Source: Escherichia coli | Lineage (GTDB): Bacteria; Pseudomonadota; Gammaproteobacteria; Enterobacterales; Enterobacteriaceae | Direction: 5' to 3' (one strand) | NCBI RefSeq assembly: GCF_003334315.1 | Contig: NZ_QOWR01000023.1 | Length of the DNA stretch: 64,000 bases | Shown here: positions 1-64,000 of the stretch, piece after piece | Layout of the letters: each line of letters opens with the position of its first letter | Position numbering within the stretch: position 1 is the stretch's first letter | Made by a program: the position numbers and the translations under genes | The notes under the pieces: generated by a model | Told to the model about the DNA's origin: nothing | Seen by the model: only the letters and a program-made list of their open reading frames with translations | Database searches by the model: none

Positions 1-505
1 CCGTCAATACATGTTAGGCGACAACGTGATGGTTGCGCCGGTGTTCACTGAAGCGGGCGATGTGCAGTTCTACCTGCCGGAAGGTCGCTGGACACACCTG
101 TGGCACAACGATGAACTCGACGGTAGTCGCTGGCATAAACAGCAGCACGGCTTCCTGAGTCTGCCCGTTTATGTGCGTGATAACACTCTACTGGCGCTGG
201 GCAACAACGATCAACGTCCCGATTACGTGTGGCACGAAGGCACGGCATTCCACCTCTTTAATCTGCAAGACGGGCATGAAGCCGTCTGTGAAGTACCCGC
301 TGCTGACGGATCGGTGATCTTTACTTTAAAAGCAGCACGTACTGGCAACACGATTACTGTGACTGGTGCGGGCGAGGCGAAGAACTGGACACTGTGCCTG
401 CGCAATGTTGTGAAAGTAAATGGTCTGCAAGACGGTTCGCAGGCTGAAAGTGAGCAGGGGCTGGTGGTGAAGCCTCAAGGGAATGCGCTGACAATTACGT
501 TGTAA
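1..505 (+). CDS. yicI: alpha-xylosidase (GH31), C-terminal fragment; 5' end lies outside the window
   Basis: ORF runs in frame from the window edge to the stop at 505; C-terminal beta-rich sequence typical of GH31; position upstream of yicH matches K-12 order. Confidence 0.75.
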   Translation, partial: RQYMLGDNVMVAPVFTEAGDVQFYLPEGRWTHLWHNDELDGSRWHKQQHGFLSLPVYVRDNTLLALGNNDQRPDYVWHEGTAFHLFNLQDGHEAVCEVPAADGSVIFTLKAARTGNTITVTGAGEAKNWTLCLRNVVKVNGLQDGSQAESEQGLVVKPQGNALTITL

Positions 506-557
506 TCTATTGATGGAATGCCGGGTACGTCTGAGTCGTACCCGGCGAGATTGATGT

Positions 558-2267
558 TTACCGCACCGGCTCCGTCGATGTAACTTCACCGCTGGAAACG
601 ATGCCAGCATTCATGGTTTGAGTCACTTGCTGCTTTGCGGCGTTCACGGCATGCAATTGCCCGCTAACCGTAGGTTTCAACGGGACATTGGCCTGAATAT
701 CGCCACTGGCGGTAAGCTGAATATTGCCGTCGCCAGTCAACGGTAATTCAGGCCATCCCCACTGTTGCAAAATATTCACCGGCACACCGCGTCCATTCAG
801 GCTGATATGTGTCTGACGTTGTGGCGTTTGTGAAACACTGGCGGTGGCTTCCAGAATGCCTTTTTCAGTAAATGCACTCAGTTCGCTGATATTCACCGTG
901 CTGCTGTTGGCGGTCAGCGCCAGCGACGGGCGACGAACATCAACACGATTGAATGTCGCGGCGGCGGCATTCAGATTCGCCGAGCCACTCCAGACGCCCC
1001 ATTTATGATCGGTAACCAGCGTCAGGTTGGCACCGTAACCATCGAGCGCGGTGAGCTGCCACGGGAAGTCAGGGTCGATATCAATGATCAGATTGCGGCT
1101 GGCGCTAAATCTCTTCAGTTGCAGGCTGTTTAACCAACCGGGTGTCGTTTCCATCCACAACTGTTGCCAGTTTTTCGGCAAGGTATATTCCAGCCCGGCA
1201 ATTGCCGCATCATCAAGGATCAACGTTTTCCCGTCACGCAGCCAGTTCCCTGACGTTCTGACCATACCCCCTTCCCAGCGGCTGGTGAACTGGCGCAGCG
1301 CTACGCCCTGCGGGGAAAATTCCGTGTTTATAATCGGGTCAAATAAATGCAGCGAACCATAAATGAACTCGCTAGCGTTCATCGACAGTTTGCCTTCCTG
1401 TGTCTGCCAGTCATCTTTACTGAAGGTCATGTTGCGCAAGCTGAGATCGAGGTCGGTCACCGCCCAGTCCGGACCTTGCAAACGAGCATCGATCACTTCC
1501 AGGCGACCAATCTGCAACGACGGGACAGAGCGTAATGGCGCAAAGAAGTCGGTTAGCGATTTTTCGCTTTGTAGACGTATATCCGCCATGCGCAGGTTTT
1601 CCACTTGCCAGCTGCCGTCGGCGTTACGCTGCGCGTTTCCGGTTAATGTCCCGCGGGCGATGTCGGCACCCAGGTTAGTCAGCGTAACGCGATCGTTATC
1701 AATACTGCCTTCAATCAGTACATTGGTGGCAGGAACATCATTGAGCGAAAGCGATCCGGCACTAAACTGAATCTGCGCCTTCGTACCCAGCACTTTACCG
1801 GCTTTTGGTGACCACGGAACTACGCCGCCATTTACCCGCTGCGCGCTCAGTTTCCATTCGCTATTCGGGCTATTAAACGCCATATCACGCAGTTGCAGAC
1901 GATCGGCTTTGAACGGTAGCGGCGCGGTCTGGTCGGTGAGATTCAGCGTCCCGTTTTCCAGCAGGATGGTATCGACATGGCGTGGTTCGGTCAGTTGCCG
2001 ACTGCTTAGCGCAATGTCGACACTTTTGGCCACCAGGGTCGCGGGCTGGCCATCACGACCAAACGTGACGTTCTCCAGCACGATATGAGATGGCGCGGAA
2101 AAACGGTGATCCATCGCCCCGAAGGCCAGATGATAGTCGCTATTCTCGGAAACCCATGCGCTGATATGTTCTGCTCCCCAGCGGGTTTGCAGAAGAAAAT
2201 AGAGGCCAGCGATCGCCACTAACAGAGCGATGAGAATGTAGAGAAGCAGCTTCCCAATAAATTTCAT
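558..2267 (-). CDS. yicH: AsmA-family inner-membrane protein
   Basis: 577-aa ORF track entry; start trimmed to MKFIGKLLLYILIALL, a signal-anchor N-terminus, giving 569 aa; synteny with xanP. Confidence 0.85.
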   Translation of the reverse strand: MKFIGKLLLYILIALLVAIAGLYFLLQTRWGAEHISAWVSENSDYHLAFGAMDHRFSAPSHIVLENVTFGRDGQPATLVAKSVDIALSSRQLTEPRHVDTILLENGTLNLTDQTAPLPFKADRLQLRDMAFNSPNSEWKLSAQRVNGGVVPWSPKAGKVLGTKAQIQFSAGSLSLNDVPATNVLIEGSIDNDRVTLTNLGADIARGTLTGNAQRNADGSWQVENLRMADIRLQSEKSLTDFFAPLRSVPSLQIGRLEVIDARLQGPDWAVTDLDLSLRNMTFSKDDWQTQEGKLSMNASEFIYGSLHLFDPIINTEFSPQGVALRQFTSRWEGGMVRTSGNWLRDGKTLILDDAAIAGLEYTLPKNWQQLWMETTPGWLNSLQLKRFSASRNLIIDIDPDFPWQLTALDGYGANLTLVTDHKWGVWSGSANLNAAAATFNRVDVRRPSLALTANSSTVNISELSAFTEKGILEATASVSQTPQRQTHISLNGRGVPVNILQQWGWPELPLTGDGNIQLTASGDIQANVPLKPTVSGQLHAVNAAKQQVTQTMNAGIVSSGEVTSTEPVR

Positions 2268-2387
2268 GGTCTTCCATCCCGTGAAATGCACATAAGGGAG
2301 TTATGCACGATTTACGCGCAATCCTCAAGGCGGGAATGGTTAAAGAGGTGAGACTGCGGCGGTAATTATCTTACCGCCGCCAGTGAA

Positions 2388-3779
2388 TTACTGTTTTTCT
2401 GGTGGGAAAATCAGATTCAGCACGATGGCAGTAATACCGCCCGCGGCGATCCCGGAGGAGAGCAGGTTTTTCAGCCATTCAGGGGCAAACTGCAAAATCA
2501 GCGGCTGCTGAGACACGCCCAGACCAACCGCCAGCGACAGCGCGATAATCAGAATCGCCCGACGGTTCAGCGGCTCACGAGAAACGATACGCACACCGGA
2601 GGCGGCGATGGTGCCAAACATTACAAGCGTTGCGCCGCCCAGAACCGGTTCTGGAATGTGTTGTACAAAACCGCTCACTGCCGGGAACAGACCCAGCACG
2701 ATCAACATCAGCGCGACGACAAAACCGACATAGCGGCTGGCAACACCAGTCAACTGGATCACTCCGTTGTTTTGCCCGAAGCAGGAGTTCGGGAAGGTGT
2801 TAAACACCGCCGAAACAAACGAGTTCAGGCCGTTTGCCAGCACGCCGCCTTTCAGGCGTTTCATGTACAGCGGACCGGACACTGGCTGTTCGGAAACGTC
2901 AGAGGTCGCCGTGATATCGCCAATGGTTTCCAGCGAAGTGATCATAAAGACCAGCATCAGCGGCAGCAGCAGACTCCATTCAATGCCAAGACCGTAATAG
3001 AGCGGCGTTGGCACCATAATCAGTTCTTGCGTCATAGGTTCGTTGCTTTCTGGCAACATGCCCATAAACCACGCCAGCGCATATCCGGCCGCCATCGCAA
3101 TTACCAGTGAGGCCACGCGTAAGTAAGGGTTACGTTGACGGTTAAGCAGGATAATTAAGGCTAAGACCACGCCTGCCAGCAGCAGATTTTTCGGTGCGCC
3201 GAAGGTGTTATCGCTCATGGCTGCGTAACCGCCGCCAATGGACGTTAACCCAACCTGAATTAGCGACAGGCCGATAATCATCACCACAACGCCAGAAACC
3301 AGCGGCGTAATAATGCGGCGCGCCAGATGCAGAACGCGGGAGATCACCATCTCGGTGCAACTTGCCAGCATCAACGTGCCGAACAAAGCCGCCATCATGG
3401 TAGGAACATCAGCACCACCGGTTTTCAGCGCGGTACCGCCCATAATCAGCGGGGCAACAAAGTTGAAGCTGGTGCCCTGAATAGACAACAGCCCGGAGCC
3501 AACCGGACCCCAGGCCTTAATTTGAATAATCGATGCCACACCGGAGGCAAACAGCGACATACTAATAATGTGTTGCGTGTCTTGTGCCGGTAAACCCAGC
3601 GCCTGGCAGATTAATAGCGCTGGCGTGATCACCGCAACGAACATCGCCAGCAGATGCTGACAGGCGGCAAACAGGGTTTGAGGAAGCGGCGGACGATCTT
3701 CAAGACGGTAAATCAGTTCGCTGTTTTGAGTCTGCGCAACCGGTTGCGCATTTTCTGACTCGAGGGTGGAAACAGACAT
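2388..3779 (-). CDS. xanP: xanthine:H+ symporter (NCS2 family)
   Basis: Polytopic membrane ORF; start trimmed to [12 protein letters not shown] gives 463 aa. Confidence 0.9.
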
Positions 3780-4058
3780 CGAAAACAATCCCGTGGTAGC
3801 AAAGCGGGCATTTTAGCTGACCGAAAGAGAAAAGCAAACGTTTGCCACATCCTCATCTAAATATTTAAATGAGATAAATGCACTTTTTTATATAACTTTT
3901 GGTATTTTTCTGCTTAAAATCCATGCCATTTGTTCATTAACAGCTGAGAATTTGACCCAGGAAAGCATAACTCGATACCCGTCATAGTTCATGAAGTTGC
4001 CACTGCGCGATGAAGTATGACGAGTATGAAAGAGTGATGCGGATACAAAGGAGTAACT

Positions 4059-5264
4059 ATGTTTCATCTCGATACTTTAGCAACGCTTGTTGCCGCAACG
4101 CTGACGTTGCTGCTCGGGCGTAAGTTGGTCCATTCCGTCTCCTTTTTGAAGAAATACACCATACCGGAACCTGTTGCGGGTGGTTTGTTGGTGGCGCTGG
4201 CGCTACTAGTACTGAAAAAAAGCATGGGCTGGGAAGTCAACTTTGATATGTCCCTGCGCGATCCGTTAATGCTGGCTTTCTTCGCCACCATTGGCCTGAA
4301 CGCCAACATTGCCAGTTTGCGTGCCGGTGGGCGTGTGGTTGGCATCTTCTTGATTGTGGTTGTTGGTCTGTTGGTGATGCAAAATGCCATTGGCATTGGT
4401 ATGGCTAGCTTGTTAGGGCTTGATCCGCTGATGGGGCTGTTGGCCGGTTCTATTACGCTTTCCGGCGGTCACGGTACGGGCGCTGCGTGGAGTAAATTGT
4501 TCATTGAACGTTATGGCTTCACCAATGCGACGGAAGTGGCGATGGCCTGTGCAACGTTCGGTCTGGTGCTGGGCGGCTTGATTGGCGGTCCGGTGGCGCG
4601 CTATCTGGTGAAACACTCCACCACGCCGAACGGTATTCCGGATGACCAGGAAGTCCCGACGGCGTTTGAAAAGCCGGATGTGGGACGCATGATCACCTCG
4701 TTGGTGCTGATTGAAACTATCGCGCTGATTGCTATCTGCCTGACGGTGGGGAAAATTGTTGCGCAACTTTTGGCTGGCACTGCTTTTGAACTGCCGACCT
4801 TCGTCTGTGTACTGTTTGTTGGCGTGATTCTGAGCAACGGTCTGTCAATAATGGGCTTTTACCGCGTCTTTGAGCGTGCGGTATCCGTGCTGGGTAACGT
4901 AAGCTTGTCGTTGTTCCTGGCGATGGCGTTGATGGGGCTGAAACTGTGGGAGCTGGCTTCGCTGGCGCTGCCGATGCTGGCGATTCTGGTGGTACAGACC
5001 ATCTTCATGGCGTTGTATGCCATCTTCGTTACCTGGCGCATGATGGGCAAAAACTACGATGCGGCAGTGCTGGCTGCGGGTCACTGTGGTTTTGGCCTCG
5101 GTGCAACGCCAACGGCAATCGCCAACATGCAGGCGATCACTGAACGCTTTGGCCCGTCGCACATGGCGTTTTTGGTGGTGCCGATGGTCGGTGCGTTCTT
5201 TATCGATATCGTCAATGCGCTGGTAATTAAGTTGTATTTGATGTTGCCGATTTTTGCCGGTTAA
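4059..5264 (+). CDS. gltS: sodium/glutamate symporter
   Basis: 401-aa hydrophobic ORF, MFHLDTLATLVAATLTLLLGRK N-terminus. Confidence 0.9.
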   Translation: MFHLDTLATLVAATLTLLLGRKLVHSVSFLKKYTIPEPVAGGLLVALALLVLKKSMGWEVNFDMSLRDPLMLAFFATIGLNANIASLRAGGRVVGIFLIVVVGLLVMQNAIGIGMASLLGLDPLMGLLAGSITLSGGHGTGAAWSKLFIERYGFTNATEVAMACATFGLVLGGLIGGPVARYLVKHSTTPNGIPDDQEVPTAFEKPDVGRMITSLVLIETIALIAICLTVGKIVAQLLAGTAFELPTFVCVLFVGVILSNGLSIMGFYRVFERAVSVLGNVSLSLFLAMALMGLKLWELASLALPMLAILVVQTIFMALYAIFVTWRMMGKNYDAAVLAAGHCGFGLGATPTAIANMQAITERFGPSHMAFLVVPMVGAFFIDIVNALVIKLYLMLPIFAG

Positions 5265-5307
5265 CCGATGAAGCGGCGGTAGAAGTGCCGCCGCAACAAA
5301 GACAAAT

Positions 5308-5339
5308 GCCTGATACGCTTCGCTTATCAAGCCTGCGTA
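5308..5339. repeat. degenerate REP-like palindromic element downstream of gltS
   Basis: gcctgatacgcttcgcttatcaagcctgcgta resembles the REP consensus GCCTGATGCG...CTTATCAGGCCTAC. Confidence 0.35.
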
Positions 5340-5432
5340 TTGATTCATAATTTATTGAATTTGTAGGGTGATGAATCGCATCCGGCAGGAAGGTAGGGTA
5401 ACCTGAAATGGCGGTCTTCTCACTGCCGCCTT

Positions 5433-7514
5433 TTACGCATTCGAGTAACGTTCCGTCTCCGGCATCCAGCGTTCTATCAGGGCTTTTGCCTGTTGTGGGT
5501 AACGTTCGTGAATATGGCGTGCCAGGCGCTGAACTTCCGGGATCATCGCCTGATCGCGCAGTAAATCCGCCACTTTAAATTCAGCATTACCCGTCTGACG
5601 CGTGCCTAACAATTCGCCAGGGCCGCGAATCTCCAGATCTTTTTGCGCAATCACAAAACCGTCGTTACTGTCGCGCAGCACTTGCAGGCGAATTTGCGCC
5701 GTTTTAGAAAGCGGCGTTTTGTAGAGCAGCACGCAGTGAGAAGCCACCGCGCCACGACCTACGCGCCCGCGCAGCTGGTGTAACTGCGCCAGACCCAGAC
5801 GCTCCGGGTTTTCGATAATCATCAGACTGGCGTTAGGCACATCAACGCCGACTTCAATAACGGTTGTGGCAACCAGCAGGTGTAGCTCACCTTGTTTAAA
5901 CGACGCCATCACCGCCTGTTTCTCGGCAGGTTTCATCCGCCCGTGTACCAGGCCAACGTTCAACTCTGGTAGCGCCAGTTTCAACTCTTCCCAGGTAGCT
6001 TCCGCCGCCTGCGCTTCCAGCAATTCCGACTCTTCAATCAACGTACAAACCCAGTATGCCTGACGACCTTCAGTTATGCAGGCGTGGTGCACGCGGTCAA
6101 TGATGTCGGTACGGCGGGTATCAGGAATAGCGACCGTAGTCACTGGCGTGCGGCCTGGCGGCAGCTCATCTATCACCGAGGTATCGAGATCGGCATACGC
6201 AGTCATTGCCAGCGTGCGGGGGATCGGCGTGGCGGTCATGATCAACTGATGCGGATGGAAGCCCTGCTGCTGGCCTTTCTCCCACAATGCCAGACGCTGA
6301 TGCACGCCAAAACGATGCTGTTCGTCGATAATCACCAGCGCCAGGCCGTTAAACTGCACCTGTTCCTGGAAGATGGCGTGTGTACCGACAATCATCTGCA
6401 CCTGACCGCTGGCGATGGCTTCCTGCTGTGCCAGCCGTGCTTTACCTTTCTGCTTACCGGCGAGCCAGCCCACTTCGATACCGAGCGGTGCAAACCAGTT
6501 GCGGAAGTTATTGGCGTGCTGCTCGGCGAGTAATTCGGTTGGTGCCATCAATGCTACCTGTTTGCCGTGGGCAATCGCACGCAACGCGGCGAGGGCGGCG
6601 ACCAGCGTTTTACCGGAACCTACATCGCCCTGCACCAGACGCATCATCGGCACATCCAGCGCCATATCGCGCTCGATCTCCGCCACTACGCGTGCCTGTG
6701 CGCCCGTTGGCTTGAACGGTAAGGCGGCGAGGAGTTTATTTTTCAGCGTGTCATTGGCGCTCAGCGGCTGGGCATGAAAACGCTGTGCTCCGGCACGTAA
6801 GGCTAACATGCTGAGGTTGTGCGCCAGCAGTTCTTCCAGAATCAGACGACGTTGCGCCGGATGCTGCCCGGTTTCCAGATCGCTAAGCTGTAGCGTCGGT
6901 GGCGGGCGGTGCAAAGTGCGCAACGCTTCCGGTAGCGTCATCATTCCTTGTGACAGTTCCGGCGGCAGGAGTTCTTCAATGGCGCAGGTGTCGAGCAGAT
7001 CCAGCGCCTGGTCGGTTAATTTACGCAGCGTGGCCTGCTTTACGCCTTCCGTTGTTGGATAAACCGGCGTGAGCGTTTCCTGTAATTCTGGCGTGCTGAG
7101 ATCGCCCTGCACGCGGTATTCCGGGTGGATCATCTCCGCACCATATTTACCGCGCTTTGCTTCGCCATAAGCCAGTACACGGCGGCCCGCCGCCAGGCTA
7201 TTTTTCATTGCCGCGCTGAAATTGAAAAAGCGCATGGTGAGGATGCCGGAACCGTCGCTGATCTGGCAGGTCATCATCCGCCGACCGCCGAAGGAGATAT
7301 TGCAGTTCAGCACTTCGCCTTCCACCGTGGCATAAACGCCCGGCAGTAGTTCTCCGATGGGGTAGAGATGGGTGCGATCTTCGTAGCGCAGGGGAAGGTG
7401 TAAGAGTAGATCCTGCACGGTATGCAGGTTGATTTTCGCCAGTTTGTTACTAAGTGCTGCGCCAACGCCCGTTAGGGAACTGAGTGGGACAGCATCTAAC
7501 AGGCGACCTTTCAT
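5433..7514 (-). CDS. recG: ATP-dependent DNA helicase RecG
   Basis: ORF track 5433..7547; start trimmed to MKGRLLDAVPLSSLTGVG (693 aa); helicase motifs GSGKT, DEQHRFG. Confidence 0.95.
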   Translation of the reverse strand: MKGRLLDAVPLSSLTGVGAALSNKLAKINLHTVQDLLLHLPLRYEDRTHLYPIGELLPGVYATVEGEVLNCNISFGGRRMMTCQISDGSGILTMRFFNFSAAMKNSLAAGRRVLAYGEAKRGKYGAEMIHPEYRVQGDLSTPELQETLTPVYPTTEGVKQATLRKLTDQALDLLDTCAIEELLPPELSQGMMTLPEALRTLHRPPPTLQLSDLETGQHPAQRRLILEELLAHNLSMLALRAGAQRFHAQPLSANDTLKNKLLAALPFKPTGAQARVVAEIERDMALDVPMMRLVQGDVGSGKTLVAALAALRAIAHGKQVALMAPTELLAEQHANNFRNWFAPLGIEVGWLAGKQKGKARLAQQEAIASGQVQMIVGTHAIFQEQVQFNGLALVIIDEQHRFGVHQRLALWEKGQQQGFHPHQLIMTATPIPRTLAMTAYADLDTSVIDELPPGRTPVTTVAIPDTRRTDIIDRVHHACITEGRQAYWVCTLIEESELLEAQAAEATWEELKLALPELNVGLVHGRMKPAEKQAVMASFKQGELHLLVATTVIEVGVDVPNASLMIIENPERLGLAQLHQLRGRVGRGAVASHCVLLYKTPLSKTAQIRLQVLRDSNDGFVIAQKDLEIRGPGELLGTRQTGNAEFKVADLLRDQAMIPEVQRLARHIHERYPQQAKALIERWMPETERYSNA

Positions 7515-7519
7515 GGCAC

Positions 7520-8209
7520 TTACCCTGCAGCCTGCATAGTAGCCCACCAGTCGGCATCAGCTTCGATCTCGCCTTGCTGATTGACGTGGGGATAAGGCAG
7601 GCCTTTGCGTTTTGCGACTTTCGCCAGCACCGGATAGCCGCCTTCAAACAACAGGCGTTGTTGCTCTGCTTCCGGCAACATGCTGTTTTCACGCAGGTAC
7701 ATGCCTGCATTTTGCCGCTGACGCTGGGCTTCGTAAAGAATGAGGGCTGAGGCAACGGAAACATTCAGCGACTGCACCATGCCGATCATCGGAATGATGA
7801 TGTCCTGATCCGCCAGGGCCAATGCTTCCTGCGTGATGCCCGTTTTCTCCTGTCCCATCAAAATGCAGGTCGGGCGAGTGTAATCAATTTCGCGGAAATC
7901 GACAGCGTTATCAGAAAGATGGGTTGCCAGAATCTGCATGCCCTGGCCTTTGAGATGAGCGACGGCATCGCCAATGGTGCGGTGTGTTTTCACCTGTACC
8001 CAGCTGTTACTACCCGCCGCTGCCGAAGCCATGGTGCGCATGCGGCTACCAGGCCAGACGGCGTGAACTTCATGTACGCCAACGGCATCTGCGGTACGAA
8101 TAATCGCAGAAACGTTATGAGGTTTGTGGACCTGCTCCATGCAGACGGTCAGATCAGGCTGCCGCCTGGCGAGCATTTCGCAGATGCGTGCATAACGTGT
8201 TGGGTTCAT
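7520..8209 (-). CDS. trmH: tRNA (Gm18) 2'-O-methyltransferase
   Basis: 229-aa SpoU-family ORF MNPTRYARICEMLARRQPDL; between spoT and recG. Confidence 0.95.
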   Translation of the reverse strand: MNPTRYARICEMLARRQPDLTVCMEQVHKPHNVSAIIRTADAVGVHEVHAVWPGSRMRTMASAAAGSNSWVQVKTHRTIGDAVAHLKGQGMQILATHLSDNAVDFREIDYTRPTCILMGQEKTGITQEALALADQDIIIPMIGMVQSLNVSVASALILYEAQRQRQNAGMYLRENSMLPEAEQQRLLFEGGYPVLAKVAKRKGLPYPHVNQQGEIEADADWWATMQAAG

Positions 8210-8215
8210 AAAACA

Positions 8216-10324
8216 TTAATTTCGGTTTCGGGTGACTTTAATCACGTCTGGCATCACGCGGATTTTGCGCATGATATTCGCCAGATGCACACGGTCACGA
8301 GCGGTCAGACGAATAAAGGCGCTGTAGACGCGACCATCTTTCTCTTCCGTATTCAAACTTTGAATATTCGAAGTCGTGGTGTTAATTGCCGCCGTCAGGT
8401 TTGCCAGCGCACCCTGATGATTGAACATCTCCACCTTGATTTCGGTGATGAACTCCTGCGCCGTCTCTTTATCCCATTCCACAGCCATAAACTTCTCTGG
8501 CTCTTTCTGGTAGCCACGGATATTACGGCAGGATTCATGGTGGATCACCAGACCTTTACCGGGGCTGACGTGGGCGATAATCGGGTCGCCAGGAATAGGG
8601 CGGCAGCATTTCGCAAAGGTGATCAGCACGCCATCGGCACCTTTAATGGGCAGATGTCCGTGGCTTTGGGTTGCCGGTGGAATGGAGGCGTCCCCATGTT
8701 GCAGATTTTTCGCGACCACCACGCTCATTGCGTTACCAAGTCCGATTTCTGCCAGCAGATCGTCAAGCGTTGCCAGCTTCATGCGATCCAGCTCGCGCTG
8801 AATATTTTCCTGCGGGATTTCATTCAGCTTACGGCTACCACCCAAAGCATGGTTGAGCAGACGACGGCCCAGGCTTACAGAATCATCACGCTTGAGGTTT
8901 TTCAGCAACTGACGAATTTTGGCGCGCGCTTTCGAGCTAACGACAAAGTTCAGCCAAGCGGCATTCGGGCGAGCGCCCGGAGCGGTAATGATTTCAACGG
9001 TTTGACCGCTGGTAAGCGGCTGCGACAGCGGGTAAGGCTGGCGGTCAACGCGTGCGCCCACGCAGGCATGACCGATATCGGTATGCACTGCATAAGCGAA
9101 GTCGACGGGCGTTGCACCGGCAGGCAGCTCGACAATGCGCCCTTCCGGTGTGAAAACGTAAATCTCATCCGGGAAGAGATCGGATTTAACGCTCTCGATA
9201 AATTCAAACGAACTACCGGCGCTCTGTTGCAGCTCCAGCAGGCTTTGCATCCAGCGCTGGGCGCGGATTTGTGCGGTAGTACTGGTTTCGCCGTGCTCTT
9301 TATAAGCCCAGTGCGCGGCAACACCCATCTCCGCCATCTGGTCCATATCTTCGGTACGGATCTGGACCTCAACCGGCACACCGTGCGGGCCGATCATCGA
9401 GGTGTGCAAAGACTGATAGCCGTTCGCTTTTGGAATGGCGATATAGTCTTTCACGCGGCCCGGACGCGGCTTGTACAGGCTGTGCATCTGGCCCAGCACG
9501 CGATAACAGGTGTCAGAATCATTGACGATCACGCGGAAAGCGTAGATGTCCATGATCGAGTGAAAACGCTGCTCTTTGAGCACCATTTTGCAGTAAATCG
9601 AATAAAGATGCTTCTCGCGACCACTGACGCGGCACGGTATTCCCGCTTCCTGCAAACGCCCTTCGATTTCAGAAAGAATCTTCTGGATCATCTCTTTACG
9701 GTTGCCGCGCGCGGCTTTCACCACTTCTTTGATTACGCGATAACGGTTGGGATACAGCGCCTCAAAACCCAGCTCTTCGAGTTCGGTTTTAATGTGGTGG
9801 ATACCTAAACGGTGCGCCAGCGGGCTATAAATTTCGAGAGTTTCACGGGCGATGCGGCGACGTTTGTCCGGGCGAAGTGAGCCCAGCGTGCGCATGTTGT
9901 GGGTACGGTCGGCAAGTTTGATGAGGATGACGCGGATATCCTGCACCATCGCCATAATCATCTTGCGAAAGTTTTCGGCCTGCGCCTCTTTCTTATCGCG
10001 GAACTTGAGTTTATCAAGTTTCGACACCCCCTCTACCAGCTCGGCGACGCTTTTACCAAAAAGCTGTTCCATATCCTGGTAGGTGGCGGGAGTATCTTCA
10101 ATCACGTCATGCAGCAGCGCCGCCATCAGCGTTTCATAGTCGAGTTTCATCTCGGCCAGAATGCAGGCAACCGCTACCGGGTGCGTGATATAGGGTTCAC
10201 CGCTTGAACGTGTTTGCCCCTCGTGAGCATCACGTGCAACGAGATACGCCTGCCGCAGACGCTTGATTTGGTCTTCCGGCAGGTAGGTTTGAATCAGTTG
10301 ATTCAGGCTTTCAAACAGATACAA
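8216..10324 (-). CDS. spoT: bifunctional (p)ppGpp synthetase/hydrolase SpoT
   Basis: 702-aa ORF MYLFESLNQLIQTYLPEDQIKRLRQAY with HD domain (HDVIEDT) and RelA/SpoT domains. Confidence 0.97.
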   Translation of the reverse strand: MYLFESLNQLIQTYLPEDQIKRLRQAYLVARDAHEGQTRSSGEPYITHPVAVACILAEMKLDYETLMAALLHDVIEDTPATYQDMEQLFGKSVAELVEGVSKLDKLKFRDKKEAQAENFRKMIMAMVQDIRVILIKLADRTHNMRTLGSLRPDKRRRIARETLEIYSPLAHRLGIHHIKTELEELGFEALYPNRYRVIKEVVKAARGNRKEMIQKILSEIEGRLQEAGIPCRVSGREKHLYSIYCKMVLKEQRFHSIMDIYAFRVIVNDSDTCYRVLGQMHSLYKPRPGRVKDYIAIPKANGYQSLHTSMIGPHGVPVEVQIRTEDMDQMAEMGVAAHWAYKEHGETSTTAQIRAQRWMQSLLELQQSAGSSFEFIESVKSDLFPDEIYVFTPEGRIVELPAGATPVDFAYAVHTDIGHACVGARVDRQPYPLSQPLTSGQTVEIITAPGARPNAAWLNFVVSSKARAKIRQLLKNLKRDDSVSLGRRLLNHALGGSRKLNEIPQENIQRELDRMKLATLDDLLAEIGLGNAMSVVVAKNLQHGDASIPPATQSHGHLPIKGADGVLITFAKCCRPIPGDPIIAHVSPGKGLVIHHESCRNIRGYQKEPEKFMAVEWDKETAQEFITEIKVEMFNHQGALANLTAAINTTTSNIQSLNTEEKDGRVYSAFIRLTARDRVHLANIMRKIRVMPDVIKVTRNRN

Positions 10325-10342
10325 GGGCGACCCGCTTTGTGA

Positions 10343-10618
10343 TTAACGACGACCTTCAGCAATAGCGGTAACGGCTTGTAATTCAGCGGCTTCCTGCTCT
10401 TGCTGTTCCTGGCGTTCGCGAACGTCGAGGATCTGGTTGTTGATCAGACCTTCTTCGATTTCGCGCAGCGCGATTACAGTGGTTTTATCGTTTTCTTCCG
10501 GTACCAGCGGATCCTTTCCGCCTACCTGCATCTGACGAGCGCGACGCGCGGCGACCAGTACCAGGTCAAAACGGTTACCAATTTTCTCTACAGCGTCCTG
10601 AACAGTTACGCGTGCCAT
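10343..10618 (-). CDS. rpoZ: RNA polymerase omega subunit
   Basis: 91-aa [32 protein letters not shown]. Confidence 0.97.
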
Positions 10619-10672
10619 ACTTAAAAAGCTCCACAGGTGAAGAAATGACTGGGCATGATACTGAAATCAGGT

Positions 10673-13850
<3,178 letters not shown>

Positions 13851-14140
13851 GGTTCTCTCCCTAAAAATCTGTCTGGCAGGGTAGCGATTTGTGCGCATTG
13901 TCACGATTGAGATTTTTTAAGGTGAGGGGAAATTGATAACTTGTAGTTATGTGAAATCGCTATTTTCTGTAGCAGAGATGCATTCTTCTGACTTCTTGTC
14001 TGAGAAAATGCATAAGAAAAAATAGGTTAAAACTGAGGGGGGAAAAGAAAGGTGCAATATTTAGCCATTGTGTTCACTGCACCTGGACCTTGGCTTACGC
14101 ATCGGGTGTCTCAATCAACAAAAAGAGTTTTTAGTTTCTG

Positions 14141-14965
14141 CTATTTCTTCTCTGTAATTTTTACACTGTTTTCCAACTGCTTGATGCTGACCTGCGGGGT
14201 CGGCAACTCCTCAGGCATGGTTCCGCCAAGTTCCTGAATGGTTTGCCTCACCTTGCGACCCACGTCAAAGTGTGTGGTGTTTGCTTGCTGTTTTGAATTC
14301 ACGCCATCCCGCTTGAGTTTTTCTTCTGTTTGGGTAGCTCGAAAGAGATTAGCCGCCAGTTCTGTTGAACCCATATGATCCAGGATCTTCTGACTCTTTT
14401 TCAGCCCCTTCAGTTGGTGGATGGCTTTCTGATCTAATCCACCATACAGCCCCCGGTAACCATGATTCTGAAATATGGCGAAATCGATAGCTGTCGCTCC
14501 CCCAGCTTGCTGCGCTGCCTCAACCAATTGTTTGTTATGTTCTTTCAATTCATTTCTCAGAAAAAGACGCTTTTCGTCTTCACGAAGTTGCCTGAAAGCT
14601 TCATCGTCAGCCAGCTCCTGCCGTCGGGTCTGGATAGCAAAATAAGTTTGCCCTGCCGCAATAACCGGTTTCGCAGGGTCGCCGTTTTGTACTACCAGGT
14701 AACAGGCATAGCGGGAGAGATGAACATCTTCAAGTTCTCGTTGAGCCCCTGAACCTAATACAACCATTTTGGTGGTTTCAACGAAATGGTCAGATGCAGC
14801 TTGATTGCTGGCTTCGCACGCTTGAGTCGCGCGGGCCAGTACCTTTTGAAAATTGCGCCAGTCCCGATAATCCAGTAACGGTGCCAATTCTCTAGCTGAC
14901 CAAAATTCTTGCCCTTCAGTGCCATAATGCCGTATTTCTTCAAAAGGTTGATGATGTTCGTTCAT
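14141..14965 (-). CDS. dinD: DNA-damage-inducible protein D
   Basis: ORF track 14141..14977; start trimmed to MNEHHQPFEEIRHYG (274 aa); a LexA box lies just upstream. Confidence 0.9.
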   Translation of the reverse strand: MNEHHQPFEEIRHYGTEGQEFWSARELAPLLDYRDWRNFQKVLARATQACEASNQAASDHFVETTKMVVLGSGAQRELEDVHLSRYACYLVVQNGDPAKPVIAAGQTYFAIQTRRQELADDEAFRQLREDEKRLFLRNELKEHNKQLVEAAQQAGGATAIDFAIFQNHGYRGLYGGLDQKAIHQLKGLKKSQKILDHMGSTELAANLFRATQTEEKLKRDGVNSKQQANTTHFDVGRKVRQTIQELGGTMPEELPTPQVSIKQLENSVKITEKK

Positions 14966-15010
14966 TGCCCACTCCATGTGATATCGATTGCAAAGAAAGT
15001 AAATCTGTAA

Positions 15011-15026
15011 CTGTATTTATATACAG
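15011..15026 (-). promoter_or_regulatory. LexA (SOS) operator upstream of dinD
   Basis: ctgtatttatatacag fits CTGT-N8-ACAG exactly, 46-61 bp upstream of the dinD start. Confidence 0.8.
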
Positions 15027-15185
15027 TTGTGAGTATCTCACGTTCTCAGTGTGCTGGGCAAAAAAACATCGCAAAATCTGGAGCAGGCACGCAAAACAGA
15101 ATTGAAGTTGCGGGGAAGAAAAATGCCGCTCTGTTTGAGTGGGCGGCATTTGTGAAGGCTGAAAAGTAAGAATTAGTGTTACGAG

Positions 15186-16049
15186 TTACTCAATATTCTG
15201 AATCTGCTCGCGCATCTGCTCAATCAACACTTTCAGCTCGATGGCGGAGTTTGTCACTTCGGCATTGATAGATTTCGACGCAAGAGTGTTCGACTCGCGG
15301 TTGAATTCCTGCATCATAAAGTCCAGACGACGACCAACGGCTTCTTTTTTCTTCAGAATGTTGTAGGTCTCTTTGACATGCGCTTCCAGGCGGTCCAGTT
15401 CTTCGGCAACGTCAATTCGTTGTGCCAGCAGAACCAACTCCTGCTCCAGACGGTTGTTTTCCAACTGAACCTGAGCATCTTCCAGCTTCGCGACCAGACG
15501 CTCACGCTGCCATTGCAGGATTTCCGGCATATGGGCGCGGACTTTGACCACTTCGGCGGTGACGCCTTCCAGACGCTGCTCGATCAATGCTTTCAGTGCC
15601 TGACCTTCGGTTTCGCGCGCGACAATAAAGTCGTCCAGCGTACCATCCAGCGCCGCGAGAATTTCAGCGGCAATGGCGTCGAGATCCTGCTCCTGGGCTG
15701 CCATCACGCCCGGCCAGCGCAGAATATCAACCGGGTTGATTTCCCCTTCGTCACTCTGCATTTTTACCCAGTTCGCGGCAGTTACCAGCTGTTTAGCCAG
15801 TTTTTCATTGAGGATCAGCTCACCTTGTGCGCTAACATCTGGCTCATAGCGCAGGGTACATTCCACTTTACCGCGCGTCAGGCGAGAACGAATACGCTCG
15901 CGAACGACAGGTTCAAGGCTACGGAACTGCTCCGGCAGACGAAAGTAAGTTTCCAGATAACGCTGGTTTACCGAGCGCATTTCCCAGGTTGCGCTCCCCC
16001 ATTCACCCTTGATTTCACGCCGGGCGTAGGCGGTCATACTGCGGATCAT
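15186..16049 (-). CDS. yicC: YicC-family stress-induced protein (UPF0701)
   Basis: 287-aa ORF MIRSMTAYARREIKGEWGSATWEMRSVN. Confidence 0.92.
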   Translation of the reverse strand: MIRSMTAYARREIKGEWGSATWEMRSVNQRYLETYFRLPEQFRSLEPVVRERIRSRLTRGKVECTLRYEPDVSAQGELILNEKLAKQLVTAANWVKMQSDEGEINPVDILRWPGVMAAQEQDLDAIAAEILAALDGTLDDFIVARETEGQALKALIEQRLEGVTAEVVKVRAHMPEILQWQRERLVAKLEDAQVQLENNRLEQELVLLAQRIDVAEELDRLEAHVKETYNILKKKEAVGRRLDFMMQEFNRESNTLASKSINAEVTNSAIELKVLIEQMREQIQNIE

Positions 16050-16175
16050 AGACGTTCCTGTTTATAAAAGGAGAGGTGGAAGGATTATAGCCATCGATGC
16101 CTTGTCAGGATAGGAATAACCGCCGGAAGTCCGTATAATGCGCAGCCACATTTGTTTCAAGCCGGAGATTTCAAT

Positions 16176-16892
16176 ATGCGTCCAGCAGGCCGTAGCAATA
16201 ATCAGGTGCGTCCCGTTACCCTGACTCGTAACTATACAAAACATGCAGAAGGCTCGGTGCTGGTCGAATTTGGCGATACCAAAGTGTTGTGTACCGCCTC
16301 TATTGAAGAAGGCGTGCCGCGCTTCCTGAAAGGTCAGGGCCAGGGCTGGATCACCGCAGAGTACGGCATGCTGCCACGTTCTACCCACACCCGTAACGCT
16401 CGTGAAGCGGCGAAAGGTAAGCAGAGTGGACGCACAATGGAAATCCAGCGTCTGATCGCCCGTGCTCTTCGCGCGGCAGTAGATTTGAAAGCGCTGGGTG
16501 AGTTCACCATTACGCTGGACTGCGACGTGCTTCAGGCTGATGGTGGCACGCGTACCGCGTCGATTACGGGTGCCTGCGTGGCGCTGGCAGATGCGCTACA
16601 GAAGCTGGTGGAAAACGGCAAGCTGAAAACCAACCCGATGAAAGGGATGGTAGCCGCAGTTTCTGTCGGTATTGTAAACGGTGAAGCAATTTGCGATCTG
16701 GAATACGTTGAAGACTCAGCCGCAGAGACCGACATGAACGTAGTGATGACCGAAGACGGGCGCATCATTGAAGTGCAGGGGACGGCAGAAGGCGAGCCGT
16801 TCACCCATGAAGAGCTACTCACCTTGTTGGCGCTGGCCCGAGGGGGAATCGAATCCATTGTAGCGACGCAGAAGGCGGCGCTGGCAAACTGA
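16176..16892 (+). CDS. rph: ribonuclease PH, full length (238 aa)
   Basis: ORF track 16152..16892; start trimmed to [14 protein letters not shown]; reads through to ...[16 protein letters not shown] without a frameshift. Confidence 0.93.
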
Positions 16893-16898
16893 TTTTTA

Positions 16899-16925
16899 AG
16901 GCGACTGATGAGTCGCCTTTTTTTT
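16899..16925 (+). terminator. rph-pyrE intercistronic attenuator/terminator hairpin
   Basis: Stem gcgact / agtcgcc with loop gatg followed by a run of 8 T, between the rph stop and the pyrE start. Confidence 0.8.
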
Positions 16926-16957
16926 GTCTGTAGAAAAGTAAGATGAGGAGCGAAGGC

Positions 16958-17599
16958 ATGAAACCATATCAGCGCCAGTTTATTGAATTTGCGCTTAGCA
17001 AGCAGGTGTTAAAGTTTGGCGAGTTTACGCTGAAATCCGGGCGCAAAAGCCCCTATTTCTTCAACGCCGGGCTGTTTAATACCGGGCGCGATCTGGCACT
17101 GTTAGGCCGTTTTTACGCTGAAGCGTTGGTGGATTCCGGCATTGAGTTCGATCTGCTGTTTGGCCCTGCTTACAAAGGGATCCCGATTGCCACCACAACC
17201 GCCGTGGCGTTGGCGGAGCATCATGACTTGGACCTGCCGTACTGCTTTAACCGCAAAGAGGCAAAAGACCACGGTGAAGGCGGCAATCTGGTTGGTAGCG
17301 CGTTACAAGGACGCGTAATGCTGGTAGATGATGTGATCACCGCCGGAACGGCGATTCGCGAATCGATGGAGATTATTCAGGCTAATGGCGCGACGCTTGC
17401 TGGCGTATTGATTTCGCTTGATCGTCAGGAACGGGGGCGCGGCGAGATTTCGGCGATTCAGGAAGTTGAGCGTGATTACAACTGCAAAGTGATCTCTATC
17501 ATCACCCTGAAAGATCTGATTGCCTATCTGGAAGAGAAGCCGGAAATGGCGGAACATCTGGCGGCGGTTAAGGCCTATCGCGAAGAGTTTGGCGTTTAA
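16958..17599 (+). CDS. pyrE: orotate phosphoribosyltransferase
   Basis: ORF track 16943..17599; start trimmed to [29 protein letters not shown] (213 aa). Confidence 0.95.
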
Positions 17600-17606
17600 A
17601 GAAACT

Positions 17607-17630
17607 CGCCGGATGAAAAGTCATCCGGCG
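17607..17630. terminator. perfect 10-bp inverted repeat between convergent pyrE and slmA (probable bidirectional terminator)
   Basis: cgccggatga-aaag-tcatccggcg. Confidence 0.5.
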
Positions 17631-17635
17631 TCATA

Positions 17636-18232
17636 TTACTGCAACTGCGCGGCAATTAGCGGCCAGCGGGCGTCAAAATCATCCGTCGGGCGGTATTTAA
17701 ATTCGCTGCGGACAAAACGTGACAGCATACCTTCACAGAAGGCCAGGATCTGGCTTGCCAGCAGGGTTTCATCGGTGGTGTAACCTTCACCCTCACGCAT
17801 TCTCTTTTCACGCAATACCTGACGCAGCTGCGCTTCAATACGCTCGAACAGCTGGTTGATACGCCCTTGCAGGCGATCCTGTTCAAACATCAGCGCATGA
17901 CCAGTGAGGATGCGGGTCAGGCCAGGATTACGCTCACCAAAACCGAGAAGCAGCAACACAATCAGACGCAGGCGCGCTGTGGTGTCTTTCTCATCTTTCA
18001 GAATCAGGTTGATGCGAGTAATCAGGCTATCTTCGATAAACTCAATCAGGCTATCGAACATGCGGGTCTTACTGGGGAAGTGGCGATACAGTGCCGCTTC
18101 GGAAACGCCGACAGAGGCGGCCAGTTTTGCCGTCGTGATACGTTGGCTTCCATCGCTGGATTCCAGCATCAGCGCCAGAGACTGAAGTATTTCCTCGCGA
18201 CGGTTCCTTTTCGCAGTTTGTTTTTCTGCCAT
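17636..18232 (-). CDS. slmA: nucleoid occlusion factor SlmA (TetR family)
   Basis: ORF track 17636..18274; start trimmed to [24 protein letters not shown] (198 aa). Confidence 0.93.
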
Positions 18233-18338
18233 GTTACAAAATACCCCTGAAAATAAGCACTTGCCAGGCGGCACCCACGCTATGACCGCAAACGAAATGT
18301 TTGCGGCTATGTTATGACGTTATTCGGATGCGTATGTG

Positions 18339-18797
18339 TTACTGACGACCAGAGTGACCAAAGCCGCCTTCACCGCGGTCGGTGGCGTCGAAATCTTCCA
18401 CCAGATTAAATTCAGCCTGTACTACCGGAACAAAAATCATCTGGGCGATGCGTTCGCCAGGTTGAATGGTGAAGCTGTCCTGACCACGGTTCCAAACGGA
18501 AATCATCAACTGGCCCTGATAGTCAGAATCGATCAATCCTACCAGGTTACCAAGCACGATACCGTGCTTATGTCCCAATCCGGAGCGCGGCAGCATCATT
18601 GCCGCCAGTGAAGGATCGGCAATATGAATCGCCAGCCCGGTCGGAACCAGCGTAGTGTCACCCGGAGCCAGTTCTACGGCGTCGTCGAGACAGGCACGCA
18701 GGTCAAGTCCGGCAGAGCCAGAGGTGGCATAAGTCGGGAGCGGAAATTCCTTCCCAACGCGCGGGTCCAGAATCTTAACGTCGATTTTTTTCATCAT
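18339..18797 (-). CDS. dut: dUTP diphosphatase
   Basis: [38 protein letters not shown]; the true start may be the second Met (18794). Confidence 0.95.
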
Positions 18798-19995
18798 AAC
18801 GGGTCACGATCTCGTCGAGTAATAATTGGCCAAGGAGCTCTTTGCGCTCAAGCGGTAAGACTTTATCTCCGTCCTGCCAGAAAAGGTGTAATGCGTTGTT
18901 GTCGCTGTTAAATCCTTGAGTTGGCTGGGAAACATCGTTCGCGCAGATCAGATCAAGGTTTTTACGGATACGTTTTTGCCGGGCGTATTCTTCCACATTA
19001 TTTGTTTCGGCGGCAAATCCAACGACGTAGGGTCGATGGTCTTTTAGTGCGGCAACGCCTGCGACGATATCGGGGTTTTTAACCATTTTTATTGTTAATT
19101 CATCACCCTGCGTGGCCTGCTTTTTGATTTTTTCTGGGGCCACGGTAGCTGCGCGATAATCCGCCACGGCGGCGCAACCGATAAAAATATTTTGCTGCTG
19201 TACAGAAGCATTCACGGCGGCTTCCATTTCCAGCGCGGTCATCACATCAACACGTTTAACAAACGGTGGCGTCGGTAGTGAAACCGGACCTGATACCAGC
19301 GTGACGTTCGCGCCACGACGGGCAGCGGCGGCGGCGATAGCAAAACCCATCTTGCCGGAGCTGTGATTAGAGATATAACGCACCGGATCGAGCGGTTCAC
19401 GCGTCGGGCCGGTGGTAATCATAATGTTCAGATGTTTCAGGTCGTTGACGGGCGAAAAATGCGCTACCGCCATATCCACAATGGTTAATGGATCGAGCAT
19501 TCGCCCTGGGCCGATATCACCACAAGCCTGACTGCCACTGTCTGGCCCCCAGATCAGCAAACCACGGGAAGCAAGCACCTCTAAATTATGCTGCGTGGCA
19601 GCGGCACGGTACATCTGCTGGTTCATGGCGGGGAGCACGGCTACAGGCGCAGGTGTAGCCAGACAAATCGTCGATACCAGGTCATTCGCCATTCCGGCAG
19701 CAACACGGGCAATCAAATCTGCCGTGGCAGGGGCGAGAATCACTAAATCAGCCCATTTACCCAGCTCAATATGGCCCATAGCGGCTTCGGCTGCCGGGTC
19801 CAGCAGACTGTCGGAAACGGGATAACCAGAAACCGCCTGCAAGCTAAGTGGGGTGATAAAGGCTTTTGCCGCTTCGGTCATGGCTACGCGGACGTCGGCC
19901 CCGCGATCGCGCAAACGACGCACCAGTTCAGGGGTTTTATAGGCAGCAATACCGCCGCTAACGCCGAGAACGATTTTTTTACCGGCCAGGCTCAT
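18775..19995 (-). CDS. coaBC: bifunctional phosphopantothenoylcysteine decarboxylase / synthetase
   Basis: ORF track 18775..20067; start trimmed to [20 protein letters not shown] (406 aa); cat seen at 19993-19995; 3' end overlaps the dut start. Confidence 0.93.
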
Positions 19996-20160
19996 GATGA
20001 TTTTTCCTGTTGGGTGACACCAGAAGTTGGCGATTTTATCACAATACTTTTGTTGTCGTGCCTTCACCTGAGATTCACTTTGCGAGGCTCTTTCCAGGAT
20101 TGAAAACTGGCCGTCGATTTAACGGAACGACTATGACAGGATGCGAGCACCACAAAGGAG

Positions 20161-20835
20161 GTGAAGGTGAAAAACAATGCACAGCTGTTGATGCCGCGCG
20201 AAAAAATGCTGAAGTTTGGTATTAGCGCCTTAACGGATGTCGAGCTGCTGGCGCTATTTCTGCGTACCGGAACGCGCGGTAAAGATGTATTAACCCTGGC
20301 AAAAGAGATGCTGGAGAATTTCGGCTCTCTTTATGGCTTGTTAACCTCTGAATATGAACAATTTAGTGGTGTTCATGGAATTGGCGTAGCGAAATTTGCC
20401 CAGTTAAAGGGGATTGCTGAACTGGCGCGACGTTACTACAACGTGCGGATGCGTGAAGAAAGCCCTTTACTCAGCCCGGAGATGACGCGGGAATTTTTAC
20501 AAAGCCAGCTCACGGGTGAGGAGCGGGAGATCTTTATGGTGATCTTTCTCGACTCCCAACACCGGGTTATAACGCATAGCCGTCTTTTTTCCGGCACGCT
20601 AAACCATGTTGAAGTCCATCCTCGGGAAATTATCCGCGAAGCGATAAAAATAAACGCCTCGGCGCTGATCCTTGCACATAATCATCCTTCGGGTTGTGCT
20701 GAACCCAGTAAAGCGGATAAACTCATTACTGAACGGATAATAAAGAGTTGTCAGTTCATGGATTTACGCGTGCTCGACCATATCGTGATTGGGCGTGGAG
20801 AGTATGTTTCTTTTGCCGAACGCGGCTGGATTTAA
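20161..20835 (+). CDS. radC: RadC-like JAB-domain protein (UPF0758)
   Basis: 224-aa ORF with HxHxxxxxxxxxxD-like motif ([16 protein letters not shown]). Confidence 0.9.
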
Positions 20836-21030
20836 CCCGCTATGCGCGATCCTTCGGGATCTTTGTCTGTTCGGGACTTGAGCACATCGCTGAGTCAGCG
20901 TATACTACGCCACCTTTGAGAATCTCGGGTTTGGCATTTGGGCCTGGCAATCGAGAGTTCACATAGAACTGCGATGACCGGGCTGTAAAGCCTGACGAGG
21001 CGCCAATACCCCATACGAAGCTCGAGCTAA

Positions 21031-21288
<258 letters not shown>

Positions 21289-21305
21289 GTACTTAGAGGA
21301 AATAA

Positions 21306-21476
<171 letters not shown>

Positions 21477-21500
21477 TTCTCGCTTTGATGTAACGAAAAA

Positions 21501-21522
21501 CCTCGCTCCGGCGGGGTTTTTT
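21501..21522 (+). terminator. rho-independent terminator after rpmBG
   Basis: cctcgc-tccg-gcgggg hairpin (one G-U pair) followed by 6 T. Confidence 0.6.
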
Positions 21523-21573
21523 GTTATCTGCTTACCCCCATATTGATTGCATCTGTTCATTCCTGGAGATGCT

Positions 21574-22383
21574 ATGCCTGAATTACCCGAAGTTGAAACC
21601 AGCCGCCGCGGCATAGAACCGCATCTCGTTGGTGCAACCATTCTTCATGCAGTGGTGCGCAACGGACGCTTGCGCTGGCCGGTTTCAGAAGAGATCTACC
21701 GTTTAAGCGACCAACCAGTGCTTAGCGTGCAGCGGCGGGCTAAATATCTGCTGCTGGAGCTGCCTGAGGGCTGGATTATCATTCATTTAGGGATGTCTGG
21801 CAGCCTGCGCATCCTTCCAGAAGAACTTCCCCCTGAAAAGCATGACCATGTGGATTTGGTGATGAGCAACGGCAAAGTGCTGCGCTACACCGATCCGCGC
21901 CGCTTTGGTGCCTGGCTGTGGACCAAAGAGCTGGAAGGGCATAATGTGCTGACCCATCTTGGACCGGAGCCGCTTAGCGACGATTTCAATGGTGAGTATC
22001 TGCATCAGAAGTGCGCGAAGAAAAAAACGGCGATTAAACCGTGGCTGATGGATAACAAGCTGGTGGTAGGGGTAGGGAATATCTATGCCAGCGAATCACT
22101 GTTTGCGGCGGGGATCCATCCGGATCGGCTGGCGTCATCACTGTCGCTGGCAGAGTGTGAATTGTTAGCTCGGGTGATTAAAGCGGTGTTGCTGCGTTCG
22201 ATTGAGCAGGGTGGTACAACGCTGAAAGATTTTCTGCAAAGTGATGGTAAACCGGGCTATTTCGCTCAGGAATTGCAGGTTTACGGGCGAAAAGGTGAGC
22301 CGTGTCGGGTGTGCGGTACGCCGATTGTGGCGACTAAACATGCGCAGCGGGCAACGTTTTATTGTCGGCAGTGCCAGAAGTAA
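21574..22383 (+). CDS. mutM: formamidopyrimidine-DNA glycosylase
   Basis: ORF track 21547..22383; start trimmed to [18 protein letters not shown] (269 aa); C-terminal zinc finger CRVCGTPIV...CRQCQK. Confidence 0.95.
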
Positions 22384-22421
22384 TTCATGCGCGCCGGATG
22401 GCATACCATCCGGCATAAACG

Positions 22422-24186
<1,765 letters not shown>

Positions 24187-24537
24187 AGTAAATAGCTGAC
24201 TTATGGATGTGCTGGGGATTCTATGTATTTAGCTGTGGCTTTACCATTACTTTTCCCGTTTTTGACTTAAATAGCAATTTACCCGCCAATTCTTGCTGAA
24301 CATCTATACTTTTTTTGTATTTTTATGCGATTCATTGATTTCTGCTGTACGTGCAGGAAGGAATCGCAGAGCAACAGTGAAAGAATATGGTTGCTAATGA
24401 TTTTATTTGATTGATTTCTTTATTGAAAATCAACAATGTGCTTAAAAATCATTCGGGTCGGATTGCCGCGAAAGAAGTGATACACTAGCGCGTCAATATC
24501 AGTGCGGTATCAGTATTCAGGTAGCTGTTGAGCCTGG

Positions 24538-24549
24538 GGCGGTAGCGTG
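24538..24549 (+). promoter_or_regulatory. ops / JUMPStart element (RfaH recruitment site) in the waaQ leader
   Basis: GGCGGTAGCGTG at 24538-24549, about 50-95 bp upstream of the candidate waaQ starts. Confidence 0.8.
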
Positions 24550-24598
24550 CTTTTTCTGCTTCACCTTAATCGGATAATCTCAACAAAAAGAGTTACTT

Positions 24599-25657
24599 GT
24601 GGATAAGCCATTTCGAAGAATTTTGCTCATTAAGATGCGTTTTCATGGGGATATGTTATTAACTACTCCCGTCATTAGTTCGCTGAAAAAAAATTACCCT
24701 GACGCAAAAATCGATGTGCTGCTTTATCAGGACACCATCCCGATCCTGTCTGAAAATCCAGAGATTAACGCGCTCTACGGCATAAAAAATAAAAAAGCAA
24801 AAGCCTCAGAAAAAATTGCCAACTTTTTTCATCTCATCAAGGTATTACGTGCCAATAAGTATGACCTTATCGTCAATCTCACCGATCAATGGATGGTTGC
24901 TATACTGGTTCGCTTATTAAATGCCCGTGTGAAAATTTCCCAGGATTATCATCATCGGCAGTCTGCTTTTTGGCGTAAAAGTTTCACCCATTTGGTGCCG
25001 TTGCAGGGTGGAAATGTGGTGGAAAGTAACTTATCCGTGCTGACCCCATTGGGAGTTGATTCGTTGGTGAAGCAGACAACCATGAGTTACCCGCCTGCAA
25101 GCTGGAAACGTATGCGTCGCGAACTTGATCACGCTGGTGTTGGACAAAATTATGTGGTTATCCAACCTACGGCGCGGCAAATCTTCAAATGCTGGGACAA
25201 CGCCAAGTTTTCCGCTGTGATTGATGCCTTACATGCTCGTGGTTATGAAGTTGTTCTGACGTCCGGCCCAGATAAAGACGATCTGGCCTGCGTCAATGAA
25301 ATTGCGCAGGGATGCCAGACGCCACCAGTAACGGCGCTGGCTGGAAAGGTGACCTTCCCGGAACTTGGTGCGTTAATCGATCATGCGCAGCTGTTTATTG
25401 GCGTTGATTCCGCACCGGCGCATATTGCCGCTGCAGTTAATACGCCGCTGATATCGCTGTTTGGTGCGACAGACCATATTTTCTGGCGTCCCTGGTCAAA
25501 TAACATGATTCAATTCTGGGCGGGAGATTACCGGGAAATGCCAACGCGCGATCAGCGTGACCGAAATGAGATGTATCTTTCGGTTATTCCGGCGGCAGAT
25601 GTCATTGCTGCTGTCGATAAATTACTGCCCTCCTCCACGACAGGTACGTCGTTATGA
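24599..25657 (+). CDS. waaQ: LPS heptosyltransferase III
   Basis: GT9-family ORF; start ambiguous between GTG 24599, TTG 24623 and ATG 24635 (MRFHGDMLLTTPVISSLKK...). Confidence 0.9.
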   Translation: MDKPFRRILLIKMRFHGDMLLTTPVISSLKKNYPDAKIDVLLYQDTIPILSENPEINALYGIKNKKAKASEKIANFFHLIKVLRANKYDLIVNLTDQWMVAILVRLLNARVKISQDYHHRQSAFWRKSFTHLVPLQGGNVVESNLSVLTPLGVDSLVKQTTMSYPPASWKRMRRELDHAGVGQNYVVIQPTARQIFKCWDNAKFSAVIDALHARGYEVVLTSGPDKDDLACVNEIAQGCQTPPVTALAGKVTFPELGALIDHAQLFIGVDSAPAHIAAAVNTPLISLFGATDHIFWRPWSNNMIQFWAGDYREMPTRDQRDRNEMYLSVIPAADVIAAVDKLLPSSTTGTSL

Positions 25658-26778
25658 TCGTTGCTTTTTGTTTATATAAATATTTTCCCTTTGGCGGTTT
25701 GCAGCGTGATTTTATGCGTATTGCTCAGACAGTCGCCGCCCGAGGTCATCATGTTCGGGTTTATACCCAGTCGTGGGAAGGCGAATGCCCTGATGTATTT
25801 GAACTGATCAAAGTGCCGGTTAAATCGCATACCAATCACGGGCGCAATGCGGAGTATTTTGCCTGGGTGCAAAAACATTTACGCGAACATCCCGTCGATA
25901 AAGTCGTTGGATTCAACAAAATGCCGGGGCTGGACGTTTATTATGCCGCTGATGTTTGTTATGCCGAGAAAGTAGCGCAGGAAAAAGGCTTTTTCTATCG
26001 CCTGACGTCACGTTATCGCCATTATGCCGCCTTTGAGCGGGCAACCTTCGAACAGGGCAAGCCGACACAGCTGCTGATGCTGACAGATAAGCAAATCGCC
26101 GATTTCCAGAAACATTATCAGACTGAAGCGGAGCGTTTTCATATTCTGCCACCGGGGATTTATCCTGATCGTAAATATAGCCAGCAGCCAGCCAATAGCC
26201 GTGAAATCTTCCGTAAGAAGAATGGAATAACCGAACAACAATATTTATTGTTGCAGGTCGGTTCAGACTTCACGCGTAAAGGTGTCGATCGTTCCATTGA
26301 AGCACTTGCTTCGTTACCGGATTCGCTGCGCCACAACACATTGCTATATGTTGTTGGGCAGGATAAACCGCGAAAATTTGAGGCACTGGCAGAAAAACGC
26401 GGCGTGCGCAGTAATGTTCACTTCTTCTCGGGGCGCAACGATGTCTCGGAATTAATGGCGGCGGCGGATTTATTACTGCATCCTGCCTACCAGGAAGCGG
26501 CGGGAATTGTGCTGCTGGAAGCGATTACTGCAGGATTACCGGTACTAACAACTGCCGTTTGTGGCTATGCGCATTATATTGTCGACGCTAATTGCGGCGA
26601 GGCTATTGCTGAGCCATTCCGCCAGGAAACATTGAATGAGATTTTACGCAAAGCGTTAACGCAATCTTCATTGCGCCAGGCTTGGGCGGAAAATGCGCGA
26701 CATTATGCTGATACACAAGATTTACACAGTCTGCCAGAGAAAGCGGCGGATATCATAACGGGTGGTCTGGATGGTTGA
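25654..26778 (+). CDS. waaG: LPS core glucosyltransferase I (GT4)
   Basis: 374-aa [28 protein letters not shown]; start overlaps the waaQ stop. Confidence 0.95.
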
Positions 26779-27568
26779 ACTTAAAGAGCCGTTTGCCACG
26801 TTATGGCGCGGCAAAGATCCTTTTGAGGAAGTTAAAACCTTGCAGGGTGAGGTATTTCGTGAACTGGAAACTCGCCGTACTCTGCGCTTTGAAATGGCGG
26901 GCAAAAGCTATTTTCTCAAATGGCATCGCGGCACGACCCTGAAAGAGGTAATCAAAAATTTACTCTCATTGCGGATGCCAGTATTAGGCGCTGACCGCGA
27001 ATGGAATGCGATTCATCGACTGCGGGATGTCGGCGTTGATACTATGTATGGGGTGGCATTCGGCGAAAAAGGCATGAATCCGCTGACCAGAACCTCGTTT
27101 ATTATTACCGAAGATCTGACACCAACCATAAGTCTGGAAGATTACTGTGCTGACTGGGCGACCAACCCACCAGATGTTCGCGTAAAGCGTATGCTTATTA
27201 AGCGTGTCGCGACGATGGTGCGCGATATGCATGCTGCGGGCATTAATCACCGTGACTGTTATATCTGTCATTTCCTGCTGCACTTGCCTTTTTCCGGTAA
27301 GGAAGAGGAGTTAAAAATTTCGGTAATTGACCTGCACCGGGCGCAGCTTCGCACGCGCGTTCCACGTCGTTGGCGCGATAAAGATCTTATTGGACTTTAT
27401 TTTTCTTCGATGAATATTGGCCTGACTCAGCGGGATATCTGGCGGTTTATGAAGGTGTATTTTGCCGCTCCGCTTAAAGACATTCTCAAGCAGGAACAAG
27501 GACTGCTGTTGCAAGCAGAAGCAAAAGCCACAAAAATCAGGGAAAGAACGATTCGAAAATCGTTGTAA
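26771..27568 (+). CDS. waaP: LPS core heptose(I) kinase
   Basis: ORF track 26762..27568; start trimmed to [21 protein letters not shown] (265 aa). Confidence 0.93.
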
Positions 27569-27610
27569 CCCGTAACTTATTTTTGCCAAAATTTTGGATA
27601 CAGAATAAAT

Positions 27611-38406: not shown

Positions 38407-39432
38407 ATGAAAGCGTTATCCAAACTGAAAGCGGAAGAGGGCATCTGGATGACCGACGTTCCTGTACCGGAACTCGGGCATAACGATCTGCTGATTAAAA
38501 TCCGTAAAACAGCCATCTGCGGGACTGACGTTCACATCTATAACTGGGATGAGTGGTCGCAAAAAACCATCCCGGTGCCGATGGTCGTGGGCCATGAATA
38601 TGTCGGTGAAGTGGTAGGTATTGGTCAGGAAGTGAAAGGCTTCAAGATCGGCGATCGCGTTTCTGGCGAAGGCCATATCACCTGTGGTCATTGCCGCAAC
38701 TGTCGTGGTGGTCGTACCCATTTGTGCCGCAACACGATAGGCGTTGGTGTTAATCGCCCGGGCTGCTTTGCCGAATATCTGGTGATCCCGGCATTCAACG
38801 CCTTCAAAATCCCCGACAATATTTCCGATGACTTAGCCGCAATTTTTGATCCCTTCGGTAACGCCGTGCATACCGCGCTGTCGTTTGATCTGGTGGGCGA
38901 AGATGTGCTGGTTTCTGGTGCAGGCCCGATTGGTATTATGGCAGCGGCGGTGGCGAAACACGTTGGTGCACGCAATGTGGTGATCACTGATGTTAACGAA
39001 TACCGCCTTGAGCTGGCGCGCAAAATGGGTATCACCCGTGCGGTTAACGTCGCGAAAGAAAACCTTAATGATGTGATGGCTGAACTGGGCATGACCGAAG
39101 GCTTTGATGTCGGTCTGGAAATGTCCGGCGCGCCGCCAGCGTTTCGTACCATGCTCGATACCATGAACCACGGCGGTCGTATTGCGATGCTGGGTATTCC
39201 ACCGTCTGACATGTCTATCGACTGGACCAAAGTGATCTTTAAAGGCTTGTTCATTAAAGGCATTTACGGTCGTGAGATGTTTGAAACCTGGTACAAGATG
39301 GCGGCGCTGATTCAGTCTGGCCTCGATCTCTCGCCGATCATTACCCATCGTTTCTCTATCGATGATTTCCAGAAGGGCTTTGACGCCATGCGTTCGGGCC
39401 AGTCCGGGAAAGTTATTCTGAGCTGGGATTAA
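38407..39432 (+). CDS. tdh: L-threonine 3-dehydrogenase
   Basis: 341-aa zinc-ADH family [31 protein letters not shown]. Confidence 0.96.
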
Positions 39433-39441
39433 CACGAAAAA

Positions 39442-39463
39442 GGGCTGGTATTCCAGCCCTTTT
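39442..39463 (+). terminator. rho-independent terminator of kbl-tdh
   Basis: gggctgg-ta-ttccagccc perfect stem followed by TTTT. Confidence 0.8.
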
Positions 39464-39670
39464 GCCTGAGGATAATCCGTTAAATATGTAAAATCCTGTC
39501 AGTGTAATAAAGATATCGTAATTGCGCTGATCTCTTATATAGCTGCTCTCATTATCTCTCTACCCTGAAGTGACTCTCTCACCTGTAAAAATAATATCTC
39601 ACAGGCTTAATAGTTTCTTAATACAAAGCCTGTAAAACGTCAGGATAACTTCAGAGGTCGTCGGTAATTT

Positions 39671-40705
39671 ATGATGAACAGCACCAATAAACTTAGTGTT
39701 ATTATTCCGTTATATAATGCGGGCGATGATTTCCGCACTTGTATGGAATCTTTAATTACGCAAACCTGGACTGCTCTGGAAATCATTATTATTAACGATG
39801 GTTCAACGGATAATTCTGTTGAAATAGCAAAGCATTACGCAGAAAACTATCCGCACGTTCGTTTGTTGCATCAGGCGAATGCTGGCGCATCGGTGGCGCG
39901 TAATCGTGGGATCGAGGTGGCAACGGGCAAATATGTCGCTTTTGTCGATGCTGACGATGAAGTCTATCCCACCATGTACGAAACGCTGATGACCATGGCG
40001 TTAGAGGACGACCTCGATGTAGCGCAGTGCAACGCTGACTGGTGTTTTCGTGAAACGGGAGAAACCTGGCAATCCATCCCCAGCGATCGCCTTCGCTCAA
40101 CCGGCGTATTAACCGGCCCGGACTGGCTGCGGATGGGGCTTTCTTCGCGCCGTTGGACTCACGTTGTCTGGATGGGGGTTTATCGCCGCGATGTTATTGT
40201 TAAAAATAACATTAAATTTATTGCCGGATTACATCATCAGGATATTGTCTGGACAACAGAATTCATGTTTAACGCTTTGCGTGCGCGATATACCGAGCAA
40301 TCGTTATATAAATATTATCTGCATAATACGTCAGTGAGTCGGTTGCATAGACAAGGGAATAAAAACCTTAATTATCAACGTCACTATATTAAGATTACCC
40401 GCCTGCTGGAGAAATTAAATCGAAATTATGCCGACAAAATTACGATTTATCCGGAATTTCATCAGCAAATAACTTACGAAGCATTGCGTGTTTGCCATGC
40501 GGTGCGCAAAGAGCCGGATATTCTTACCCGCCAACGGATGATTGCCGAGATATTTACTTCCGGTATGTATAAGCGCCTGATTACCAATGTGCGCAGCGTG
40601 AAGGTGGGTTACCAGGCGTTACTGTGGTCTTTCCGCTTATGGCAATGGCGCGACAAAACGCGGTCGCACCATCGCATTACGCGTAGCGCCTTTAATTTGC
40701 ACTAG
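39671..40705 (+). CDS. waaH: GT2-family glycosyltransferase (WaaH/YibD)
   Basis: 344-aa ORF with GT2 N-terminus LSVIIPLYNAGDDF and DADD motif. Confidence 0.9.
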   Translation: MMNSTNKLSVIIPLYNAGDDFRTCMESLITQTWTALEIIIINDGSTDNSVEIAKHYAENYPHVRLLHQANAGASVARNRGIEVATGKYVAFVDADDEVYPTMYETLMTMALEDDLDVAQCNADWCFRETGETWQSIPSDRLRSTGVLTGPDWLRMGLSSRRWTHVVWMGVYRRDVIVKNNIKFIAGLHHQDIVWTTEFMFNALRARYTEQSLYKYYLHNTSVSRLHRQGNKNLNYQRHYIKITRLLEKLNRNYADKITIYPEFHQQITYEALRVCHAVRKEPDILTRQRMIAEIFTSGMYKRLITNVRSVKVGYQALLWSFRLWQWRDKTRSHHRITRSAFNLH

Positions 40706-41651
40706 CGTTAAGTTTTGCCGCTTCGGGCTGCTTGCCCCAGCCTTGCCACTGATGCTGGAAGTAAACGATCAGCGTGCTCTGGCTGATGCTTTCGCTTAAT
40801 ACTTCAAAGAAGCGATTAGCATAAACAGGTTCTATCGGTTTCTTCGGTTTGCACAGCTTCACGCCACGGAACGGATTACGCGGTGCATCAGGCACAGCGT
40901 TTTTCGGCGGTGTAGAAGTATCAACCTGCGGTTCATTCAGCAAGCTGCTGGCTTTCACCAGCGTAATGTCTGGCGGCAGGTTATAAACCATCTGTTGCAA
41001 CACGCGTACCGTTGCAGGGTGAGGATGCCCAATGGCAATGGTCGAACCGTTGCGACGCGCCAGGTCAATTGCGCGATTAAATTGCACACGGATGTCCGCT
41101 TCATTTTGCGAATCGTCGAGGAATACCTTCCGTTTGATCACCTTCACGCCAGTGCCTTGCGCGGCGCGCATCGCCTGGGTATTACCGATGGTTACGCTGT
41201 CGAGGAAGTAAAGATTGTAACGCTCCAGCGCCTGCATCACTTTCTGCATACCAAACAGGTTAGAGGTCATCTTGCTGCCCATGTGGTTGTTGATCCCCAC
41301 GGCATAGGGCACGTTATTGACCGCACTACGAATAATGCGCTCAATTTCGTCGCTGCTCATCTCCGGGCGTAGCGTATTTTTCTCCAGCGGCTGTTTACTC
41401 AACGGTGCCATCGGGAGATGAATCAACACTTCGTGCCCGCTGTTATGCGCTTTGGTCGCCATCTCTCTGGCGTGCGGTGAATCGGGTAATACAGCGACGG
41501 AGATAGCGGAAGGCATCGCCAGCACCTGGTTTTCGTTGTGCGGGCGATACCCAAAATCATCAATGACGATGGCAAGTTTGCCAGCAAGTACGGGGGAGGA
41601 GAGCGCCAACAGAGCGGCAAATGCAAGAACGTTACGACGAAATGGAAACAA
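40692..41651 (-). CDS. yibQ: divergent polysaccharide deacetylase family protein
   Basis: 319-aa ORF with signal peptide; 3' end overlaps the waaH 3' end by 14 bp (convergent). Confidence 0.88.
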   Translation of the reverse strand: MFPFRRNVLAFAALLALSSPVLAGKLAIVIDDFGYRPHNENQVLAMPSAISVAVLPDSPHAREMATKAHNSGHEVLIHLPMAPLSKQPLEKNTLRPEMSSDEIERIIRSAVNNVPYAVGINNHMGSKMTSNLFGMQKVMQALERYNLYFLDSVTIGNTQAMRAAQGTGVKVIKRKVFLDDSQNEADIRVQFNRAIDLARRNGSTIAIGHPHPATVRVLQQMVYNLPPDITLVKASSLLNEPQVDTSTPPKNAVPDAPRNPFRGVKLCKPKKPIEPVYANRFFEVLSESISQSTLIVYFQHQWQGWGKQPEAAKLNASAN

Positions 41652-41654
41652 AAC

Positions 41655-42914
41655 TTATCTTCCCAACCACGGCTGTGGATTGACCGCCTGACCCTGGCGG
41701 CGAATTTCGAAATAGAGTGAAGGCCGACCCTGACCGCCACTGCTGCCCACCAGTGCAATCGGCTGGCCCGCGCGAACCTGCGAACCAACGCTCACCAGTG
41801 CGCTCTGATTATAGCCGTAAAGACTCATGTCGCCTTTACCATGCTCAACCACCACCACCAGACCGTAGCCTTGCAGCCAGTCAGCCAGAATCACCCGACC
41901 GTCGGCAATCGCTTTAACTTCAGTACCTTCAGAAGCACCGATAACCATACCTTTCCAGCGTAATTCACCCTGTAGCTGTTCGCCATAGCGATGCAGCGTC
42001 GGCCCGCGAACCGGCCAGAATGCCTGACCACGCGGCGCGCCCAGACCACCGGTACGGGACATCAGCGATTTTTCGCTTTCGGTCGGTTTGTAGGTGGTGC
42101 CTTTGCGCGTCGCTTCTTTCTGGCGGTCGCGAACCGCCTGGGCCTCACGTGCTTCTCGTTCTGCACGCGCTTTCGCCGCGGCTTCCGCACGGGCAATGCT
42201 GTTACGCAGACGGGATTCGTTGGCGCGCAGCTCGCTCAACTGTTGCTGACCTTGCTGGATGGAAGACTCCAGCCCTGCCAGCGTCTTTTTACGCTCGTTC
42301 AGCGCCTGAGTCAGTTTCGCCTGTTGGGCGCGCTGCTCATATAACAGCGTTTGTTGCTCGCTCTGTTTCTCTTCCAGTTCAGCACGCTGCATGGCGACTT
42401 CTTCACGCGTTTGCTTCAACTGGGCAATGGTTTCTTGTCGCGCCTGGTTGAGATAGCCGAAATAAGCCTGTAAACGCTGTCCACGCTGGCTTTCTTCACC
42501 GCTGAGAATCAGCTGAATACCGGTATGCTCGCCCTGACGGAATGCGGCATCCAGTTGTGCGGCGAGGCTGCGCTCCTGGGCGGCTTTTTGCTGCTCCAGT
42601 TTGGCAATCGACGCGTTCATCTCATCAATCTGTTTATTGAGTTGATTGAGCGTGTTTTGCGTTTCGCGCAGCTTACGGGTGGCTTCAGAGATCGCTTCTT
42701 CCTGCTTTTTCAATTGTGCGAGCAGGCTTGCGCGTTGTTGTTGCTTTTGGCGTACCGCGCGCTCTTTTGCGGCGATGTCAGCCTGAATAGATTTGAGTTG
42801 GTCACGCTCATCCGCGTGGGCGGAAAAGGCGCACAACAATACGCCAGCGCTAAGAACGCTGGCGTAGATGATGGGCCTGATTGCAAACCTGCGCGGTTTC
42901 ACGGCCCGTGTCAT
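41655..42914 (-). CDS. envC: murein hydrolase activator EnvC (coiled coil plus LytM domain)
   Basis: ORF track 41655..42938; start trimmed to MTRAVKPRRFAIRP (419 aa); long Q/A/E-rich coiled coil then a C-terminal LytM-like domain. Confidence 0.92.
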   Translation of the reverse strand: MTRAVKPRRFAIRPIIYASVLSAGVLLCAFSAHADERDQLKSIQADIAAKERAVRQKQQQRASLLAQLKKQEEAISEATRKLRETQNTLNQLNKQIDEMNASIAKLEQQKAAQERSLAAQLDAAFRQGEHTGIQLILSGEESQRGQRLQAYFGYLNQARQETIAQLKQTREEVAMQRAELEEKQSEQQTLLYEQRAQQAKLTQALNERKKTLAGLESSIQQGQQQLSELRANESRLRNSIARAEAAAKARAEREAREAQAVRDRQKEATRKGTTYKPTESEKSLMSRTGGLGAPRGQAFWPVRGPTLHRYGEQLQGELRWKGMVIGASEGTEVKAIADGRVILADWLQGYGLVVVVEHGKGDMSLYGYNQSALVSVGSQVRAGQPIALVGSSGGQGRPSLYFEIRRQGQAVNPQPWLGR

Positions 42915-42947
42915 GGTATTAATCGCCTTTCCCCTCATGGGGAGGGA

Positions 42948-44492
42948 TTATTCCACGATGAACAGCGGCTTACCAGTCATCTCTTGCGGGATTTCCATAC
43001 CCATCAGCGACAACATGGTCGGCGCGATGTCAGAAAGTTTGCCGCCTTCAACCGCTTTCACGTTCTTATCACCAACGTAAATCAGCGGAACTGGCAGGTT
43101 GGTGTGTGCCGTGTGTGCCTGACCCGTTGCCGGATCGCGCATCTGCTCAGCGTTACCGTGGTCAGCGGTGATCAGCAGTTGTCCACCCACGGACTCAACC
43201 GCTTTCGCGACTTCTTCCACGCAGTGATCCAGCGCTTCAACTGCTTTAACCGCCGCTTCCATCACCCCGGTGTGACCTACCATGTCGCCGTTCGGATAGT
43301 TACAGATAATGGTGTCGTATTTGCCGCTCTTGATTGCCGCAACCAGTTTTTCGGTCAGCTCTGCGGAGCTCATTTCCGGTTGCAGATCGTAGGTAGCCAC
43401 TTTCGGTGAGTTGATCAGAATGCGATCTTCGCCTTTGAACGACTCTTCTACGCCACCGTTGAAGAAGAAAGTAACGTGGGCATATTTTTCGGTTTCGGAA
43501 ATACGCAACTGAGTTTTGTCGTTTTTCGCCATCCACTCGCCGAAGGTGTTAACCAGGGAAGCGGGTGGGTAAGCAACCGCAGTTTTGATGTCAGCGGCGT
43601 ATTCGGTCAGCATCACGAAATCGACGTTAACCACTTTCTTACGCGCGAAGCCGTCGAAATCTGCGTTTACGAATGCACGAGTGATTTCGCGCGCGCGGTC
43701 AGCACGGAAGTTCATGAAAATCAGCGCATCGCCGTCTTCCATTGCCGCATCTGGCTGACCTTCTGCACGAATAACGGTCGCTTTCACGAACTCGTCGTTT
43801 TCGTCGCGAGCATAAGCTGCCTGCAAACCAGCAACGGCAGTATCGGCCTGGAACTCACCCTGCGCCAGAGTCAGCAGGTCATAGGCTTTTTCAACGCGAT
43901 CCCAACGGTTATCGCGGTCCATCGCGTAGTAACGACCAATGATGGACGCTACGCGGCCTTTACCCAGCGCAGCAAATTTCTCTTCAAATTTTTTCAGCGA
44001 GGATTCAGCACTGCGCGGCGGGGTGTCGCGACCGTCAAGGAATGCGTGCAGGTAGATTTTTTCTGCGCCGCGTTCAGCTGCCAGTTCTACCATCGCCATG
44101 ATGTGATCTTCGTGGCTGTGTACGCCGCCTGCGGAGAGCAGACCCATAATGTGTACCGCTTTGCCTGCGTTTTTCGCTTTATCTACCGCGCCAGTCAGCA
44201 CCGGATTAGCAAAGAAAGCGCGATCTTTGATTTCAACGTCCAGACGAGTCAGGTCCTGATACACGATGCGGCCGGCACCCAGGTTAACGTGGCCTACTTC
44301 GGAGTTACCCATCTGACGGTCAGGCAGACCGACTTCCAGACCGGAAGCGTCGATTAGGGTATGCGGACGATTGGCCCACAGTGCATCCATTACCGGGGTT
44401 TTAGCACTAAAAATGGCGTTATCCTGCTGTTCTTCGCGATAGCCATAGCCATCCAGAATCACCAGTACCATAGGTTTTTTAGAAACCAACAT
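42948..44492 (-). CDS. gpmM: 2,3-bisphosphoglycerate-independent phosphoglycerate mutase
   Basis: ORF track 42948..44636; start trimmed to [20 protein letters not shown] (514 aa); cat seen at 44490-44492. Confidence 0.95.
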
Positions 44493-44736
44493 TGCGACAA
44501 CCTCATACTCAAGAGTCAAAATTTGCGTAATTTTACTACAGCTGAATCGATAAAATAGCCTCTGAAGATCAAAATATACGACCGCTCGCGGCAAGCCGAT
44601 GCCAGATTTACGCTTTTTTTTCGTCGCGCCCCGCAAAATTGCATTCCAGTTAACGCGCTGGCTGTATTTGCCGCACCGCGCAGGTATACTCCTTTCCTGG
44701 TTTTTTTAATCACTACGTCGGGAGTTGTTACCCCCC

Positions 44737-45168
44737 ATGCAAGAAATTATGCAATTTGTTGGCCGTCATCCCATACTGAGTATCGCCTGGATCGCGTTAC
44801 TGGTGGCGGTTCTTGTGACTACGTTTAAGAGCCTGACCTCGAAAGTGAAGGTGATTACTCGTGGTGAAGCTACGCGTCTGATCAACAAAGAAGACGCTGT
44901 GGTTGTGGATTTACGTCAGCGTGATGACTTCCGTAAAGGCCATATCGCAGGTTCTATTAATCTGTTGCCGAGCGAAATCAAAGCCAACAATGTTGGTGAG
45001 CTTGAGAAGCACAAAGACAAACCGGTTATCGTGGTAGACGGTTCTGGCATGCAGTGCCAGGAGCCTGCAAACGCACTGACGAAAGCTGGTTTTGCGCAAG
45101 TATTCGTGCTGAAAGAAGGCGTCGCTGGCTGGGCTGGCGAAAACTTGCCTTTGGTGCGCGGCAAATAA
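44737..45168 (+). CDS. yibN: rhodanese-domain inner-membrane protein
   Basis: ORF track 44725..45168; start trimmed to [22 protein letters not shown] (143 aa). Confidence 0.9.
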
Positions 45169-45309
45169 TTTACCTGTCGTCTTTCATGATGCAGGCCGTT
45201 AGCTGCAATTAGGCCCCCAGCGACTTATTGTTATAAGCTTCTGGGGACACTCCATTTTGCTGCCGCCCTGCAACATGAAATTTCAGGGTAAAAAAACAGG
45301 AGCTAATTT

Positions 45310-45561
45310 ATGGCCAATGTTGAAATCTATACCAAAGAAACCTGCCCGTATTGCCATCGTGCAAAAGCACTGCTGAGCAGCAAGGGCGTGAGTTTCCAGG
45401 AGCTGCCGATCGATGGCAACGCCGCCAAGCGTGAAGAGATGATCAAACGCAGCGGTCGCACCACGGTTCCCCAGATTTTTATTGACGCACAGCACATTGG
45501 CGGCTGTGATGACTTGTATGCATTGGATGCACGTGGTGGACTGGATCCCCTGCTGAAATAA
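45310..45561 (+). CDS. grxC: glutaredoxin 3
   Basis: 83-aa ORF with CPYC active site ([19 protein letters not shown]). Confidence 0.97.
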
Positions 45562-45623
45562 CGTGTGAACGTTGGCATTACATTGCGCAGTATTTAAGGA
45601 CAACACTTAAGGGTTTTCTACAC

Positions 45624-46091
45624 ATGTCAGAACAAAACAACACTGAAATGACTTTCCAGATCCAACGTATTTATACCAAGGATATCTCTTTCGAAGCGCC
45701 GAACGCGCCGCACGTTTTCCAGAAAGATTGGCAACCAGAAGTTAAACTTGATCTGGATACGGCATCTTCCCAACTGGCAGATGACGTATACGAAGTGGTA
45801 CTGCGTGTTACCGTAACGGCCTCTTTGGGCGAAGAAACCGCGTTCCTGTGTGAAGTTCAGCAGGGCGGTATTTTCTCCATCGCGGGTATCGAAGGCACCC
45901 AGATGGCGCATTGCCTGGGAGCATACTGCCCGAACATTCTGTTCCCGTATGCTCGTGAGTGCATCACCAGCATGGTATCCCGCGGTACATTCCCGCAACT
46001 GAACCTTGCGCCGGTTAACTTCGATGCGCTGTTCATGAACTATTTGCAGCAGCAGGCTGGCGAAGGTACTGAAGAACATCAGGATGCCTGA
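45624..46091 (+). CDS. secB: protein-export chaperone SecB
   Basis: 155-aa [32 protein letters not shown]. Confidence 0.97.
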
Positions 46092-47110
46092 TGAACCAAC
46101 GTAATGCTTCAATGACTGTGATCGGTGCCGGCTCGTACGGCACCGCTCTTGCCATCACCCTGGCAAGAAATGGCCACGAGGTTGTCCTCTGGGGCCATGA
46201 CCCTGAACATATCGCAACGCTTGAACGCGACCGCTGTAACGCCGCGTTTCTCCCCGATGTGCCTTTTCCCGATACGCTCCATCTTGAAAGCGATCTCGCC
46301 ACTGCGCTGGCAGCCAGCCGTAATATTCTCGTCGTCGTACCCAGCCATGTCTTTGGTGAAGTGCTGCGCCAGATTAAACCACTGATGCGTCCTGATGCGC
46401 GTCTGGTGTGGGCGACCAAAGGGCTGGAAGCGGAAACCGGACGTCTGTTACAGGACGTGGCGCGTGAGGCCTTAGGCGATCAAATTCCGCTGGCGGTTAT
46501 CTCTGGCCCAACGTTTGCGAAAGAACTGGCGGCAGGTTTACCGACAGCTATTTCGCTGGCCTCGACCGATCAGACCTTTGCCGATGATCTCCAGCAGCTG
46601 CTGCACTGCGGCAAAAGTTTCCGCGTTTACAGCAATCCGGATTTCATTGGCGTGCAGCTTGGCGGCGCGGTGAAAAACGTTATTGCCATTGGTGCGGGGA
46701 TGTCCGACGGTATCGGTTTTGGTGCGAATGCGCGTACGGCGCTGATCACCCGTGGGCTGGCTGAAATGTCGCGTCTTGGTGCGGCGCTGGGTGCCGACCC
46801 TGCCACCTTTATGGGCATGGCGGGGCTTGGCGATCTGGTGCTTACCTGTACCGACAACCAGTCGCGTAACCGCCGTTTTGGCATGATGCTCGGTCAGGGC
46901 ATGGATGTACAAAGCGCGCAGGAGAAGATTGGTCAGGTGGTGGAAGGCTACCGCAATACGAAAGAAGTCCGCGAACTGGCGCATCGCTTCGGCGTTGAAA
47001 TGCCAATAACCGAGGAAATTTATCAAGTATTATATTGCGGAAAAAACGCGCGCGAGGCAGCATTGACTTTACTAGGTCGTGCACGCAAGGACGAGCGCAG
47101 CAGCCACTAA
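46091..47110 (+). CDS. gpsA: NAD(P)H-dependent glycerol-3-phosphate dehydrogenase
   Basis: 339-aa [32 protein letters not shown]; start overlaps the secB stop (TGATG). Confidence 0.96.
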
Positions 47111-47189
47111 CCCCAGGGAACCTTTGTTACCGCTATGACCCGGCCCGCGCAGAACGGGCCGGTCATTATCTCATCGTGTGGAGTAAGCA

Positions 47190-48011
47190 ATGTCGTGTGA
47201 AGAACTGGAAATTGTCTGGAACAATATTAAAGCCGAAGCCAGAACGCTGGCGGACTGTGAGCCAATGCTGGCCAGTTTTTACCACGCGACGCTACTCAAG
47301 CACGAAAACCTTGGCAGTGCACTGAGCTACATGCTGGCGAACAAGCTGTCATCGCCAATTATGCCTGCTATTGCTATCCGTGAAGTGGTGGAAGAAGCCT
47401 ACGCCGCTGACCCGGAAATGATCGCCTCTGCGGCCTGTGATATTCAGGCGGTGCGTACCCGCGACCCGGCAGTCGATAAATACTCAACCCCGTTGTTATA
47501 CCTGAAGGGTTTTCATGCCTTGCAGGCCTATCGCATCGGTCACTGGTTGTGGAATCAGGGGCGTCGCGCACTGGCAATCTTTCTGCAAAACCAGGTTTCT
47601 GTGACGTTCCAGGTCGATATTCACCCGGCAGCAAAAATTGGTCGCGGTATCATGCTTGACCACGCGACAGGCATCGTCGTTGGTGAAACGGCGGTGATTG
47701 AAAACGACGTATCGATTCTGCAATCTGTGACGCTTGGCGGTACGGGTAAATCTGGTGGTGACCGTCACCCGAAAATTCGTGAAGGTGTGATGATTGGCGC
47801 GGGCGCGAAAATCCTCGGCAATATTGAAGTTGGGCGCGGCGCGAAGATTGGCGCAGGTTCCGTGGTGCTGCAACCGGTGCCGCCGCATACCACCGCCGCT
47901 GGCGTTCCGGCTCGTATTGTCGGTAAACCAGACAGCGATAAGCCATCAATGGATATGGACCAGCATTTCAACGGTATTAACCATACATTTGAGTATGGGG
48001 ATGGGATCTAA
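47190..48011 (+). CDS. cysE: serine O-acetyltransferase
   Basis: 273-aa ORF with hexapeptide repeats, MSCEELEIVWNNIKAEARTLADCEPMLASFYHA. Confidence 0.96.
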   Translation: MSCEELEIVWNNIKAEARTLADCEPMLASFYHATLLKHENLGSALSYMLANKLSSPIMPAIAIREVVEEAYAADPEMIASAACDIQAVRTRDPAVDKYSTPLLYLKGFHALQAYRIGHWLWNQGRRALAIFLQNQVSVTFQVDIHPAAKIGRGIMLDHATGIVVGETAVIENDVSILQSVTLGGTGKSGGDRHPKIREGVMIGAGAKILGNIEVGRGAKIGAGSVVLQPVPPHTTAAGVPARIVGKPDSDKPSMDMDQHFNGINHTFEYGDGI

Positions 48012-48063
48012 TGTCCTGTGATCGTGCCGGATGCGATGTAATCATCTATCCGGCCTACAGTAA

Positions 48064-48537
48064 CTAATCTCTCAATACCGCTCCCGGATACCCCAACTGC
48101 CGCCAGGCTTCATACACCACTACCGACACCGCATTGGACAGATTCATGCTGCGGCTGTCCGGCACCATCGGAATGCGAATTTTTTGTTCAGCGGGCAGGG
48201 CATCAAGAATGCTCGCTGGCAGGCCGCGTGTTTCCGGGCCGAACATCAGATAATCGCCATCCTGATAGCTTACGGCGCTGTGAGCAGGTGTACCTTTCGT
48301 GGTGAGGGCGAACAGGCGCTGGGGATTTTCTGCTTCGAGGAACGCGCGATAGTCATGATGACGCGTAACGGCGGTAAACTCGTGATAGTCCAGCCCCGCG
48401 CGGCGCAGGCGCTTATCGTCCCAGGCAAATCCCATCGGTTCGATGATATGCAGACGAAAGCCGGTATTAGCGCAAAGACGGATGATGTTGCCAGTATTTG
48501 GCGGAATTTCTGGTTCGTAAAGTACGATGTTTAGCAT
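48064..48537 (-). CDS. trmL: tRNA (cytidine/uridine-2'-O)-methyltransferase TrmL
   Basis: 157-aa SpoU-family [30 protein letters not shown]. Confidence 0.95.
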
Positions 48538-48539
48538 AC

Positions 48540-48730
48540 TGCCCCCTTAGTGCGGGGGCAGGATAGCAGAAAATTGGTGAGCAGTGCGGCCTTTTCCCCT
48601 CACCCCGGCCCTCTCCCCGGAGGGGCGAGGGAGAAAAAAAGAGTGCGGTGTCGTTTCAGAGTGAGGGAGTACATACAGCGCCGAACGGTCCCCTCTCCCT
48701 GAGGGAGAGGGTTAGGGTGAGGGGGCGCAA
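48540..48730. repeat. cluster of GC-rich hairpin repeats between trmL and lldD
   Basis: Several short palindromes (gcccccttagtgcgggggc; ccctctcccc-gg-aggggcgaggg; cccctctccctgagggagaggg; ggtgaggggg) with no coding potential. Confidence 0.6.
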
Positions 48731-48734
48731 ACGA

Positions 48735-49925
48735 CTATGCCGCATTCCCTTTCGCCATGGGAGCCAGTGCCGCAGGCAACTCTTTACCCAGCCCCTGCAC
48801 CAGCGAATCTTGCGTAATTTCGCTGATCGATTTCGCGCCAGTCAGCGTCATCGCCACTTTCATCTCTTTTTCGATCAGATTTAGCAGGTTAGCTACACCC
48901 GCCTGGCCCGCTGTTGCCAGCGCATACAAGAAAGCACGACCCAGCAGTACGGTGTCGGCACCGAGCGCAATCATACGCACGACATCAAGCCCGTTACGAA
49001 TTCCGCTATCCGCCAGAATGGCTATATCACCTTTCACCGCATCTGCAATAGCAGGCAGTGCACGGGCGGAAGAGAGTACACCGTCCAGCTGGCGGCCACC
49101 GTGGTTAGAAACCACAATTCCATCAGCACCAAAACGTACTGCATCGCGCGCATCTTCCGGATCGAGGATCCCTTTGATCACCATCGGGCCATCCCAGAAA
49201 TCGCGGATCCATTCAAGGTCTTTCCATGAGATGGACGGATCGAAGTTATTCCCCAGCCAGCCGATGTAATCTTCCAGTCCGGTCGGTTTGCCGAGATAAG
49301 CTGAGATATTACCTAAATCATGTGGACGACCGTTCAGGCCCACATCCCACGCCCATTGCGGATGTGTCACCGCTTGCAAGTAGCGGCGCATTGCCGCGTT
49401 CGGGCCGCTCATACCTGAATGCGCATCACGGTAGCGTGCGCCCGGTGTCGGCATATCCACGGTGAAAACCAGCGTCGAACAACCCGCTGCTTTTGCTCGC
49501 TCCAGCGCGTTACGCATAAAGCCGCGATCGCGCAGTACATAAAGCTGGAACCACATTGGGCGCTTGATGGCTGGCGCGACTTCTTCAATCGGGCAAACGG
49601 AAACCGTCGAGAGAGTAAACGGAATACCATGCGCGTCCGCCGCTTTGGCTGCCTGAACTTCGCCACGACGCGCATACATGCCACACAAACCCACCGGAGC
49701 CAGTGCCACCGGCATCGACAATTTCTCATTAAACAGCGTCGTTTCCAGGCTTAAGTCGGACATGTTTTTCAGAATACGCTGGCGCAGCGCCACTTCTGAC
49801 AAATCTTCCACGTTGCGGCGCAGCGTGTATTCAGAATATGCACCACCATCCATATAGTGGAACAGGAACGGCGGCAGAATGCGTTGCGCTGCGGCGCGAT
49901 AATCGCTGGCTGCGGAAATAATCAT
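48735..49925 (-). CDS. lldD: FMN-dependent L-lactate dehydrogenase
   Basis: 396-aa [31 protein letters not shown]. Confidence 0.96.
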
Positions 49926-50698
49926 GCGTTTTTCTCCCTCGAATGCTCATTATGCTCACCGGGCAGGCGGGTAATCCGTGCGTGGCGAGCCTGATCTTCA
50001 TCGAATCGTTTCATGGTGGTGTGAACAAAACTAAGGTGCGCCATCATTGCTTTACGCGCCCCGTCAGCATCACCGGCAAAAATGGCGTCAATGACAGCCT
50101 GATGTTGTTCGGTCAGTTGTGAAAAAACCGGTGGCACCAGATACATCCGCTGACGGCTATGCTTCACTGAGGATTGCAGGACATCGAAGAAACCGCGCAT
50201 GGTTTGCAGCAGCACGATGTTATGTGAGGCTTCGGCAATCGCCAGATGAAAACGAACGTCCGCTTGTGAGGCGATATCCGGGTCTTCACTTAGCGTTGCT
50301 TCAAAGCAAAGCTGAATCTTTTCTTTGTCGCCAGGTGTGGCGCGCATTGCCGCATGCCATGCGGTGCTGGCTTCAATGGCGTAGCGGGCTTCCAGAATAT
50401 CGAAACTGTAATCCGGATCATCGGCCATCAGTGTTTTTAGCGGCTGGACGATGTTTTGCTCCGACCATGTGTCATGACGCCAGCGAATAAACGTCCCGCC
50501 GCCGCGTCGACTGAGCAGCACGCCTTCACTCACCAGTTTTGCCAGCGCCTCGCGCAGTGAATTACGTGATACGCCGAGTTGCATCGCCAGTTGGCGCTCA
50601 GCGGGCAACTTCATGCCCGCTTCCAGGTTTTTTTCATCAATCAGCGCCCGCACACGATCGGCAACCTCGTCTGACAGGCGTCTGGGTAAAACAATCAT
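49922..50698 (-). CDS. lldR: GntR-family lactate-responsive regulator
   Basis: ORF track 49922..50713; start trimmed to [23 protein letters not shown] (258 aa). Confidence 0.93.
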
Positions 50699-52353
50699 TA
50701 AGGAATCATCCACGTTAAGACATAAGCCTGAAGCGTGGTGATCACGCCCACTATACAGGTGAAGATCAGGCTGTGTTTGACAGTAAAGCGGAACAAATCA
50801 GACTCTTTGCCCACCAGGCCTACCGCCGCACAGGCGATAGCGATAGATTGCGGGGAGATCATCTTACCGGTGACGCCACCGGTGGTATTGGCGGCAACCA
50901 GCAACAGATCAGAGACGCCAATTTGTTGTGCTGCGGTGGCTTGCAGCGCGGCGAACAGGGCGTTAGATGAGGTATCCGACCCGGTCAGGAATACCCCCAG
51001 CCAGCCGAGGAACGGCGAGAAGAAGGTGAATGCATGACCGGTGTGCGCCAGTGCCAGCGCCAGTGTTGATGACAGTCCGGAATAGTTCGAAATAAAGGCG
51101 AATGCCAGCACCATACCGATGGAGTAGATGGGCAGAGCCAGTTCTTTCAGCGTGCTGCCGAAGGTGCTGATAGCGTCAGACGGTTTCATCTTCAGCCAGA
51201 CAATCGAGAGCAGTGCAGCAAACAGAATGGCGGTGCCGGTGGCAGAGAACCAGTCAAACTTAAACACGGCGGCATAGGCTGTAGCCTCGCTGACCACTGG
51301 CGGCATACGGGCAACCAGTTTATCGAGGTACGGCACCGGAATATTGATCACCCACTCATACAGCGCGCCACCCGATGCGAACAGGGCTTTAAACGGCGGG
51401 ATACTCCACAGTGTTACGGTAGCTGTCAGGAACAGGAACGGTGTCCAGGCACGTAACACCTGACCCGCAGTGTAACCGGTGTGGGCCAGCGTCATATCAA
51501 CCTGTGACGCCCCCAAATCACCAAAACGGAATACACGCACTGGCTGCCAGCGTTTGAGGAACAGCGTCAGGCAGAGCAGTGATACCAGCGAAGAGATAAT
51601 GTCCGGCAGCTCCGGCCCAATGAAGTTAGAGCTAAGGTACTGAGCGATGGCAAACGAGCCGCCCGCAACCACGACCGCAGGCCACGTCTCTTTGATACCG
51701 CGCCAGCCGTCCATAATCGCCATGATCCAGAACAGCACGATAATGGTCATAAACGGTAGCTGCCGCCCCACCATCTGACCAATCTCAAAGCTGTCGATAC
51801 CTGTTACCTGTCCGGCAACCAGGATTGGAATGCCCATCGCACCAAATGCCACTGGCGCGGTGTTAACAATCAGGCACAGCCCGGCGGCGTACAGCGGTTT
51901 AAAACCCAGGCCGACCAGCAATGCGGCGGTAATTGCTACCGGTGCGCCAAAGCCTGCGGCTCCTTCAAGGAACGCGCCGAAACAGAAACCGACGATCAGC
52001 ATTTGCAGACGCTGGTCAGGGGTTATCGAAAGAATAGACGAGCGAATGATGTCAAACTGCCCGGTTTTCACCGAGATCTTATAGACGAACACCGCTGCAA
52101 TAATGATCCACGCGATGGGCCACAACCCGTAGAAGAAACCATAAACCACCGAGGCCAGCGCGTTAGCGACCGGCATTTTATAGAACAGCAAAGCCACGGC
52201 AAGGGCGATTGCCACCGTCCACGAGGCGGCGACGTATCCTTTCAGTTTGAGCTTAATCAGCGCAAAGAAGAAAAACAGGATGGGAAGCGATGCTATCAGA
52301 CTGGAAAGCCAGATATTCCCGGCGGGATCGTAGTTTTGTTGCCAGAGATTCAT
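50698..52353 (-). CDS. lldP: L-lactate permease
   Basis: ORF track 50698..52380; start trimmed to [28 protein letters not shown] (551 aa). Confidence 0.93.
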
Positions 52354-52641
52354 TGCAGGTCTCCTGGAGTCCACGCACATCGTGTAATGAGTCTGTTGCT
52401 CATCTCCTTGTCACACGTTGTGTAAAAGTGGCACTGCCAATTGTGTTGTGTAGGGATAATGACAATGAATGGTTAACTAAATGTTATGTATTGGCAACAT
52501 TGATGTGAGTTTTAATTGGGAAATTGTGAACCAGAGGTCAGATAAGCGAAGAATTGGTAGGGCCAATTCTTGTGGGGGGAGATGTCTGGTAAAGAAAAGG
52601 GCAATCCTCATCAGAGAATTGCCCTTAGGTTGTTGATCCAG

Positions 52642-52690
52642 AGCGCCTTATCTTGCCGGATGCGGCGTGAACACCTTACTCGGCCTATAG
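52642..52690. repeat. REP-like palindromic element
   Basis: gcgccttatcttgccggatgcggcgtgaacaccttactcggcctatag is REP-like (GCCGGATGCGGCG...). Confidence 0.5.
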
Positions 52691-52724
52691 GAATGTGCAG
52701 AATCACCCTGTAGATACTGTGTTC

Positions 52725-53087
52725 TTAAAACGCGGTCTTTGAAAACCCAGTCATCTCCTGCAGGCCCATTTCGCGGCCCAGTGCGGTCATTGGGTGCACA
52801 ACGACCAGTCCGCGAACACTTTTCTTCAGCTTGCCCATATCAGCCTGCTCTTTTTTGGTAATTGCGCGCTGGAATGGCATCTTCATCAGCTTCTGTGCTT
52901 CTTTACTCAGTTTTTGGCTATGAACTTCACGCAGGCGAGCAATTTCTGCTTCCAGCGTGGCTTTCTCTTTTTCCAGCTCGGCATATTTGTCTGCGGCTTC
53001 AACCAGCGAAAGATCGGCCTGCTGGTGGCGGATGGCGTCCAGGCGATCGCTGAGACGTTTGATTTCGTTTTTTTCGACTTCTTTCAT
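52725..53087 (-). CDS. yibL: YibL-family protein (ribosome-associated, function unknown)
   Basis: 120-aa [31 protein letters not shown]; position between lldP and mtlR. Confidence 0.85.
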
Positions 53088-53371
53088 GTGATGGCTTCTG
53101 ATAAAGATAAATTTATAGCCCCTAGTATGCGCGACCAGGTGCTTTGTTCACAACTAATGACATTGTAATAGTTCTGTAACGTAATCATTAACATGCTCAA
53201 AAACTACGCAATTCGTTGATTAATTAAGAAATCTATAGAAAAAAGATAATAAACAGCAGCGGATGATTATTGAGGATTCAGCACGTTTTCCTTAATGTCA
53301 TCTTTACCGGGAACCTAAACTAAAATTGGCGGCCGCGCATTCCCGGCGCGGGGTAATACGGAGATATCATC

Positions 53372-53581
53372 ATGGGCAAATTAGGTGAAAACGTTCCGCT
53401 TCTTATCGATAAAGCCGTAGATTTCATGGCATCAAGCCAGGCGTTCCGGGAGTATCTGAAAAAACTTCCTCCCCGTAACGCGATTCCGTCCGGAATACCC
53501 GATGAAAGCGTGCCGTTATATCTACAACGTCTGGAGTATTATCGTCGGCTTTATCGGCCGAAGCAGGTAGAGGGGCAGTAA
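53372..53581 (+). CDS. yibT: small protein of unknown function (69 aa)
   Basis: 69-aa [34 protein letters not shown], isolated in an intergenic gap; symbol assigned from position only. Confidence 0.5.
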
Positions 53582-53592
53582 GCAGACGTTGC

Positions 53593-54180
53593 TTACTTTT
53601 GAAAGGCTTTTTTTAAGCTGATTTTGGAAATCAGCTCAGTCAGTGAAAGGACCATTGTTGATCGCACAGCCTGTTGATAGCGCTGAATTTGCATTGCATA
53701 CAAACTGGAGTCTGCTGGTTCAAACTGTGGCGGCGGTGGTAACGCCGCCACGCAGTGCAGTTCACCAAAGGGTCCAAGGATTTCGTCGTCGGTAAAGGCG
53801 TACTCGTTGCCGTCGTGATTTAGCTCTTCACGCAATGCCATCAGCAGTTCCGCATCTTCGTATTCCTGGCGGTTAATGACGCCCAACCCGTAAATGAGTT
53901 TTAAACGCACAGAAAGATCGCCCAGCGGACCATCGCCGTCGAGTAACGGTTCTACAGCATACTTCACCGCGTAATCGTCTTTGCGGAATACCTGAAGCAC
54001 CAGAAGATTTACCGCCTCGGTCAGGAGCTCGACGGCGGTGATCAGAAAGCTTCGCACGGTTTTGCCAGCATTCAGACGCTCAAGCACACGGTTTTCAAAG
54101 GCCTGGGTTTGTTCCATTGTTGCCTGCATATCTGACAATCTGTTATTCGGGCGCAGGGTGTCCTGCGCCTGGTCCACCAT
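53593..54180 (-). CDS. mtlR: mannitol operon repressor
   Basis: 195-aa [34 protein letters not shown]; directly downstream of mtlD. Confidence 0.93.
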   Translation of the reverse strand: MVDQAQDTLRPNNRLSDMQATMEQTQAFENRVLERLNAGKTVRSFLITAVELLTEAVNLLVLQVFRKDDYAVKYAVEPLLDGDGPLGDLSVRLKLIYGLGVINRQEYEDAELLMALREELNHDGNEYAFTDDEILGPFGELHCVAALPPPPQFEPADSSLYAMQIQRYQQAVRSTMVLSLTELISKISLKKAFQK

Positions 54181-55328
54181 TATTGCATTGCTTTATAAGC
54201 GGTTACCGCCTCGGATACAACCTCGCTGTTGGCATCAAGACCGGAAATCTGTGCCAGCGCCGCCTGCGGACCTTTGTCAGCGATCAGTGCTGCCAGTTCC
54301 TGAGCCTGCGGATCATCTTCACTGCGGAAGTGCATTGCAGCGGCAATACCTTCAATCAGGTTTTTATGTGGCAGACCATATTCCAGCGTACCGAGCAGTG
54401 GCTTGATCAGACGGTCGCCAGCACTCAGTTTACGCAGTGGCTGACGGCCTACGCGCTCTACATCATCTTTCAGATACGGGTTCTCAAAACGGCCGAGAAT
54501 TTTCTGGATGTACGCCGCATGCTTGTCAGCGTCAAAGCCGTAGCGCTTGATCAATACTGCACCACTTTCTTCCATCGCACCTTTTACCACCGCGCGGATT
54601 TTCTCGTCGAGAATCGCGTCACGAATGGTCTGATGACCGGCCAGTTTTCCGAGGTACGCGGTTATAGCATGACCCGTGTTCAGGGTGAAGAGTTTACGTT
54701 CGACAAATGCCATCAGGTTGTCGGTTAACTCCATGCCTGGGATGTTCGGCAGTGCGCCTTTGAACTGCGTTTTATCGACAATCCATTCGCTGAAGGTTTC
54801 TACCGTCACTTCCAGCGGATCGTTAGTTGCCGAAGCCGAAGGCGGTACGATGCGGTCAACGGCGGAATCGACAAAGCCAACGTGTTCTTCTACCCACGCT
54901 TTGGCGTCTTCCGGCAGGGCGTTCATCACATGGCCTTTCAGCTGCGTGGTACCGCGTACCATGTTTTCACAGGCGATGATGTTCAGCGGGGATTCATTAC
55001 CTTGTTCTTTACGTTTCACCAGCCCTTTGGCGATTGCCGGAGCAATACGTTCCAGCACAACCGGGCCAACGGCGGTAGTGACTAAATCAACCTGAGCAAT
55101 CAGATCAACGACATCATCACCAATGCTGCTGACAGCATTGACGCCGGAAACGGTATCTACCTGCTCGGTTTCACCAACCACATGTACCTGATAGCTATGA
55201 CGGGCATTCAGGGCATCAAGTACCACCTGATTGACATCGGCAAACGTCAGTTGGATACCCGCGTCTGCCAGCAGTTTACCGATAAAGCCACGACCGATAT
55301 TACCTGCGCCAAAATGTAATGCTTTCAT
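54180..55328 (-). CDS. mtlD: mannitol-1-phosphate 5-dehydrogenase
   Basis: ORF track 54180..55646; start trimmed to [24 protein letters not shown] (382 aa); cat seen at 55326-55328. Confidence 0.95.
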
Positions 55329-55339
55329 AGTATTAACCT

Positions 55340-55557
55340 TCATCAATGTTTTTACCCGAGAGGGCTGGGGTGAGGCTTTTCCCTCACCCAAACCCTCTCC
55401 GTGAGGAGAGGGGCAGCGCCGGATGCGGCGTAAGCGCCTTATCCGGCCTACAAGAACGTGCAAATTCAACAAATTGTGATGCATCCTGTAGGCCTGATAA
55501 GCGTAGCGCATCAGGCAATTAACCCCACCTTCTCCATGTGGAGAGGGTGGGATTGGA
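55340..55557. repeat. REP elements plus GC-rich hairpins in the mtlA-mtlD intergenic region
   Basis: gccggatgcggcgtaagcgccttatccggcctaca and ctgtaggcctgataagcgtagcgcatcaggc (REP), flanked by ccctctccgtgaggagaggg and cccaccttctccatgtggagagggtggg hairpins. Confidence 0.8.
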
Positions 55558-57471
55558 TTACTTACGACCTGCCAGCAGTTCCAGCACTTCATCCACGCTG
55601 GTGGTGTGTGCCAGACGCTCGATGACGGACTCATCATCCAGTGCATTGGTCAGGCTGGTGATAACCTGAATGTGCTCGTTGTTACGGGCAGCAATACCAA
55701 TCACCAGACGGGCAATGTCATCTTCTTCTTCACCGAAGCGCACGCCTTCCGGGTACTGGCAGAACACGACGCCCGTTTTCAGTACGCGATCTTTCGCTTC
55801 AACCGTACCGTGTGGCACCGCGATAGACTCACCCAGATAAGTCGGGGTCAGTTTTTCACGATCCAGCATCGCCTGAACGTATTCCGGCTCAACGTAACCG
55901 CCTTTCACCAGCTGCTCGCCAGCAAAACGAATCGCTTCTTCTTTGGTTGCCGCTTTGCGACCGAGGAAGATGTTCTCCGCGCCTAGCTTGAACAGGTTAG
56001 CACTGGAATCGTCAAAGCTGTCTTTCAGGCTGTCTTTTACTTTCTCTTCGTTTGCCGTGTGGCGTTGGGCAGCAACCAGACGTTCGGTCAGGCTGGTGTA
56101 CAGGCCGCTGTCGAGGAAGTTGGTCAGCGAAATATGCTGTGCCTGCGGAACCTGGCGCATAGCGCGTTCGGTCAGGTCACGGTGAGTGATGACGAGGTCC
56201 ACATCTGGCGGCAGGTTGTTGATCGCGCTGTTAGTAACAGAAATCTGCGACAGACCTGCATCCTGAATTTTCTTACGCAGAACGCCTGCGCCCATCGCAC
56301 TGGAACCCATACCGGCGTCACAGGCAACGATGATTTTACGTACGTGGCTCAGGTCGTTAGTCACATCGCCAGCAGACAGCGGAGATGCGCCTTTAGACTC
56401 AGCTTTCATGTCCTGCATACGACGAGTTGCTGCTTCAATATCATCTTCTTCTTTCACTTTGCTGGTTTTCAGCAAAATAGCAGAGACAACGAAGGAGACA
56501 GCCATCGCCGCACACACACCCGCGATGTTAGCGAAGTAAGCACCTTTTGGTGTCATCGCCAGTACAGCAAGGATAGAACCCGGAGATGCCGGAGAAACCA
56601 GACCACCGCCCAGGATAGTCAGCGTGAACACGCCAGTCATACCGCCGAGGATGACTGCGAGGATCAGACGCGGATTCATCAGCACATACGGGAAGTAGAT
56701 TTCGTGGATACCCCCCAGGAAGTGGATGATTGCCGCACCGCCCGCAGACTGTTTAGCGCTACCACGACCAAAGAACATGTACGCCAGCAGCACGCCCATA
56801 CCTGGACCTGGGTTAGCTTCAATCAGGAAGAAGATTGATTTACCCAGTTCATGGGACTGCTGAATACCCAGCGGCGAGAAGATACCGTGGTTAATGGCGT
56901 TGTTGAGGAACAGGATTTTCGCCGGTTCAACAAAGATAGACGCCAGCGGCAGCATGTCATGGACAACCATGAAGTTAACGCCCGCAGCCAGCATTTTGGA
57001 CAGGGCTTCAACAATCGGGCCAATGCCGAGGAATGCCAGAATAGCGAGGATCATCCCGATGATGCCTGCGGAGAAGTTATTCACCAGCATCTCAAAACCG
57101 GATTTGATCTTACCGTCTACCCAGCGGTCGAAGTGCTTAATGCACCAGCCGCCCAGCGGACCTGCAATCATAGAACCGAGGAACATCGGCATGTCTGCGC
57201 CGACGATAACGCCCATGGTGGTGATGGCACCGACTACGCCGCCACGTTCGCCGCCTACCAGCTTACCACCGGTATAACCGATCAGCAGCGGCAGGAGATA
57301 AGTGATCATCGGCCCGACCAGCTTCGCCAGCGTCTCGTTCGGTAACCACCCTGTTGGAATAAATAACGCGGTGATGATACCCCACGCGATAAACGCGCCG
57401 ATATTTGGCATCACCATGTTGCTGAGGAAACGACCAAAGCTTTGCACTTTGATCTTAATATCGGATGACAT
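55558..57471 (-). CDS. mtlA: PTS mannitol-specific EIICBA
   Basis: 637-aa [35 protein letters not shown]. Confidence 0.97.
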
Positions 57472-57614
57472 AAAAACACCCCTTCTTATGTTTGCTGTCG
57501 CGCAGGCTGGAAGCCCGAGGTTTTTTGTTAATGTGGCGGCAGAGGTAGCCGGACCTTGTAGATACTGCGAAATCTGGCACTGAATCGGTTAACTGTCCAG
57601 TCGACGGCCTTTTG

Positions 57615-57630
57615 TGTGATATCAATCACA
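57615..57630. promoter_or_regulatory. CRP-type palindrome in the mtlA promoter region
   Basis: TGTGA-TATCAA-TCACA. Confidence 0.6.
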
Positions 57631-57731
57631 TAAATATAGGGGGTAGAGAGGTAATTGACGTGACGTTCATCACAAAACGCTTGTGTAAAAAAGCAACAAG
57701 GCGGCGATTTTCGCTAAAAATGGCATTTAAA

Positions 57732-57747
57732 TGTGAGTAGTGTCACA
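57732..57747. promoter_or_regulatory. CRP-type palindrome in the mtlA promoter region
   Basis: TGTGA-GTAGTG-TCACA. Confidence 0.6.
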
Positions 57748-57775
57748 TTTTTGTTTTGATGGTTTGTTGAATCTT

Positions 57776-57791
57776 TGTGATCTGAATCACA
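57776..57791. promoter_or_regulatory. CRP-type palindrome in the mtlA promoter region
   Basis: TGTGA-TCTGAA-TCACA. Confidence 0.6.
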
Positions 57792-58007
57792 AGATATTTT
57801 CTTACGGCGTTCACCTGATGTGATCTACAGCATGTTATGCCTTCGTCATACAATCGTTATGTAACTAAGCAACTCATCACCTCTAAAAATTATTCTTTGG
57901 TGTTATGGCGAGAATCGCGAACCCGGATTATTGTCAAAATATCAGCCTGACTCCCTTCTGGCTGCCAGCCCAAAAACAACACTGATAAACGTGAATCCGA
58001 GGCAGAT

Positions 58008-58370
58008 ATGTTTCTAAACTATTTCGCGTTGGGAGTGCTGATCTTCGTCTTTCTGGTGATTTTTTATGGAATCATCGCGATACATGACATCCCTTATCTG
58101 ATTGCCAAAAAGCGCAACCATCCCCATGCCGACGCTATTCATACGGCGGGCTGGGTGAGCCTGTTTACTCTGCATGTTATCTGGCCGTTTCTGTGGATCT
58201 GGGCGACGCTCTATCAACCGGAGCGTGGCTGGGGTATGCAGTCACATGTTGCGTCGCAGGAGAAAGCGACTGACCCGGAAATCGCCTCACTTTCTGACCG
58301 AATTTCCCGGCTGGAGCATCAACTCGCCGCCGAGAAAAAGACTGACTATTCCACGTTCCCGGAGATCTAA
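58008..58370 (+). CDS. yibI: small inner-membrane protein (DUF3302-like)
   Basis: 120-aa ORF with a hydrophobic N-terminus, immediately upstream of yibH. Confidence 0.85.
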
Positions 58371-58372
58371 TT

Positions 58373-59509
58373 ATGGATCTATTGATTGTTTTAACTTACG
58401 TGGCGCTGGCGTGGGCGGTCTTTAAAATCTTCCGCATTCCGGTAAATCAGTGGACGCTGGCGACGGCGGCGCTGGGAGGCGTGTTTCTGGTGAGTGGTTT
58501 GATTTTGTTGATGAACTACAACCACCCTTACACTTTTACCGCGCAAAAGGCAGTGATAGCGATCCCTATCACGCCACAGGTGACGGGAATTGTTACTGAA
58601 GTCACTGACAAGAATAATCAGCTTATTCAAAAGGGCGAGGTGCTTTTTAAGCTCGACCCGGTTCGTTACCAGGCGCGAGTTGACAGACTTCAGGCTGACC
58701 TGATGACGGCGACGCATAATATAAAGACGCTGCGTGCGCAGCTCACTGAAGCGCAGGCCAACACCACCCAGGTTTCAGCGGAGCGCGACCGTCTGTTTAA
58801 AAATTATCAACGTTACTTGAAAGGCAGCCAGGCGGCGGTGAATCCGTTCTCGGAACGTGACATCGACGATGCGCGGCAAAATTTCCTCGCGCAGGATGCG
58901 CTGGTGAAAGGCTCGGTGGCGGAGCAGGCGCAGATCCAGAGCCAGCTCGACAGTATGGTTAACGGCGAGCAATCGCAGATTGTGAGCTTAAGAGCGCAAC
59001 TTACTGAAGCAAAATATAACCTTGAGCAGACTGTCATTCGCGCGCCGAGCAATGGCTACGTTACTCAGGTACTGATCCGCCCAGGTACATACGCAGCTGC
59101 CTTGCCGCTGCGTCCGGTGATGGTCTTCATCCCCGAGCAAAAACGGCAAATTGTCGCCCAATTTCGGCAAAACTCGCTGTTACGTCTGAAACCCGGCGAT
59201 GATGCGGAAGTGGTGTTTAACGCGCTACCTGGGCAGGTGTTTCACGGCAAACTGACTAGTATTTTACCTGTCGTGCCAGGCGGTTCTTATCAGGCGCAGG
59301 GGGTATTGCAATCATTAACGGTCGTGCCCGGCACGGACGGTGTGCTGGGAACCATTGAACTGGACCCTAACGATGATATCGATGCCTTACCCGACGGCAT
59401 CTACGCCCAGGTGGCGGTTTACTCCGACCATTTCAGCCATGTTTCGGTGATGCGGAAAGTGCTGCTAAGAATGACCAGCTGGATGCATTATCTTTATTTG
59501 GATCATTGA
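58373..59509 (+). CDS. yibH: HlyD-family membrane-fusion / periplasmic adaptor protein
   Basis: 378-aa ORF with N-terminal TM anchor, coiled-coil centre and C-terminal beta domain. Confidence 0.88.
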
Positions 59510-59968
59510 GGGGGAGGGGGGAGATTATGGAACTTTGCTCCTTGTAAGGACTAATTATTTTTGCATATTACTTCATTAGCTGCGATGATTTTTCTTTAAT
59601 ATTCATTATGTTAATAAGTTCTGGATGAGTGTGCTCTCATTGGATTTTTTATCCGTCTTGTTCTGCCGCAGGATGAGACTATACATCGTCGAGATCGCAA
59701 TGATGATATGAGTTGTTCCTCCTGCGACGGCTCTAATCAAAAAAGAGCAGGAGTGCTTTTCCATCTATTGCGATGATGGCTTTATTATCTGAAGGATGAC
59801 AGTCACATTTAAAAAATATTTAATCTATAGATCACAATGTAGGGTCATGGAATATATGTATACAACTATTTTCTTCTTCACTTTTAATTATCGTATTCAT
59901 TATAAAACTAAGTTAAAAAAACTCCTGGAGAGTGAGTTATTAATATATTTTTAAATAAAATTAAGTTA

Positions 59969-60406
59969 TCATTCATCGATGCACTTTATAGAATCATCAA
60001 TGGCCATAATAGTACTATTAACTCTCAATTTTATATTTTTATCATCACTACAAATATTAACTGAATTTATATCAATGATTTTTTTATTCTTATCTTTTAT
60101 TTTATTTACTGTTTCAATGCAATCAGCGGCAAGTTGGAGTGGATTTAGATTTTTCAGATATGGTCTTATGATCTTTCCCTTACTTAATAAATAGCATGTA
60201 TAGGATTCGGAAAGTCCAGCATCTATTTTGTACCTCATTATATTAGATAAGGATGTGAGAAATTCCTTGTTATCATTCGCAGCCATATATGCCAGTCCGA
60301 GTTCAGCCTCTGCGGCCTTACAGGCAAAATAGCTTAGTGAACACGCTTTTCGTCCCTCTTTAGTACTGGCTGATATTAGTGCCCATAATATTGCTTTGTC
60401 TGCCAA
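59969..60406 (-). CDS. hypothetical protein (145 aa), candidate Rhs-associated immunity protein
   Basis: AT-rich ORF with no family I recognise; lies in the Rhs orphan-module region. Confidence 0.4.
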   Translation of the reverse strand: MADKAILWALISASTKEGRKACSLSYFACKAAEAELGLAYMAANDNKEFLTSLSNIMRYKIDAGLSESYTCYLLSKGKIIRPYLKNLNPLQLAADCIETVNKIKDKNKKIIDINSVNICSDDKNIKLRVNSTIMAIDDSIKCIDE

Positions 60407-60494
60407 ATCTAACTCTCTCTGAAATTGTCTTGCAGTAACTGCACTCGCAGAAATAGAGAAAAAAATACAATTGTTAATAACCTTGCCATATTTT

Positions 60495-60788
60495 TTAGTC
60501 CGTAACTGTTAATGTGCTATCTGGCTCTGAAAATATTAACTCATTTAATTTTTGCATGTCATTAGATAAACCAGTTATACAACCCTCGGAACAGAATCGA
60601 GGTCCTAAAGACGGACCAAAAGCGTTTAAACAACTATGTATTGAAAATCCATTGCGATTATAAGTTCCTGTATTAACTGACGGTACTAATCGTATGCCGT
60701 CAGGTTTTCTATTGCTTGCTCCCGGGTCATTAACATTCCAACTCCATAGGCCTTGAGGTATTGGCCATCTATTTATAAATGTGTACAA
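60495..60788 (-). CDS. hypothetical protein (97 aa), possible toxin-tip fragment
   Basis: ORF with apparent TTG start, immediately downstream of a degenerate Rhs core-end remnant. Confidence 0.3.
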   Translation of the reverse strand: MYTFINRWPIPQGLWSWNVNDPGASNRKPDGIRLVPSVNTGTYNRNGFSIHSCLNAFGPSLGPRFCSEGCITGLSNDMQKLNELIFSEPDSTLTVTD

Positions 60789-60861
60789 CGGGGATTATTT
60801 TTACATTGCATATTATTACCAGAAGCGACTGGAATACTAAGCACATCATAAAAATTATCAT

Positions 60862-61100
60862 CACATGGTATATCTGAAACACACGAAAGCATACCTAAAG
60901 TTATGCTGTATAAACAGGTGGCTAATCCCAAGGGGATCGATTCCAGAAATCGGGTTCAACGGATACTGATAAAAATTCCACCTACCTTCCAGCCCAATCG
61001 GAGCCTGAGTGTTATACCGCCCCTGCTGCGGTTAATGTTACCGATAATAGTTATAGTACAGCCCTGATTCATCATCATACTACTGCTGCGGCAGTCTGAT
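60862..61100 (-). pseudogene. degenerate third copy of the Rhs core 3'-end segment
   Basis: Nucleotide similarity to the core-end segments at 62100-62260 and 63855-64000 (ggttcaacggatactgataaaaattcca...agcccaatcgg...ataccgcccctgc); hand translation gives ...[24 protein letters not shown]...DPLG with in-frame stops on both sides. Confidence 0.4.
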
Positions 61101-61112
61101 GAACTATTGCTT

Positions 61113-61574
61113 TTACGGATTCTCCTTATTCTTCCTTCTATCCATTCGCTTTAGCTTTTTGAGCTCTTGAAGTTTGCTCTTTGCATCAATATTACCGTTA
61201 TTTACAGCGAATTTCATCCAATAAATAGCTCTATTCAAATTATAATATTCTGATAATGTTGGATTTGTATCTGATAAAAAGACCCCATAATTAAACTGCG
61301 CTGTAACATTCCCCTGAGATGCTGATCTTTCCAAGAATCGCAATTGTTTATCAATATTATTTTTAGTAAAGCAGTAATATTGATATAGTCGAAATGATGC
61401 CTCTGAATCACCATGTTGTGATTTATACTTCAGTTTCATCAGCTTTTCTTCACTTAAATCATAGGTCATTGCTGTAGATCCCATCACACTTTCGTTTTCT
61501 TTTATTTTCACATCAGCACCATGCAATTGACCAATAAGAGAAAAATAAAAAAATAGTAACAAGCATGCTTTCAT
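61113..61574 (-). CDS. yibG: Sel1/TPR-like repeat protein with signal peptide; probable immunity protein for the adjacent orphan Rhs toxin tip
   Basis: 153-aa ORF MKACLLLFFYFSLIGQLHG...; immediately downstream of the orphan rhs fragment. Confidence 0.7.
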   Translation of the reverse strand: MKACLLLFFYFSLIGQLHGADVKIKENESVMGSTAMTYDLSEEKLMKLKYKSQHGDSEASFRLYQYYCFTKNNIDKQLRFLERSASQGNVTAQFNYGVFLSDTNPTLSEYYNLNRAIYWMKFAVNNGNIDAKSKLQELKKLKRMDRRKNKENP

Positions 61575-61585
61575 ACATCTACAAC

Positions 61586-64000: not shown

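Follow-up and report, generated by a model that had tools for sequence, protein, structure and literature searches.

The DNA analyzed here (the window, a 64-kb stretch of the Escherichia coli genome) carries a palindrome, CTGTATTTATATACAG, upstream of dinD, and the question raised by this locus is whether the palindrome is the operator through which LexA controls dinD and whether such a site has a second role. The palindrome is found at positions 15011–15026 (+ strand), 46–61 bp 5' of the dinD ATG (14965, minus strand). Both the coordinates and the distance had been given in a preliminary description of this DNA, and both were recovered when we read the sequence directly. The element has a 16-bp palindromic core of the form CTGT-N8-ACAG with an AT-rich spacer. 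The 20-mer that contains this core, AACTGTATATAAATACAGTT (15028–15009, minus strand), was assigned as the LexA operator (SOS box) of dinD from its sequence, its heterology index (HI), and its identity with the K-12 operator. It is located 44 bp 5' of the ATG and ∼90 bp 3' of the yicC terminator, and the locus as a whole is the E. coli rph-yicC-dinD-yicG-ligB region.

The dinD coding sequence (14141–14965, minus strand) encodes a protein of 274 amino acids that matches the NCBIfam model NF008573 ("DNA damage-inducible protein D") over residues 1–274 with a score of 500 bits (cut-off, 242) and that contains a Pfam Bro-N domain at residues 10–105. The minus-strand open reading frame in which dinD lies (14141–14977) has another in-frame ATG at 14977, which is not accompanied by a Shine-Dalgarno sequence. 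We prefer the start at 14965 (MNEHH) because a Shine-Dalgarno GGAG (14975–14972, minus strand) is found 6 nt before this ATG and because this start is the one annotated in K-12. The DinD protein was reportedly found by Uranga et al., in J Biol Chem in 2011, to be an inhibitor of RecA filaments.

The 20-mer was scored with a matrix derived from the 18 published E. coli boxes in Table 4 of PMC3009722, from which dinD was left out to give a 17-box matrix; scores were calculated as the Berg-von Hippel HI and as log-odds. With the leave-dinD-out matrix, the dinD 20-mer had an HI of 2.95 and a score of 25.8 bits. With the full 18-box matrix, its HI was 2.14, which places it among the strongest SOS boxes (the 18 known E. 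coli boxes have a median HI of 5.24 and a maximum of 9.29) and bears out the earlier view of it as a consensus-quality SOS box. The dinD box is unique in the window, in which the second-ranked site had an HI of 12.07. When 30 windows of 64 kb were simulated with a first-order Markov model, the best HI obtained was 6.68 and the mean of the best sites was 10.95, so the matrix scoring that the preliminary description had proposed as a check puts the dinD box far past the chance distribution. The same description had called the operator "perfect," a term that holds for the CTGT-N8-ACAG core and fails for the full 20-mer, which agrees with the consensus TACTG(TA)5CAGTA at 17 of 20 positions. Taken by itself, the loose CTGT-N8-ACAG pattern does not reach significance in 64 kb, because the two matches found in the window (0.58 expected) were reached in 14 of 100 shuffled sequences (two or more matches each). 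The second match, CTGTTTGGTGCGACAG at 25457–25472, has a GC-rich spacer and is not among the 15 best sites of the window (HI above 14.5), and we attribute it to chance.

The dinD operator of K-12 is a textbook SOS box that is routinely used in dinD::lacZ damage reporters, and both in vitro and ChIP evidence for LexA at K-12 dinD are said to have been provided by Lewis et al. in 1994 and Wade et al. in 2005. The 20-mer of the window is present, without any change, in K-12 MG1655 (3,817,697–3,817,716; positions 1698–1717 of the retrieved locus L001), where it has the same 43-bp gap to the start codon of dinD (pcsA) and the same neighbors, yicC and yicG. The published dinD LexA box, ACAACTGTATATAAATACAGTTACA (PMC3009722, Table 4), is also an exact match to the window, so the comparison with the known operator that had been suggested at the outset gave base-for-base agreement with both K-12 and the published box. 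Within the ∼165 bp around the box, from the yicC terminator to dinD codon 10, a single base differs from K-12 MG1655, and this change falls downstream of the box. In K-12, dinD has a published HI of 2.2, the third-lowest among the classical SOS genes tabulated, and it showed a 9.8-fold induction by AZT and a 12-fold dependence on LexA cleavage (PMC11228462). In addition, RT-qPCR with lexA(Def) and lexA(Ind-) strains has confirmed the LexA dependence of dinD (PMC3009722), and dinD is counted among the genes with a known SOS box (PMC6590174).

The possibility that the element is a chance AT-rich palindrome without a regulatory role gains something from the poor significance of the loose pattern in 64 kb, but it is hardly credible given that the full matrix scores it far beyond what chance produces, that the sequence is the same as the experimentally validated K-12 operator, and that a diverged promoter variant retains the box (see below). 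The palindrome is almost certainly the operator through which LexA controls dinD; the LexA dependence and inducibility of dinD are attributed to the window from the literature on the identical K-12 sequence. This operator was already known, and there is nothing new in the operator itself. It serves as a positive control, in that the reader who produced the preliminary description can recognize real operators.

The dinD operator resembles those of umuDC, sbmC, and tisB (HI about 2), each of which is likewise a single near-consensus CTGT-N8-ACAG element close to the promoter (for dinD, the predicted promoter), and these genes, like dinD, are tightly repressed and have a high LexA-dependent induction ratio. 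Unlike the boxes of this group, the dinD box has an A for T at position 1 and a T for A at position 20 (AACTGT...ACAGTT), and the product of dinD is a Bro-N protein and not a polymerase subunit or toxin.

The position of the operator was also considered in relation to the transcription signals around it. The yicC gene is 5' of dinD on the same strand and ends at 15186, and it is followed by an intrinsic terminator hairpin (15121–15151, minus strand) with a 9-bp stem and then a U-run (−12.4 kcal/mol, z −3.2). The 3' end of the yicC transcript in SMRT-Cappable-seq data (K-12 3,817,606) maps to about position 15119 of the window. Transcription of yicC stops ∼90 bp 5' of the box, and dinD therefore needs its own promoter there; the yicC terminator insulates this promoter from yicC transcription. 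A strict scan of 14850–15250 for sigma-70 promoters and terminators found nothing. In a relaxed scan, a dinD promoter was predicted at 15061–15032 (minus strand), with a −35 element TTGCCC (15061–15056), an 18-bp spacer, and an extended −10 element TGaGATACT (15040–15032). These are weak hexamers (8 of 12 positions plus TGn, score 8.5), and the start predicted from them, ∼15025, is inside the operator; the overlap of operator and promoter is thus a geometry that we infer from weak hexamers. No match was obtained when a dinD transcription start site was sought in the Cappable-seq supplements, and the dinD transcript is absent from the SMRT-Cappable-seq supplementary tables, which describe untreated cells and perhaps list terminated transcripts alone. 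The absence of a dinD transcript in untreated cells is at most weakly consistent with repression.

A different geometry is one in which the AT-rich center of the box (TATATAAAT) serves chiefly as the −10 element of dinD, such that LexA competes for the −10 element and not for the start site. Many SOS operators overlap the −10 element, and the relaxed scan returned an alternative promoter of this type, GAGATA-18-TACAGT, the −10 element of which is inside the box. However, this alternative scored 6.5, compared with 8.5 for TTGCCC-18-TGaGATACT, and we regard it as the unlikely one of the two arrangements. With the start point placed inside the operator, as we prefer, a LexA dimer in undamaged cells would occupy both CTGT/ACAG half-sites of an operator that is bordered by the yicC terminator on one side and the ribosome-binding site of dinD on the other and that overlaps or abuts the predicted promoter and start point. 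Bound LexA would exclude RNA polymerase with either promoter candidate. Upon DNA damage, the RecA-ssDNA filament would trigger LexA self-cleavage, as in the established mechanism of the SOS response, the operator would be vacated, and dinD would be transcribed. Tight repression and a high induction ratio would be expected because the box is near consensus (low HI).

To describe the conservation of the operator within the species, we used a 60-mer centered on the box, which was matched in 4,448 of 5,426 complete E. coli genomes (3,421 at ≥99%); ∼18% of the complete genomes had no match to this promoter 60-mer. The promoter 60-mer fell in the 90–95% identity band in 726 genomes. In one 90%-identity variant that was read, CTGT-N8-ACAG is kept with one spacer change (AACTGTATATAAACACAGTT, HI 2.65), and the sequence immediately 3' of the box is different. 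When the dinD segment was delimited by blastn (boundaries at 14024 and 15186), the gene, operator, promoter, and flanks together made up ∼1.16 kb (14025–15185). In strain AVS0717 (L163, 3424–3500), yicG adjoins yicC, and the dinD segment is replaced by 77 bp of unrelated sequence. As judged from these alignments, dinD together with its SOS promoter acts as a single accessory cassette in E. coli.

The window strain does not differ from K-12 in the dinD operator; it differs in having a different DinD N-terminal (Bro-N) allele, with 84% identity overall. Codons 12–95 (14680–14932, Bro-N) are strongly diverged from K-12, and codons 1–11 and 96–274 are nearly identical. A 401-bp probe was matched over ≥80% in 2,772 of 5,404 E. 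coli genomes, a roughly even split in which low probe coverage also arises from insertions and from loss of dinD. The split points to a recombinational dimorphism of the DinD N-terminal domain. Elsewhere in the window, rph is a full-length open reading frame (16152–16892), in contrast to the truncated RNase PH (rph-1) annotated in K-12 MG1655, which shows that the window comes from an E. coli other than K-12.

Outside E. coli, DinD homologs with 63–82% identity were found in very distant lineages, among them Chlorobi, Chlamydiae, Firmicutes, Spirochaetes, and a Methanolobus metagenome-assembled genome (80 loci in all, L002–L081). A type I restriction-modification (R-M) hsdM gene is ≤1.5 kb away in 37 of these 80 loci and is directly upstream on the same strand in 27. 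At one locus that was checked, a Fic gene adjoins the DinD homolog. An E. coli-type LexA box was present upstream of the homolog in 2 of the 80 loci, those of Citrobacter werkmanii (HI 4.6) and a Paraburkholderia (HI 4.1), and this count rules out LexA control as a trait of the whole DinD family. The yicC-dinD synteny is kept in Pseudocitrobacter (L002, 1374–1501), Providencia (L005), and Morganella (L013), and the intergenic region of each was free of a LexA box; in Pseudocitrobacter the yicC-dinD spacer is ∼100 bp shorter and is without the segment that contains the promoter and operator in E. coli. SOS control of dinD is lineage-specific, because the box is present at 2 of 80 loci and is missing from three that are syntenic. 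Cross-species footprinting gives no support for an ancient site and confines the claim of LexA control to the Escherichia lineage, and it does not contradict LexA control in E. coli. These results suggest that dinD is an accessory gene of R-M loci that moves horizontally and that, in Escherichia, the SOS regulon has captured it.

Some of the E. coli alignments ended within the box, and they showed that the dinD box is occupied by a mobile element in other strains. In strains 24AR0180 and 605, ISKox3, a 1,316-bp IS of the ISL3 family with a single transposase ORF (NF033550, 323 bits), splits the dinD half-sites. The occupied box reads AACTGT[ATATAAAC]-IS-[ATATAAAC]ACAGTT, in which the 8 bp duplicated at the target correspond exactly to the N8 spacer; across the dinD-box insertions, the duplication is either ATATAAAC or ATATAAAT. 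Occupied dinD alleles are found at L083 (2523–3864), L084, and L108, and the existence of two box variants together with the opposite orientation of the IS in L108 indicates at least three independent insertions in this box. Neither IS-dinD junction is still LexA-like (HI above 17 for both), and no LexA box was found when one was sought inside the IS and re-created at its junctions (best HI 16.3 or worse). We rejected the idea that CTGT and ACAG are part of the IS ends, since the 8-bp duplication separates them from the IS inverted repeat, GGGTCTTCCC, and since the site is uninterrupted in the window and in K-12.

Several other features of the IS-bearing loci were recorded. In one of the strains with ISKox3 in the dinD box, dinD is frameshifted. 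In L108 (metagenome contig UEPS01001911), the sequence to the left of the IS is the dinD operator half (identical to window 14923–15022), and the sequence to the right is the E. coli umuD operator half followed by the umuD coding sequence. This contig reflects either an assembly chimera that runs through the repeat or an IS-mediated chromosomal rearrangement involving two occupied SOS boxes. Non-matching duplications were also present at the IS copies in L095/L161, L100, L110, L124, L130, and L144.

In a general test of the relation between the ISKox3 family and SOS boxes, contigs were pulled by an exact 30-mer of the IS left end alone, with the flanks ignored, and 50 metagenomic and 25 viral contigs were retrieved in this way. 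CTGT was present at −12 to −9 in 54 of 57 distinct left flanks (the remaining three had CTGG, twice, or CTGA), with A at −13 in 91% and T at −14 in 67%. On the other side, 25 to 27 of 28 distinct right flanks (the count varies with the position) read N8 and then ACAG. The combined ISKox3 site consensus, TACTG(TA)5CAGTA, is the LexA consensus. When empty targets with a perfect duplication were reconstructed, the 20 sites had a median HI of 2.67, compared with 5.24 for the published boxes; one of the reconstructed targets was poor (HI 12.9). The fourth base of the half-site is T/A in ∼96% of the IS targets versus ∼70% of the E. coli boxes, and this stricter fourth base hints either that the transposase reads the sequence directly or that the tightest LexA sites are preferred.

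The genes next to these IS copies include umuD (167 and 131 bits, above the cut-off), humD (198 bits), dinI-family genes (below the equivalog cut-off), and members of a Tum-like family of phage anti-repressors (phrog_450); genes for small, functionally uncharacterized phage proteins also adjoin IS sites. An ISKox3 copy on an NDM plasmid has the flanks AGCTGT[ATGCATAT]...[ATGCATAT]ACAGTA, and relatives of ISKox3 at ∼85% identity, including ISEc53, have the same flanks.

These observations bear on a reading of the dinD box that is complementary to LexA binding, in which the box is a preferred landing site of the ISKox3 family and insertion into its spacer destroys the operator. This reading is favored by the IS-dinD box junction in ∼217 of 5,426 complete E. 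coli genomes, by the occupied umuDC operator in 48 complete E. coli genomes, and by the CTGT motif, low target HI, and shared flanks of the relatives that are described above. Against it, the window carries an empty, intact site, and ISKox3 under selection also enters capsule genes of Klebsiella, where the direct repeats are 8 or 9 bp long (ATTTGTAA and ATGCGAAAG) and their flanks are unreported (PMC12057282). Because these capsule-gene insertions occur, the preference of ISKox3 for SOS boxes is not absolute. On balance, SOS operators, the dinD box included, are very probably specific integration sites of ISKox3-family IS elements through a preference at the level of sequence.

With SOS operators as integration sites, the IS would enter the center of TACTGT-N8-ACAGTA, duplicate exactly the 8-bp spacer, and part the LexA half-sites. 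Such insertions would uncouple dinD, umuDC, humD, dinI-like genes, and prophage anti-repressor genes from LexA and/or from their promoters. That the ISKox3 transposase recognizes LexA-bound DNA rather than the bare sequence is conceivable, and we consider it rather doubtful. In a literature search that covered neither ISfinder nor subscription journals, no report was found in which LexA operators are connected with ISKox3 or ISL3 elements, and the targeting of LexA operators by ISKox3 is probably new.

Site- or structure-specific targeting is a property of several other mobile elements, such as the Tn5053/Tn402 "res hunters," Tn7 at attTn7, and IS1397/ISKpn1 in REP palindromes. Like these elements, ISKox3 is found at a defined point in a recurrent, protein-bound, palindromic regulatory site. 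Unlike them, it has the LexA operator as its recurrent target and is an IS of the ISL3 family. The only ORF of ISKox3 is that of the transposase, so the element encodes no accessory targeting protein.

About 1,700 Enterobacterales plasmids, most of them conjugative, carry ISKox3. Should this element home to LexA operators, the SOS regulon of clinical strains would be rewired, the mutagenic polymerase genes umuDC and humD and the induction switches of prophages would be affected, and a transposable element would be using the binding site of a global regulator as its target.

Follow-up and report, generated by a model that had tools for sequence, protein, structure and literature searches.

The closest described system is the attenuator of pyrE in Escherichia coli, whose model is credited to Bonekamp 1984 and Jensen 1993, as cited in PMC2784333 and PMC11148124. 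As these two papers summarize it, the efficiency of the pyrE terminator is set by how closely the ribosome that finishes rph trails RNA polymerase, and an E. coli attenuator identical to the one considered here is read through more often when UTP is low. The rph-1 allele has an early stop that uncouples the ribosome from the polymerase, and pyrE is under-expressed. Evolution experiments select compensating deletions that return the stop codon toward the loop (PMC2784333, PMC11148124). The first appearance of rph-1 is in W1485 (PMC11148124, PMC5379014).

Under this model, low UTP would slow RNA polymerase, and the ribosome at the end of rph would be close behind it. A ribosome at or near the rph stop would cover the 5′ arm of the hairpin, termination would fail, and pyrE would be transcribed. 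At high UTP, the polymerase would outpace the ribosome, the hairpin would form, and transcription would end. In rph-1 strains, the ribosome would come off 34 nt before the hairpin, so that termination would always be efficient and pyrE would be under-expressed.

The window analyzed here is the whole stretch of 64,000 nucleotides of E. coli DNA that carries the locus. Its rph and pyrE genes almost certainly form the wild-type bicistronic operon of a natural non-K-12 E. coli, with the terminator between them serving as the pyrE attenuator. This arrangement is the ancestral, textbook form of the great majority of E. coli, and it is already known. The features of the locus are collected in Table 1.

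Table 1. Features of the rph-pyrE locus, with positions counted from the first letter of the window.
Feature	Position	Strand	Evidence
GGAG, Shine-Dalgarno-like, 8 nt 5′ of the rph ATG	16164..16167	+	direct sequence reading
rph, ribonuclease PH, full length (238 aa + TGA)	16176..16892	+	ORF list and translation
A instead of G, codon GGT>AGT, RNase PH Gly84Ser	16425..16425	+	comparison with best-matching E. coli genomes
G5 run, all five G kept; loss of one G is the K-12 rph-1 frameshift	16842..16846	+	MG1655 alignment
Out-of-frame TAG, unused in the window; terminates rph in rph-1 strains, 34 nt ahead of the hairpin	16861..16863	+	simulated deletion
Native rph stop TGA, 5 nt ahead of the first base of the hairpin	16890..16892	+	
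pyrE attenuator hairpin, 9-bp stem (5 G-C pairs), loop GATG	16898..16919	+	fold, terminator scan
T8 tract of the intrinsic terminator, first two T paired in the stem	16918..16925	+	
pyrE, orotate phosphoribosyltransferase, 213 aa	16958..17599	+	NCBIfam TIGR00336

The product of rph is a typical RNase PH. Its ATG at 16176 is the RefSeq start in orthologues of identical length, and its C-terminus agrees with enterobacterial orthologues in both sequence and length. The protein scores 381.1 bits on NCBIfam TIGR01966 (RNasePH), for which the curated equivalog cut-off is 141.5 bits, with residues 2-236 of the 238 covered. Pfam PF01138 and PF03725 are both recorded for a protein identical to the RNase PH of the window. 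Full-length alignments, with E values from 3e-103 to 2e-81, are obtained with 1OYP (B. subtilis), 3B4T (M. tuberculosis), and the top PDB match 1R6L (P. aeruginosa RNase PH, E = 3e-103). The GRT and GGTRTA motifs of RNase PH are common to the window protein and all three of these. PyrE scores 240.6 bits on TIGR00336 (cut-off 106.8), and the protein is identical in the window, MG1655, and strain 214-4.

A TATAAT is visible 5′ of rph at about 16134-16139. The promoter scan missed the rph promoter, and its single match lies inside pyrE. The 90%-identity protein cluster that holds the window RNase PH (10,487 members) also includes 213-aa PyrE proteins. The two proteins are unrelated, and their co-clustering is probably a database artifact, in which fused or mis-called rph-pyrE products act as the bridge.

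The rph-1 site separates the window from the K-12 reference. The MG1655 sequence used is NC_000913.3, 3814000-3818500, in which rph is annotated as "truncated RNase PH". In a direct alignment, the window has GAGGGGGAA with its run of five G where MG1655 has four. The aligned site reads CCCGAGGGGGAATCG in the window and CCCGAGGGGAATCG in MG1655, which is short of one G. The MG1655 product is 228 aa long and ends in ARGESNPL followed by the stop codon. When one G of the window run is deleted in silico, the frame closes with the same ARGESNPL ending at the TAG that is otherwise unused. The four G of MG1655 against the five of the window, together with a simulated deletion that gives the MG1655 ending, indicate that the window does not carry rph-1. 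The allele is recognized by a 1-bp deletion within the G run around codon 223 and by the premature stop after GESNPL, and the window has neither.

The preliminary description of this DNA had read rph as intact, with 238 aa, and unlike the K-12 allele. The ORF translation and the MG1655 alignment bear out the intact frame, and the comparison with K-12 is verified against NC_000913.3, with the K-12 frameshift absent from the window. The span of 16176-16928 given there takes in the rph CDS plus the terminator, and the observation is correct for that span.

The rph-1 sequence is uncommon in the species. The exact rph-1 70-mer is found in 168 of 5,425 complete E. coli genomes, a count that includes only exact G4 matches, so that the other 5,257 genomes, at 95-99%, mix G5 alleles with those that have any other SNP. 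The exact rph-1 sequence is thus absent from at least 97% of complete E. coli genomes. Among the 60 carriers listed, almost all are K-12 laboratory derivatives, judged by strain name or else by coordinates and genome size, including MG1655, W3110, BW25113, J53, and HMS174.

A G4 run like that of rph-1 is also seen in strain 2015C-3101 (NZ_CP027221.1), a clinical non-K-12 isolate from human stool with a genome of 5.3 Mb. Its rph is a frameshifted pseudogene in RefSeq (244-959 of the retrieved NZ_CP027221.1 segment). The G4 in this strain is either an independent homopolymer slip or a homopolymer sequencing error.

The intact frame by itself does not identify the strain background. JM83, JM109, XL1-Blue, and RR1 are rph+ K-12 strains (PMC11148124, PMC5379014), and an intact rph therefore excludes only the K-12 lines derived from W1485. 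The existence of such strains leaves room for an rph+ K-12 derivative as the source of the window, either an rph-repaired MG1655 or a K-12 line outside the W1485 descent. The probability of this is close to nil. Over 3.8 kb, the window and MG1655 share 98.4% identity (56 mismatches, 3 gaps), and RNase PH alone has four amino-acid differences from MG1655 ahead of the frameshift point. K-12 lines differ from one another by only hundreds of SNVs genome-wide (PMC5379014). The divergence from MG1655 is far above these inter-line differences, and K-12 is thus excluded altogether. The 6.7-kb locus retrieved from draft contig QOWR01000023.1 (GCA_003334315.1), which encodes the exact RNase PH protein, is contained in the window without a single difference. 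Over 24 kb, the complete genomes most similar to the window belong to small E. coli of commensal or animal type, for example 13C1065T, cM2a, and CP53. The earlier statement that the sequence is neither MG1655 nor W3110 holds, as both of these carry G4 and the window diverges from MG1655 to the extent given above.

The intergenic region between rph and pyrE contains a hairpin followed by a U-tract in the RNA, and the stop codon of the upstream gene lies near the 5′ arm. The hairpin has the sequence AAGGCGACT-GATG-AGTCGCCTT. The 51-nt RNA folds at -16.9 kcal/mol, compared to a mean of -7.4 for shuffled sequences (z = -4.4), and 0 of 200 shuffles are as good. The terminator scan picks up the same hairpin. 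The attenuator hairpin with T8 that had been described after rph is therefore present, according to both the fold energy and the scan. MG1655 has the same hairpin and T8, base for base in the alignment, and so their presence does not tell the two alleles apart.

The Rfam scan of 15900-17800 (E <= 1) gave no curated family for the attenuator. The sole match, to RyhB, lies over the terminator hairpin and scores 24.5 bits, where the gathering score is 55. This sub-threshold match was rejected as a chance terminator-like resemblance.

The position of the rph stop relative to the hairpin differs between the alleles and is kept among genera. The distance is 5 nt in the window and 34 nt in rph-1. The hairpin starts 4-6 nt past the rph stop in E. 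coli, Salmonella, Klebsiella, Enterobacter, and Scandinavium, and T8 is present in all five genera, beginning 24-26 nt after the stop. The length of the rph-pyrE intergenic region ranges from 63 to 110 nt across them. The stem is near-invariant; apart from the loops, variation is confined to one terminal pair and an additional G-C pair. With the stem almost invariant, covariation gives the structure essentially no support beyond the conservation of the sequence. The constant stop-to-hairpin spacing, despite the variable intergenic length, fits selection on the spacing. This geometry, kept in all five genera, is what the published translation-coupled, UTP-sensitive attenuation model predicts.

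The anatomy of the element is that of any intrinsic terminator, and none of the Rfam families treats it as a regulatory leader. Both points would equally suit a hairpin and T8 that merely end a monocistronic rph transcript, with pyrE having its own promoter and the rph frame being irrelevant to pyrE. Such an arrangement is extremely improbable. No sigma-70-like site is found in the 32 nt of 16926-16957 by a crude consensus scan, which also missed the rph promoter. The spacing between stop and hairpin is held at 4-6 nt in the five genera, whereas the spacer downstream is variable. Published genetics also stands against a separate pyrE promoter, as both rph-1 and the deletions that reposition the stop alter pyrE-dependent growth (PMC2784333).

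The bicistronic operon with an attenuator remains the preferred reading. A ribosome extends about 12-15 nt past the A-site codon. Given this general footprint size, about 5-8 nt at the start of the 5′ arm of the hairpin would lie under a ribosome that sits at the TGA. Since both the rph frame and the geometry are native in the window, attenuation should be normally regulated. In the source strain, the hairpin would be expected to be occluded by the ribosome in a UTP-dependent manner, with a corresponding level of pyrE. The preliminary description had predicted normal pyrE expression for this strain, and by analogy with the published mechanism this prediction appears sound.

The "intact" rph of the window is not the wild-type sequence throughout, as it contains the rare missense change G84S. 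Over 16100-17000, the window departs from the three best-matching genomes compared at a single base, the A at 16425. Of the complete E. coli genomes, 4,827 could be matched to the 71-mer with 16425A, and none of them has it exactly; another 599 returned no megablast match to the 71-mer, owing to the word-size limit, and for these 16425A is not strictly excluded. A protein identical to the G84S form is already in NCBI, for example OWD55032.1. It occurs on three synonymous nucleotide backgrounds, in a few draft and metagenome contigs. G84 is located two residues before Arg86 of the GRT motif, which we take to be the phosphate-binding segment of RNase PH.

The effect of this change could be an altered RNase PH activity. 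All five of the other enterobacterial RNase PH sequences compared have Gly84, and this, along with the lack of the 16425A 71-mer among the complete E. coli genomes that matched, would agree with an rph that is in frame yet impaired. The strain would then be a partial rph mutant, with lowered RNase PH activity and normal pyrE. This is unlikely. At the aligned position, serine is native in B. subtilis (1OYP) and M. tuberculosis (3B4T), while P. aeruginosa and the common E. coli form have glycine. The family score of 381 bits is unaffected, and the presence of the same protein on at least three synonymous backgrounds indicates that it has repeatedly arisen or spread and has not been purged. It is highly unlikely that G84S is a change, selected recurrently in some natural lineages of E. 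coli, by which the activity of RNase PH or its handling of substrates is altered. Judging from the residues found in related proteins, G84S is probably a harmless, tolerated rare polymorphism, with serine being native elsewhere. Attenuation senses the translation of the rph 3′ end and not the activity of the enzyme, and G84S therefore cannot affect it.

On the upstream side, rph-pyrE is flanked by dinD and yicC, and on the downstream side by slmA, dut, and coaBC, all on the - strand. A 10-bp G+C-rich hairpin is present at 17607-17630, between the convergent genes pyrE, which ends at 17599, and slmA, which ends at about 17636. Its appearance is that of a terminator that is shared or bidirectional. 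In GCA_031832915.1, an E. coli with the G84S protein, a 319-aa ORF with PF00078 (RVT_1) is located between pyrE and slmA (4722-5681 of the retrieved segment). The window has only a short spacer at this position. The RVT_1 ORF may represent either a group II intron or an insertion of the retron type. On the other side of the locus, strain 214-4 (NZ_CP025840.1, 639-1898 of the retrieved segment) has a tyrosine-type integrase and a hypothetical gene adjoining yicC, in the place that dinD occupies in the window and in most strains. This points to a hotspot for integration immediately upstream of the rph region.

The pyrimidine-limitation artifact of MG1655 and W3110 should not apply to the source strain. 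A normal rph allele is expected outside K-12, and rph-1 is a textbook caveat on laboratory "wild types". The importance of the locus is accordingly slight and mostly a matter of bookkeeping, namely the record of a natural non-K-12 E. coli with the ancestral rph-pyrE.

When compared to the known rph-pyrE attenuator of E. coli (Poulsen/Bonekamp/Jensen, 1984-1993), the window has the same genes, in the same order, with the same intergenic sequence. The neighbors yicC, dinD, slmA, dut, and coaBC are also those of the known locus. The hairpin, T8, and pyrE leader equal those of MG1655 base for base, and the regulatory element is without differences; the window differs from the known operon by the rare G84S in the rph coding sequence. 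The rph-1 strains (MG1655, W3110, and the W1485 lineage) share both the locus and the attenuator with the window. In contrast, rph-1 has G4, a product of 228 aa, and a stop 34 nt before the hairpin, while the window has G5, a product of 238 aa, and a stop 5 nt before it.

Follow-up and report, generated by a model that had tools for sequence, protein, structure and literature searches.

Which signal in front of waaQ allows the long LPS core operon to be transcribed to its end, and is the ops-like sequence found there that signal or a coincidence of base composition? We addressed this question in a 64-kb stretch of Escherichia coli DNA (hereafter the window), in which the ATG of waaA at 24186 (minus strand) and the GTG of waaQ at 24599 enclose a divergent spacer of 412 bp (24187-24598). 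An earlier note on this DNA had described the spacer as AT-rich with several A/T tracts and had placed in it a long waaQ leader with an RfaH-dependent ops/JUMPstart element. The description of the spacer proved accurate: the gap is exactly 412 bp, its GC content is 38.3% compared with 49.4% for the window, and six runs of A or T, each 5 to 7 nt long, occur in it. With a GC content at the 14th percentile of the window's 412-bp windows, the spacer's AT-richness is true yet unremarkable and ordinary for an E. coli promoter region. The site within it is almost certainly the cis-acting RfaH loading site of the waaQ LPS-core operon, the well-known ops/JUMPstart signal of that operon that has already been described in the literature.

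The ops motif

A motif search of the 64-kb window located the exact ops 12-mer GGCGGTAGCGTG at 24538-24549 on the plus strand, and a search that tolerated one mismatch returned this site as the sole match. Only ~0.007 exact copies would be expected from base composition on both strands of the window. The site conforms to the 12-nt ops consensus GGCGGTAGnnTG and has the TG at positions 11 and 12 that induces the pause; PMC5995543 is the source for the consensus, for what each base does and for where the pause falls. As a signal for RfaH recruitment and pausing, ops is read on the non-template strand, and here it lies on the waaQ strand, inside the leader as delimited by the start site transferred from K-12, with 49 nt between its end and the GTG.

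The conserved 8-bp core GGCGGTAG, whose absence the earlier note would have taken as refutation, is present on re-inspection. Six copies occur in the window against ~1.9 expected, so the 8-mer alone is unconvincing. Only the copy at 24538 carries the ...nnTG extension and the JUMPstart context. The other five GGCGGTAG 8-mers, at 5275, 13638 and 55071 on the plus strand and at 19471 and 50827 on the minus strand, have neither, and we regard them as irrelevant, a reading that matches the intragenic ops-like sites of CFT073 at which RfaH does not bind.

The complete JUMPstart element

Since the 8-nt core is weak evidence by itself, the match to a covariance model of the whole element was the decisive test. 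Rfam family RF01707 (JUMPstart) matched 24511-24549 on the plus strand over model positions 1-38 of 38, with 55.2 bits and E=6.4e-10 for the whole window, 20 bits above the gathering score of 35. It was the sole Rfam family to reach its threshold in the 64-kb window, and the spacer alone gave the same match; beyond JUMPstart, a permissive Rfam search of the spacer yielded only a meaningless match to a plant microRNA (E=0.49). The matched element is 39 nt long, and GGCGGTAGCGTG forms its 3' end. The placement of GGCGGTAGCGTG at 24538-24549 in the earlier note is thus borne out, both by the exact match and by the full-length JUMPstart match around it.

Directly upstream of ops the Rfam structure line places a stem-loop at 24518-24536, in which CAGGT (24518-24522) pairs with GCCTG (24532-24536) across a 9-nt loop. 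This 5-bp stem is kept by compensatory change among the 115 distinct elements listed from other genomes. The second stem pair was left unconstrained by the DNA pattern used to find those elements and therefore provides an unbiased test of covariation: it is paired in 107 of the 115 (T-A 83, A-T 13, G-T 7, G-C 3, C-G 1), where 71.8 would be expected if the bases were independent. The G-T and T-G wobbles are compatible with the sense strand only, which indicates that the stem forms in RNA or in non-template DNA.

These results bear on the simplest alternative, namely that the 12-mer is a functionless chance match. Its core is indeed common in the window, and in CFT073 34 of 42 ops-like sites are intragenic and are not bound by RfaH (PMC9765446). 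The full 12-mer, however, is far too rare for this, the JUMPstart model matches with E=6e-10, and the site lies in a leader on the non-template strand and is invariant across diverged alleles and across genera. On the rarity of the 12-mer, the Rfam score and the conservation across genera we rejected chance as an explanation, and we regard it as exceedingly improbable. On every feature that can be tested in sequence, the element is a member of the JUMPstart/ops family. The earlier attribution to RfaH is likewise supported, given a complete JUMPstart at the head of the waaQ LPS-core operon and the fact that the same site is so named in PMC6358824 and PMC8745692.

Relatives of the element

A collection of species-representative genomes was scanned with a DNA pattern that combined the stem-loop arm and ops. 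The matches listed amount to at least 120 loci, almost all in Enterobacterales, and in at least ~30 of the loci listed a waaQ homologue follows 40 to 70 nt after the element; wherever a waaQ locus had enough sequence, a divergent waaA lay ~400 nt upstream of the element. Among the matches listed, the waaQ-linked genera are Escherichia (coli, albertii and whittamii), Enterobacter, Citrobacter, Kosakonia, Shimwellia, Pluralibacter and Cedecea, together with Silvania, Pectobacterium, Brenneria, Symbiopectobacterium and Serratia, so that the waaQ-linked element occurs in at least 10 enterobacterial genera besides Escherichia. The non-waaQ copies that were sampled precede a wza-type export gene, rmlB, galF/galU, wbaP, wecA or a nucleotide-sugar dehydrogenase gene; leaders of polysaccharide operons are the context for which JUMPstart was named.

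A few matches fell outside this pattern. Two GC-rich ones (L031, Polyangia; L100, Pseudonocardiales) were without the rest of the element, look like chance matches and were set aside. Perfect JUMPstart elements of the enterobacterial type also turned up on contigs of 1.4 to 14 kb labelled Arthrobacter, Erysipelotrichia or Tenericutes (L038, L050, L051, L067, L094, L105), for which contamination or mis-binning is the likely cause.

The closest relative is the K-12 waaQ leader with its JUMPstart/ops and RirA (b4760). It shares with our site the locus, the orientation, the first gene, the extended -10 and the context of the start site, and the comparison with known ops leaders that the earlier note had suggested gave 39 of 39 identical positions over JUMPstart/ops. 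The K-12 spacer differs in being an allele ~80% identical overall and only 36-51% identical in its central segments, and the K-12 gene set differs from the R3-type operon with the waaQGPIYJD order that lies downstream here. The RF01707 elements of the rfb, colanic acid/capsule (wza) and ECA (wecA) operons have the same 39-nt architecture. Their common layout is a 5' CAG-type box, a 5-bp stem-loop with a GGTAGC arm and then GGGCGGTAGCGTG, placed on the sense strand of a leader 30 to 600 nt before the first ORF. The waaQ version departs from it in two details: the second stem pair of the waaQ type is A-T (or G-T, G-C), whereas most other JUMPstart elements have T-A, and CAGTAT occupies the Rfam-aligned position of its box, the canonical CAGTGC being found 10 nt upstream of there (24500-24505).

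The hly, F tra and kps leaders share mainly the ops part and are not known to carry a full JUMPstart. Their ops sites have the same 12-nt consensus and the same RfaH-dependent mechanism (PMC5995543, PMC9765446), whereas the waaQ leader has the complete JUMPstart. A more distant comparison is with the lambda-type systems nut/N, put and Q, in which a leader signal likewise makes polymerase resistant to termination over a long operon; this is an analogy, not a family relationship. N reads an RNA hairpin and Q a promoter-proximal DNA site. The reader of ops is a NusG paralogue, which recognises non-template DNA (PMC5995543).

Probable transcription start, promoter and waaQ leader

The curated MG1655 annotation has a 73-nt ncRNA, rirA (b4760), at 3808166-3808238 in the homologous spacer. 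RirA and the waaQ mRNA have a common 5' end and transcription start (PMC5736990, PMC8745692), and RirA carries the ops and JUMPstart sites according to its authors' reviews (PMC5736990, PMC8745692). The K-12 rirA/waaQ 5' end aligns to T24493 of the window, and the window allele differs from K-12 at four of the first 18 transcribed bases. By this alignment waaQ transcription would start at about 24493, which gives a leader of ~106 nt (24493-24598) and not one of 412 nt, and the first base of ops is at +46, that is, 45 nt past the transferred start. The "long waaQ leader" of the earlier note therefore holds in that ops does lie in the leader; its 412 bp are those of the divergent promoter spacer, and a 412-nt leader was rejected.

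A putative extended -10 element, TGaTACACT at 24478-24486 on the plus strand, ends 7 nt before this start, and we infer that it belongs to the waaQ promoter. The form TGnTACACT/TGGTACAAT is kept in the waaQ leaders of Escherichia, Citrobacter, Kosakonia, Shimwellia, Pluralibacter, Cedecea and Silvania. The promoter has no good -35, which is why a scan of the spacer with the sigma-70 consensus left the extended -10 uncalled. That scan produced two weak sites instead, at 24429-24400 on the minus strand and at 24423-24452 on the plus strand (TTGAAA-18-AATCAT). Both were rejected, since their number does not exceed that in shuffled sequence and neither fits the mapped start. At the place expected of a -35 there is a block, CATTCGGGTCGGATTG (24450-24465), that is unlike TTGACA and is kept across several Enterobacteriaceae genera; it could be a binding site for an activator of the waaQ promoter.

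At the other end of the leader, a weak Shine-Dalgarno-like AAAGAG (24587-24592, plus strand) can be read 6 nt before the GTG, and AAAGAG-N6-GTG is kept across genera in waaQ leaders. RfaH-dependent operons have been described as lacking a canonical ribosome-binding site (PMC6358824), and the weak AAAGAG fits the report that their translation depends on RfaH. With regard to the start codon itself, the waaQ frame opens at GTG 24599 (352 aa), and alignments with homologues from many genera begin at residue 1. In the K-12 reference, waaQ is given an internal ATG 24 nt downstream as its start (24623; 344 aa), which would remove the conserved N-terminal RILLIK strand.

The operon downstream of the element

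Just downstream of JUMPstart lies the LPS core cluster waaQGPIYJD. Its first gene is waaQ/rfaQ, encoding heptosyltransferase III (24599-25657, plus strand), which matches NF007742 with 713.3 bits; the 352-position profile covers residues 1-351 and PGAP agrees with the GTG start. It is followed on the same strand by waaG, a GT4 glucosyltransferase (25654-26778), waaP (26771-27568), waaI/O, a 3-alpha-galactosyltransferase (27611-28618), and waaY (28644-29351), and then by a GT8 waaJ-like gene (29376-30389) and a GlcNAc transferase (30398-31540), assigned from NCBIfam, the O157:H7 annotation and the ORF list. The seven genes span ~7.05 kb from the start site. We take the waaQGPIYJD gene order to be that of the R3 LPS core type.

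On the other side, the leftward genes are waaA, a Kdo transferase gene (22909-24186, minus strand; NF004385, 905.7 bits over its full length; waaA in O157:H7), and coaD. Past the last gene of the operon, a terminator scan found a terminator-like hairpin at 31543-31569 with a 12-bp stem and a flanking A-run and T-run, after which comes the convergent waaL-waaC-waaF-hldD operon. The hairpin lies in the 35-bp gap between the waaQ operon and waaL and looks like a bidirectional terminator. The gene order of the waa cluster is that of the annotated E. coli O157:H7 cluster, at 99.3% identity. The rfaH gene itself is not within the 64-kb window.

RfaH loading and the reported role of RirA

The account of pausing, RfaH loading and anti-termination that would apply at this locus is taken from the literature, and the start site from K-12 homology. 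Transcription would start at ~24493 from the extended -10 promoter, and 45 nt on RNA polymerase would transcribe JUMPstart/ops and pause at ops U11 (~24548). Since ops is a consensus pause signal with its pause at U11 (PMC5995543), the pause is expected at position 24548 here. In the paused complex the exposed non-template GGCGGTAG would form a small hairpin to be read by RfaH; such a hairpin, with T6 flipped out, has been described for ops (PMC5995543). RfaH would then open, take the place of NusG on the polymerase and stay bound across the operon, where it would suppress pausing, Rho-dependent termination and blocks imposed by H-NS. Its refolded C-terminal domain would recruit the ribosome to waaQ with its weak Shine-Dalgarno, as RfaH is reported to do for genes with poor ribosome-binding sites (PMC6358824). 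The expected result is full expression of seven genes over ~7 kb.

Published work on this operon agrees with the scheme. The presence of ops and JUMPstart in the waaQ 5' UTR, the RfaH dependence and RirA have all been described (PMC6358824, PMC5736990, PMC8745692). In CFT073, ChIP signal for RfaH covers the rfa operon downstream of a single leader ops (PMC9765446), and the same operon is coated by H-NS/StpA, with counter-silencing of H-NS (PMC9765446). Dependence of distal genes on RfaH and the presence of RfaH on polymerase have been reported for the rfa/waaQ operons of K-12 and CFT073 (PMC6358824, PMC9765446).

The site accounts for full-length transcription of the 7-kb LPS core operon, on which the integrity of the outer membrane, serum resistance and phage receptors depend. 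An ops/JUMPstart before waaQ is textbook RfaH material, and the value of the present analysis lies in correct annotation, which marks the start of the operon, the transcription start at ~24493 and the RirA equivalent. It also shows that a signal of this kind can be recognised in the letters without database searches, as in the earlier note.

The RirA equivalent, of which the earlier note made no mention, occupies the first 72 nt of the waaQ mRNA (24493-24564, plus strand). By alignment to MG1655 it lies in the same place as the 73-nt K-12 RNA b4760 and is ~92% identical to it, with five substitutions and one T fewer. What is said here about RirA rests on its authors' reviews and on the MG1655 annotation. 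A discrete short RirA RNA that accumulates and binds RfaH is reported in the reviews (PMC5736990, PMC6358824), and abundant RirA is reported to damp activation by RfaH.

This raises the possibility that the element acts mainly in trans, the leader being chiefly a RirA gene whose product titrates RfaH, with anti-termination in cis secondary. K-12 annotates rirA at this place, the equivalent here is well conserved, and overexpressed RirA mimics an rfaH deletion and shows ops-dependent binding of RfaH with RNA polymerase (PMC6358824, PMC5736990). Several points argue against this reading: RfaH accompanies polymerase through rfa (PMC9765446), many further operons without a described sRNA are headed by this JUMPstart/ops, and the RirA phenotypes are those of overexpression. 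Moreover, the cis and trans roles are not exclusive. We consider a mainly trans-acting element unlikely, and retain RfaH loading in cis as the primary function.

A possible attenuator in the leader

A further reading concerns the leader RNA. In the predicted fold of the RirA equivalent, positions 24501-24551 pair into a long imperfect hairpin with ops as its 3' arm, and U5 follows. The corresponding T5 run (24551-24555, plus strand) comes directly after the ops-containing hairpin and may be an attenuator or RirA 3'-end signal. The leader could then hold an RfaH-sensitive attenuator, in which ops RNA pairs with a conserved box upstream at 24501-24514 around the JUMPstart stem-loop and the U-run follows; polymerase without RfaH would stop and release RirA, and RfaH-modified polymerase would read through. 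We offer this only tentatively and think it will probably not hold. The extended form, in which the ops part of the leader doubles as an RfaH-sensitive intrinsic attenuator and the released RirA titrates RfaH in a feedback loop, is rather improbable. If true, it would be a self-contained RfaH/RirA loop within ~70 nt, and it may already have been proposed.

Alignment of 16 Enterobacteriaceae waaQ leaders gives this fold some backing. Standard pairs make up 93.8% of pair cells, and sliding the 3' partners lowers this to 29-55%. Pairing survives the changes seen in the 5' arm (UG to CG, GU to AU, and one two-sided GC to AU), and none of the four allele differences among the first 18 nt touches a paired position. 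Thermodynamics, on the other hand, does not distinguish it: the RirA equivalent does not fold more stably than shuffled sequence (z=-0.66), and the fold of a 138-nt leader gave no thermodynamic signal (z=+1.49). The 3' arm is invariant as ops, so that almost all variation is one-sided; the shuffle control was borderline (26-36 of 500); and one of the aligned sequences had itself supplied the structure.

A T-run is found in 12 of the 16 aligned leaders; it is interrupted in E. albertii (TTTGTT) and absent from Kosakonia and two Citrobacter, and Pectobacterium/Brenneria leaders also lack the U-run. A terminator scan of the spacer made no call, and the annotated RirA 3' end lies 9 nt beyond the U-run, further than intrinsic terminators usually release.

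Spacer alleles and neighbouring regions

Of 5426 complete E. coli genomes, 5425 have the spacer, 4410 of them with the allele of the window at >=99% identity and ~935 with a K-12-like allele (~79-80%). In a three-allele alignment, the spacer, including the divergent promoter part outside the mapped waaQ leader (24187-24492), shows mosaic conservation. Identity between E. coli alleles is ~90-100% in the 89 waaA-proximal bp (24187-24275), in 30 bp at 24309-24338 and across 24442-24549, and only 36-51% at 24276-24308 and 24339-24441. JUMPstart/ops is 97-100% identical between alleles, with 39 of 39 positions shared with K-12 and 38 of 39 with the third allele. The diverged segments may mark a recombination junction between a conserved waaA side and a core-type-specific waaQ side, or alternatively may be allele-specific regulatory DNA. 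A repeat search of the spacer found only low-complexity A/T-rich pairs with no evident meaning.

In some E. coli the spacer carries IS insertions, namely IS1 in JMF1 and an ISVsa5/IS10-like element in E2 (L004:196-1404). The E2 insertion has spared both the conserved promoter block and JUMPstart, the end of its transposase gene lying ~100 nt upstream of that block.

Compared with the annotation of O157:H7 PV15-279, in which it is frameshifted, the GT8 gene at 29376-30389 is intact here (337 aa, TTG start). Also absent from the window are the ISEc8 insertion in yicG (13769-13775) and, at 52672-52724, a segment of ~6 kb that carries ehaG, an adhesin gene, and a DUF3251 gene; elsewhere identity is 98-99%. 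The absence of ISEc8 and of the ehaG segment points to an E. coli lineage other than PV15-279 with the same gene set in the waaQ operon.

Finally, the end of the window (59600-64000) is strongly AT-rich, with GC content down to 24.5% at 59800-60199. The match of an ORF at 61586-62530 (minus strand) to the RHS core profile is confined to the final ~150 residues of that profile, a PRK09687 "putative lyase" lies at 62572-63429 (minus strand), and several small ORFs in the stretch have no family match; the region looks like an Rhs tail or orphan region.

Follow-up and report, generated by a model that had tools for sequence, protein, structure and literature searches.

The waaH and yibQ genes overlap tail to tail

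We found that two genes on opposite strands converge and share their last 14 bp in the analysed window, a stretch of 64,000 nucleotides of an Escherichia coli chromosome (GCF_003334315.1, NZ_QOWR01000023.1). On the plus strand, waaH (also yibD; positions 39671..40705) encodes the UDP-glucuronate:LPS(HepIII) glycosyltransferase of 344 amino acids and ends in a TAG at 40703-40705, with a back-up in-frame TAA at 40709-40711. On the minus strand, yibQ (sddA; 40692..41651) encodes a periplasmic deacetylase of denuded peptidoglycan strands of 319 amino acids; its stop, TAA, lies opposite positions 40692-40694, and a further stop in the same frame follows 4 codons on, at 40677-40679. Both coding sequences are given by the six-frame ORF list and by RefSeq. 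Upstream of yibQ, in the same operon, lies envC (41655..42914, minus strand), the end of which assumes the RefSeq coding sequence of 1260 nt, the mechanical ORF reaching beyond it to 42938. The locus aligns to that of MG1655 without gaps at 99.1% identity, and a window coordinate equals 3829752 minus the MG1655 coordinate.

The earlier note had described a convergent 14-bp 3' overlap between these genes at 40692-40705, and we find it to be exact, both in the ORF list and in the sequence itself. The 3' end of waaH reads GCC TTT AAT TTG CAC TAG and that of yibQ reads GCT AGT GCA AAT TAA, with the 14 bp common to both strands (40692..40705; sequence, codon tables and cross-genus alignment) encoding (F)NLH plus the stop in WaaH and (A)SAN plus the stop in YibQ. 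Codon positions within the overlap pair 1-1, 2-3 and 3-2, the length of 14 being of the form 3n+2, an offset that has been reported as the commonest among convergent overlaps longer than 4 nt. Re-annotation of either stop codon, which the earlier note had named as the way in which the overlap could be lost, is impossible in this strain, since the reading frames fix both stops.

Both genes, one on each strand, are genuinely protein-coding, and their products are securely identified. Against the NCBIfam equivalog NF007482, WaaH scores 635 bits (cut-off 423), the profile ending at residue 334, and it carries a GT2 domain at residues 9-137 (Pfam), while residues 28-238 of YibQ match PF04748 (Pfam) and no NCBIfam family matched this protein. 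A 2025 preprint, which describes the enzymology of YibQ, has renamed it SddA and has it co-transcribed with envC in the same operon; its part beyond residue 238 is described as disordered and dispensable for activity, SddA levels are reported to be affected by Prc, and an AlphaFold3 model places the last SddA residues in the Prc active site (10.1101/2025.02.18.638797). The overlapped codons are the extreme C-terminal tails of the two proteins, outside their catalytic domains.

When examining existing annotation, we find that the RefSeq record of MG1655 has the same 14-bp overlap (b3614, 3788101..3789060; b3615, 3789047..3790081), that RefSeq annotates it likewise in WCHEC035053S1G0, CFT073, PK8275 and ESY002, and that the junction sequence is found in 5425 of 5426 complete E. 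coli genomes. In E. coli, 663 overlapping adjacent gene pairs are reported, 75 of which are convergent (PMC4161906), and in the MG1655 interval that corresponds to the window, two of nine convergent pairs overlap (yibQ/waaH and yicG/ligB). Moving the MG1655 annotation onto the window by exact sequence match places the yicG/ligB overlap, which is 4 bp long, at 13233..13236, and the convergent pair mtlR/yibT, whose members lie 11 nt apart, at 53579..53595. The waaH/yibQ overlap is real, ordinary and already in the reference annotation; a literature search on yibQ together with waaH returned no paper.

Elsewhere in the window, the LPS core (waa) cluster at ~14933..32893 is not of the K-12 type. 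The window contains nothing that matches MG1655 3797752..3805257 (waaL to waaS), and the stretch from waaP to dinD, aligned to window positions 14933..27464, is only 93% identical to MG1655. A JUMPstart element (RF01707) lies at 24511..24549 on the plus strand, far from the junction, and is the sole Rfam match in the window.

The junction across Enterobacteriaceae

Next, we investigated the junction in related genomes. Scanning one genome per species yielded 80 Enterobacteriaceae loci, in each of which both stops were measured. An overlap of exactly 14 bp was observed at 11 loci from seven genera, namely in E. coli, E. albertii, Salmonella enterica subsp. diarizonae, Citrobacter sp. Cu233, C. 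amalonaticus, C. sedlakii, C. youngae CCUG 30791, Leclercia sp. UBA7405, Enterobacter sp. ENT03, Silvania confinis and Cedecea colo. The two coding sequences share 4 bp at three Kluyvera loci (K. cryocrescens, K. intermedia and K. georgiana), in Pseudescherichia vulneris and in one MAG, their stops abut (0 bp) in the C. freundii group and at two Kluyvera loci, and a gap of 6-113 nt separates them in Kosakonia cowanii, Superficieibacter sp. and Pseudocitrobacter. In Klebsiella, Raoultella, most Enterobacter, Lelliottia and Buttiauxella, waaH is absent. The overlap is thus a conserved arrangement, which is more than chance and neither a one-off nor an error.

Codon choice in waaH and the position of the yibQ stop

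We then compared the two C-termini. YibQ is conserved up to ...QWQGW (residue ~305), after which follows a tail of 1 to ~17 residues that varies by genus, whereas the C-terminus of WaaH is conserved as ...WRDKT.S..R..R.A(L/F)NL(x)*. The YibQ tails end variously in ASAN, ANAD, ATPG, ISEG, AKTD and others, while WaaH retains A(L/F)NL. The yibQ stop corresponds to positions 2 and 3 of WaaH codon -4 (F, L or I) together with position 1 of the Asn codon that follows. Read antisense, a WaaH xTT-A or xTC-A gives TAA or TGA, respectively, whereas xTA-A and xTG-A give no stop.

The choice of synonymous codons follows this rule. WaaH codon -4 ends in a pyrimidine (T or C) in 12 of the 12 sequences of the 14-bp class, a number of related sequences for which statistics are only indicative. 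Where codon -4 is Leu, it is CTT or CTC in seven out of seven cases, the CTC of Salmonella giving TGA; at codon -2, a pyrimidine ends only 1 of the 11 Leu codons. In relatives with an earlier yibQ stop, the third base of codon -4 is C, G, T, A, T, T and G. The last residue of YibQ (N, D or G) tracks the synonymous choice in the Asn and Leu codons of WaaH. In Superficieibacter electus BP-1 (L025:3709-3860), WaaH codon -4 is GTG, which yields no antisense stop, and the yibQ ORF stays open for 152 nt within waaH; this long overlap may be genuine, or it may reflect a frameshift in yibQ or a faulty assembly.

Taken together, these patterns suggest how the length of the overlap may be set. At loci of the E. 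coli type, the variable YibQ tail would read on until it meets a TAA or TGA, and these would be supplied antisense by the conserved (F/L/I)-N codons of WaaH, xTY-AAY. The final four residues of YibQ would be dictated by synonymous codons of waaH, with the A-(L/F)-N-L of WaaH staying fixed, and selection for WaaH codons -4 that end in a pyrimidine would keep the yibQ stop in place. The constancy of the 14-bp length across genera would follow from this selected pyrimidine. From the sequence comparison, WaaH appears to be the constrained partner and the last YibQ residues appear to be passengers, with the position of the yibQ stop being maintained.

The conservation of ...QWQGW and the published hint on Prc leave room for a separate role of the tail, and the YibQ tail may have a function of its own. 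We did not retain the Prc-tail idea as supported by sequence: the terminal YibQ residues vary (N, D or G) with the waaH codons, and this variability argues against a strict C-terminal recognition motif.

Terminators at and around the junction

The earlier note had also held that neither gene can have a conventional terminator without invading its partner, and the scans and folds agree with it, as no intrinsic terminator was detected at the junction. A pattern scan returned four terminator-like sites compared with 2.7 +/- 2.3 in shuffled sequence, with no such site after the yibQ stop; the closest one to the waaH stop, 63 nt downstream, is a weak hairpin of 6 pairs. Folds of the junction were no better than those of shuffled sequence on either strand (z = -0.72 and -1.37), the consensus fold of 12 sequences reached -7.4 kcal/mol and, its covariation term being +0.13, has no covariation support, and an Rfam scan of the whole window found nothing at the junction.

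The only consistent helix of the consensus fold is the stem GCGAC/GTCGC, which belongs to a 5-bp hairpin, GCGAC-(8 nt)-GTCGC, at 40650..40667. It falls within waaH codons that specify W-R-D-K-T-x-S, lacks a T-tract and owes most of its invariance to coding. We considered this hairpin as a terminator and rejected it, given its stem of only 5 bp and its lack of both a T-tract and covariation support.

A different picture emerges next to tdh. Directly after this gene, at 39436..39463, sequence and fold reveal an A-tract, the hairpin GGGCTGG-TATT-CCAGCCC and a T-tract, and this element looks like a bidirectional intrinsic terminator. In relatives without waaH, in which yibQ faces tdh, a spacer of 39-118 nt carries a terminator made up of an A-tract, a hairpin and a T-tract; in two Citrobacter loci (L008 and L010) the yibQ-tdh spacer has the same stem as the hairpin at 39436-39463, and three other loci (L045, L078 and L080) have analogous hairpins. 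The tdh-type terminator of E. coli lies beyond waaH, and yibQ is thereby cut off from it. Judging by gene order only, waaH may have entered the locus by insertion between yibQ and the bidirectional terminator next to tdh.

Natural variants of the locus

Several natural alleles alter the junction. In E. coli O157:H7, waaH carries a 1-bp insertion 50 nt before its stop, which turns GACAAAA into GAAAAAAA (equivalent to window positions ~40652-40658). In strain F8952 of this serotype (L083:1262-1424), the last 17 waaH codons are frameshifted, the ORF has 338 amino acids and ends in TAG, and a 5-nt gap now precedes the yibQ coding sequence, and consequently the overlap is gone. This allele, matched at >=99% identity by 310 complete genomes, is a frameshifted pseudogene according to PGAP, although waaH of O157:H7 is taken to be functional in a preprint. 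In E. coli O111:H2 12A (L084), waaH is partly missing; the 3' end that overlaps yibQ is kept together with an intact yibQ.

Deletions in Citrobacter have also spared the overlapped end of waaH. In Citrobacter sp. Awk 4 and R56 (L008:3880-4110 and L010), all that is left of waaH are the final codons (P)LNLR*, those shared with yibQ, and the deletion edge lies ~3 nt from the yibQ stop. These remnants show that waaH was lost in both genomes rather than never present. The deletion edges would fit selection against damage to the yibQ end.

Transcript ends and Rho-dependent termination

Next, we compared the junction with published transcript data. Direct RNA measurements with and without bicyclomycin, made in MG1655 in LB only and scored in 800-nt windows that give no precise 3' end, contain a Rho termination region on the yibQ strand that peaks at MG1655 3789384 (window ~40368) and is labelled 'antisense waaH' (Adams 2021, PMC7815308). 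The peak lies about 324 nt past the yibQ stop, inside waaH, with upstream/downstream coverage of 106/28 without and 187/274 with bicyclomycin (Rho score 5.55, p = 1.8e-15; PMC7815308 supplementary file 2). From these data and the gapless mapping to MG1655, the envC-yibQ untranslated run-on, antisense to the 3' part of waaH, can be placed at 40300..40691 on the minus strand. Termination on the yibQ side is, like the overlap itself, already mapped in published data.

A second Rho region, on the waaH strand, peaks at 3790042 (window ~39710), 39 nt into waaH, with coverage of 95/20 without and 154/187 with bicyclomycin (PMC7815308); it corresponds to 39690..39730 on the plus strand, in the 5' part of the gene (PMC7815308 supplementary file 2). 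The same supplementary file lists no discrete 3' end for either yibQ or waaH, and the supplements of the SMRT-Cappable-seq study (PMC6131387) hold no entry for yibQ, waaH or envC.

Past the stop at 40692, the RNA of the yibQ strand is untranslated and no strong structure is predicted in it. Its C/G ratio is 1.24-1.53 in windows of 80 nt that begin 21-81 nt beyond the end of yibQ, a mild bias of C over G that is compatible with Rho loading and is not diagnostic of it.

The course of transcription that these data suggest is as follows. With waaH and yibQ abutting, no intergenic terminator is available, and the gpmM-envC-yibQ transcript overruns its stop, giving rise to untranslated RNA antisense to waaH. 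This antisense run-on is ended by Rho a few hundred nucleotides downstream, as the published bicyclomycin data show for LB. The waaH transcript is scarce when phosphate is plentiful and rises upon phosphate starvation, and presumably it also ends by Rho, inside antisense yibQ.

Upstream of waaH, we observe an inverted repeat, ACAGGCTT-(17 nt)-AAGCCTGT, at 39601..39633, ~40-70 nt upstream of the waaH ATG, and the whole tdh-waaH spacer (39425..39675) folds far better than shuffled sequence (z = -4.0). The repeat might serve waaH, which phosphate starvation induces, as a leader or regulatory structure. The published Rho region at ~39710 lies just downstream of it.

Origin of the overlap and alternative readings

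Overall, the explanation that best accounts for the locus, to which we assign a probability of roughly 0.85, combines an overlap born of a shifted stop codon with a run-on ended by Rho, with no dedicated device at the junction. The shift of the stop would have produced an ordinary convergent coding overlap.

The earlier note had also raised the possibility that transcription of one gene interferes with that of the other, and its interpretation as a whole stands in part. The yibQ-strand transcript does invade waaH (Rho peak at ~40368), but envC RNA shows no significant change when waaH is higher: under low phosphate, comparing wild type with a phoB deletion, waaH reaches ~12,700 versus ~3,000 normalised units (4.3-fold, log2 2.1) and envC ~2,260 versus ~3,020 (log2 -0.4, q = 0.19) (PMC10294691 Table S1). 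In LB, polymerases would rarely meet, since Rho halts sense transcription 39 nt into waaH. Meaningful interference is not supported, and it is the absence of a terminator between the genes that matters, not the 14 shared bases themselves.

These same measurements bear on regulation of the excludon kind, in which starvation-induced waaH would lower yibQ/envC and vice versa, coupling the LPS core to septal wall processing. Such regulation would draw on a yibQ-strand transcript that extends at least ~300 nt antisense into waaH, on the lack of a terminator separating the genes, on an arrangement conserved in several genera, and on a low-phosphate waaH RNA level ~5 times that of envC with a small inverse trend in envC (log2 -0.4). 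However, the change in envC falls short of significance (q = 0.19), in many relatives waaH is lacking or lies 6-113 nt away from yibQ, waaH alleles are disrupted in O157:H7 and O111:H2 strains, and Rho termination antisense to a neighbour is common in the PMC7815308 dataset and therefore nothing special here. We regard this kind of regulation as unlikely.

Head-on collisions could in principle set both 3' ends, with the hairpin at 40650-40667 pausing polymerases, as in bidirectional termination of the type described by Ju 2019 and Wang 2022. Terminators of this class have been described between convergent E. coli genes and are unlike intrinsic terminators, and the short hairpin 25-42 nt past the yibQ stop is largely conserved. 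Its stem is just 5 bp, though, and its invariance stems mainly from the coding of W-R-D-K...S, without covariation support; moreover, terminators of this class are described as acting without Rho, yet bicyclomycin affects read-through on the yibQ strand. In LB there is hardly any waaH transcription, which would make collisions rare, and supplementary file 2 of PMC7815308 lists no discrete 3' end. Collision-driven termination is in our judgement very unlikely at this junction.

The chance is slimmer still that the overlap is exploited, tying the SddA ending ...NASAN, which the AlphaFold3 model places in the Prc active site, to the conserved C-terminus of WaaH, which would stop both from drifting, and with starvation-induced waaH transcription, antisense to yibQ-envC, tuning septal peptidoglycan processing in addition. 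If true, this would be an unrecognised link between glucuronylation of the LPS core and daughter-cell separation.

Least credible of all is an annotation or sequencing artefact, in which one stop would be wrong and the true proteins would not overlap: a poorly conserved YibQ tail, reported as disordered, and the 1-bp insertion of O157:H7, which moves the waaH stop and removes the overlap, could be read in its favour, but both reading frames are unambiguous in the window, the junction sequence is near-universal in complete E. coli genomes (5425/5426), all sampled rows among the ~5,100 genomes without the O157-type allele align without the extra base, the same 14 bp recur in seven genera, and a codon bias by which the yibQ stop is kept speaks for translation up to that stop.

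Setting these alternatives aside, the stop-shift overlap with its Rho-ended run-on makes the locus a clean example of several things: of a short overlap born as a variable tail reads into a conserved neighbour, of an overlap length held by the silent-site constraint of a neighbour that preserves an antisense stop, and of transcription ending without a spacer, with Rho acting inside the partner gene. For engineering, it follows that a clean deletion or a C-terminal tag of waaH or yibQ/sddA changes the last four codons or the stop of the other gene. What is added here is the antisense-stop constraint on silent sites of waaH, the cross-genus junction series, the deletion remnants and the displaced tdh terminator; beyond such careful bookkeeping, the importance of the locus is small.

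Comparison with known systems

Finally, we compared the locus with known systems. It resembles excludons in that the 3' transcripts of differently regulated genes overlap, and it differs from them in that the pair is not known to be expressed reciprocally, nor to have a long antisense transcript or a promoter dedicated to one. Bidirectional intrinsic terminators are used by the relatives in which yibQ faces tdh, and in the window one such element stands next to tdh; in contrast, none lies at the waaH/yibQ junction, and waaH puts ~1.2 kb between yibQ and the tdh hairpin.

The likeness is closer to Rho termination antisense to a convergent neighbour (PMC7815308), with the bicyclomycin-sensitive read-through of yibQ inside waaH being the same phenomenon, and many other entries of that table are also 'antisense' to a neighbouring gene. 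The difference is that here the run-on begins inside the coding sequence of the partner, without any spacer.

From convergent overlapping pairs (Huvet & Stumpf 2014, PMC4161906; the PairWise Neighbours database, PMC2716372), nothing of substance differs. As here, such pairs consist of two real coding sequences with a short shared 3' stretch, one ORF extends to the next available stop, and the overlap is kept among related species. The peculiarity of waaH/yibQ within this class is that two adjacent codons for a conserved WaaH dipeptide supply, when read antisense, the yibQ stop, which pins the overlap at 14 bp.

Follow-up and report, generated by a model that had tools for sequence, protein, structure and literature searches.

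The GC-rich palindromes in the intergenic regions between trmL and lldD and between mtlD and mtlA belong to the BoxC repeats of E. coli, which also go by the names PIT and TMECO and have been known since the 1990s; both copies in the trmL-lldD gap have published coordinates. The trmL-lldD gap is occupied by an intact inverted pair of one type A and one type B unit, and the element in the mtlD-mtlA gap may, judged from its sequence, be read as a decayed head-to-head BoxC pair that is fixed in the species and lies beside a REP cluster. With a probability of roughly 0.85, BoxC at both loci would be passenger DNA with the potential to fold into a hairpin or a triplex, and instability of the surrounding gap is the effect that can be seen.

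BoxC repeats are non-coding, measure about 50-56 bp and are interspersed in roughly 20 copies on a typical E. coli chromosome. Each unit consists of three blocks, CCCTCNCCC / GGGNGAGGG / GGGNGAGGG, in which a pyrimidine block is followed by a purine block complementary to it and then by a further purine block. PIT (potential intrastrand triplex) elements were reportedly described by Hoyne et al. in 2000. BoxC is listed as a known E. coli family, with literature values of 56 bp and 32 copies, in a study whose own model recovered 22 copies (Cozzuto 2008, PMC2267715), and the PIT/TMECO elements are the same sequences under another name, with the consensus core CCCTCNCCC - N3-6 - GGGNGAGGG - N3 - GGGNGAGGG (Holder 2015, PMC4666352). 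The latter work demonstrated triplex formation in vitro by type A and type B oligonucleotides, using CD and NMR, and reported that DMS protection was absent in vivo; it counted 3,610 TMECO copies in 262 genomes and saw no link between them and transposons, phages or plasmids.

The window, by which we mean the whole stretch of 64,000 nucleotides that was analysed, is K-12-like (100% identity to E. coli K-12) and runs as the reverse complement of MG1655, such that the NC_000913.3 position equals 3,829,752 minus the window position. Transcription proceeds on the window minus strand in both gaps, the first of which lies 3' of lldD while the second separates mtlA from mtlD. The features are collected in Table 1.

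Table 1. Genes, gaps and repeat features of the two loci, in window coordinates.
Feature	Position	Strand	Basis or remark
trmL	48064-48537	-	
trmL-lldD gap	48538-48734		197 nt
BoxC unit, identical letter-for-letter to eco:17_BoxC	48592-48643	+	exact string match, Cozzuto 2008 supplementary FASTA
TMECO no. 18 core, type B with one mismatched triad	48596-48631		read on minus strand
GGGNGAGGG-NNN-GGGNGAGGG match	48597-48617	-	
Spacer between the two inverted BoxC cores	48632-48690	.	59 nt
BoxC unit, identical letter-for-letter to eco:16_BoxC	48679-48724	-	exact string match, Cozzuto 2008 supplementary FASTA
TMECO no. 17 core, type A	48691-48724		read on plus strand
GGGNGAGGG-NNN-GGGNGAGGG match	48703-48723	+	
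lldD	48735-49925	-	
mtlD	54180-55328	-	annotated start 55328
mtlD-mtlA gap	55329-55557		229 nt
Truncated second BoxC copy, GAGAGGG-CTG-GGGTGAGG	55358-55375	+	partial nhmmer match, only E=0.64
Diverged BoxC unit, 8-nt arms	55377-55413	+	nhmmer E=1.6e-5, 20.9 bits, model positions 2-41
GGGNGAGGG-NNN-GGGNGAGGG match	55381-55401	-	
Two inverted REP units, one BIME-like cluster	55418-55516	.	GCCGGATGCGGCG exact at 55418; dyads I2, I4, I6
Separate hairpin, CCCACCTTCTCC-ATGT-GGAGAGGGTGGG	55521-55554	.	inverted repeat I3; 4 nt after mtlA stop codon
mtlA	55558-57471	-	

An initial annotation had proposed that the two gaps share one family of short hairpin repeats, which it could not name. That the family is shared is borne out by motif counts far above chance and by profile matches in both gaps. 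The 64 kb contain two occurrences of the motif CCCTCTCC-N(2-12)-GGAGAGGG (48691-48711 and 55393-55412), for which shuffled sequences give an expectation of 0.00, and GGGNGAGGG-NNN-GGGNGAGGG with up to two mismatches occurs three times in the window where none is expected. CCCTCACC was counted five times against an expectation of 0.97, with three of the copies inside the repeats; the other two, at 13921 and at 48301 (inside trmL), agree with the chance expectation. Comparison with the catalogues supplied the name. Both units of the trmL-lldD gap match published members exactly (eco:16 and eco:17 as well as TMECO 17 and 18), and the unnamed family is therefore BoxC, or PIT/TMECO. The published coordinates of TMECO 17 (3,781,028-3,781,061) and TMECO 18 (3,781,121-3,781,156) convert exactly to window positions 48724-48691 and 48631-48596 (Holder 2015, Table 1, PMC4666352), and the supplement to that paper places both elements between lldD and trmL.

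The trmL-lldD units were also recovered by an nhmmer model built from 20 published BoxC members with the two window copies left out (E=3.3e-12 for the eco:17 unit and E=1e-10 for the eco:16 unit, which lies ~10 nt past the stop codon of lldD). Both contain the strict three-block pattern, at 48691-48723 (+) and 48597-48631 (-); the core of TMECO 17 reads CCCTCTCCC-TGA-GGGAGAGGG-TTA-GGGTGAGGGG and that of TMECO 18 reads CCCTCGCCCC-TCC-GGGGAGAGGG-CCG-GGGTGAGGGG. A rule-based check that admits the purine-motif triads G.G-C, A.A-T and T.A-T, and thus shows triplex potential only, returned canonical triads at 9/9 positions in the type A unit, 8/9 in the type B unit and, in an 8-nt register, 8/8 in the mtl unit. 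MG1655 has five inverted A+B pairs; in the one formed by TMECO 17 and 18 the third blocks point outwards across the spacer of 59 nt, whereas in the other four pairs the third blocks face each other across 16-27 nt.

The description of these sequences as short palindromes has to be modified. The repeats are real, but the unit has three blocks with the potential for an intrastrand triplex and is not a simple palindrome. In the mtl gap GGGGTGAGG and CCTCACCC do form a local hairpin, as had been proposed, but CCCTCACC in the trmL-lldD gap has no partner nearby with which to form a palindrome; there it makes up the third of the three blocks of a unit, and the sequence complementary to it is found in the second, inverted unit, at a distance of ~120 nt. 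A separate hairpin (ATACTGCCCCC / GGGGGCAGGAT, 48536-48564) overlaps the start codon of trmL together with the G-rich stretch that immediately precedes this codon on the minus strand; the hairpin is unchanged in 7/7 aligned strains and could occlude the initiation of trmL translation.

The mtl gap also belongs to the family, although its member is diverged and partly collapsed. On the minus strand, which is the sense of the mtl mRNA, this member reads CCCTCTCC-TCAC-GGAGAGGG-TTT-GGGTGAGG. It appears in neither published list, as far as these are accessible (the 22 members of Cozzuto 2008; Table 1 and supplement of Holder 2015). The strict TMECO pattern with 9-nt blocks found no match in 55377-55413, where the arms CCCTCTCC / GGAGAGGG are 8 nt long, and the two-block pattern GGGNGAGGG-NNN-GGGNGAGGG requires one mismatch; because the strict three-block pattern fails, the unit is to be regarded as a diverged relative and not as a TMECO in the strict sense. 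It departs from catalogued BoxC in its 8-nt arms, its TTT second loop and the truncated inverted copy fused to it. The two copies lie head-to-head around a 6-nt spacer and create an 18-bp interrupted palindrome (55358-55399, 89% complementary), and the RNA fold computed for the composite has an energy of -38.6 kcal/mol (z=-3.45). Three of the MG1655 pairs (7+8, 10+11 and 12+13) have a homologous 27-nt spacer in common, so that the A-spacer-B arrangement, ~125 nt long, constitutes a composite repeat in its own right. In the mtl element the head-to-head layout is that of TMECO 7+8 and the second loop, CTG, is that of TMECO 8, with a spacer reduced to 6 nt and a truncated second copy. The diverged unit was found at coverage of at least 80% in 5,405/5,426 genomes, with a median of one place per genome, and is nearly invariant, with at least 99% identity in 4,823 genomes.

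Classical REP units had likewise been noted in the mtl gap, and they are present: besides the exact GCCGGATGCGGCG, the cluster has inverted arms at 55438-55455 / 55484-55501, and it sits between the BoxC-like element and the second hairpin. The REPs gave a sub-threshold match to naRNA4, a REP-derived Rfam family, and a query that included them found at least 40 places per E. coli genome. The BoxC model, in turn, did not match the REPs of this gap. Further REP-like units with sub-threshold naRNA4 matches were observed at 48020-48055 (cysE-trmL gap) and at 52527-52685 (between lldP and yibL), where GCCGGATGCGGCG recurs at 52655 and a sub-threshold STnc380 match at 52527-52635 scores 36.4 bits against a gathering score of 60. 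The second mtl hairpin was not detected as a member of the family. It folds stably as RNA (-23.2 kcal/mol, z=-5.6) and has a TCTCC...GGAGAGGG core in common with the BoxC arms, without a third block; it is single-copy (median one place per genome) and the BoxC profile gives no match, and it was rejected as a BoxC member. In strain A34 this second hairpin has a perfect 12-bp stem. We also observed that a mechanical open reading frame of 488 aa (54180-55646, minus strand) runs mtlD upstream across the BoxC/REP gap into the 3' end of mtlA, and a naive gene caller could over-extend mtlD in the same way.

An Rfam search in permissive E-value mode over 48000-56000 returned no family for the BoxC motifs, with the sub-threshold REP/naRNA4 and STnc380 matches as the only matches, and the current RefSeq record of MG1655 has no repeat features annotated at these gaps.

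The family is by no means unique to the two sites. A 51-nt type A consensus, used as query against 5,426 complete E. coli genomes, found 89,818 places, with at least one in every genome (5,426/5,426; median 18 per genome, range 1-31). The copies are almost all chromosomal (54/89,818 on plasmids), and no annotated features lay beneath BoxC among the 15 matches listed. The elements occur in both orientations and without bias towards genes, the roughly 20 loci per genome have no gene function in common, and a G/A mismatch in the stem is conserved in the commonest subtype. Type A copies with this mismatch are nearly identical to one another, and type A copies have common flanks outside the triplex core, which define a longer unit.

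Beyond E. coli, contig scans, which show breadth of occurrence only and not counts, placed the strict pattern in several copies, among the matches listed, in a Polaromonas MAG, two Pseudomonas genomes, Verrucomicrobiales, Hyphomicrobiales, Methylomagnum and other MAGs, and as single matches among those listed in a cyanobacterium, a Bacteroidaceae MAG and an archaeal MAG. Lineage-specific longer repeats in unrelated phyla contain the same core. The copies in distant phyla each have their own flanks and often, among the matches listed, the same G of the Y arm mismatching an A of the R arm, and the copies of Pseudomonas sp. dw_612 carry the E. coli type A flank CTCGGTCAGTC. The strict TMECO core was also found on IMG/VR viral contigs, some of them with several copies among the matches listed, in contrast to Holder 2015 (PMC4666352), where no association with phages was found.

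The allelic variation at individual loci is extensive. The trmL-lldD gap is K-12-like in only 3,522/5,421 genomes, and in about a third the BoxC pair is altered or absent. The pyrimidine arm lacks 12 nt in the O103 allele, a remnant of one block is left in 118UI, and in ST131, SFAD3 and A36 the element is absent and 21 nt of unrelated sequence stand in its place. In the UCPROB-002 allele a palindrome replaces most of the spacer and the adjoining repeat arms. This palindrome between the BoxC halves, CTGTCTCTTGATCAGGAGATCTGATCAAGAGACAG (about 228-262 of allele L003), is, judged by length, probably also present in the ~357-nt allele class (H46-H51), and it resembles two IS50/Tn5 inside-end 19-mers in inverted orientation. 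In the mtl gap the REP copy number differs by strain, with 0 in O157, 2 in K-12, 4 in others, 6 in CFT073 and 8 in FEA3, as a unit of two REPs, ~101 nt long, is reiterated in tandem, and the REP-free O157 allele is a deletion that joins GGAGAGGG at 55405-55412 to GGAGAGGG at 55541-55548 in the second hairpin. The loop of the mtl hairpin (55401-55404) reads GTGA in K-12, ATGT in ECSC054 and ACAT in A34, and across seven strains the loop changes leave the arms unchanged. The ATGT and ACAT loops are reverse complements of each other, as would be expected from template switching within the hairpin, which suggests that the loop was inverted by this route.

Deletions at yjdP-phnP are nested and end in the arm repeats CCCCTC / CCCTCNC, and the short allele of adk-hemH contains unrelated sequence as a replacement. 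At pstA-pstB (TMECO 19) the K-12 allele has 92 additional nt containing BoxC (L138 173-264 versus L140/L141), bounded by a perfect 8-bp direct repeat, AACCGTGT, of which the short allele has a single copy. The insert itself contains the 8-mer a third time, and the difference could have arisen by target-site duplication or by slippage deletion. The zntA-tusA gap, a sixth locus, keeps the element in nearly all genomes, and longer alleles occur in few, among those listed. That variability around BoxC is in excess rests on the control sites of Holder 2015 (PMC4666352), where it was higher around TMECO than at those sites, and the local allelic series described here agrees with this published link between BoxC and instability.

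In single-stranded DNA or RNA the first two blocks of BoxC form a hairpin, and in single-stranded DNA the third block can lie in its major groove and give a purine-motif intrastrand triplex, as work by others has demonstrated in vitro. The reiterated arms serve as end points of deletions, and the loop changes resemble template switching; we infer that slippage or template switching causes the insertions and deletions. At both loci the elements are most likely passenger DNA that provides neither promoter nor terminator and is dispensable at trmL-lldD, and a lack of function at both loci is what we infer. A search of either gap found no sigma-70 or intrinsic-terminator consensus, and readings as promoter or intrinsic terminator were rejected on that ground. 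The absence of such sites matches the inactivity reported for PIT elements, which, as Holder 2015 (PMC4666352) relates from earlier work, act neither as promoters nor as terminators and leave RNA polymerase unaffected.

The interpretation as passenger repeats should nevertheless be viewed with some caution. The mtl copy is nearly invariant, and it lies inside an operon; the pstA-pstB copy has an operon position as well. Invariance and operon position of the mtl copy could reflect function, but the ordinary conservation of E. coli intergenic regions fits equally well. Moreover, slippage leaves unexplained that at two of the five polymorphic loci unrelated sequence has been substituted instead of a deletion having occurred, and the recurrence of the same core with a conserved mismatch across many phyla is hard to reconcile with purely neutral DNA.

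An alternative that we consider unlikely is a role at the RNA level, in which the elements would act as REP-like stabilisers that block 3'-5' exonucleases, set cistron levels or stall ribosomes that end upstream. The sense-strand hairpins predicted for the mtl gap are stable (z=-3.45 and z=-5.6), whereas the canonical trmL-lldD units fold little better than shuffled sequences (z=-0.85 to -2.2) and the commonest subtype retains its G/A stem mismatch; a simple hairpin under selection was rejected on these two grounds. The sites do lie within or just downstream of operons (mtlA-mtlD, pstA-pstB, lldD-trmL), yet the family occurs in both orientations with no bias directed towards genes, and the trmL-lldD pair is lost or altered in about a third of strains. 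Fixation of the mtl element in the species, with arms that remain constant despite the loop changes across seven strains, would favour such a role, and it is opposed by the report, related in Holder 2015, that PIT elements neither affect RNA polymerase nor terminate transcription.

It is rather improbable that BoxC is a miniature mobile element, moved by an enzyme and inserting with a short target duplication, and that the window copies are old insertions. The 92 extra nt at pstA-pstB, placed between perfect 8-bp repeats with one copy in the short allele, have the form that such an insertion would leave, but with a further 8-mer within the insert they are explained just as well by a slippage deletion. 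Direct repeats were seen at only one of the five polymorphic loci, ambiguously, and the others show replacements or internal deletions; target-site duplication as a general feature was accordingly rejected. The common flanks of type A copies and the near identity of those with the mismatch, as after a recent burst, agree with mobility, as do the shared core in lineage-specific longer repeats of unrelated phyla and the motif on IMG/VR contigs; against this, terminal inverted repeats were not seen at the unit ends, and 54/89,818 places on plasmids, together with the lack of association with transposons, phages or plasmids in Holder 2015, do not suggest a travelling element. A bolder combination, in which BoxC would be a mobile element, active still or until recently, that generates 8-bp duplications, its core a recognition module used across phyla and the mtl pair co-opted as an intercistronic RNA structure, strikes us as a long shot.

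Very little speaks for the idea that the motifs are binding sites of a sequence-specific regulator or nucleoid protein through which lld and mtl would be co-regulated. Its purine and pyrimidine blocks are strongly conserved, even at positions that would be free in a purely structural model, but the roughly 20 loci per genome lack a common gene function, the elements are dispensable at trmL-lldD, and we know of no protein that binds BoxC. Chance likeness between GC-rich sequences is practically excluded by two or three observed motifs against 0.00 expected, by E-values down to 3e-12 and by the 89,818 places across E. coli genomes.

The passenger-repeat interpretation concerns sequences that are not new: the repeat is a catalogued one, met here anew, and coordinates for both trmL-lldD copies are already in the literature. 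What is added is the uncatalogued decayed pair of the mtl operon, which strict definitions miss, together with the census of 5,426 genomes and the allelic series at five loci. Compared with miniature inverted-repeat elements (MITEs), BoxC was seen with neither terminal inverted repeats nor a consistent target duplication nor a parent insertion sequence; like ERIC/IRU, however, it is small, non-coding, multi-copy and polymorphic for presence and absence, and one BoxC locus has direct repeats. From REP/BIME it differs in consensus, REP being a two-arm imperfect palindrome and BoxC a series of three homopurine/homopyrimidine blocks. REP has a dedicated transposase, RAYT, and to our knowledge there is no corresponding enzyme for BoxC. 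The likeness between the two systems is nonetheless close, since both are short, GC-rich, hairpin-forming intergenic repeats, adjoin each other in the mtl gap and vary from strain to strain.

Follow-up and report, generated by a model that had tools for sequence, protein, structure and literature searches.

The 69-codon open reading frame (ORF) at positions 53372-53581 of the window, by which we mean the whole 64,000-nucleotide stretch of Escherichia coli DNA that was analysed, is the already annotated gene yibT, and its product is a divergent paralog, restricted to the Enterobacteriaceae, of the DNA polymerase III subunit theta (HolE) and of the phage P1 protein HOT. The gene is known, and there is nothing new in its identity. 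Taken together, our results make it highly probable that yibT is a genuine translated gene encoding a soluble, basic member of the theta/HOT group, that a stress-responsive promoter drives its transcription as a single gene, and that the transcript ends at a hairpin common to yibT and mtlR.

The yibT coding sequence lies on the plus strand, opens with an ATG at 53372 and closes with a TAA at 53579-53581 (69 codons plus the stop), and a Shine-Dalgarno sequence, GGAG, is found on the same strand at 53360-53363, 8 nt ahead of the start codon. It sits inside a 505-nt spacer that runs from the start of yibL at 53087 (minus strand, 52725-53087; NCBIfam NF008244, E = 8e-57) to the stop codon, at 53593-53595, of the mannitol repressor gene mtlR (minus strand, 53593-54180; NCBIfam NF008234, MltR family, E = 1.3e-76). 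The gene is divergent from yibL and convergent with mtlR, and it is therefore monocistronic. The start, length and translation given for this ORF in an earlier note agree with the ORF listing; the note had also described the ORF as standing alone between yibL and mtlR, which holds in that the gene is monocistronic, yet the stop codon of mtlR is just 11 nt from that of yibT. A 35-aa ORF on the minus strand (53320-53427), which overlaps the start of yibT, was taken as chance.

The same note, which proposed no function, had chosen the label yibT from position only, and both the RefSeq name and the neighbouring genes agree with it in thousands of E. coli genomes whose DNA here is the same or nearly so. 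Megablast searches with the 601 bp from 53100 to 53700 found this region in 5,413 of 5,426 complete E. coli genomes, full-length in 5,410 of them. The 601 bp are 100% identical in DNA to those of E. coli genomes in which the CDS is annotated as yibT. Among these matches the region was always chromosomal and single-copy, and RefSeq lists the gene as "yibT: protein YibT". The ORF of the window does not differ in its 69-aa sequence, position or orientation from RefSeq WP_000517100.1 ("protein YibT"), which corresponds to b4554 of E. coli K-12 (PMC3938484), and the annotated gene order in E. coli is lldR-lldP-yibL, yibT, mtlR-mtlD-mtlA. The window carries a common allele, which ends in VEGQ, while other E. 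coli alleles end in VEEK and carry R59Q. One of the rare genomes that lack yibT has an IS1 element and a deletion that extends from the yibT promoter to yibF, and this is consistent with the viable yibT knockouts that have been published.

To describe the taxonomic distribution of yibT, we scanned one genome per species from 100,044 species with a degenerate pattern. The scan returned 68 loci, all of them in Enterobacteriaceae except for three on tiny or obviously contaminant contigs. The carriers comprised Escherichia, Salmonella, Citrobacter, Pseudocitrobacter, Pluralibacter, Kluyvera, the Klebsiella oxytoca group, Raoultella, Kosakonia, Phytobacter, some Enterobacter, Shimwellia, Mangrovibacter and Entomohabitans. 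The order yibL, yibT, mtlR is retained in most of the genera that have yibT; in Kluyvera yibL and yibT remain together and mtlR is not adjacent, and in Shimwellia, Mangrovibacter and Entomohabitans the gene is found at another location with no adjoining mtlR.

In all of the roughly 60 Enterobacteriaceae species with orthologs, yibT is an intact ORF of 66-77 codons. The pairwise dN/dS values (Nei-Gojobori method, 63-codon core) ranged from 0.06 to 0.29 wherever dS was measurable, the one exception being a very close pair of Salmonella subspecies that differ by just 11 substitutions. These orthologs are 57-78% identical to the E. coli protein, compared with 84-92% for YibL and MtlR, indicating that YibT evolves faster than its neighbours. 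The gene is clearly under purifying selection. In addition, intact YibT has been detected by native LESA-MS of K-12 colonies (PMC9196203), newly synthesised YibT was found by proteomics in persister cultures (PMC6414554), and the sigma-S-dependent Salmonella ortholog STM14_4446 was also seen by proteomics (PMC5437024). The earlier note had proposed that the ORF be checked for conservation across the Enterobacteriaceae and for translation; both checks come out in its favour, and yibT is a real, translated coding gene.

YibT is a protein of 8.0 kDa with a pI of 9.4 and a GRAVY of -0.53. Hydropathy computation revealed no hydrophobic 19-residue window and no transmembrane or amphipathic membrane segment, the highest 19-residue value being 0.65. 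Since it has no hydrophobic segment and its GRAVY is negative, YibT is not a membrane protein, although the solvent-tolerance papers describe it as "membrane-related"; UniRef sources name it a "cytoplasmic protein". The family is small: at E <= 1e-3, a search of 1.84 billion proteins yielded 77 representatives, a large share of them fragments. In an alignment of 32 family members, the invariant core consisted of D13, D17-F-M-A-S, Q23-A-F, E27-Y, P39, R53-L, Y57-R, Y61 and P63, and the N-terminus was conserved as M-x-K-[ILM]-G-[ED]-N. In the AlphaFold2 (AF2) model of the protein (pLDDT 81), two long helices, residues 8-30 and 44-61, form a hairpin whose ends are disordered. The disordered N-terminus has a pLDDT of 58 though it is highly conserved, as would be expected for a segment that becomes ordered upon binding.

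Searched as a single sequence, E. coli YibT gave no matches or only chance-level matches in NCBIfam, PHROGs and PADLOC and no sequence match in the PDB, and its match to the Pfam theta family (PF06440, DNA_pol3_theta), with E = 0.1, was below threshold. The relationship to theta became evident at the level of the family. PF06440 matched 17 of the 32 aligned members at E <= 1e-3 and 30 of the 32 at E <= 0.1, with a best value of 5.7e-6. When the profile of the 32-member alignment was compared with the PDB, HOT of phage P1 was the sole significant sequence (E = 5.8e-5), residues 15-60 of YibT corresponding to residues 18-63 of HOT. Comparison of this profile with an alignment of theta and HOT proteins by hhalign gave a probability of 89.8% and an E-value of 1.8e-6, and the two were colinear over 46 columns. 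Distant sequences that bridge the two families, reached from the YibT profile, showed firm matches to PF06440 and to phrog_1105 ("theta subunit"), with E-values down to 7.6e-9. The best PDB matches of the AF2 model were likewise HOT (2ido_B/D) and theta (5m1s_F), with TM scores of 0.56-0.67; the Foldseek E-values were weak, as is usual for a helical protein of 69 residues. A match to REase_II (E = 0.039) and weak matches to 6PF2K were dismissed as chance, as were matches of the family profile to sulfotransferase, Cas8 and GDAP1 (E = 0.05-1). The theta homology is not new, since the Salmonella ortholog had been assigned to the theta superfamily by InterPro (PMC5437024). These findings give solid support, at the family level, to the homology of YibT with theta and HOT. 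A separate and highly conserved holE gene is present in E. coli, Salmonella, Citrobacter and other genera, and yibT occupies a different locus in the same genomes; yibT is therefore a paralog of holE and neither its ortholog nor its replacement.

Theta (HolE; PF06440; PDB 1DU2, 2AE9, 2AXD and 5M1S chain F) and YibT are both basic helical hairpins of similar size (76 and 69 aa) and similar pI (9.2 and 9.4), both families are limited to Enterobacterales-type genomes, and their profiles are colinear, YibT 15-60 corresponding to theta 17-62. The invariant residues that they have in common are D17/D19, A20/A22, A24-F25/A26-F27, E27/E29, R53-L54/R55-L56 and R58/R60 (YibT/theta). However, the two proteins are only about 24% identical. 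The N-terminal segment N4-L5-A6 of theta, in which N4 is invariant and L5 and A6 are nearly so in the theta/HOT alignment, is not conserved in YibT; the residues at theta positions K15, K28, R30, N32, P34 and Q44 are absent; and the short middle helix of theta, helix 2, is replaced by a proline-rich loop in the AF2 model. Conversely, K3, D13, F18, M19, S21, Q23, Y28, P39, Y57, Y61 and P63 are invariant only in YibT. The genes also differ in their expression, since yibT is stress-induced at its own locus whereas holE is a housekeeping gene. HOT (PDB 1SE7 and 2IDO), which is annotated as 61% identical to theta and substitutes for it, lies much closer to theta than the far more diverged YibT does. 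The RL-HYRQL motif in the C-terminal helix of HOT resembles RLEYYRQLY of YibT, and the N-terminal segment that HOT shares with theta is missing from YibT.

We aligned the yibL-yibT spacers of 11 genera as a phylogenetic footprint. Most of the spacer could not be aligned; a 15-nt block, GCAC[G/A]TTTTCCT[C/T]AA (core GCACGTTTTCCTTAA at 53281-53295), was invariant across the 11 genera. In about 50 of the loci retrieved, and in one plasmid copy, a single exact match to the 14-mer GCACRTTTTCCTYA lies 60-95 nt ahead of yibT. On the plus strand, the marbox-like 20-mer TCAGCACGTTTTCCTTAATG at 53278-53297 is a candidate class II site for Rob/MarA/SoxS, ending 18 bp before the predicted -10 element. It shares 14 of 20 bases, including CACGTTTT, with the marbox of the mar operon, which we verified upstream of marR in K-12. 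Classical class II promoters of the mar/sox/rob regulon are those of inaA, fumC and micF. As in the class II promoters lpxC P2, lpxL P1 and rfaY P1, the yibT element would be in the forward orientation and overlap the -35 region; the block shows 2 mismatches to the definition gcannwwntgnnaaa, and the centre of its core lies at about -40 from the putative transcription start, within the class II range of -36 to -55 (PMC12052159). A scan with the marbox consensus AYnGCACnnWnnRYYAAAYn, allowing up to 3 mismatches, returned 133 matches in the window compared with 143 expected, and thus the consensus match at yibT carries no weight by itself, its frequency being at the level of chance. The gene is absent from the parts of the supplementary tables of two papers on MarA-family regulons that were accessible (PMC12052159 and PMC10268841). 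Published expression data fit a marbox: yibT mRNA falls to 2% of the wild-type level in a rob mutant (PMC7537768), it is down 47-fold in a butanol-tolerant sigma-70 mutant (PMC4888631), and octanoate induces yibT together with marA and ybjC (PMC3938484). The conserved block therefore fits a candidate class II marbox, the case resting on its conservation, its position and these expression data.

The predicted -10 element of yibT, TAAACT at 53316-53321 on the plus strand, has a C at -13 (53315) and is of the sigma-S/sigma-70 type; A53317, C53320 and T53321 are invariant in the 11-genus alignment, and a transcription start near 53328 would be expected from its position. A simple promoter scan found no canonical sigma-70 -35/-10 pair at yibT, and the promoter has no -35 element; this is no surprise if it depends on an activator. 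A published list places the Salmonella ortholog STM14_4446 under the control of sigma-S (PMC5437024), and the predicted -10 with its C at -13, together with the marbox-like block, fits the published dependence on sigma-S and Rob. The purine-rich GGAG/GAGG block of the Shine-Dalgarno sequence is retained in most of the 11 aligned genera. In the divergent yibL-yibT region, positions 53164-53181 hold the PhoB box TGTAATAGTTCTGTAACG, the single exact match in the window to a published 18-nt site; ChIP-seq has placed a PhoB site at yibT/yibL, and PhoB activates yibT more than 2-fold (PMC10294691). With the box present in the window and PhoB-dependent expression published, yibT belongs to the Pho regulon. 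In the 11-genus alignment, this box is not conserved outside Escherichia.

Two further features lie at the ends of the transcript. In the predicted 5' UTR, a GC-rich stem-loop (CCGCGC, a 7-nt loop, GCGCGG; plus strand, 53333-53351) is not more stable than shuffled sequences (z = +1.06) and is limited to Escherichia, Salmonella and Citrobacter. Its function is doubtful because of this shuffle-level stability and its restriction to a few genera, and we do not claim it as a functional element. Pairing of RydC has been predicted at -24 to -10 of yibT (PMC6354806). At the 3' end, a perfect 7-bp inverted repeat, GTAAGCA-GACGT-TGCTTAC at 53578-53596, takes in the yibT and mtlR stop codons and is followed by TTTTG on the plus strand. 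The fold has a free energy of -9.5 kcal/mol (z = -3.6) on the minus strand and -11.6 kcal/mol (z = -1.65) on the plus strand. Having just a T4 tail, the hairpin fell below the thresholds of the terminator scan, and the repeat is likely to be a weak bidirectional terminator. A search of 52900-53800 against Rfam matched no RNA family at E <= 1.

Copies of the gene are also found on mobile elements. In PLSDB, 385 records contain a 69-aa variant with about 72% identity to YibT. Most of them are mobilizable E. coli plasmids of about 5.16 kb that have a MOBQ relaxase and encode a replication initiator, MobA, two hypothetical proteins and the YibT-like protein; the promoter of this copy differs from that of chromosomal yibT. 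IncX1/IncR plasmids carry a 64-aa variant that was taken up along with flanking chromosomal DNA, in which the conserved 14-mer and a remnant of the 3' end of mtlR are still present, and a more distant copy is carried by a Citrobacter megaplasmid. HOT is itself encoded on mobile elements, and the theta homologs (hot) account for 34 phage records compared with the 385 plasmid records of the YibT variant. The plasmid spread of yibT copies thus parallels that of hot on phages, without an accompanying partner gene: in the contexts of the distant members and plasmid copies that we examined, there was no neighbouring exonuclease gene and no recurrent partner gene.

Three other readings of the locus have to be weighed against that of a protein-coding theta/HOT paralog. 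That the ORF is a reading frame left open by chance between two genes might be suggested by its shortness, by the absence of an NCBIfam model for it and by the lack of a significant Pfam match for the E. coli sequence by itself. However, the conservation, the synteny, the intact ORFs, the dN/dS values well below 1, the conserved Shine-Dalgarno sequence and promoter, and the detection of the protein in several proteomic studies refute this reading, to which we assign practically no probability. Another reading is that the locus acts at the RNA level, convergent transcription from yibT into mtlR lowering the mannitol repressor while the peptide is secondary. The stop codons 11 nt apart within one common hairpin are in keeping with such an arrangement, and mtlR-yibT is listed among convergent excludons identified from RNA-seq coverage (PMC12288877). 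It nevertheless seems to us very improbable as the main role of the locus, given the strong purifying selection on the amino acid sequence, the occurrence of yibT without an adjacent mtlR in Kluyvera, Shimwellia, Mangrovibacter and Entomohabitans, the plasmid paralogs that lack mtlR, and an abundance of YibT sufficient for top-down mass spectrometry; an RNA-level side effect may exist alongside the function of the protein. A third reading, drawn from studies of solvent tolerance, takes YibT to be a membrane-related regulator of fatty-acid composition, whose loss would raise unsaturated fatty acids and surface hydrophobicity and so confer tolerance to butanol and acetoin. Deletion of yibT does raise butanol tolerance and alter fatty-acid profiles and surface hydrophobicity (PMC4888631), complementation and overexpression reverse these effects (PMC7537768), deletion also improves acetoin tolerance (PMC9867144), and octanoic acid is an inducer of the gene (PMC3938484). 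On the other hand, the protein has no membrane segment by the hydropathy values given above and is named cytoplasmic in UniRef, the link to lipids drawn in PMC4888631 comes from STITCH network neighbours (gnsA and gnsB) and not from biochemistry, the phenotypes are modest (growth differences of 7-35%) and typical of the indirect effects of losing a member of a stress regulon, and the homology points to a protein-binding fold. We therefore consider a direct role in fatty-acid composition unlikely. If YibT is a protein-binding partner, the solvent-tolerance and fatty-acid phenotypes of the knockouts would be indirect, and this is the more likely explanation of them.

As a paralog of theta and HOT, YibT probably acts as they do, as a small stoichiometric partner that binds and stabilises another protein, and the invariant face of helix 1 together with the conserved disordered N-terminus would provide the contact. 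The gene would be transcribed alone from a stress-responsive promoter, with a sigma-S-type -10, the conserved marbox-like activator site upstream of it and, in E. coli, an additional PhoB box farther upstream, and transcription would end in the hairpin common to the convergent mtlR. The obvious candidate for the partner is epsilon (DnaQ), the proofreading exonuclease, and we offer it tentatively, at a rather low probability. In one version of this idea, YibT would be a stress-induced alternative theta that binds the N-terminal exonuclease domain of epsilon, either replacing HolE or beside it, and alters proofreading, the stability or activity of the exonuclease being changed in stationary phase or under the stresses sensed through Rob/MarA/SoxS, sigma-S and Pho, while the plasmid copies would act as hot does in P1. 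The homology spanning helix 1 and helix 3 with the shared invariant D, A, A-F, E, R-L and R residues, the highly conserved disordered N-terminus (M-x-K-[ILM]-G), the spread to mobile elements and the stress-specific expression all point this way. In the crystal structure of epsilon with HOT, the N-terminus of HOT reportedly pairs with the edge of the epsilon beta-sheet. Because this N-terminal segment of HOT and theta, with its N-L-A motif, and the middle helix differ in YibT, we put epsilon binding forward only as a hypothesis. Moreover, genomes with yibT also carry holE and do not need a second protein to bind epsilon; the 43 papers found to mention yibT report no mutator or antimutator phenotype; and the phenotypes that have been published bear on tolerance to solvents and on the fatty acids of the membrane, and not on the fidelity of replication (PMC4888631, PMC7537768 and PMC9867144). 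Structure prediction with AF2 gave no docking signal. The model was of a single chain (YibT, 40-aa linker, eps186, 60-aa linker, theta, 40-aa linker, eps186) with a 15-row alignment of our own that combined YibT and theta with 12 dnaQ homologs, and it thus included theta with eps186 as a positive control. Its pTM was 0.35, the pLDDT of YibT dropped to 42-74, and neither N-terminus was ordered or formed a strand; the theta control was not recovered either, and the model therefore weighs neither for nor against binding to epsilon. With these points on both sides, we regard an alternative theta that alters proofreading as distinctly unlikely. The fuller proposal, in which epsilon or another DEDD exonuclease has in YibT a second theta-like partner that is switched on under stress by Rob/MarA/SoxS, sigma-S and PhoB, appears to us more doubtful again.

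The re-identification of an annotated small gene is correct and already known, and by itself it changes nothing. YibT is among the better-expressed small proteins of E. coli. The conserved activator site would put yibT in the mar/sox/rob regulon, besides those of sigma-S and Pho. The one family to which YibT shows solid homology, theta/HOT, is not known to do anything other than bind and stabilise the proofreading subunit of Pol III. If YibT does not bind epsilon, the theta fold would have been recruited to a new partner. If it does, the general stress regulons would be tied directly to replication fidelity, a link that would bear on stress-induced mutagenesis and on the evolution of antibiotic resistance, and the copies of yibT on mobile plasmids would be explained as well. 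Should YibT indeed prove to be an alternative theta, stressed enterobacteria could tune the proofreading of replication, and the copies of the gene on small plasmids would be there for the reason that P1 carries hot.

Between genera, YibT diverges much faster than its neighbors: the product of yibT (window 53372-53581) shows 57-78% identity to the E. coli protein, whereas YibL (52725-53087) and MtlR (53593-54180) show 84-92%. The differences in YibT cluster in the loop at residues 30-49 and in the C-terminal tail, and almost no variation was observed at residues 12-29. In E. coli QL57EC, yibT has been deleted together with the mtl operon; at this locus (L096 3689-4441), the spacer stops after its yibL-proximal 188 bp, an IS1B element follows directly, and the chromosome resumes beyond it at yibF. 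GC-rich palindromic repeats that resemble REP sequences (GCCGGATGCGGCG...), putative REP elements, lie downstream of yibL (window 52640-52700) and between mtlA and mtlD (window 55250-55560). Because of these repeats, the mechanical mtlD ORF (54180..55646, 488 aa) starts approximately 100 codons upstream of the annotated gene, which encodes 382 aa.

Database searches also revealed yibT-like genes on plasmids, with matches in 385 records of the PLSDB collection, the majority of which are 5.16-kb MOBQ mobilizable plasmids of E. coli. This collection includes whole chromosomes under a plasmid label (matches H54, H56, H57, H59-H61 and H64-H69; for example, a 4.9-Mb E. coli, a 5.4-Mb Klebsiella and a 4.1-Mb Proteus record), so the plasmid match counts for chromosomal genes are inflated; these chromosome records also served as a source of dnaQ orthologs. 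Among the fetched plasmid loci, yibT-like genes were located at L002 3222-3431 (minus strand), L003 6001-6195 (plus strand; 64 aa, on IncX1/IncR plasmids) and L004 5001-5201 (plus strand; a distant copy, on a Citrobacter megaplasmid), and neither an exonuclease gene nor another recurrent partner gene adjoined any of the three. The IncX1/IncR copy was captured together with its chromosomal flanks, which are the conserved promoter 14-mer upstream (L003 5924-5937, plus strand) and, downstream, residual sequence from the 3' end of mtlR (L003 6196-6260). A second, exact reverse-complement copy of the 14-mer (L003 6129-6142, minus strand) lies inside the coding sequence, at the codons for PEENVP, and the equivalent place in the window (53501-53513, GATGAAAGCGTGC) matches it at 10 of 13 positions.

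An E. coli yibT with 100% identity was present in two 'Campylobacter phage' records, A11a and A18a (the H36/H37 pair; GenBank MG065691.1 165136-165342 and MG065686.1 8781-8987), which probably reflects contamination or chimeric assembly. In assemblies of Corallococcus and Ramlibacter, E. coli-type or plasmid-type yibT also occurred, on contigs that are very short or have low coverage, and it was likewise present on a contig of an Oscillospiraceae MAG (the L022, L023 and L038 set); these are contaminant contigs and do not reflect a true distribution outside Enterobacteriaceae.

Stand-alone theta-like genes encoding 65-73 aa were found in unrelated chromosomal contexts, at L089 3055-3276, L091 4001-4198 and L093 4001-4198. 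Their products share the motif VD[FL]xAST-AF...HYRDIYRP and firmly match both PF06440 and the PHROG theta-subunit family phrog_1105. These genes are intermediate between YibT and theta, and therefore suggest a wider set of theta paralogs.

Follow-up and report, generated by a model that had tools for sequence, protein, structure and literature searches.

The window analysed here is the whole stretch of 64,000 nucleotides (64 kb) of Escherichia coli DNA, in which positions 57472–58007 are the exact 536-bp spacer between mtlA on the minus strand and yibI on the plus strand, with a GC content of 42.5%. The spacer is identical at 536 of 536 positions to that of E. coli K-12 MG1655, the strain of the published experiments, so the published K-12 work applies directly to it. 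A 901-bp query (57300–58200) matches 5,405 of 5,426 complete E. coli genomes, with mtlA and yibI annotated there. The genes on the two sides of the spacer are arranged as follows:

53593–54180, minus strand: mtlR, encoding the repressor that docks on CRP pairs (annotation of a matching E. coli genome)
54180–55328, minus strand: mtlD (annotation of a matching E. coli genome, converted to window coordinates)
55558–57471, minus strand: mtlA (ORF list and annotation of an E. coli genome matching the 901-bp query at 100%)
53593–57471, minus strand: the mtlA-mtlD-mtlR operon under control of the CRP array (ORF list and annotation)
58008–58370, plus strand: yibI, a DUF3302 gene divergent from mtlA
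58373–59509, plus strand: yibH, an HlyD-family membrane-fusion adaptor gene divergent from mtlA

The yibH gene is an intact ORF of 378 amino acids in the window and scores as an HlyD/EmrA-type membrane-fusion adaptor. It is annotated as frameshifted in E. coli E2865 (6074–7140, L126), the 901-bp mtlA-yibI query region of which is otherwise identical.

The whole 64 kb window was searched for the CRP core with the pattern TGTGANNNNNNTCACA, i.e., TGTGA-N6-TCACA, and we found exactly three matches, starting at 57615, 57732, and 57776. About 0.06 matches per 64 kb are expected by chance, and none of 100 dinucleotide-preserving shuffles gave three. The three perfect palindromes announced in a preliminary description of this DNA are thus confirmed at 57615–57630, 57732–57747, and 57776–57791. 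Cores with at most one mismatch number four in the 64 kb, and all of them are located within the 177 bp of 57615–57791. Each perfect palindrome has an N6 spacer unlike those of the other two, which indicates that the palindromes are not copies of one repeat. The edges of the perfect sites lie 144–320 bp from the mtlA ATG and their centers at 151.5, 268.5, and 312.5 bp, so that the distance of about 145–320 bp upstream of mtlA given earlier is borne out when measured from the ATG.

Lee et al. (NAR 2026, 54:gkag751, PMC13421365) describe five CRP sites of the mtl promoter, CRP1–CRP5, centered, relative to the S1-mapped start, at −262.5, −219.5, −175.5, −102.5, and −58.5, the center-to-center distances being 43, 44, 73, and 44 bp. 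These authors trace the five sites to Ramseier and Saier 1995 (Microbiology 141:1901) and also cite Figge et al. 1994, both papers being referred to here as cited by them. The comparison with this published map shows that five sites in the window, with centers at 57826.5, 57783.5, 57739.5, 57666.5, and 57622.5, reproduce the spacing of 43/44/73/44 exactly. Three of the sites carry 10 of the 10 core bases, one carries 9, and CRP1 carries 7:

57615–57630: CRP5, TGTGATATCAATCACA, perfect palindrome, center at −58.5, promoter-proximal, essential for activation (published mutant)
57659–57674: CRP4, CGTGACGTTCATCACA, one mismatch, center at −102.5, 44 bp from CRP5, essential (published mutant)
57732–57747: CRP3, TGTGAGTAGTGTCACA, perfect palindrome flanked by aaa...ttt, center at −175.5, 73 bp from CRP4
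57776–57791: CRP2, TGTGATCTGAATCACA, perfect palindrome, center at −219.5, 44 bp from CRP3, essential (published mutant)
57819–57834: CRP1, TGTGATCTACAGCATG, a half-site with 7 of 10 core bases, center at −262.5, 43 bp from CRP2

The three sites first listed for this region were therefore right, but CRP4 at 57659 and CRP1 at 57819 had been overlooked. We hold it to be very nearly certain that the three palindromes are CRP2 (57776), CRP3 (57732), and CRP5 (57615) of the cAMP-CRP operator-promoter of mtlADR, including the MtlR mechanism described below. The multi-site cAMP-CRP control of the mannitol operon proposed earlier is upheld by this correspondence with the published array in a spacer identical to that of K-12 at all 536 positions; the proposal was nevertheless incomplete, as its distances were counted from the ATG while the start lies 93 nt upstream, and the role of the array as a docking platform for MtlR through the 43–44 bp spacing was absent from it. 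The palindromes are real, functional, and already known: this is a rediscovery of a well-studied CRP region of E. coli.

The binding of CRP to these sites and their function have been established by experiment. Purified CRP with cAMP shifts mtl site fragments in EMSA, and chromosomal replacement of CRP2, CRP4, or CRP5 leads to no mtlD expression and no growth on mannitol (PMC13421365). Removing CRP3 changes little, this site adding slightly to activation and forming a pair with CRP2 to which MtlR binds; CRP1 is not required and shows poor occupancy in vitro (Lee et al. 2026, PMC13421365). Deletion of crp abolishes expression of the mtl operon, as do the site mutations (PMC13421365). Genome-wide surveys agree in singling out the same spacer: in CRP genomic SELEX, clones of the yibI/mtlA spacer, 38 in number, formed the second most abundant class; in PhyloScan, it was the top-ranked CRP region of E. 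coli; and CRP ChIP-seq in ETEC gave two peaks that list the exact sequences of CRP2 plus CRP1 and of CRP5 plus CRP4. First described in 1995, with its individual sites analysed in 2026, the five-site array has little value as a discovery. Its value is that of a positive control, in which the sequence alone picked the first CRP region of PhyloScan and the second of genomic SELEX.

One genome per species was scanned for two perfect CRP palindromes 34–64 bp apart, and at least 120 stretches were listed, which are a sample and not a census. Among the matches listed, 14 of the 15 pairs at 44 bp adjoin an mtlA homologue, and all of the mtlA-adjacent pairs are 44 bp apart, save an extra 40-bp pair in Actinobacillus. 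The 44/73/44 spacing is kept in at least 11 other Enterobacteriaceae loci (Enterobacter, Citrobacter, Klebsiella, Superficieibacter, Pluralibacter, Pseudescherichia, and one unclassified MAG), and eight of the 11 also have a site resembling CRP1, 43 bp upstream of CRP2; CRP1 in other Enterobacteriaceae reads TTTGn-N6-TCACA at the same 43-bp distance. The spacing is 44/74/44 in Brenneria, and Orbaceae have one 44-bp pair only. Pairs 43–44 bp apart were also found in Salmonella and Vibrio by Lee et al. 2026 (PMC13421365), with which our comparative results agree.

The comparative loci were picked for a perfect pair 34–64 bp apart, and the conservation of perfect sites is therefore partly built in. 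The pentamers of CRP4 and CRP5 lie outside the search pattern of the scan, save that in one locus the selecting pair was CRP4/CRP5 instead of CRP2/CRP3. Comparisons of 11 other Enterobacterales with E. coli show that the CRP5 pentamers are 93% identical, versus 44% for the N6 spacer, and that the CRP4 pentamers are 91% identical, versus 32% for N6. The DNA between the sites is about 50% identical in these 11 genomes, and the pentamers appear as invariant islands in the alignment. Within the species, four divergent E. coli strains show about two dozen variable positions in the spacer, none of which falls in the 50 pentamer positions and several of which fall in N6.

We considered whether the palindromes could have arisen by chance or be left over from a repeat or mobile element, and play no part in regulation. 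Nothing speaks for such an origin except the AT-rich composition of the spacer (42.5% GC). Against it stand the three palindromes found where 0.06 are expected, a number that no shuffle reached, the N6 spacers that differ among the three sites and so fit no single repeat, the retention of pentamers and spacing across genera while N6 and the inter-site DNA diverge, and the CRP binding and mutant phenotypes already published. The shuffles, the cross-genus conservation, and the published mutants refute this origin, to which we assign a negligible probability.

In the same E. coli comparison, six of 21 variable positions fall in the N6 spacers (30 of 536 bases), which is more than expected among divergent strains. 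The spacers concerned are 57620–57625, 57664–57669, 57737–57742, and 57824–57829; few lineages are involved, and shared ancestry may explain the excess.

The FNR core consensus is TTGAT-N4-ATCAA, and the cores in the mtlA spacer fit canonical CRP-N sites and not CRP-S or FNR sites. It is nonetheless worth asking whether the main reader of the sites could be another protein that recognises half-sites of the TGTGA type, either a CRP/FNR-family regulator other than CRP or CRP together with Sxy at CRP-S sites, since functional CRP sites of the typical kind are commoner than perfect palindromes and, among the matches listed, similar perfect pairs occur in Firmicutes and Bacteroidota, where they presumably serve other regulators. 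However, 44-bp pairs occur only at gammaproteobacterial mtlA loci, with one exception, among the matches listed, and CRP itself shifts the sites with cAMP, while crp deletion and site mutations both abolish expression (PMC13421365). Another main reader is thus highly improbable, and CRP is retained as the protein that reads the array.

The array lies upstream of mtlA-mtlD-mtlR, the mtlR gene included, and its centers, from −58.5 to −262.5, are at distances suited to activation upstream of a sigma-70 promoter. The hexamers of the mtlA promoter are our own reading of the sequence at the distance expected from the published start, and the elements downstream of CRP5 are as follows:

57571–57599, minus strand: inferred mtlA core promoter, with −35 TGGACA (57599–57594), a 17-bp spacer, and −10 CAGATT (57576–57571)
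57579–57592, plus strand: candidate Cra (FruR) operator, ACTGAATCGGTTAA, inside the −10/−35 spacer
57564, minus strand: deduced mtlADR transcription start, the sole position that gives the published site centers, 7 nt downstream of the inferred −10
57472–57564, minus strand: mtlA 5′ untranslated leader of 93 nt, from the deduced start to the ATG

In 11 other genomes, identity is 95% for the −35 and 94% for the −10. The −10 CAGATT matches the consensus at only three of six positions, and it is preceded by TGc at 57579–57577, which resembles an extended −10. A generic sigma-70 and terminator scan of 57400–58100 did not report the mtlA promoter; its one promoter-like match, at the mtlA start codon, is no more than shuffles give. 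The weak −10 and the failure of the generic scan to find it fit an activator-dependent mtlA promoter. The sequence ACTGAATCGGTTAA fits what we take to be the Cra consensus, RSTGAAWCSNTHHW, and is a candidate site, of which the GATTCRG half is conserved in the alignment. Cra and Fis sites exist in the mtl promoter, and both proteins repress modestly (Lee et al. 2026, PMC13421365).

The mtlA leader is 77% conserved. Its predicted fold is no better than that of shuffles (z = 0.08), essentially no covariation was found in a 10-species alignment, and an Rfam scan of 57300–58200 at a permissive E-value gave no match; a structured regulatory leader was dropped on the first two of these grounds. The leader also contains an invariant ACCUC, which could pair with the Shine-Dalgarno sequence GGGGU.

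The canonical class I position of CRP is −61.5. Phasing was calculated at 10.5 bp per turn relative to this position. The angles with respect to the −61.5 face are +17 degrees for CRP2, −34 for CRP4, −51 for CRP3, and +51 for CRP1, so that CRP2 and CRP4 are closest to it. CRP5 at −58.5 is 3 bp, or about 100 degrees, out of phase with −61.5; simple class I activation by CRP5 is therefore not assured. From this arithmetic and textbook phasing, the off-phase position of CRP5 may be part of the reason why CRP5 alone is insufficient. The role of the upstream CRP sites is left open by Lee et al. 2026 themselves (PMC13421365).

The 73-bp gap between CRP3 and CRP4 contains a T-tract block at 57683–57692 (TTTTTTACAC on the minus strand), which is 84% identical in 11 other Enterobacterales, versus about 50% around it. 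To our knowledge, this block belongs to no annotated site. It could be an intrinsic bend or the site of a nucleoid protein; as a required bend or the site of an unrecognised factor, it could also explain why sites far upstream are essential.

The best explanation of the array combines activation by CRP with repression by MtlR. In the absence of glucose, cAMP-CRP dimers occupy CRP2–CRP5, and the dimer at CRP5 (−58.5) would contact RNA polymerase at the weak promoter formed by the −35 TGGACA and the −10 CAGATT. The upstream sites are needed too, probably through an architectural role of the bent CRP-DNA array. The pairs CRP1/2, CRP2/3, and CRP4/5, at 43–44 bp, would provide the geometry for an MtlR dimer to bridge two CRP dimers and repress the operon. 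Upon transport of mannitol, dephosphorylated EII-Mtl (MtlA) holds MtlR at the membrane, leading to induction, and dephosphorylated HPr, the glucose signal, competes for MtlR and restores repression. In this scheme, our sequence analysis supplies the sites, their enrichment above the random expectation, their exact spacing, the match to the K-12 operator, and the conservation in Enterobacterales. CRP binding, site essentiality, MtlR bridging, and membrane sequestration come from published experiments, and we infer the exact position of the start in the window, the promoter hexamers, the Cra operator, and the way in which the upstream sites activate.

MtlR is a repressor without a DNA-binding domain (Lee et al. 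2026, PMC13421365). An MtlR supershift was seen only on DNA with two CRP dimers 43–46 bp apart, the optimum being 44–45 bp (PMC13421365). In the window, CRP1–CRP2 at 43 bp, CRP2–CRP3 at 44 bp, and CRP4–CRP5 at 44 bp fall in this range, and the CRP3–CRP4 gap of 73 bp is the non-recruiting distance: the 73-bp CRP3/CRP4 pair recruits MtlR only after shortening to 44 bp (PMC13421365). The malK CRP sites, 34 bp apart, likewise recruit MtlR only when respaced to 44 bp, and MtlR's sequestration at the membrane by dephosphorylated EII-Mtl, with dephosphorylated HPr as a competitor, was found in the same work (PMC13421365). The same laboratory had found no detectable MtlR-CRP interaction in 2017; the bridging model is accordingly of recent date and depends mainly on a single paper of 2026. 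In addition, a stationary-phase long-term evolution study reported that a 1-bp insertion between mtlA and yibI became fixed, its position not given (PMC7858067). As a change of 1 bp in CRP spacing affects the recruitment of MtlR, that insertion could be a regulatory adaptation.

The array was compared with four known systems. The mtlADR operator-promoter of K-12 is the same locus, with the spacer, the 43/44/73/44 spacing, and mtlA-mtlD-mtlR all shared and no difference between them. In the CytR-CRP complexes, for example at deoP2, tandem CRP sites likewise have two roles, as activator sites and as the scaffold on which an operon-specific repressor makes contact with CRP; however, CytR belongs to the LacI family and also binds the DNA that lies between the CRP sites, whereas MtlR, which lacks a DNA-binding domain, is placed by the 43–46 bp geometry, and the CRP spacing at deoP2 is about 52–53 bp, unlike that of mtl. 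The malEp-malKp region, the comparison case in the published work, also has several CRP sites arrayed in a divergent spacer that lies upstream of an operon for sugar transport, but its malK sites, at a distance of 34 bp, recruit MtlR only once set at 44 bp. Furthermore, the mal region needs MalT and serves both divergent promoters, whereas the mtl array is established for the mtlA side. In the case of Mlc and EIIB(Glc), a dephosphorylated PTS transporter titrates the repressor of its own sugar to the membrane as MtlA does. Mlc binds DNA directly and MtlR does not, so that the parallel lies on the protein side of the circuit, the palindromes having no part in it.

The preliminary description also stated that the same region must drive yibI-yibH on the other strand. 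This holds in the trivial sense that a yibI promoter must lie in the spacer, while for control of yibI-yibH by CRP we found no evidence. Two elements bear on the question:

57824–57854, plus strand: best sigma-70-like match toward yibI, a candidate, TCTACA-19-TACAAT, with its −35 inside CRP1
57863–58007, plus strand: stretch from which a UPEC promoter trap recovered promoter activity for yibI, with none of the CRP sites inside

It is possible to imagine that the distal CRP1 and CRP2, and possibly CRP3, also put yibI-yibH under cAMP-CRP, and perhaps under MtlR, as at malEp/malKp. Several observations lean toward such a dual use: the −35 of the best sigma-70-like motif toward yibI lies inside CRP1, the authors of the ETEC ChIP-seq study gave the CRP2 plus CRP1 peak to yibI, CRP in a divergent spacer often controls both promoters according to the genomic SELEX paper, and the yibI ATG of Pseudescherichia is only about 120 bp from the center of CRP2. 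However, the ChIP-seq assignment was apparently made by proximity alone, with no expression evidence seen, CRP1 is poorly occupied in vitro, and no report of CRP-dependent yibI-yibH expression was found in the literature searched. The array of the same spacing is moreover kept upstream of mtlA where the neighbour is not yibI but yibF (a glutathione S-transferase gene), selA, or a co-directional gene, which indicates that the array belongs to mtlA.

The fragments recovered from the UPEC strain UTI89 point in the same direction. In a promoter trap, inserts of −329 to +151 and of −144 to +90, counted from the yibI start, were recovered as urine-induced, and a 5.6-fold induction of yibI was measured, with which of the inserts not stated. 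The shorter insert corresponds to window positions 57863–58098, allowing for a 1-bp deletion in UTI89, and contains neither the CRP sites nor the TACAAT element; it was recovered for yibI all the same. Within the trap stretch, the blocks 57890–57922 and 57934–57949 are conserved between E. coli and Citrobacter. The locus thus differs from a shared divergent array of the mal type in that the array persists without yibI and the promoter activity of yibI resides on a CRP-free fragment. On balance, we regard dual use as unlikely. A composite proposal, in which CRP1 and CRP2 also control yibI-yibH through the TCTACA-19-TACAAT element overlapping CRP1 and, separately, the TTTTTTACAC block is a bend or factor site, is decidedly unlikely. 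If dual use were true, an uncharacterised putative export system, composed of a DUF3302 membrane protein and an HlyD-type adaptor, would be tied to cAMP, and bridging of CRP1 and CRP2 by MtlR would link yibI-yibH to the availability of mannitol. The reading preferred here assigns the array to mtlA.

TCTACA-19-TACAAT is listed for the spacer in the RpoD-holoenzyme SELEX of Shimada 2014, but under mtlA. The Shimada 2014 entry for yibIH, TATACA-18-TATAAT, was tried as a yibI promoter and rejected, being absent from the spacer and found instead at window position 36009 on the plus strand; the same motif is listed there for both yibIH and the htrL region, and the yibIH row is apparently a duplication or error. 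The candidate −10, TACAAT (57849–57854), is polymorphic at 57850 and 57851, reading TAAAAT in Q65 and UTI89 and TGAAAT in two other strains. In E. coli GPEC1054 (L005, 4508–7160), an IS21-family element (istA/istB) is inserted between CRP2 and CRP1, at window position 57807/57808, with a CTTACGG target duplication. This insertion leaves the mtl promoter otherwise intact and cuts it off from yibI and from CRP1, which is dispensable.

The comparative scan also returned pairs at other loci. In a Tannerella sp. MAG (L071, L072, and L073), tandem 23-bp units each contain a perfect TGTGA-N6-TCACA, and a 46-bp peak in the histogram of pair spacings was discarded as an artefact of the 23-bp tandem repeats of this one MAG. 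A second conserved perfect CRP pair, 57–58 bp apart, was observed in Enterobacter, Superficieibacter, Citrobacter, Yersinia, and Serratia (L021, 3736–3808; L011, L030, L040, L091, and L103). In L021, this pair sits between divergent ORFs for an MFS transporter and a short-chain dehydrogenase, which are presumably yqcE and ygcW, the region second in PhyloScan.

Follow-up and report, generated by a model that had tools for sequence, protein, structure and literature searches.

Which inner-membrane partner does a periplasmic adaptor serve when no pump gene lies beside it? This question is raised by the yibI-yibH locus of Escherichia coli, which a sequence-only reading had described as a nearly contiguous pair of genes for a small membrane protein and an adaptor. 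YibH and its paralogue YiaV have already been noted in reviews as 'orphan' adaptors and are, to our knowledge, the last periplasmic adaptors of E. coli without an assigned partner; the gene pairs yibIH and yiaWV both belong to the uncharacterised 'y-ome' of this organism. No paper treating the function of yibI or yibH was found in the literature searched, and interactome and TolC-partner papers did not mention the two proteins.

Gene layout and selective constraint

The window, that is the whole stretch of 64,000 nucleotides of E. coli chromosome that was analysed, held yibI at 58008-58370 and yibH at 58373-59509, both with an ATG start on the + strand (as are all features within the two genes given below) and coding for a 120-aa DUF3302 protein predicted to reside in the inner membrane and a 378-aa protein with a membrane-fusion or adaptor fold, respectively. 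The TAA stop of yibI (58368-58370) and the ATG of yibH are separated by a spacer of 2 bp. Direct reading of the sequence showed a Shine-Dalgarno-like GAGG (57999-58002, + strand) 5 nt 5' of the yibI start and a similar GGAG for yibH (58361-58364, + strand) within the last codons of yibI, which points to translational coupling of the two genes. RefSeq labels on identical DNA were 'DUF3302 domain-containing protein' for yibI and 'HlyD family secretion protein' for yibH. Names, sizes, fold and near-contiguity as first read from the letters agreed with open reading frames, RefSeq, Pfam, the AlphaFold2 (AF2) model and Foldseek.

Upstream of yibI lies the divergent mtlA (PTS mannitol uptake), with mtlD and mtlR farther out, and downstream of yibH follow an Imm57 pseudogene, Rhs fragments, yibG, yibA and rhsA. 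The sequence-only reading was also right that no pump gene is adjacent: an ABC, RND, MFS or FUSC efflux gene beside yibI-yibH was not found in the window. A consensus scan around the two genes found no terminator after yibH and promoter-like sites no more frequent than in shuffled sequence, and the sole match of an Rfam scan of the whole window was a JUMPstart element far from yibI-yibH. Among the PADLOC defence models YibI had no match and YibH matched only as coiled-coil noise (E about 0.005).

The G+C content was 0.50-0.55 over yibI and yibH and 0.27-0.39 directly past the yibH stop. A 2.5-kb stretch with both genes was found in 5407 of 5426 complete E. coli genomes, and comparison with Citrobacter or Yokenella orthologues gave dN/dS values of 0.02 for yibH and 0.03-0.07 for yibI, within which dN was 0.03 in the core of the protein and 0.29 in its C-terminal tail. 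Both are real core genes under strong purifying selection. This bears on the idea that the pair is a functionless remnant, orphaned from a pump operon that once existed, for which one could cite the lack of an adjacent pump, the tolerated deletion of yibH and the existence of a paralogous copy. Such a leftover is hardly to be reconciled with the near-universal presence and the dN/dS values given above, nor with the invariant length of the adaptor across Enterobacterales, the retention of the pair across phyla and its regulated expression, and we consider it extremely improbable.

Predicted architecture of YibI and YibH

YibI matched Pfam PF11742 (DUF3302) with E=3.3e-41 over model positions 1-76 of 77, and there was no NCBIfam family for it. 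DUF3302 is a small family (816 clusters at 50% identity) with a highly conserved core, then a linker of variable sequence and a helix at the C-terminus. The AF2 model of YibI (mean pLDDT 87) contained helices at residues 2-26, 28-35, 41-68 and 90-113. No relative was found in the PDB by sequence or by fold, where the search returned only designed coiled coils or helical bundles and insignificant matches. Hydropathy, model and alignments agree on a first predicted transmembrane helix (aa 2-26; 58011-58085), which terminates in a conserved H26-D27-I-P motif. The following polar loop (aa 26-46; 58083-58145), delimited by alignment and charge count, contains the invariant or near-invariant residues P29, A33, R36, H38, P39, A43 and I44. 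Among 430 DUF3302 members this loop carried on average 2.9 K+R compared with 0.2 in the N-terminal tail, which favours a cytoplasmic loop; the flank past helix 2 carried 1.8 positive charges, so that the loop is probably cytoplasmic and the topology not settled. The second predicted transmembrane helix (aa 41-68; 58128-58211; alignments and model) has W49, S51, L52, H56, W59, P60, W65 and A66 conserved. In the amphipathic or coiled-coil helix at the C-terminus (aa 90-113; 58275-58346; model and alignment) the sequence is variable, and the helix itself is retained family-wide. A motif HDIP...RNHPH is kept from E. coli to Bacteroidota.

For YibH, Pfam reported the domains CusB_dom_1, HlyD_D23 and Biotin_lipoyl_2. 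The closest NCBIfam families were EmrA/EmrK, MdtN and AaeA, all with scores far under their cut-offs (TIGR00998 for EmrA/EmrK, 113.5 bits with a cut-off of 390.8; NF011715 for EmrA, 57.1 and 563; MdtN, the second-best curated family, 111 and 376; AaeA, 75 and 400). The AF2 model (mean pLDDT 78) showed lipoyl, alpha-hairpin and beta-barrel domains without a membrane-proximal domain. Foldseek matched it to EmrA, MacA, AcrA and MexA with E values of 1e-19 to 1e-11, the top match being EmrA in EmrAB-TolC (8zal/8zar; E=2e-19, TM about 0.6). As modelled, YibH has the domains and the N-terminal inner-membrane anchor of an HlyD-family adaptor (TC 8.A.1); what it lacks is the family's usual neighbouring inner-membrane transporter gene of the ABC, RND, MFS or FUSC type.

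The anchor is predicted from hydropathy, alignment and model to be a pair of hydrophobic helices (aa 2-19 and 26-50; 58376-58522), joined by a K/R-rich turn and followed by an invariant MNYNHP motif. In 104 homologues this turn contained on average 2.6 K+R and 0.01 D+E, which implies that the body of the protein is periplasmic. The helices of the alpha-helical hairpin (aa 97-151 and 161-218; 58661-59026) are 55 and 58 residues long in the AF2 model, and when YibH was aligned by profile with EmrA of E. coli the hairpins matched over their full length, interrupted only by one 2-residue gap at the tip. Judged by this alignment, the YibH hairpin equals in length, within 2 residues, the hairpin by which E. 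coli EmrA docks to TolC, a point that appears to be new. At the tip R147...G151-S152...V156 are conserved; a pattern search for the RLS-type tip motif (R-x3-L-x6-S) found none in YibH. Model and alignment further indicated a conserved, putatively disordered loop in the beta-barrel (aa 303-317; 59279-59323), with pLDDT < 50 at 303-308 and 310-317, an invariant G304 and near-invariant Q307, G310 and L312. It may correspond to the long beta-barrel loop described for EmrA (PMC13139468). The predicted amphipathic helix at the C-terminus (aa 356-374; 59438-59494; hydropathy, alignment and model) carries the motif RKxLLRMxxW, and R361, L364, R366, M367, W370 and the terminal H378 are invariant. The transmembrane hairpin, MNYNHP and the C-terminal helix of the adaptor are kept from E. 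coli to Bacteroidota. A holin- or spanin-like reading of the locus, as a small two-helix protein with a coiled-coil protein, was rejected on three grounds: the adaptor fold of YibH is complete, the DNA is core DNA of native G+C, and relatives of the pair are clustered with efflux outer-membrane factor (OMF) genes.

Among known systems, the MFS-type EmrAB-TolC (PDB 8zal/8zar) offers the closest comparison, as EmrA is the best match of YibH by sequence and by fold. The two adaptors have in common the lipoyl domain, the long alpha-hairpin, the beta-barrel with its long flexible loop, a C-terminal helix and the lack of a membrane-proximal domain. They differ in that EmrA has one transmembrane helix at its N-terminus whereas YibH has two hydrophobic helices, and in that the C-terminal helix begins 5 residues past the barrel in YibH but after a long coil in EmrA (PMC13139468). 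The operons differ as well: an EmrB-type DHA2 MFS pump gene is part of the EmrAB-TolC system and missing from yibIH, and a YibH-type adaptor gene, unlike that of EmrA, is always preceded by a DUF3302 gene. In AaeXAB and YdhIJK, as in yibIH, a small two-helix membrane protein is encoded directly upstream of an adaptor of the AaeA/EmrA class (29% identity between YibH and an AaeA-like adaptor from the metagenomic locus L080). These systems contain DUF1656 and a FUSC/ArAE pump, whereas yibIH contains the unrelated DUF3302 and no FUSC gene, and AaeA-type adaptors have neither the C-terminal helix of YibH nor its second helix at the N-terminus. Homology of DUF3302 to AaeX/DUF1656 was rejected on an hhalign probability of 0.5%. 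MdtNOP (SdsRQP) shares with distant DUF3302 clusters an operon with a NodT-type OMF, but carries the pump MdtO where those clusters have none. AcrZ resembles YibI as a small inner-membrane protein associated with a tripartite system. AcrZ binds the pump AcrB, its gene lies outside the acrAB operon, and assembly does not require it, whereas DUF3302 always shares an operon with the adaptor, in which there is no pump.

Conserved pairing, absence of a pump and linkage to outer-membrane factors

We sampled 72 Enterobacterales loci with 10-kb flanks, and 86 DUF3302 ORFs, from a set of loci dominated by Enterobacterales, entered the analysis. A YibH homologue lay 3' of the DUF3302 ORF in 77 of the 86, at a gap of -29 to +111 bp (most -4 to +9); the remaining nine were cut by the end of the locus or had no called adaptor ORF (L013). 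With few exceptions the adaptors of the Enterobacterales loci were exactly 378 aa long. A metagenome scan with a profile of distant DUF3302 members added 80 further loci, and Pfam-annotated contexts were looked up as well. The simple ORF caller was unreliable on about 10 high-G+C contigs, and L118 and L131 were read by hand. The pair was likewise universal among the metagenomic loci; of the apparent exceptions L109 alone has downstream DNA, and it still keeps the first 20-30 codons of the adaptor. In nearly all loci the gap between the DUF3302 and adaptor genes was -8 to +9 bp.

E. coli itself carries a second pair in the same gene order, yiaW-yiaV, which lies 16 kb away, outside the window, and had no place in the sequence-only reading. 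YiaW is 75% identical to YibI and YiaV 77% identical to YibH, with equal adaptor lengths. This pair too is without a pump gene, its neighbours being yiaU (LysR/LpsR) and yiaT (MipA/OmpV). In Citrobacter and relatives the Rhs island is missing and the genes run mtlRDA, yibIH, yibF selAB yiaY aldB, yiaWV, yiaU yiaT, and in Citrobacter yibIH and yiaWV are only about 9 kb apart. Although the two-gene architecture is the same, YiaW-YiaV gives no functional anchor; YiaV is catalogued as an uncharacterised adaptor, TC 8.A.1.1.4 (PMC10971958).

A cognate transporter adjacent to the pair in relatives, the finding by which the sequence-only reading was to be challenged, was looked for in the 72 Enterobacterales and about 70 metagenomic or MAG loci and did not turn up: across these about 140 loci no ABC, RND, DHA2-MFS or FUSC gene was found in the operon. 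Outside the Escherichia-Citrobacter-Enterobacter group the Enterobacterales neighbours vary, with no conserved transporter among them. Several candidate partners were rejected, namely the RND operon of L120, which is divergent and has its own adaptor; the MFS gene of L084, an uptake-type member of the ACS family two genes off; and a SulP gene (L124), an AspT-like gene (L143), a LysE-like gene (L059) and a 12-TM MFS gene (L062), each of which occurred a single time. In L079 a duplicated permease resembling MacB was encoded on the same strand 1 kb upstream, and in four loci a gene of the K+/H+ antiporter type lay directly past the OMF gene. In L080 the DUF3302 cluster was accompanied, at a distance of 2 kb, by a complete FUSC-OMF-DUF1656-adaptor operon, so that pump-containing and pump-less clusters coexist in one genome.

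In several deep clades, comprising Bacteroidota, Campylobacterota and vent and sediment bacteria, a NodT-family OMF gene was found 2-41 bp from the DUF3302-adaptor pair, on the same strand and with no pump. The order was OMF-DUF3302-adaptor in L076-78, L079 (a Reichenbachiella MAG, Bacteroidota) and L081, and DUF3302-adaptor-OMF in L080, L082, L092, L097, L098, L134, L136, L164, L165 and L166 (Nitratifractor, Campylobacterota). Three of the OMF genes were scored with TIGR01845 (NodT; cut-off 210), giving 232-239 bits in L080 and L082 and, just under the cut-off, 184 bits in L079. Adaptors of the two arrangements shared only about 40% identity, so that the OMF link is either old or arose repeatedly. 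It was present in about 7 of 22 non-enteric loci whose flanks each extended for 1.3 kb or more, a fraction that is only indicative since sampling was biased to relatives of one OMF-linked member, and it was absent from most loci. All OMF-linked adaptors were of a short-hairpin form (315-321 aa, with about 62 hairpin residues fewer), and a linked OMF gene was found with none of the long-hairpin forms, that of E. coli included. A DUF3302-adaptor-OMF architecture without a pump that extends across phyla appears to be new.

These neighbourhoods bear directly on the possibility that YibH serves a transporter encoded elsewhere, such as an orphan FUSC/ArAE protein or a DHA2-type MFS pump, with YibI as a mere accessory like AaeX or AcrZ. 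Candidates in E. coli would be the orphan FUSC/ArAE proteins YccS, YhfK and YeeA and orphan MFS genes, and the TolC-dependent systems of this organism already use an unlinked tolC. The adaptors in the curated families closest to YibH work with MFS pumps (EmrA/EmrK) or with pumps of the FUSC type (MdtN, AaeA), and the order of small membrane protein and adaptor mirrors that of DUF1656 and AaeA, as seen next to the FUSC pump in L080. Against an unlinked pump, at least 13 loci, which represent two or more deep clades, combine adaptor and OMF in an operon and still have no pump there, and the parallel with AaeX is undercut by the lack of relationship between DUF3302 and DUF1656. Moreover, the conservation of DUF3302 equals that of the adaptor and its gene is never absent, an unusual trait in an accessory protein. 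We regard an unlinked pump as rather improbable.

A putative conduit and its possible role

The sequence-only reading had left two options, a pump encoded elsewhere or a non-efflux role. Both are kept here as rivals, but the choice was incomplete: DUF3302 is an obligate partner of the adaptor across phyla and the pair clusters with OMF genes without a pump, which opens a third option, that DUF3302 itself is the inner-membrane component. Operons of adaptor and OMF normally hold an inner-membrane component, and the only other constant gene is that for DUF3302, which suggests YibI as the partner. Features conserved at the membrane (in the adaptor the hairpin, MNYNHP and RKxLLRMxxW; in DUF3302 HDIP...RNHPH and H56) fit a shared membrane-embedded unit. 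We propose that YibI and YibH might form the inner-membrane and periplasmic half of an OMF-dependent envelope conduit of the EmrA class, with YibI as dedicated inner-membrane partner, and give this reading a probability slightly below one half (about 0.45).

In the published EmrAB-TolC structure EmrA forms a hexameric tube that stands tip-to-tip with TolC, and one EmrB monomer sits under the beta-barrel ring (PMC13139468). By analogy with EmrA, YibH, produced from a translationally coupled operon and anchored in the inner membrane by its two N-terminal helices, may assemble into a hexameric tube that docks onto TolC in the same tip-to-tip manner. YibI would be an obligate, stoichiometric inner-membrane partner beneath the adaptor ring, at the place that EmrB takes in EmrAB-TolC, and its helices together with the membrane helices of YibH would make up the inner-membrane component. 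One might speculate that the conserved His and Asp residues of YibI act as a proton- or cation-linked gate. Hexamer, docking, position of YibI, energy coupling and any substrate are all conjectural elements of this model. In E. coli the assembly would use an unlinked OMF, and tolC is unlinked for all other systems of this organism. MdtQ, MdtP or CusC might take the place of TolC, MdtQ being a NodT-type orphan and an alternative OMF candidate (PMC11762307).

We are aware of no tripartite system in which a two-helix protein serves as the inner-membrane unit. The sparse OMF linkage and its restriction to short-hairpin adaptors count against the proposed conduit, as do the MacB-like permease of L079, the antiporter-type genes, the lack of an RLS-type tip motif, the use of yibH as a neutral integration site (PMC5852967) and the mildness of the phenotypes reported so far. 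The wider generalisation is more tentative still: DUF3302-adaptor(-OMF) clusters could represent an unrecognised class of tripartite systems, in which DUF3302 and the membrane hairpin of the adaptor form the inner-membrane unit with no ABC, RND, MFS or FUSC protein, and to which YibIH and YiaWV of E. coli would belong by way of TolC or an orphan OMF. Were DUF3302 to replace the pump, tripartite conduits could rest on a minimal inner-membrane unit, and recognition of such systems in genomes would change, as present annotation seeks an adaptor and a transporter. Two TolC-class systems would be added to E. coli, with hints at a role in stationary phase, in urine and in the envelope. Even with a distant pump the strict coupling of DUF3302 and adaptor would represent a testable handle on two long-standing orphan genes.

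Published phenotypes are mild and indirect. Clones of the yibI upstream region from UTI89 drove urine-induced expression, and deletion of yibI gave a competitive index of 0.33 in urine and also lowered adhesion (PMC5404293). A yiaW deletion is cited as raising transformation efficiency (in PMC12844161), and deletion of yibH in K. pneumoniae led to less plaquing by evolved phages (PMC11796411). These phenotypes concern the envelope and not drugs, and could argue for a non-efflux role in which the pair is an inner-membrane-anchored periplasmic scaffold for envelope integrity, permeability or surface structures. Envelope-type neighbours are also common, such as yiaT (MipA/OmpV), yiaU/LpsR, genes for DUF3313 lipoproteins, a porin-like gene in L079 and Wza/Wzc genes near the pair in L118, but they are not kept across clades. 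YibH is predicted to fold as a complete adaptor of the channel-forming kind, its hairpin as long as that of EmrA, and distant clades have OMF efflux genes in the same operon, both of which speak against a scaffold. We judge this role to be improbable, well behind an unlinked pump.

In E. coli O157:H7, yibH and mtlA rise together at the transition from exponential to stationary phase, and yibH and yiaW are induced on entry into stationary phase (PMC2241611). The divergent mtlA-yibI intergenic region is possibly a shared regulatory region. It contains four palindromes that match the CRP consensus (TGTGA-N6-TCACA, at most one mismatch) at 57615-57791, which may have a role in yibI expression. These were the only such matches in the window, and all four fall within 177 bp.

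Surroundings of yibI-yibH in the window

The intergenic region between yibI and the divergent mtlA holds all four CRP-consensus palindromes of the 64-kb window (57615-57791). Lying upstream of mtlA, these palindromes might also serve the divergent yibI promoter. Further along the mtl side, two GC-rich palindromic elements are located between mtlA and mtlD (55392-55412 and 55528-55548), and these inflate the mechanically called mtlD ORF to 488 aa. A search of the window against Rfam returned a JUMPstart RNA element (RF01707, 55 bits) at 24511-24549 on the plus strand and nothing else.

Directly past the yibH stop the G+C content drops from about 0.53 to 0.27-0.39 (59510-64000). Here an Rhs accessory island, comprising an Imm57 pseudogene, Rhs C-terminal fragments, yibG, yibA and rhsA, forms an insertion that separates yibH from yibF. 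In Citrobacter, Kluyvera and Enterobacter yibF is found about 70 bp 3' of yibH, and the same spacing was seen in the E. coli-like gut contigs L145, L150, L155 and L160.

Paralogous and atypical copies

Outside the window we found a paralogous pair, yiaW-yiaV (locus L002, 4005-5470, corresponding to NZ_CP033096.1 128004-129469), with gene order and spacing identical to yibI-yibH and identities of 75% to YibI and 77% to YibH. Past this pair lie the convergent yiaU (LysR) and also yiaT (MipA/OmpV). In Citrobacter amalonaticus a divergent DUF3302 ORF (L012, 19575-19880; 41% identity to YibI) occupies the slot of yiaW in relatives, 3' of aldB; the available sequence stops short of any possible adaptor gene after this ORF.

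Only one DUF3302 gene had DNA downstream yet no adaptor (L109, 8001-8460). Of the adaptor only the first 20-30 codons are left there, meaning that the locus has decayed or that the assembly is chimeric at this point. In strains MB22 and EH10-18-47 the match to window 57500-60000 is broken by an IS3-family element. A yibI of enterobacterial type, about 73% identical, was encoded on a 433-bp contig of a Myxococcus assembly (NZ_VIFM01000806.1, locus L021), and this contig is probably a contamination.

Neighbours of DUF3302-adaptor pairs in relatives

A lipoprotein of the DUF3313 family (PF11769, E=1e-60) is encoded beside the DUF3302-adaptor pair in three Enterobacterales, namely at L062 (9193-9861), at L047 (11626-12294) and at L073, where its gene is a 222-aa ORF directly 5' of the pair. 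At the metagenomic locus L163 such a gene (1-536) lies 6.5 kb from the pair.

Four clusters of DUF3302, adaptor and NodT-family outer-membrane factor genes encoded a K+/H+ antiporter-type protein (CPA, PF00999) of about 400 aa, 0-36 bp 3' of the outer-membrane factor gene (L080, 10716-11933; L097, 4163-5371; L136, 6605-7810; L164, 9757-10980). The remaining clusters of this composition carried no such gene after the outer-membrane factor.

In one marine or sediment clade a reductive-dehalogenase-like gene set was found immediately 5' of the DUF3302-adaptor pair on the same strand (L087, 4602-7679; L090, 1127-4212; L093, 4636-7725; L163, 665-3737; also L091). The set encodes an enzyme of the RdhA type, a VcrB-like anchor of 92 aa and an FMN/Fe-S protein resembling NosR/NapH, and L124 has only its NosR-like gene.

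What the first reader, a model, noticed from the sequence alone, without database searches (positions are those of the whole stretch)
59969..60788. Two small AT-rich ORFs of unknown function at the distal end of the Rhs array
ORFs of 145 aa (59969-60406) and 97 aa (60495-60788) follow the degenerate third core-end remnant and match no family I recognise. They could be a vestigial toxin fragment plus immunity gene, or two immunity genes retained for protection against kin.
Basis: inference. Interest (0 to 1): 0.4.

Follow-up and report, generated by a model that had tools for sequence, protein, structure and literature searches.

The report
Decayed Rhs toxin-immunity gene pair
The two small ORFs are the broken remains of a displaced Rhs "tip": a cell-wall-attacking Tlde1-type toxin domain followed by its Imm57 immunity gene, both frameshifted, which is ordinary for the end of an E. 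coli Rhs array.

Summary
Both ORFs exist at the stated coordinates, on the minus strand, and are longer than chance allows. Both belong to known families.

- **145-aa ORF (59969-60406).** It is the body of an Imm57 immunity gene (Pfam PF15596, E 2.7e-48). A 1-nt deletion separates it from its ATG and signal peptide at 60489.
- **97-aa ORF (60495-60788).** It is the C-terminal two-thirds of a Tlde1/DUF2778 L,D-transpeptidase-fold toxin domain and keeps the His...Ser-x-Gly-Cys motif. The N-terminal third lies upstream (60776-60922) in another frame, between a +1 and a -1 frameshift. The remnant also carries a 9-nt deletion and a G56W change.
- **Intact versions.** E. coli Ec73552 has, at the same locus, a full-length 1392-aa Rhs ending in this toxin, followed by an intact 173-aa Imm57. 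Full-length Rhs proteins with this tip also occur in Stenotrophomonas, Lysobacter and other genera. In 10 of 13 such loci the next gene is Imm57.
- **Frequency.** The broken allele is exact at each lesion site in about 2900-3200 of 5426 complete E. coli genomes.

The Tox-LD-peptidase/Imm57/RHS association was predicted in 2012, and RefSeq already annotates the Imm57 pseudogene. This is a known kind of element, decaying and most likely non-functional. Interest is low.

The parts
60927..61079 (-). Third Rhs core-end remnant. It ends in the PxxxxDPxGL-type motif (…[15 protein letters not shown]) and contains two in-frame stops.
   Evidence: Three-frame translation. PGAP annotates the same stretch in K-12 W3110 as 'RHS repeat-associated core domain-containing protein, internal stop, missing N-terminus'.
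60776..60922 (-). N-terminal third of the Tlde1-type toxin domain ([17 protein letters not shown]…CKNNPRCTHL). It is out of frame with the core because of an extra C in the DPLG codons (about 60930-60935). It also lacks 9 nt (GNN) within the conserved SGNNGxG motif.
   Evidence: DNA alignment with the intact allele of strain E300010; translations; alignment to the family.
60495..60788 (-). The 97-aa ORF, which is the C-terminal two-thirds of the Tlde1-type toxin domain. A 1-nt deletion near 60790 returns it to the core frame. It keeps the catalytic His (FSIHSC) and CSEGC but carries G56W at a 98%-conserved glycine.
60409..60489 (-). Original start of the Imm57 gene: ATG at 60489, then MARLLTIV…. 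A 1-nt deletion at about 60466 (GTGCTTTT to GTA-TTTT) puts it out of frame with the body, and it terminates after 26 codons. In intact alleles this stretch encodes the signal peptide.
   Evidence: Translation; alignment with the intact alleles of KGu016 and E300010; PGAP 'Imm57 family immunity protein, frameshifted' in W3110.
59969..60406 (-). The 145-aa ORF, which is the body of the Imm57 immunity protein without its signal peptide. The frame is open upstream to about 60505 but has no ATG, GTG or TTG before 60406.
   Evidence: Pfam Imm57 PF15596, E 2.7e-48, model positions 1-100 of 100. About 90% identical to intact 173-aa Imm57 proteins of E. coli.
59612..59804 (-). Fragment of an ISAs1-family (H-repeat) transposase gene, matching aa 96-159 of 378, with a stop and a frameshift. 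It marks the distal edge of the Rhs element.
   Evidence: tblastn with the ISAs1 transposase of strain FDAARGOS_497: 56-64% identity, E 2e-12.

Best explanation
**What it is.** The two ORFs are the decayed remains of one 'dissociated tip' of the rhsA array. This is the oldest and most distal Rhs C-terminal toxin/immunity cassette, pushed downstream when newer tips were recombined onto the main rhs gene.

**How the intact form works (inferred from characterised Tlde1 and Rhs relatives).**
- A PAAR-headed, T6SS-delivered Rhs protein carries a roughly 145-aa Tlde1-type domain after its DPxGL cleavage motif.
- The domain is disulfide-rich and has the L,D-transpeptidase fold, with catalytic His99 and Cys118 in an H-x15-S-E-G-C motif.
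- In a target cell's periplasm it would trim or exchange the D-Ala4 of peptidoglycan tetrapeptide stems and so block cross-linking.
- The next gene encodes Imm57, an all-helical protein with conserved cysteines. It is exported by a Sec signal peptide and would bind and neutralise the toxin in the producer's periplasm.

**State in this window (shown).** Both genes are pseudogenes.
- The toxin domain is split by a +1 and a -1 frameshift. It has lost 3 residues of a conserved motif and carries G56W.
- A 1-nt deletion severs Imm57 from its start codon and signal peptide.

**Consequence (inferred).** Neither ORF makes a working product. The 97-aa and 145-aa reading frames are what remains open between the lesions.
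For: **Family assignment.**
- The 145-aa ORF matches Pfam Imm57 at E 2.7e-48.
- The 97-aa ORF matches Tlde1_dom and YkuD only weakly. The intact E. coli allele and 9 of 9 relatives match Tlde1_dom, with a best E of 9.8e-10.
- H99, C101 and the C-S-x-G-C segment are invariant across 54 family sequences.

**Lesions.** They were mapped against intact alleles.

**Intact counterparts.**
- Ec73552 has a 1392-aa Rhs with this tip plus an intact 173-aa Imm57, between yibF and yibH.
- FDAARGOS_497 has an intact orphan pair.
- Full-length Rhs proteins of 1500-1800 aa with this tip occur in six other genomes.

**Linkage.**
- The gene immediately downstream is an Imm57 homologue in 10 of 13 loci from other genera.
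- 11 of 12 aligned sequences pass Pfam Imm57.
- Every homologue with a complete N-terminus starts with a hydrophobic signal-like segment.
- In 93 of 94 representative proteins the domain is C-terminal, and 80 of 94 have a DPxGL-like motif just upstream.

**Ongoing decay.**
- K-12 W3110 has a second frameshift in Imm57.
- LH50-c has a stop codon in the toxin.
- E300010 has a 5-nt deletion in Imm57.

**Literature.**
- Tox-LD-peptidase with RHS repeats and Imm57 immunity was predicted by comparative genomics (PMC3482391).
- DUF2778/Tlde1 is a periplasm-acting L,D-carboxypeptidase/transpeptidase, and Rhs fusions were noted in Shigella (10.1101/2020.02.18.954545; PMC9638812).
- The tip-displacement model is in PMC2935791.
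Against: - No expression or activity data were available. Absence of function is inferred from sequence only.
- dN/dS between the window allele and intact alleles is below 1: 0.26-0.32 for the Imm57 body and 0.38 for the toxin C-terminal part. Much of the divergence therefore accumulated under purifying selection, and the lesions may be fairly recent.
- The Imm57 body frame is still open over 179 codons in this window.
- The motif is S-E-G-C rather than the (S/T)-H-G-C of characterised Tlde1a. No member of this Rhs-tip subfamily, and no Imm57 protein, was found to have been tested experimentally; only two papers in the searchable library mention Imm57.
- Sequence-only searches of the PDB found nothing. 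The link to Tlde1a rests on Pfam and on a predicted structure.
Confidence: 0.9

Rival explanations
1. The Imm57 remnant still provides some immunity. A small amount of exported protein would be made despite the deletion, and this would protect against E. coli kin that carry the intact Tlde1-tipped Rhs. The possible routes are initiation at the in-frame ATT codon (60478), which keeps the hydrophobic core and the AVTA cleavage region of the signal peptide, or RNA polymerase or ribosome slippage on the T7 run (about 60459-60465).
For: - The body frame is open back to about 60505 and includes …NNCIFFSISASAVTARQ….
- A public 169-aa 'Imm57 family immunity protein' entry begins MNNCIFFSISASAV…, so at least one annotation uses that start (P0031).
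- dN/dS is 0.26-0.32 against intact alleles.
- The threat exists in the species. About 139 genomes carry an intact-type toxin sequence, and at least one has it on a full-length Rhs.
Against: - ATT is a very weak initiator, and the resulting N-terminus lacks the positively charged n-region present in the intact protein (MARLL…).
- The T7 run is also present in the in-frame E300010-type allele, so it is not a feature specific to the frameshifted allele.
- K-12 W3110 has a second frameshift that truncates the body to 111 aa, and other strains carry different lesions. This argues against constraint.
- The promoter-like scan is no better than shuffles: 8 sites found against 10.2 expected.
Confidence: 0.06
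2. The two ORFs are independent, functional small proteins of unknown function (as with K-12 'y-genes'), or two immunity genes kept for protection against kin. The latter is the first reader's second alternative.
For: - Both frames are longer than chance.
- The DNA is at least 99% identical to the window in 3335 genomes over the 1.2-kb query spanning the cassette.
- An RpoD-binding site is listed in the 'yibV > yibU' interval of K-12 (PMC3946193).
Against: - The 97-aa ORF is unmistakably the catalytic part of a toxin domain, not an immunity protein. It lacks the first three beta-strands and four conserved cysteines of the fold.
- Both 'starts' are simply the first TTG after a frameshift-generated stop.
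- High identity among E. coli genomes reflects recent common ancestry, not constraint, and additional strain-specific lesions exist.
- The promoter-like TTAACT…GATAAT element in the window (59916-59887) lies downstream of the Imm57 stop, not upstream of either ORF.
Confidence: 0.02
3. The cassette is a silent but usable reserve. Recombination between the core-end remnant and the main rhs core could re-attach this tip and arm the cell with a new toxin, as shown for orphan Rhs toxins in Salmonella.
For: - The same tip is attached to a full-length Rhs at this very locus in Ec73552.
- Orphan activation by recombination is documented in Salmonella (PMC3967940, listed), and the displacement model is described in PMC2935791.
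Against: - In this window the toxin carries two frameshifts, a motif deletion and G56W. The immunity gene is frameshifted and the core remnant has two stops.
- Re-attachment would therefore yield neither an active toxin nor protection. The reserve role can apply only to the roughly 140 genomes with intact-type alleles.
Confidence: 0.02

Closest known systems
Tlde1 / DUF2778 (Pfam PF10908) T6SS effectors, e.g. Salmonella Typhimurium Tlde1a (PDB 7UMA)
   Same: - Pfam match of the intact allele and of all 9 relatives tested.
- Conserved His and Cys with the same spacing, H-x15-S-x-G-C.
- Cysteine-rich, consistent with a periplasmic disulfide-bonded toxin.
- Adjacent signal-peptide-bearing immunity gene.
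   Different: - Here the domain is a C-terminal tip of an Rhs protein, not a stand-alone Hcp-type cargo.
- The motif is S-E-G-C rather than (S/T)-H-G-C.
- The immunity partner is Imm57, not DUF2195/Tldi1.
- Identity to Tlde1a is only 19%.
- In this window the domain is a pseudogene.
Tox-LD-peptidase / Imm57 polymorphic toxin pair predicted by Zhang et al. 2012 (PMC3482391)
   Same: - Exactly the predicted architecture: RHS repeats, an LD-peptidase toxin with H, S, C residues, and an Imm57 neighbour in beta- and gamma-proteobacteria.
- The Imm57 features listed there ('mostly alpha; D, SE, C') are present (…IDAGLSESYTCY…), and the model is all-helical.
   Different: - That work is a computational prediction, and no experimental test of any Imm57 was found.
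- The copy here is frameshifted.
Dissociated or orphan Rhs tips (C-terminal displacement, Jackson et al. 2009 PMC2935791; orphan Rhs toxin/immunity pairs, Poole et al. 2011 PMC3150448; Koskiniemi et al. 2014 PMC3967940)
   Same: - A short core-end fragment, an AT-rich tip and an immunity gene, lying downstream of a full-length rhs gene in the same orientation.
- The same tip is found attached to a full-length rhs in another strain.
   Different: The Salmonella orphan is intact and can be activated by recombination. This one has multiple inactivating lesions in both genes.

Membership tests
Tlde1 / DUF2778 (PF10908) L,D-transpeptidase-like toxin domain | Significant match to the Pfam Tlde1_dom profile | tested here: inconclusive
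   The window's 97-aa fragment scores only E 0.0083 for Tlde1_dom and 0.038 for YkuD. The intact E. coli allele of the same gene scores E 1e-7, and 9 of 9 relatives score 0.001 or better, best 9.8e-10.
Tlde1 / DUF2778 (PF10908) L,D-transpeptidase-like toxin domain | Catalytic motif H-x(14-17)-(S/T)-H-G-C (PMC9638812) | tested here: met
   The window ORF has …FSIHSC…(15 residues)…SEGC…. His99, Ser115, Gly117 and Cys118 are invariant in 54 family sequences. The position before Gly is Glu in the window and in the family consensus rather than His, which is a deviation from the published motif.
Tlde1 / DUF2778 (PF10908) L,D-transpeptidase-like toxin domain | L,D-transpeptidase fold resembling Tlde1a | tested here: met
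   [not shown]
Tlde1 / DUF2778 (PF10908) L,D-transpeptidase-like toxin domain | Complete domain encoded in one open reading frame | tested here: not met
   +1 and -1 frameshifts put residues 1-49 in another frame. There is also a 9-nt deletion and G56W. The window copy is a pseudogene of this family.
Tlde1 / DUF2778 (PF10908) L,D-transpeptidase-like toxin domain | L,D-carboxypeptidase or D-amino-acid exchange activity on peptidoglycan; toxicity in the periplasm | not testable with these tools
   Needs periplasmic expression and muropeptide analysis.
Imm57 (PF15596) immunity protein | Full-length match to the Pfam Imm57 profile | tested here: met
   E 2.7e-48, residues 1-99 against model positions 1-100 of 100.
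Imm57 (PF15596) immunity protein | Encoded immediately downstream of a polymorphic toxin with an LD-peptidase domain (PMC3482391) | tested here: met
   In the window, the Imm57 ATG lies 5 nt after the toxin stop. The same adjacency holds in 10 of 13 loci from other genera and in E. coli Ec73552 and FDAARGOS_497. 11 of 12 aligned sequences pass Pfam Imm57.
Imm57 (PF15596) immunity protein | Conserved D, SE, C residues; mostly alpha-helical (PMC3482391) | tested here: met
   …KIDAGLSESYTCY… is present in the window ORF. D90, G105, C124 and C147 are invariant. The AF2 model of the intact allele is all-helical, pLDDT 87.1.
Imm57 (PF15596) immunity protein | Intact gene with an N-terminal export signal, as in all complete homologues | tested here: not met
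   A 1-nt deletion after codon 7-8 separates ATG/MARLLTIV… from the body. PGAP flags the K-12 copy as 'frameshifted'. No signal-peptide predictor was available, so the signal is judged from sequence.
Imm57 (PF15596) immunity protein | Neutralises the cognate toxin | not testable with these tools
   No experimental report for any Imm57 was found.
Dissociated (orphan) Rhs tip | Preceded by a fragment of the Rhs core ending in the DPxGL motif, downstream of and co-oriented with a full-length rhs gene | tested here: met
   The core-end remnant lies at 60927-61079. By synteny with K-12 W3110 the array is rhsA-yibA-remnant-yibG-remnant-cassette. The window itself ends inside the rhsA tip.
Dissociated (orphan) Rhs tip | The same tip occurs attached to a full-length Rhs elsewhere | tested here: met
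   Ec73552 has a 1392-aa Rhs with this tip. Rhs proteins of 1500-1800 aa with this tip occur in Nitrosomonas, Lysobacter, Stenotrophomonas, Pseudoxanthomonas and Luteimonas genomes.

The most novel reading that the evidence does not exclude
The frameshifted Imm57 allele, which is the majority allele in E. coli, is not dead. Low-level initiation at the in-frame ATT (60478), or slippage on the T7 run, would yield enough exported Imm57 to protect most E. coli against the minority of strains that can still fire the Tlde1-tipped Rhs. If so, this would be a 'leaky pseudogene' kept as cheap immunity.
Probability: 0.05. Interest if true: 0.4.

Novelty: already known. Interest (0 to 1): 0.15.

Why it matters
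Mostly this is annotation housekeeping.

- It gives a concrete identity to two 'hypothetical' ORFs at the end of the rhsA array, in the K-12 yibV region.
- It shows that the distal tip of this array is a Tlde1-type peptidoglycan toxin with an Imm57 partner.
- It points to natural strains that carry the intact pair (Ec73552, FDAARGOS_497). These could be used for the first experimental test of an Imm57 immunity protein and of the Rhs-tip subfamily of Tlde1.

It does not change any concept. Orphan Rhs tips that decay downstream of the active gene are expected.

Tried and rejected
- **NCBIfam scan** of both ORFs and both intact proteins: no relevant family.
- **Sequence searches of the PDB**, with single sequences and with 9- and 54-sequence profiles: no relative found. 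The link to Tlde1a needed a predicted structure.
- **Foldseek of the Imm57 model against the PDB**: no significant match (best E 0.3, TM below 0.3). No solved relative was found for Imm57.
- **Promoter and terminator scan** of 59450-61650: no more sites than in shuffles and no terminator. The exact pattern TTAACT-N15-GATAAT quoted in PMC3946193 is absent; an N18 version lies downstream of Imm57.
- **Count of the K-12-type second frameshift (A8 run)** with a short query: failed because BLAST's low-complexity filter masked the query.
- **Literature searches for yibV, yibU, yibW and yibS**: only one relevant paper, a promoter list. Which K-12 gene name belongs to which ORF could not be verified. 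yibV as the Imm57 remnant and yibU as the ISAs1 fragment is my inference.
- **Programmed -1 frameshift** at GTA TTT TTT TCT: considered and rejected as a designed feature. The heptamer is not a canonical X XXY YYZ site, and the same T7 run occurs in an in-frame allele.

Full report
**1. Observation.**

The window is the E. coli rhsA region in reverse orientation (lldP, yibL, mtlR-D-A, yibI, yibH, then the Rhs array), as shown by ORF content and by synteny with K-12 W3110. The two ORFs are real: 59969-60406 (145 aa) and 60495-60788 (97 aa). Both are on the minus strand and both start at a TTG. GC is 0.24-0.38 across the region.

A degenerate Rhs core end lies immediately upstream, at about 60927-61079. 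It reads …[48 protein letters not shown]. The stop-free stretches are 179 and 99 codons. These are rare in Markov shuffles of the same AT-rich DNA (P about 0.003 each).

**2. Identity of the 145-aa ORF.**

It matches Pfam Imm57 (PF15596) over the whole model, E 2.7e-48. RefSeq's PGAP annotates the same stretch in K-12 W3110 as 'Imm57 family immunity protein, frameshifted'.

Intact 173-aa versions exist in E. coli KGu016, Ec73552 and FDAARGOS_497. They begin MARLLTIVLFFSISANAVTVNQFQRELDLADKAILW…. In the window, the ATG at 60489 opens MARLLTIV. A 1-nt deletion at about 60466 (GTGCTTTT to GTA-TTTT) then shifts the frame, and translation stops after 26 codons. The Imm57 body continues in another frame, and the mechanical ORF starts at the first TTG.

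All homologues with a complete N-terminus start with a hydrophobic, signal-peptide-like segment, and they share conserved cysteines. This suggests a periplasmic protein. That reading is an inference from sequence, because no signal-peptide predictor was available. An AF2 model of the intact protein is all-helical (pLDDT 87.1) and has no significant match among solved structures.

**3. Identity of the 97-aa ORF.**

On its own it gives only weak Pfam hits: Tlde1_dom E 0.0083 and YkuD E 0.038.

Alignment with strain E300010 shows that the window carries the whole of a roughly 145-aa toxin domain directly after the DPLG core end, but broken. PGAP calls E300010's 135-aa ORF a 'tlde1 domain-containing protein'. 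The lesions are:
- an extra C in the DPLG codons (+1);
- a 9-nt in-frame deletion in a GGTAATAAT repeat;
- a 1-nt deletion near 60790 (-1).

As a result, residues 1-49 are read in another frame (the 52-aa ORF at 60773-60931), and the last 97 codons fall back into the core frame.

The intact allele matches Tlde1_dom at E 1e-7, and 9 of 9 relatives match. Across 54 family members the invariant residues are C3, C14, G35, L82, H99, C101, C114, S115, G117 and C118. This gives H-x15-S-E-G-C, the L,D-transpeptidase-type catalytic motif described for Tlde1a (PMC9638812), with Glu where Tlde1a has His.

The window copy additionally has G56W at a 98%-conserved glycine and lacks GNN of the SGNNGxG motif. 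The 97-aa product would lack the first three beta-strands and four conserved cysteines.

**4. The pair belongs to one Rhs tip.**

A scan of one genome per species found 15 loci. Full-length Rhs proteins of 1500-1800 aa ending in this domain occur in a Nitrosomonas-related MAG, Lysobacter, Stenotrophomonas (two loci), Pseudoxanthomonas, a Lysobacteraceae MAG and Luteimonas.

The ORF immediately downstream is an Imm57 homologue in 10 of 13 informative loci. One locus is marginal and two are not. Eleven of 12 aligned sequences pass Pfam Imm57.

In a search of 1.84 billion cluster representatives, 395 clusters match. In 93 of 94 full-domain hits the domain is C-terminal, and 80 of 94 have a DPxGL-like motif just upstream.

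Within E. coli, strain Ec73552 has a single 1392-aa Rhs carrying this tip, followed by an intact Imm57. It lies between yibF and yibH and no other tips are present. This fits the C-terminal displacement model, in which the most distal tip is the oldest (PMC2935791).

**5. Population picture in 5426 complete E. coli genomes.**

| Feature queried | Genomes |
|---|---|
| Any match to the 1.2-kb query spanning the cassette (59900-61100) | 3700 |
| Window-type Imm57 deletion, exact 61-mer | 3215 |
| Window-type +1 toxin lesion, exact 63-mer | 3218 |
| Window-type -1 toxin lesion, exact 74-mer | 2923 |
| In-frame Imm57 5' end, KGu016 type | 177 |
| In-frame Imm57 5' end, E300010 type | 138 |
| Intact-type toxin DNA (at least 99% identical to E300010) | 139 |

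The intact-type toxin is nearly always on a truncated core (orphan).

Further strain-specific lesions show continuing decay:
- an extra A in an A-run in K-12 W3110, giving a 111-aa product;
- a stop codon in the toxin of LH50-c;
- a 5-nt deletion in the Imm57 of E300010.

dN/dS between the window allele and intact alleles is 0.26-0.32 for Imm57 (dS about 0.16) and 0.38 for the toxin C-terminal part. Most of the divergence therefore predates inactivation or occurred on the intact lineage.

**6. Mechanism.**

*Shown:* family membership of both genes, their lesions, their linkage, and the existence of the attached full-length form.

*Inferred from characterised relatives:* in the intact system the Rhs shell delivers the Tlde1-type domain through a T6SS into a neighbour's periplasm. 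There it removes or exchanges D-Ala4 of tetrapeptide stems and weakens the wall (10.1101/2020.02.18.954545; PMC9638812). Exported Imm57 would protect the producer.

*Inferred for this window:* neither product is functional.

**7. Comparison with what is known, and novelty.**

Zhang et al. (2012) predicted the association of Tox-LD-peptidase, RHS repeats and Imm57. The Tlde1 paper notes Rhs-DUF2778 fusions in Shigella and cites Imm57. RefSeq already labels the Imm57 pseudogene, and in other strains the tlde1 ORF.

What this analysis adds:
- the explicit reconstruction of the broken toxin in the common E. coli allele;
- its frequency across complete genomes;
- the identification of strains carrying the intact, attached form.

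No experimental test of any Imm57 was found.

**Verdict.** The finding is a real but ordinary feature, of an already known kind, and most likely non-functional. Confidence is about 0.9 and interest is low.

Noticed in passing
window 59612-59804 (-): Fragment of an ISAs1-family (H-repeat) transposase gene, matching aa 96-159 of 378 at 56-64% identity, with a stop and a frameshift. It lies between the Imm57 remnant and yibH. In strain FDAARGOS_497 an intact ISAs1 copy sits just upstream of the orphan tlde1 gene instead.
   Followed up: partly
L020 (E. coli Ec73552) 2825-7529: At the same yibF-yibH locus this strain has only one rhs gene. It is a full-length 1392-aa Rhs ending in the intact Tlde1-type tip, followed by an intact 173-aa Imm57, with no orphan tips. 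This is either the ancestral arrangement or a re-attachment by recombination.
   Followed up: partly
window 60079-60085 (-), compared with L001 (K-12 W3110): The A7 run inside the Imm57 body is A8 in K-12 W3110. This is a second frameshift that truncates the product to 111 aa (…KDKNKKNH). The window is therefore not K-12. It is 100% identical over the 1.2-kb query to strains such as ETEC1717 and CAVP773.
   Followed up: partly
window 60830-60850 (-), compared with L002 and L003: A GGTAATAAT tandem unit is present in different copy numbers, giving SGNNGNN in the intact alleles and SGNN in the window. This is an in-frame indel polymorphism inside the most conserved N-terminal motif of the toxin.
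   Followed up: partly
window 61586-62530 (-) and 61113-61574 (-): The second orphan unit of the array is a 314-aa open frame (core-end fragment plus an unidentified tip, …[38 protein letters not shown]…) followed by the Sel1-repeat protein YibG. PGAP marks the K-12 copy of the Rhs fragment as having an internal stop. The toxin type of this tip was not examined.
   Followed up: no
L017 (Luteimonas gilva) and L018 (Rhodospirillales MAG), downstream of the match: Two loci with the same toxin tip lack an Imm57 neighbour. L018 instead has a 196-aa signal-peptide protein with no similarity to Imm57, and L017 runs into a dinB-like gene. The tip may pair with a second immunity family.
   Followed up: no
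window 59969-60788 compared with L004, L020 and L021: Synonymous divergence between the window-type and intact-type alleles is high: dS about 0.15-0.17 for Imm57 and about 0.29 for the toxin part. To my knowledge this is well above typical E. coli core-gene divergence, and it suggests old allelic lineages or import by recombination.
   Followed up: partly
L015 and L016 (Amycolatopsis orientalis contigs of 330 and 258 nt): Two tiny contigs in actinomycete assemblies encode the last 63 residues of this toxin at 89% identity to the E. coli sequence. They are most likely E. coli DNA contamination in those assemblies.
   Followed up: no
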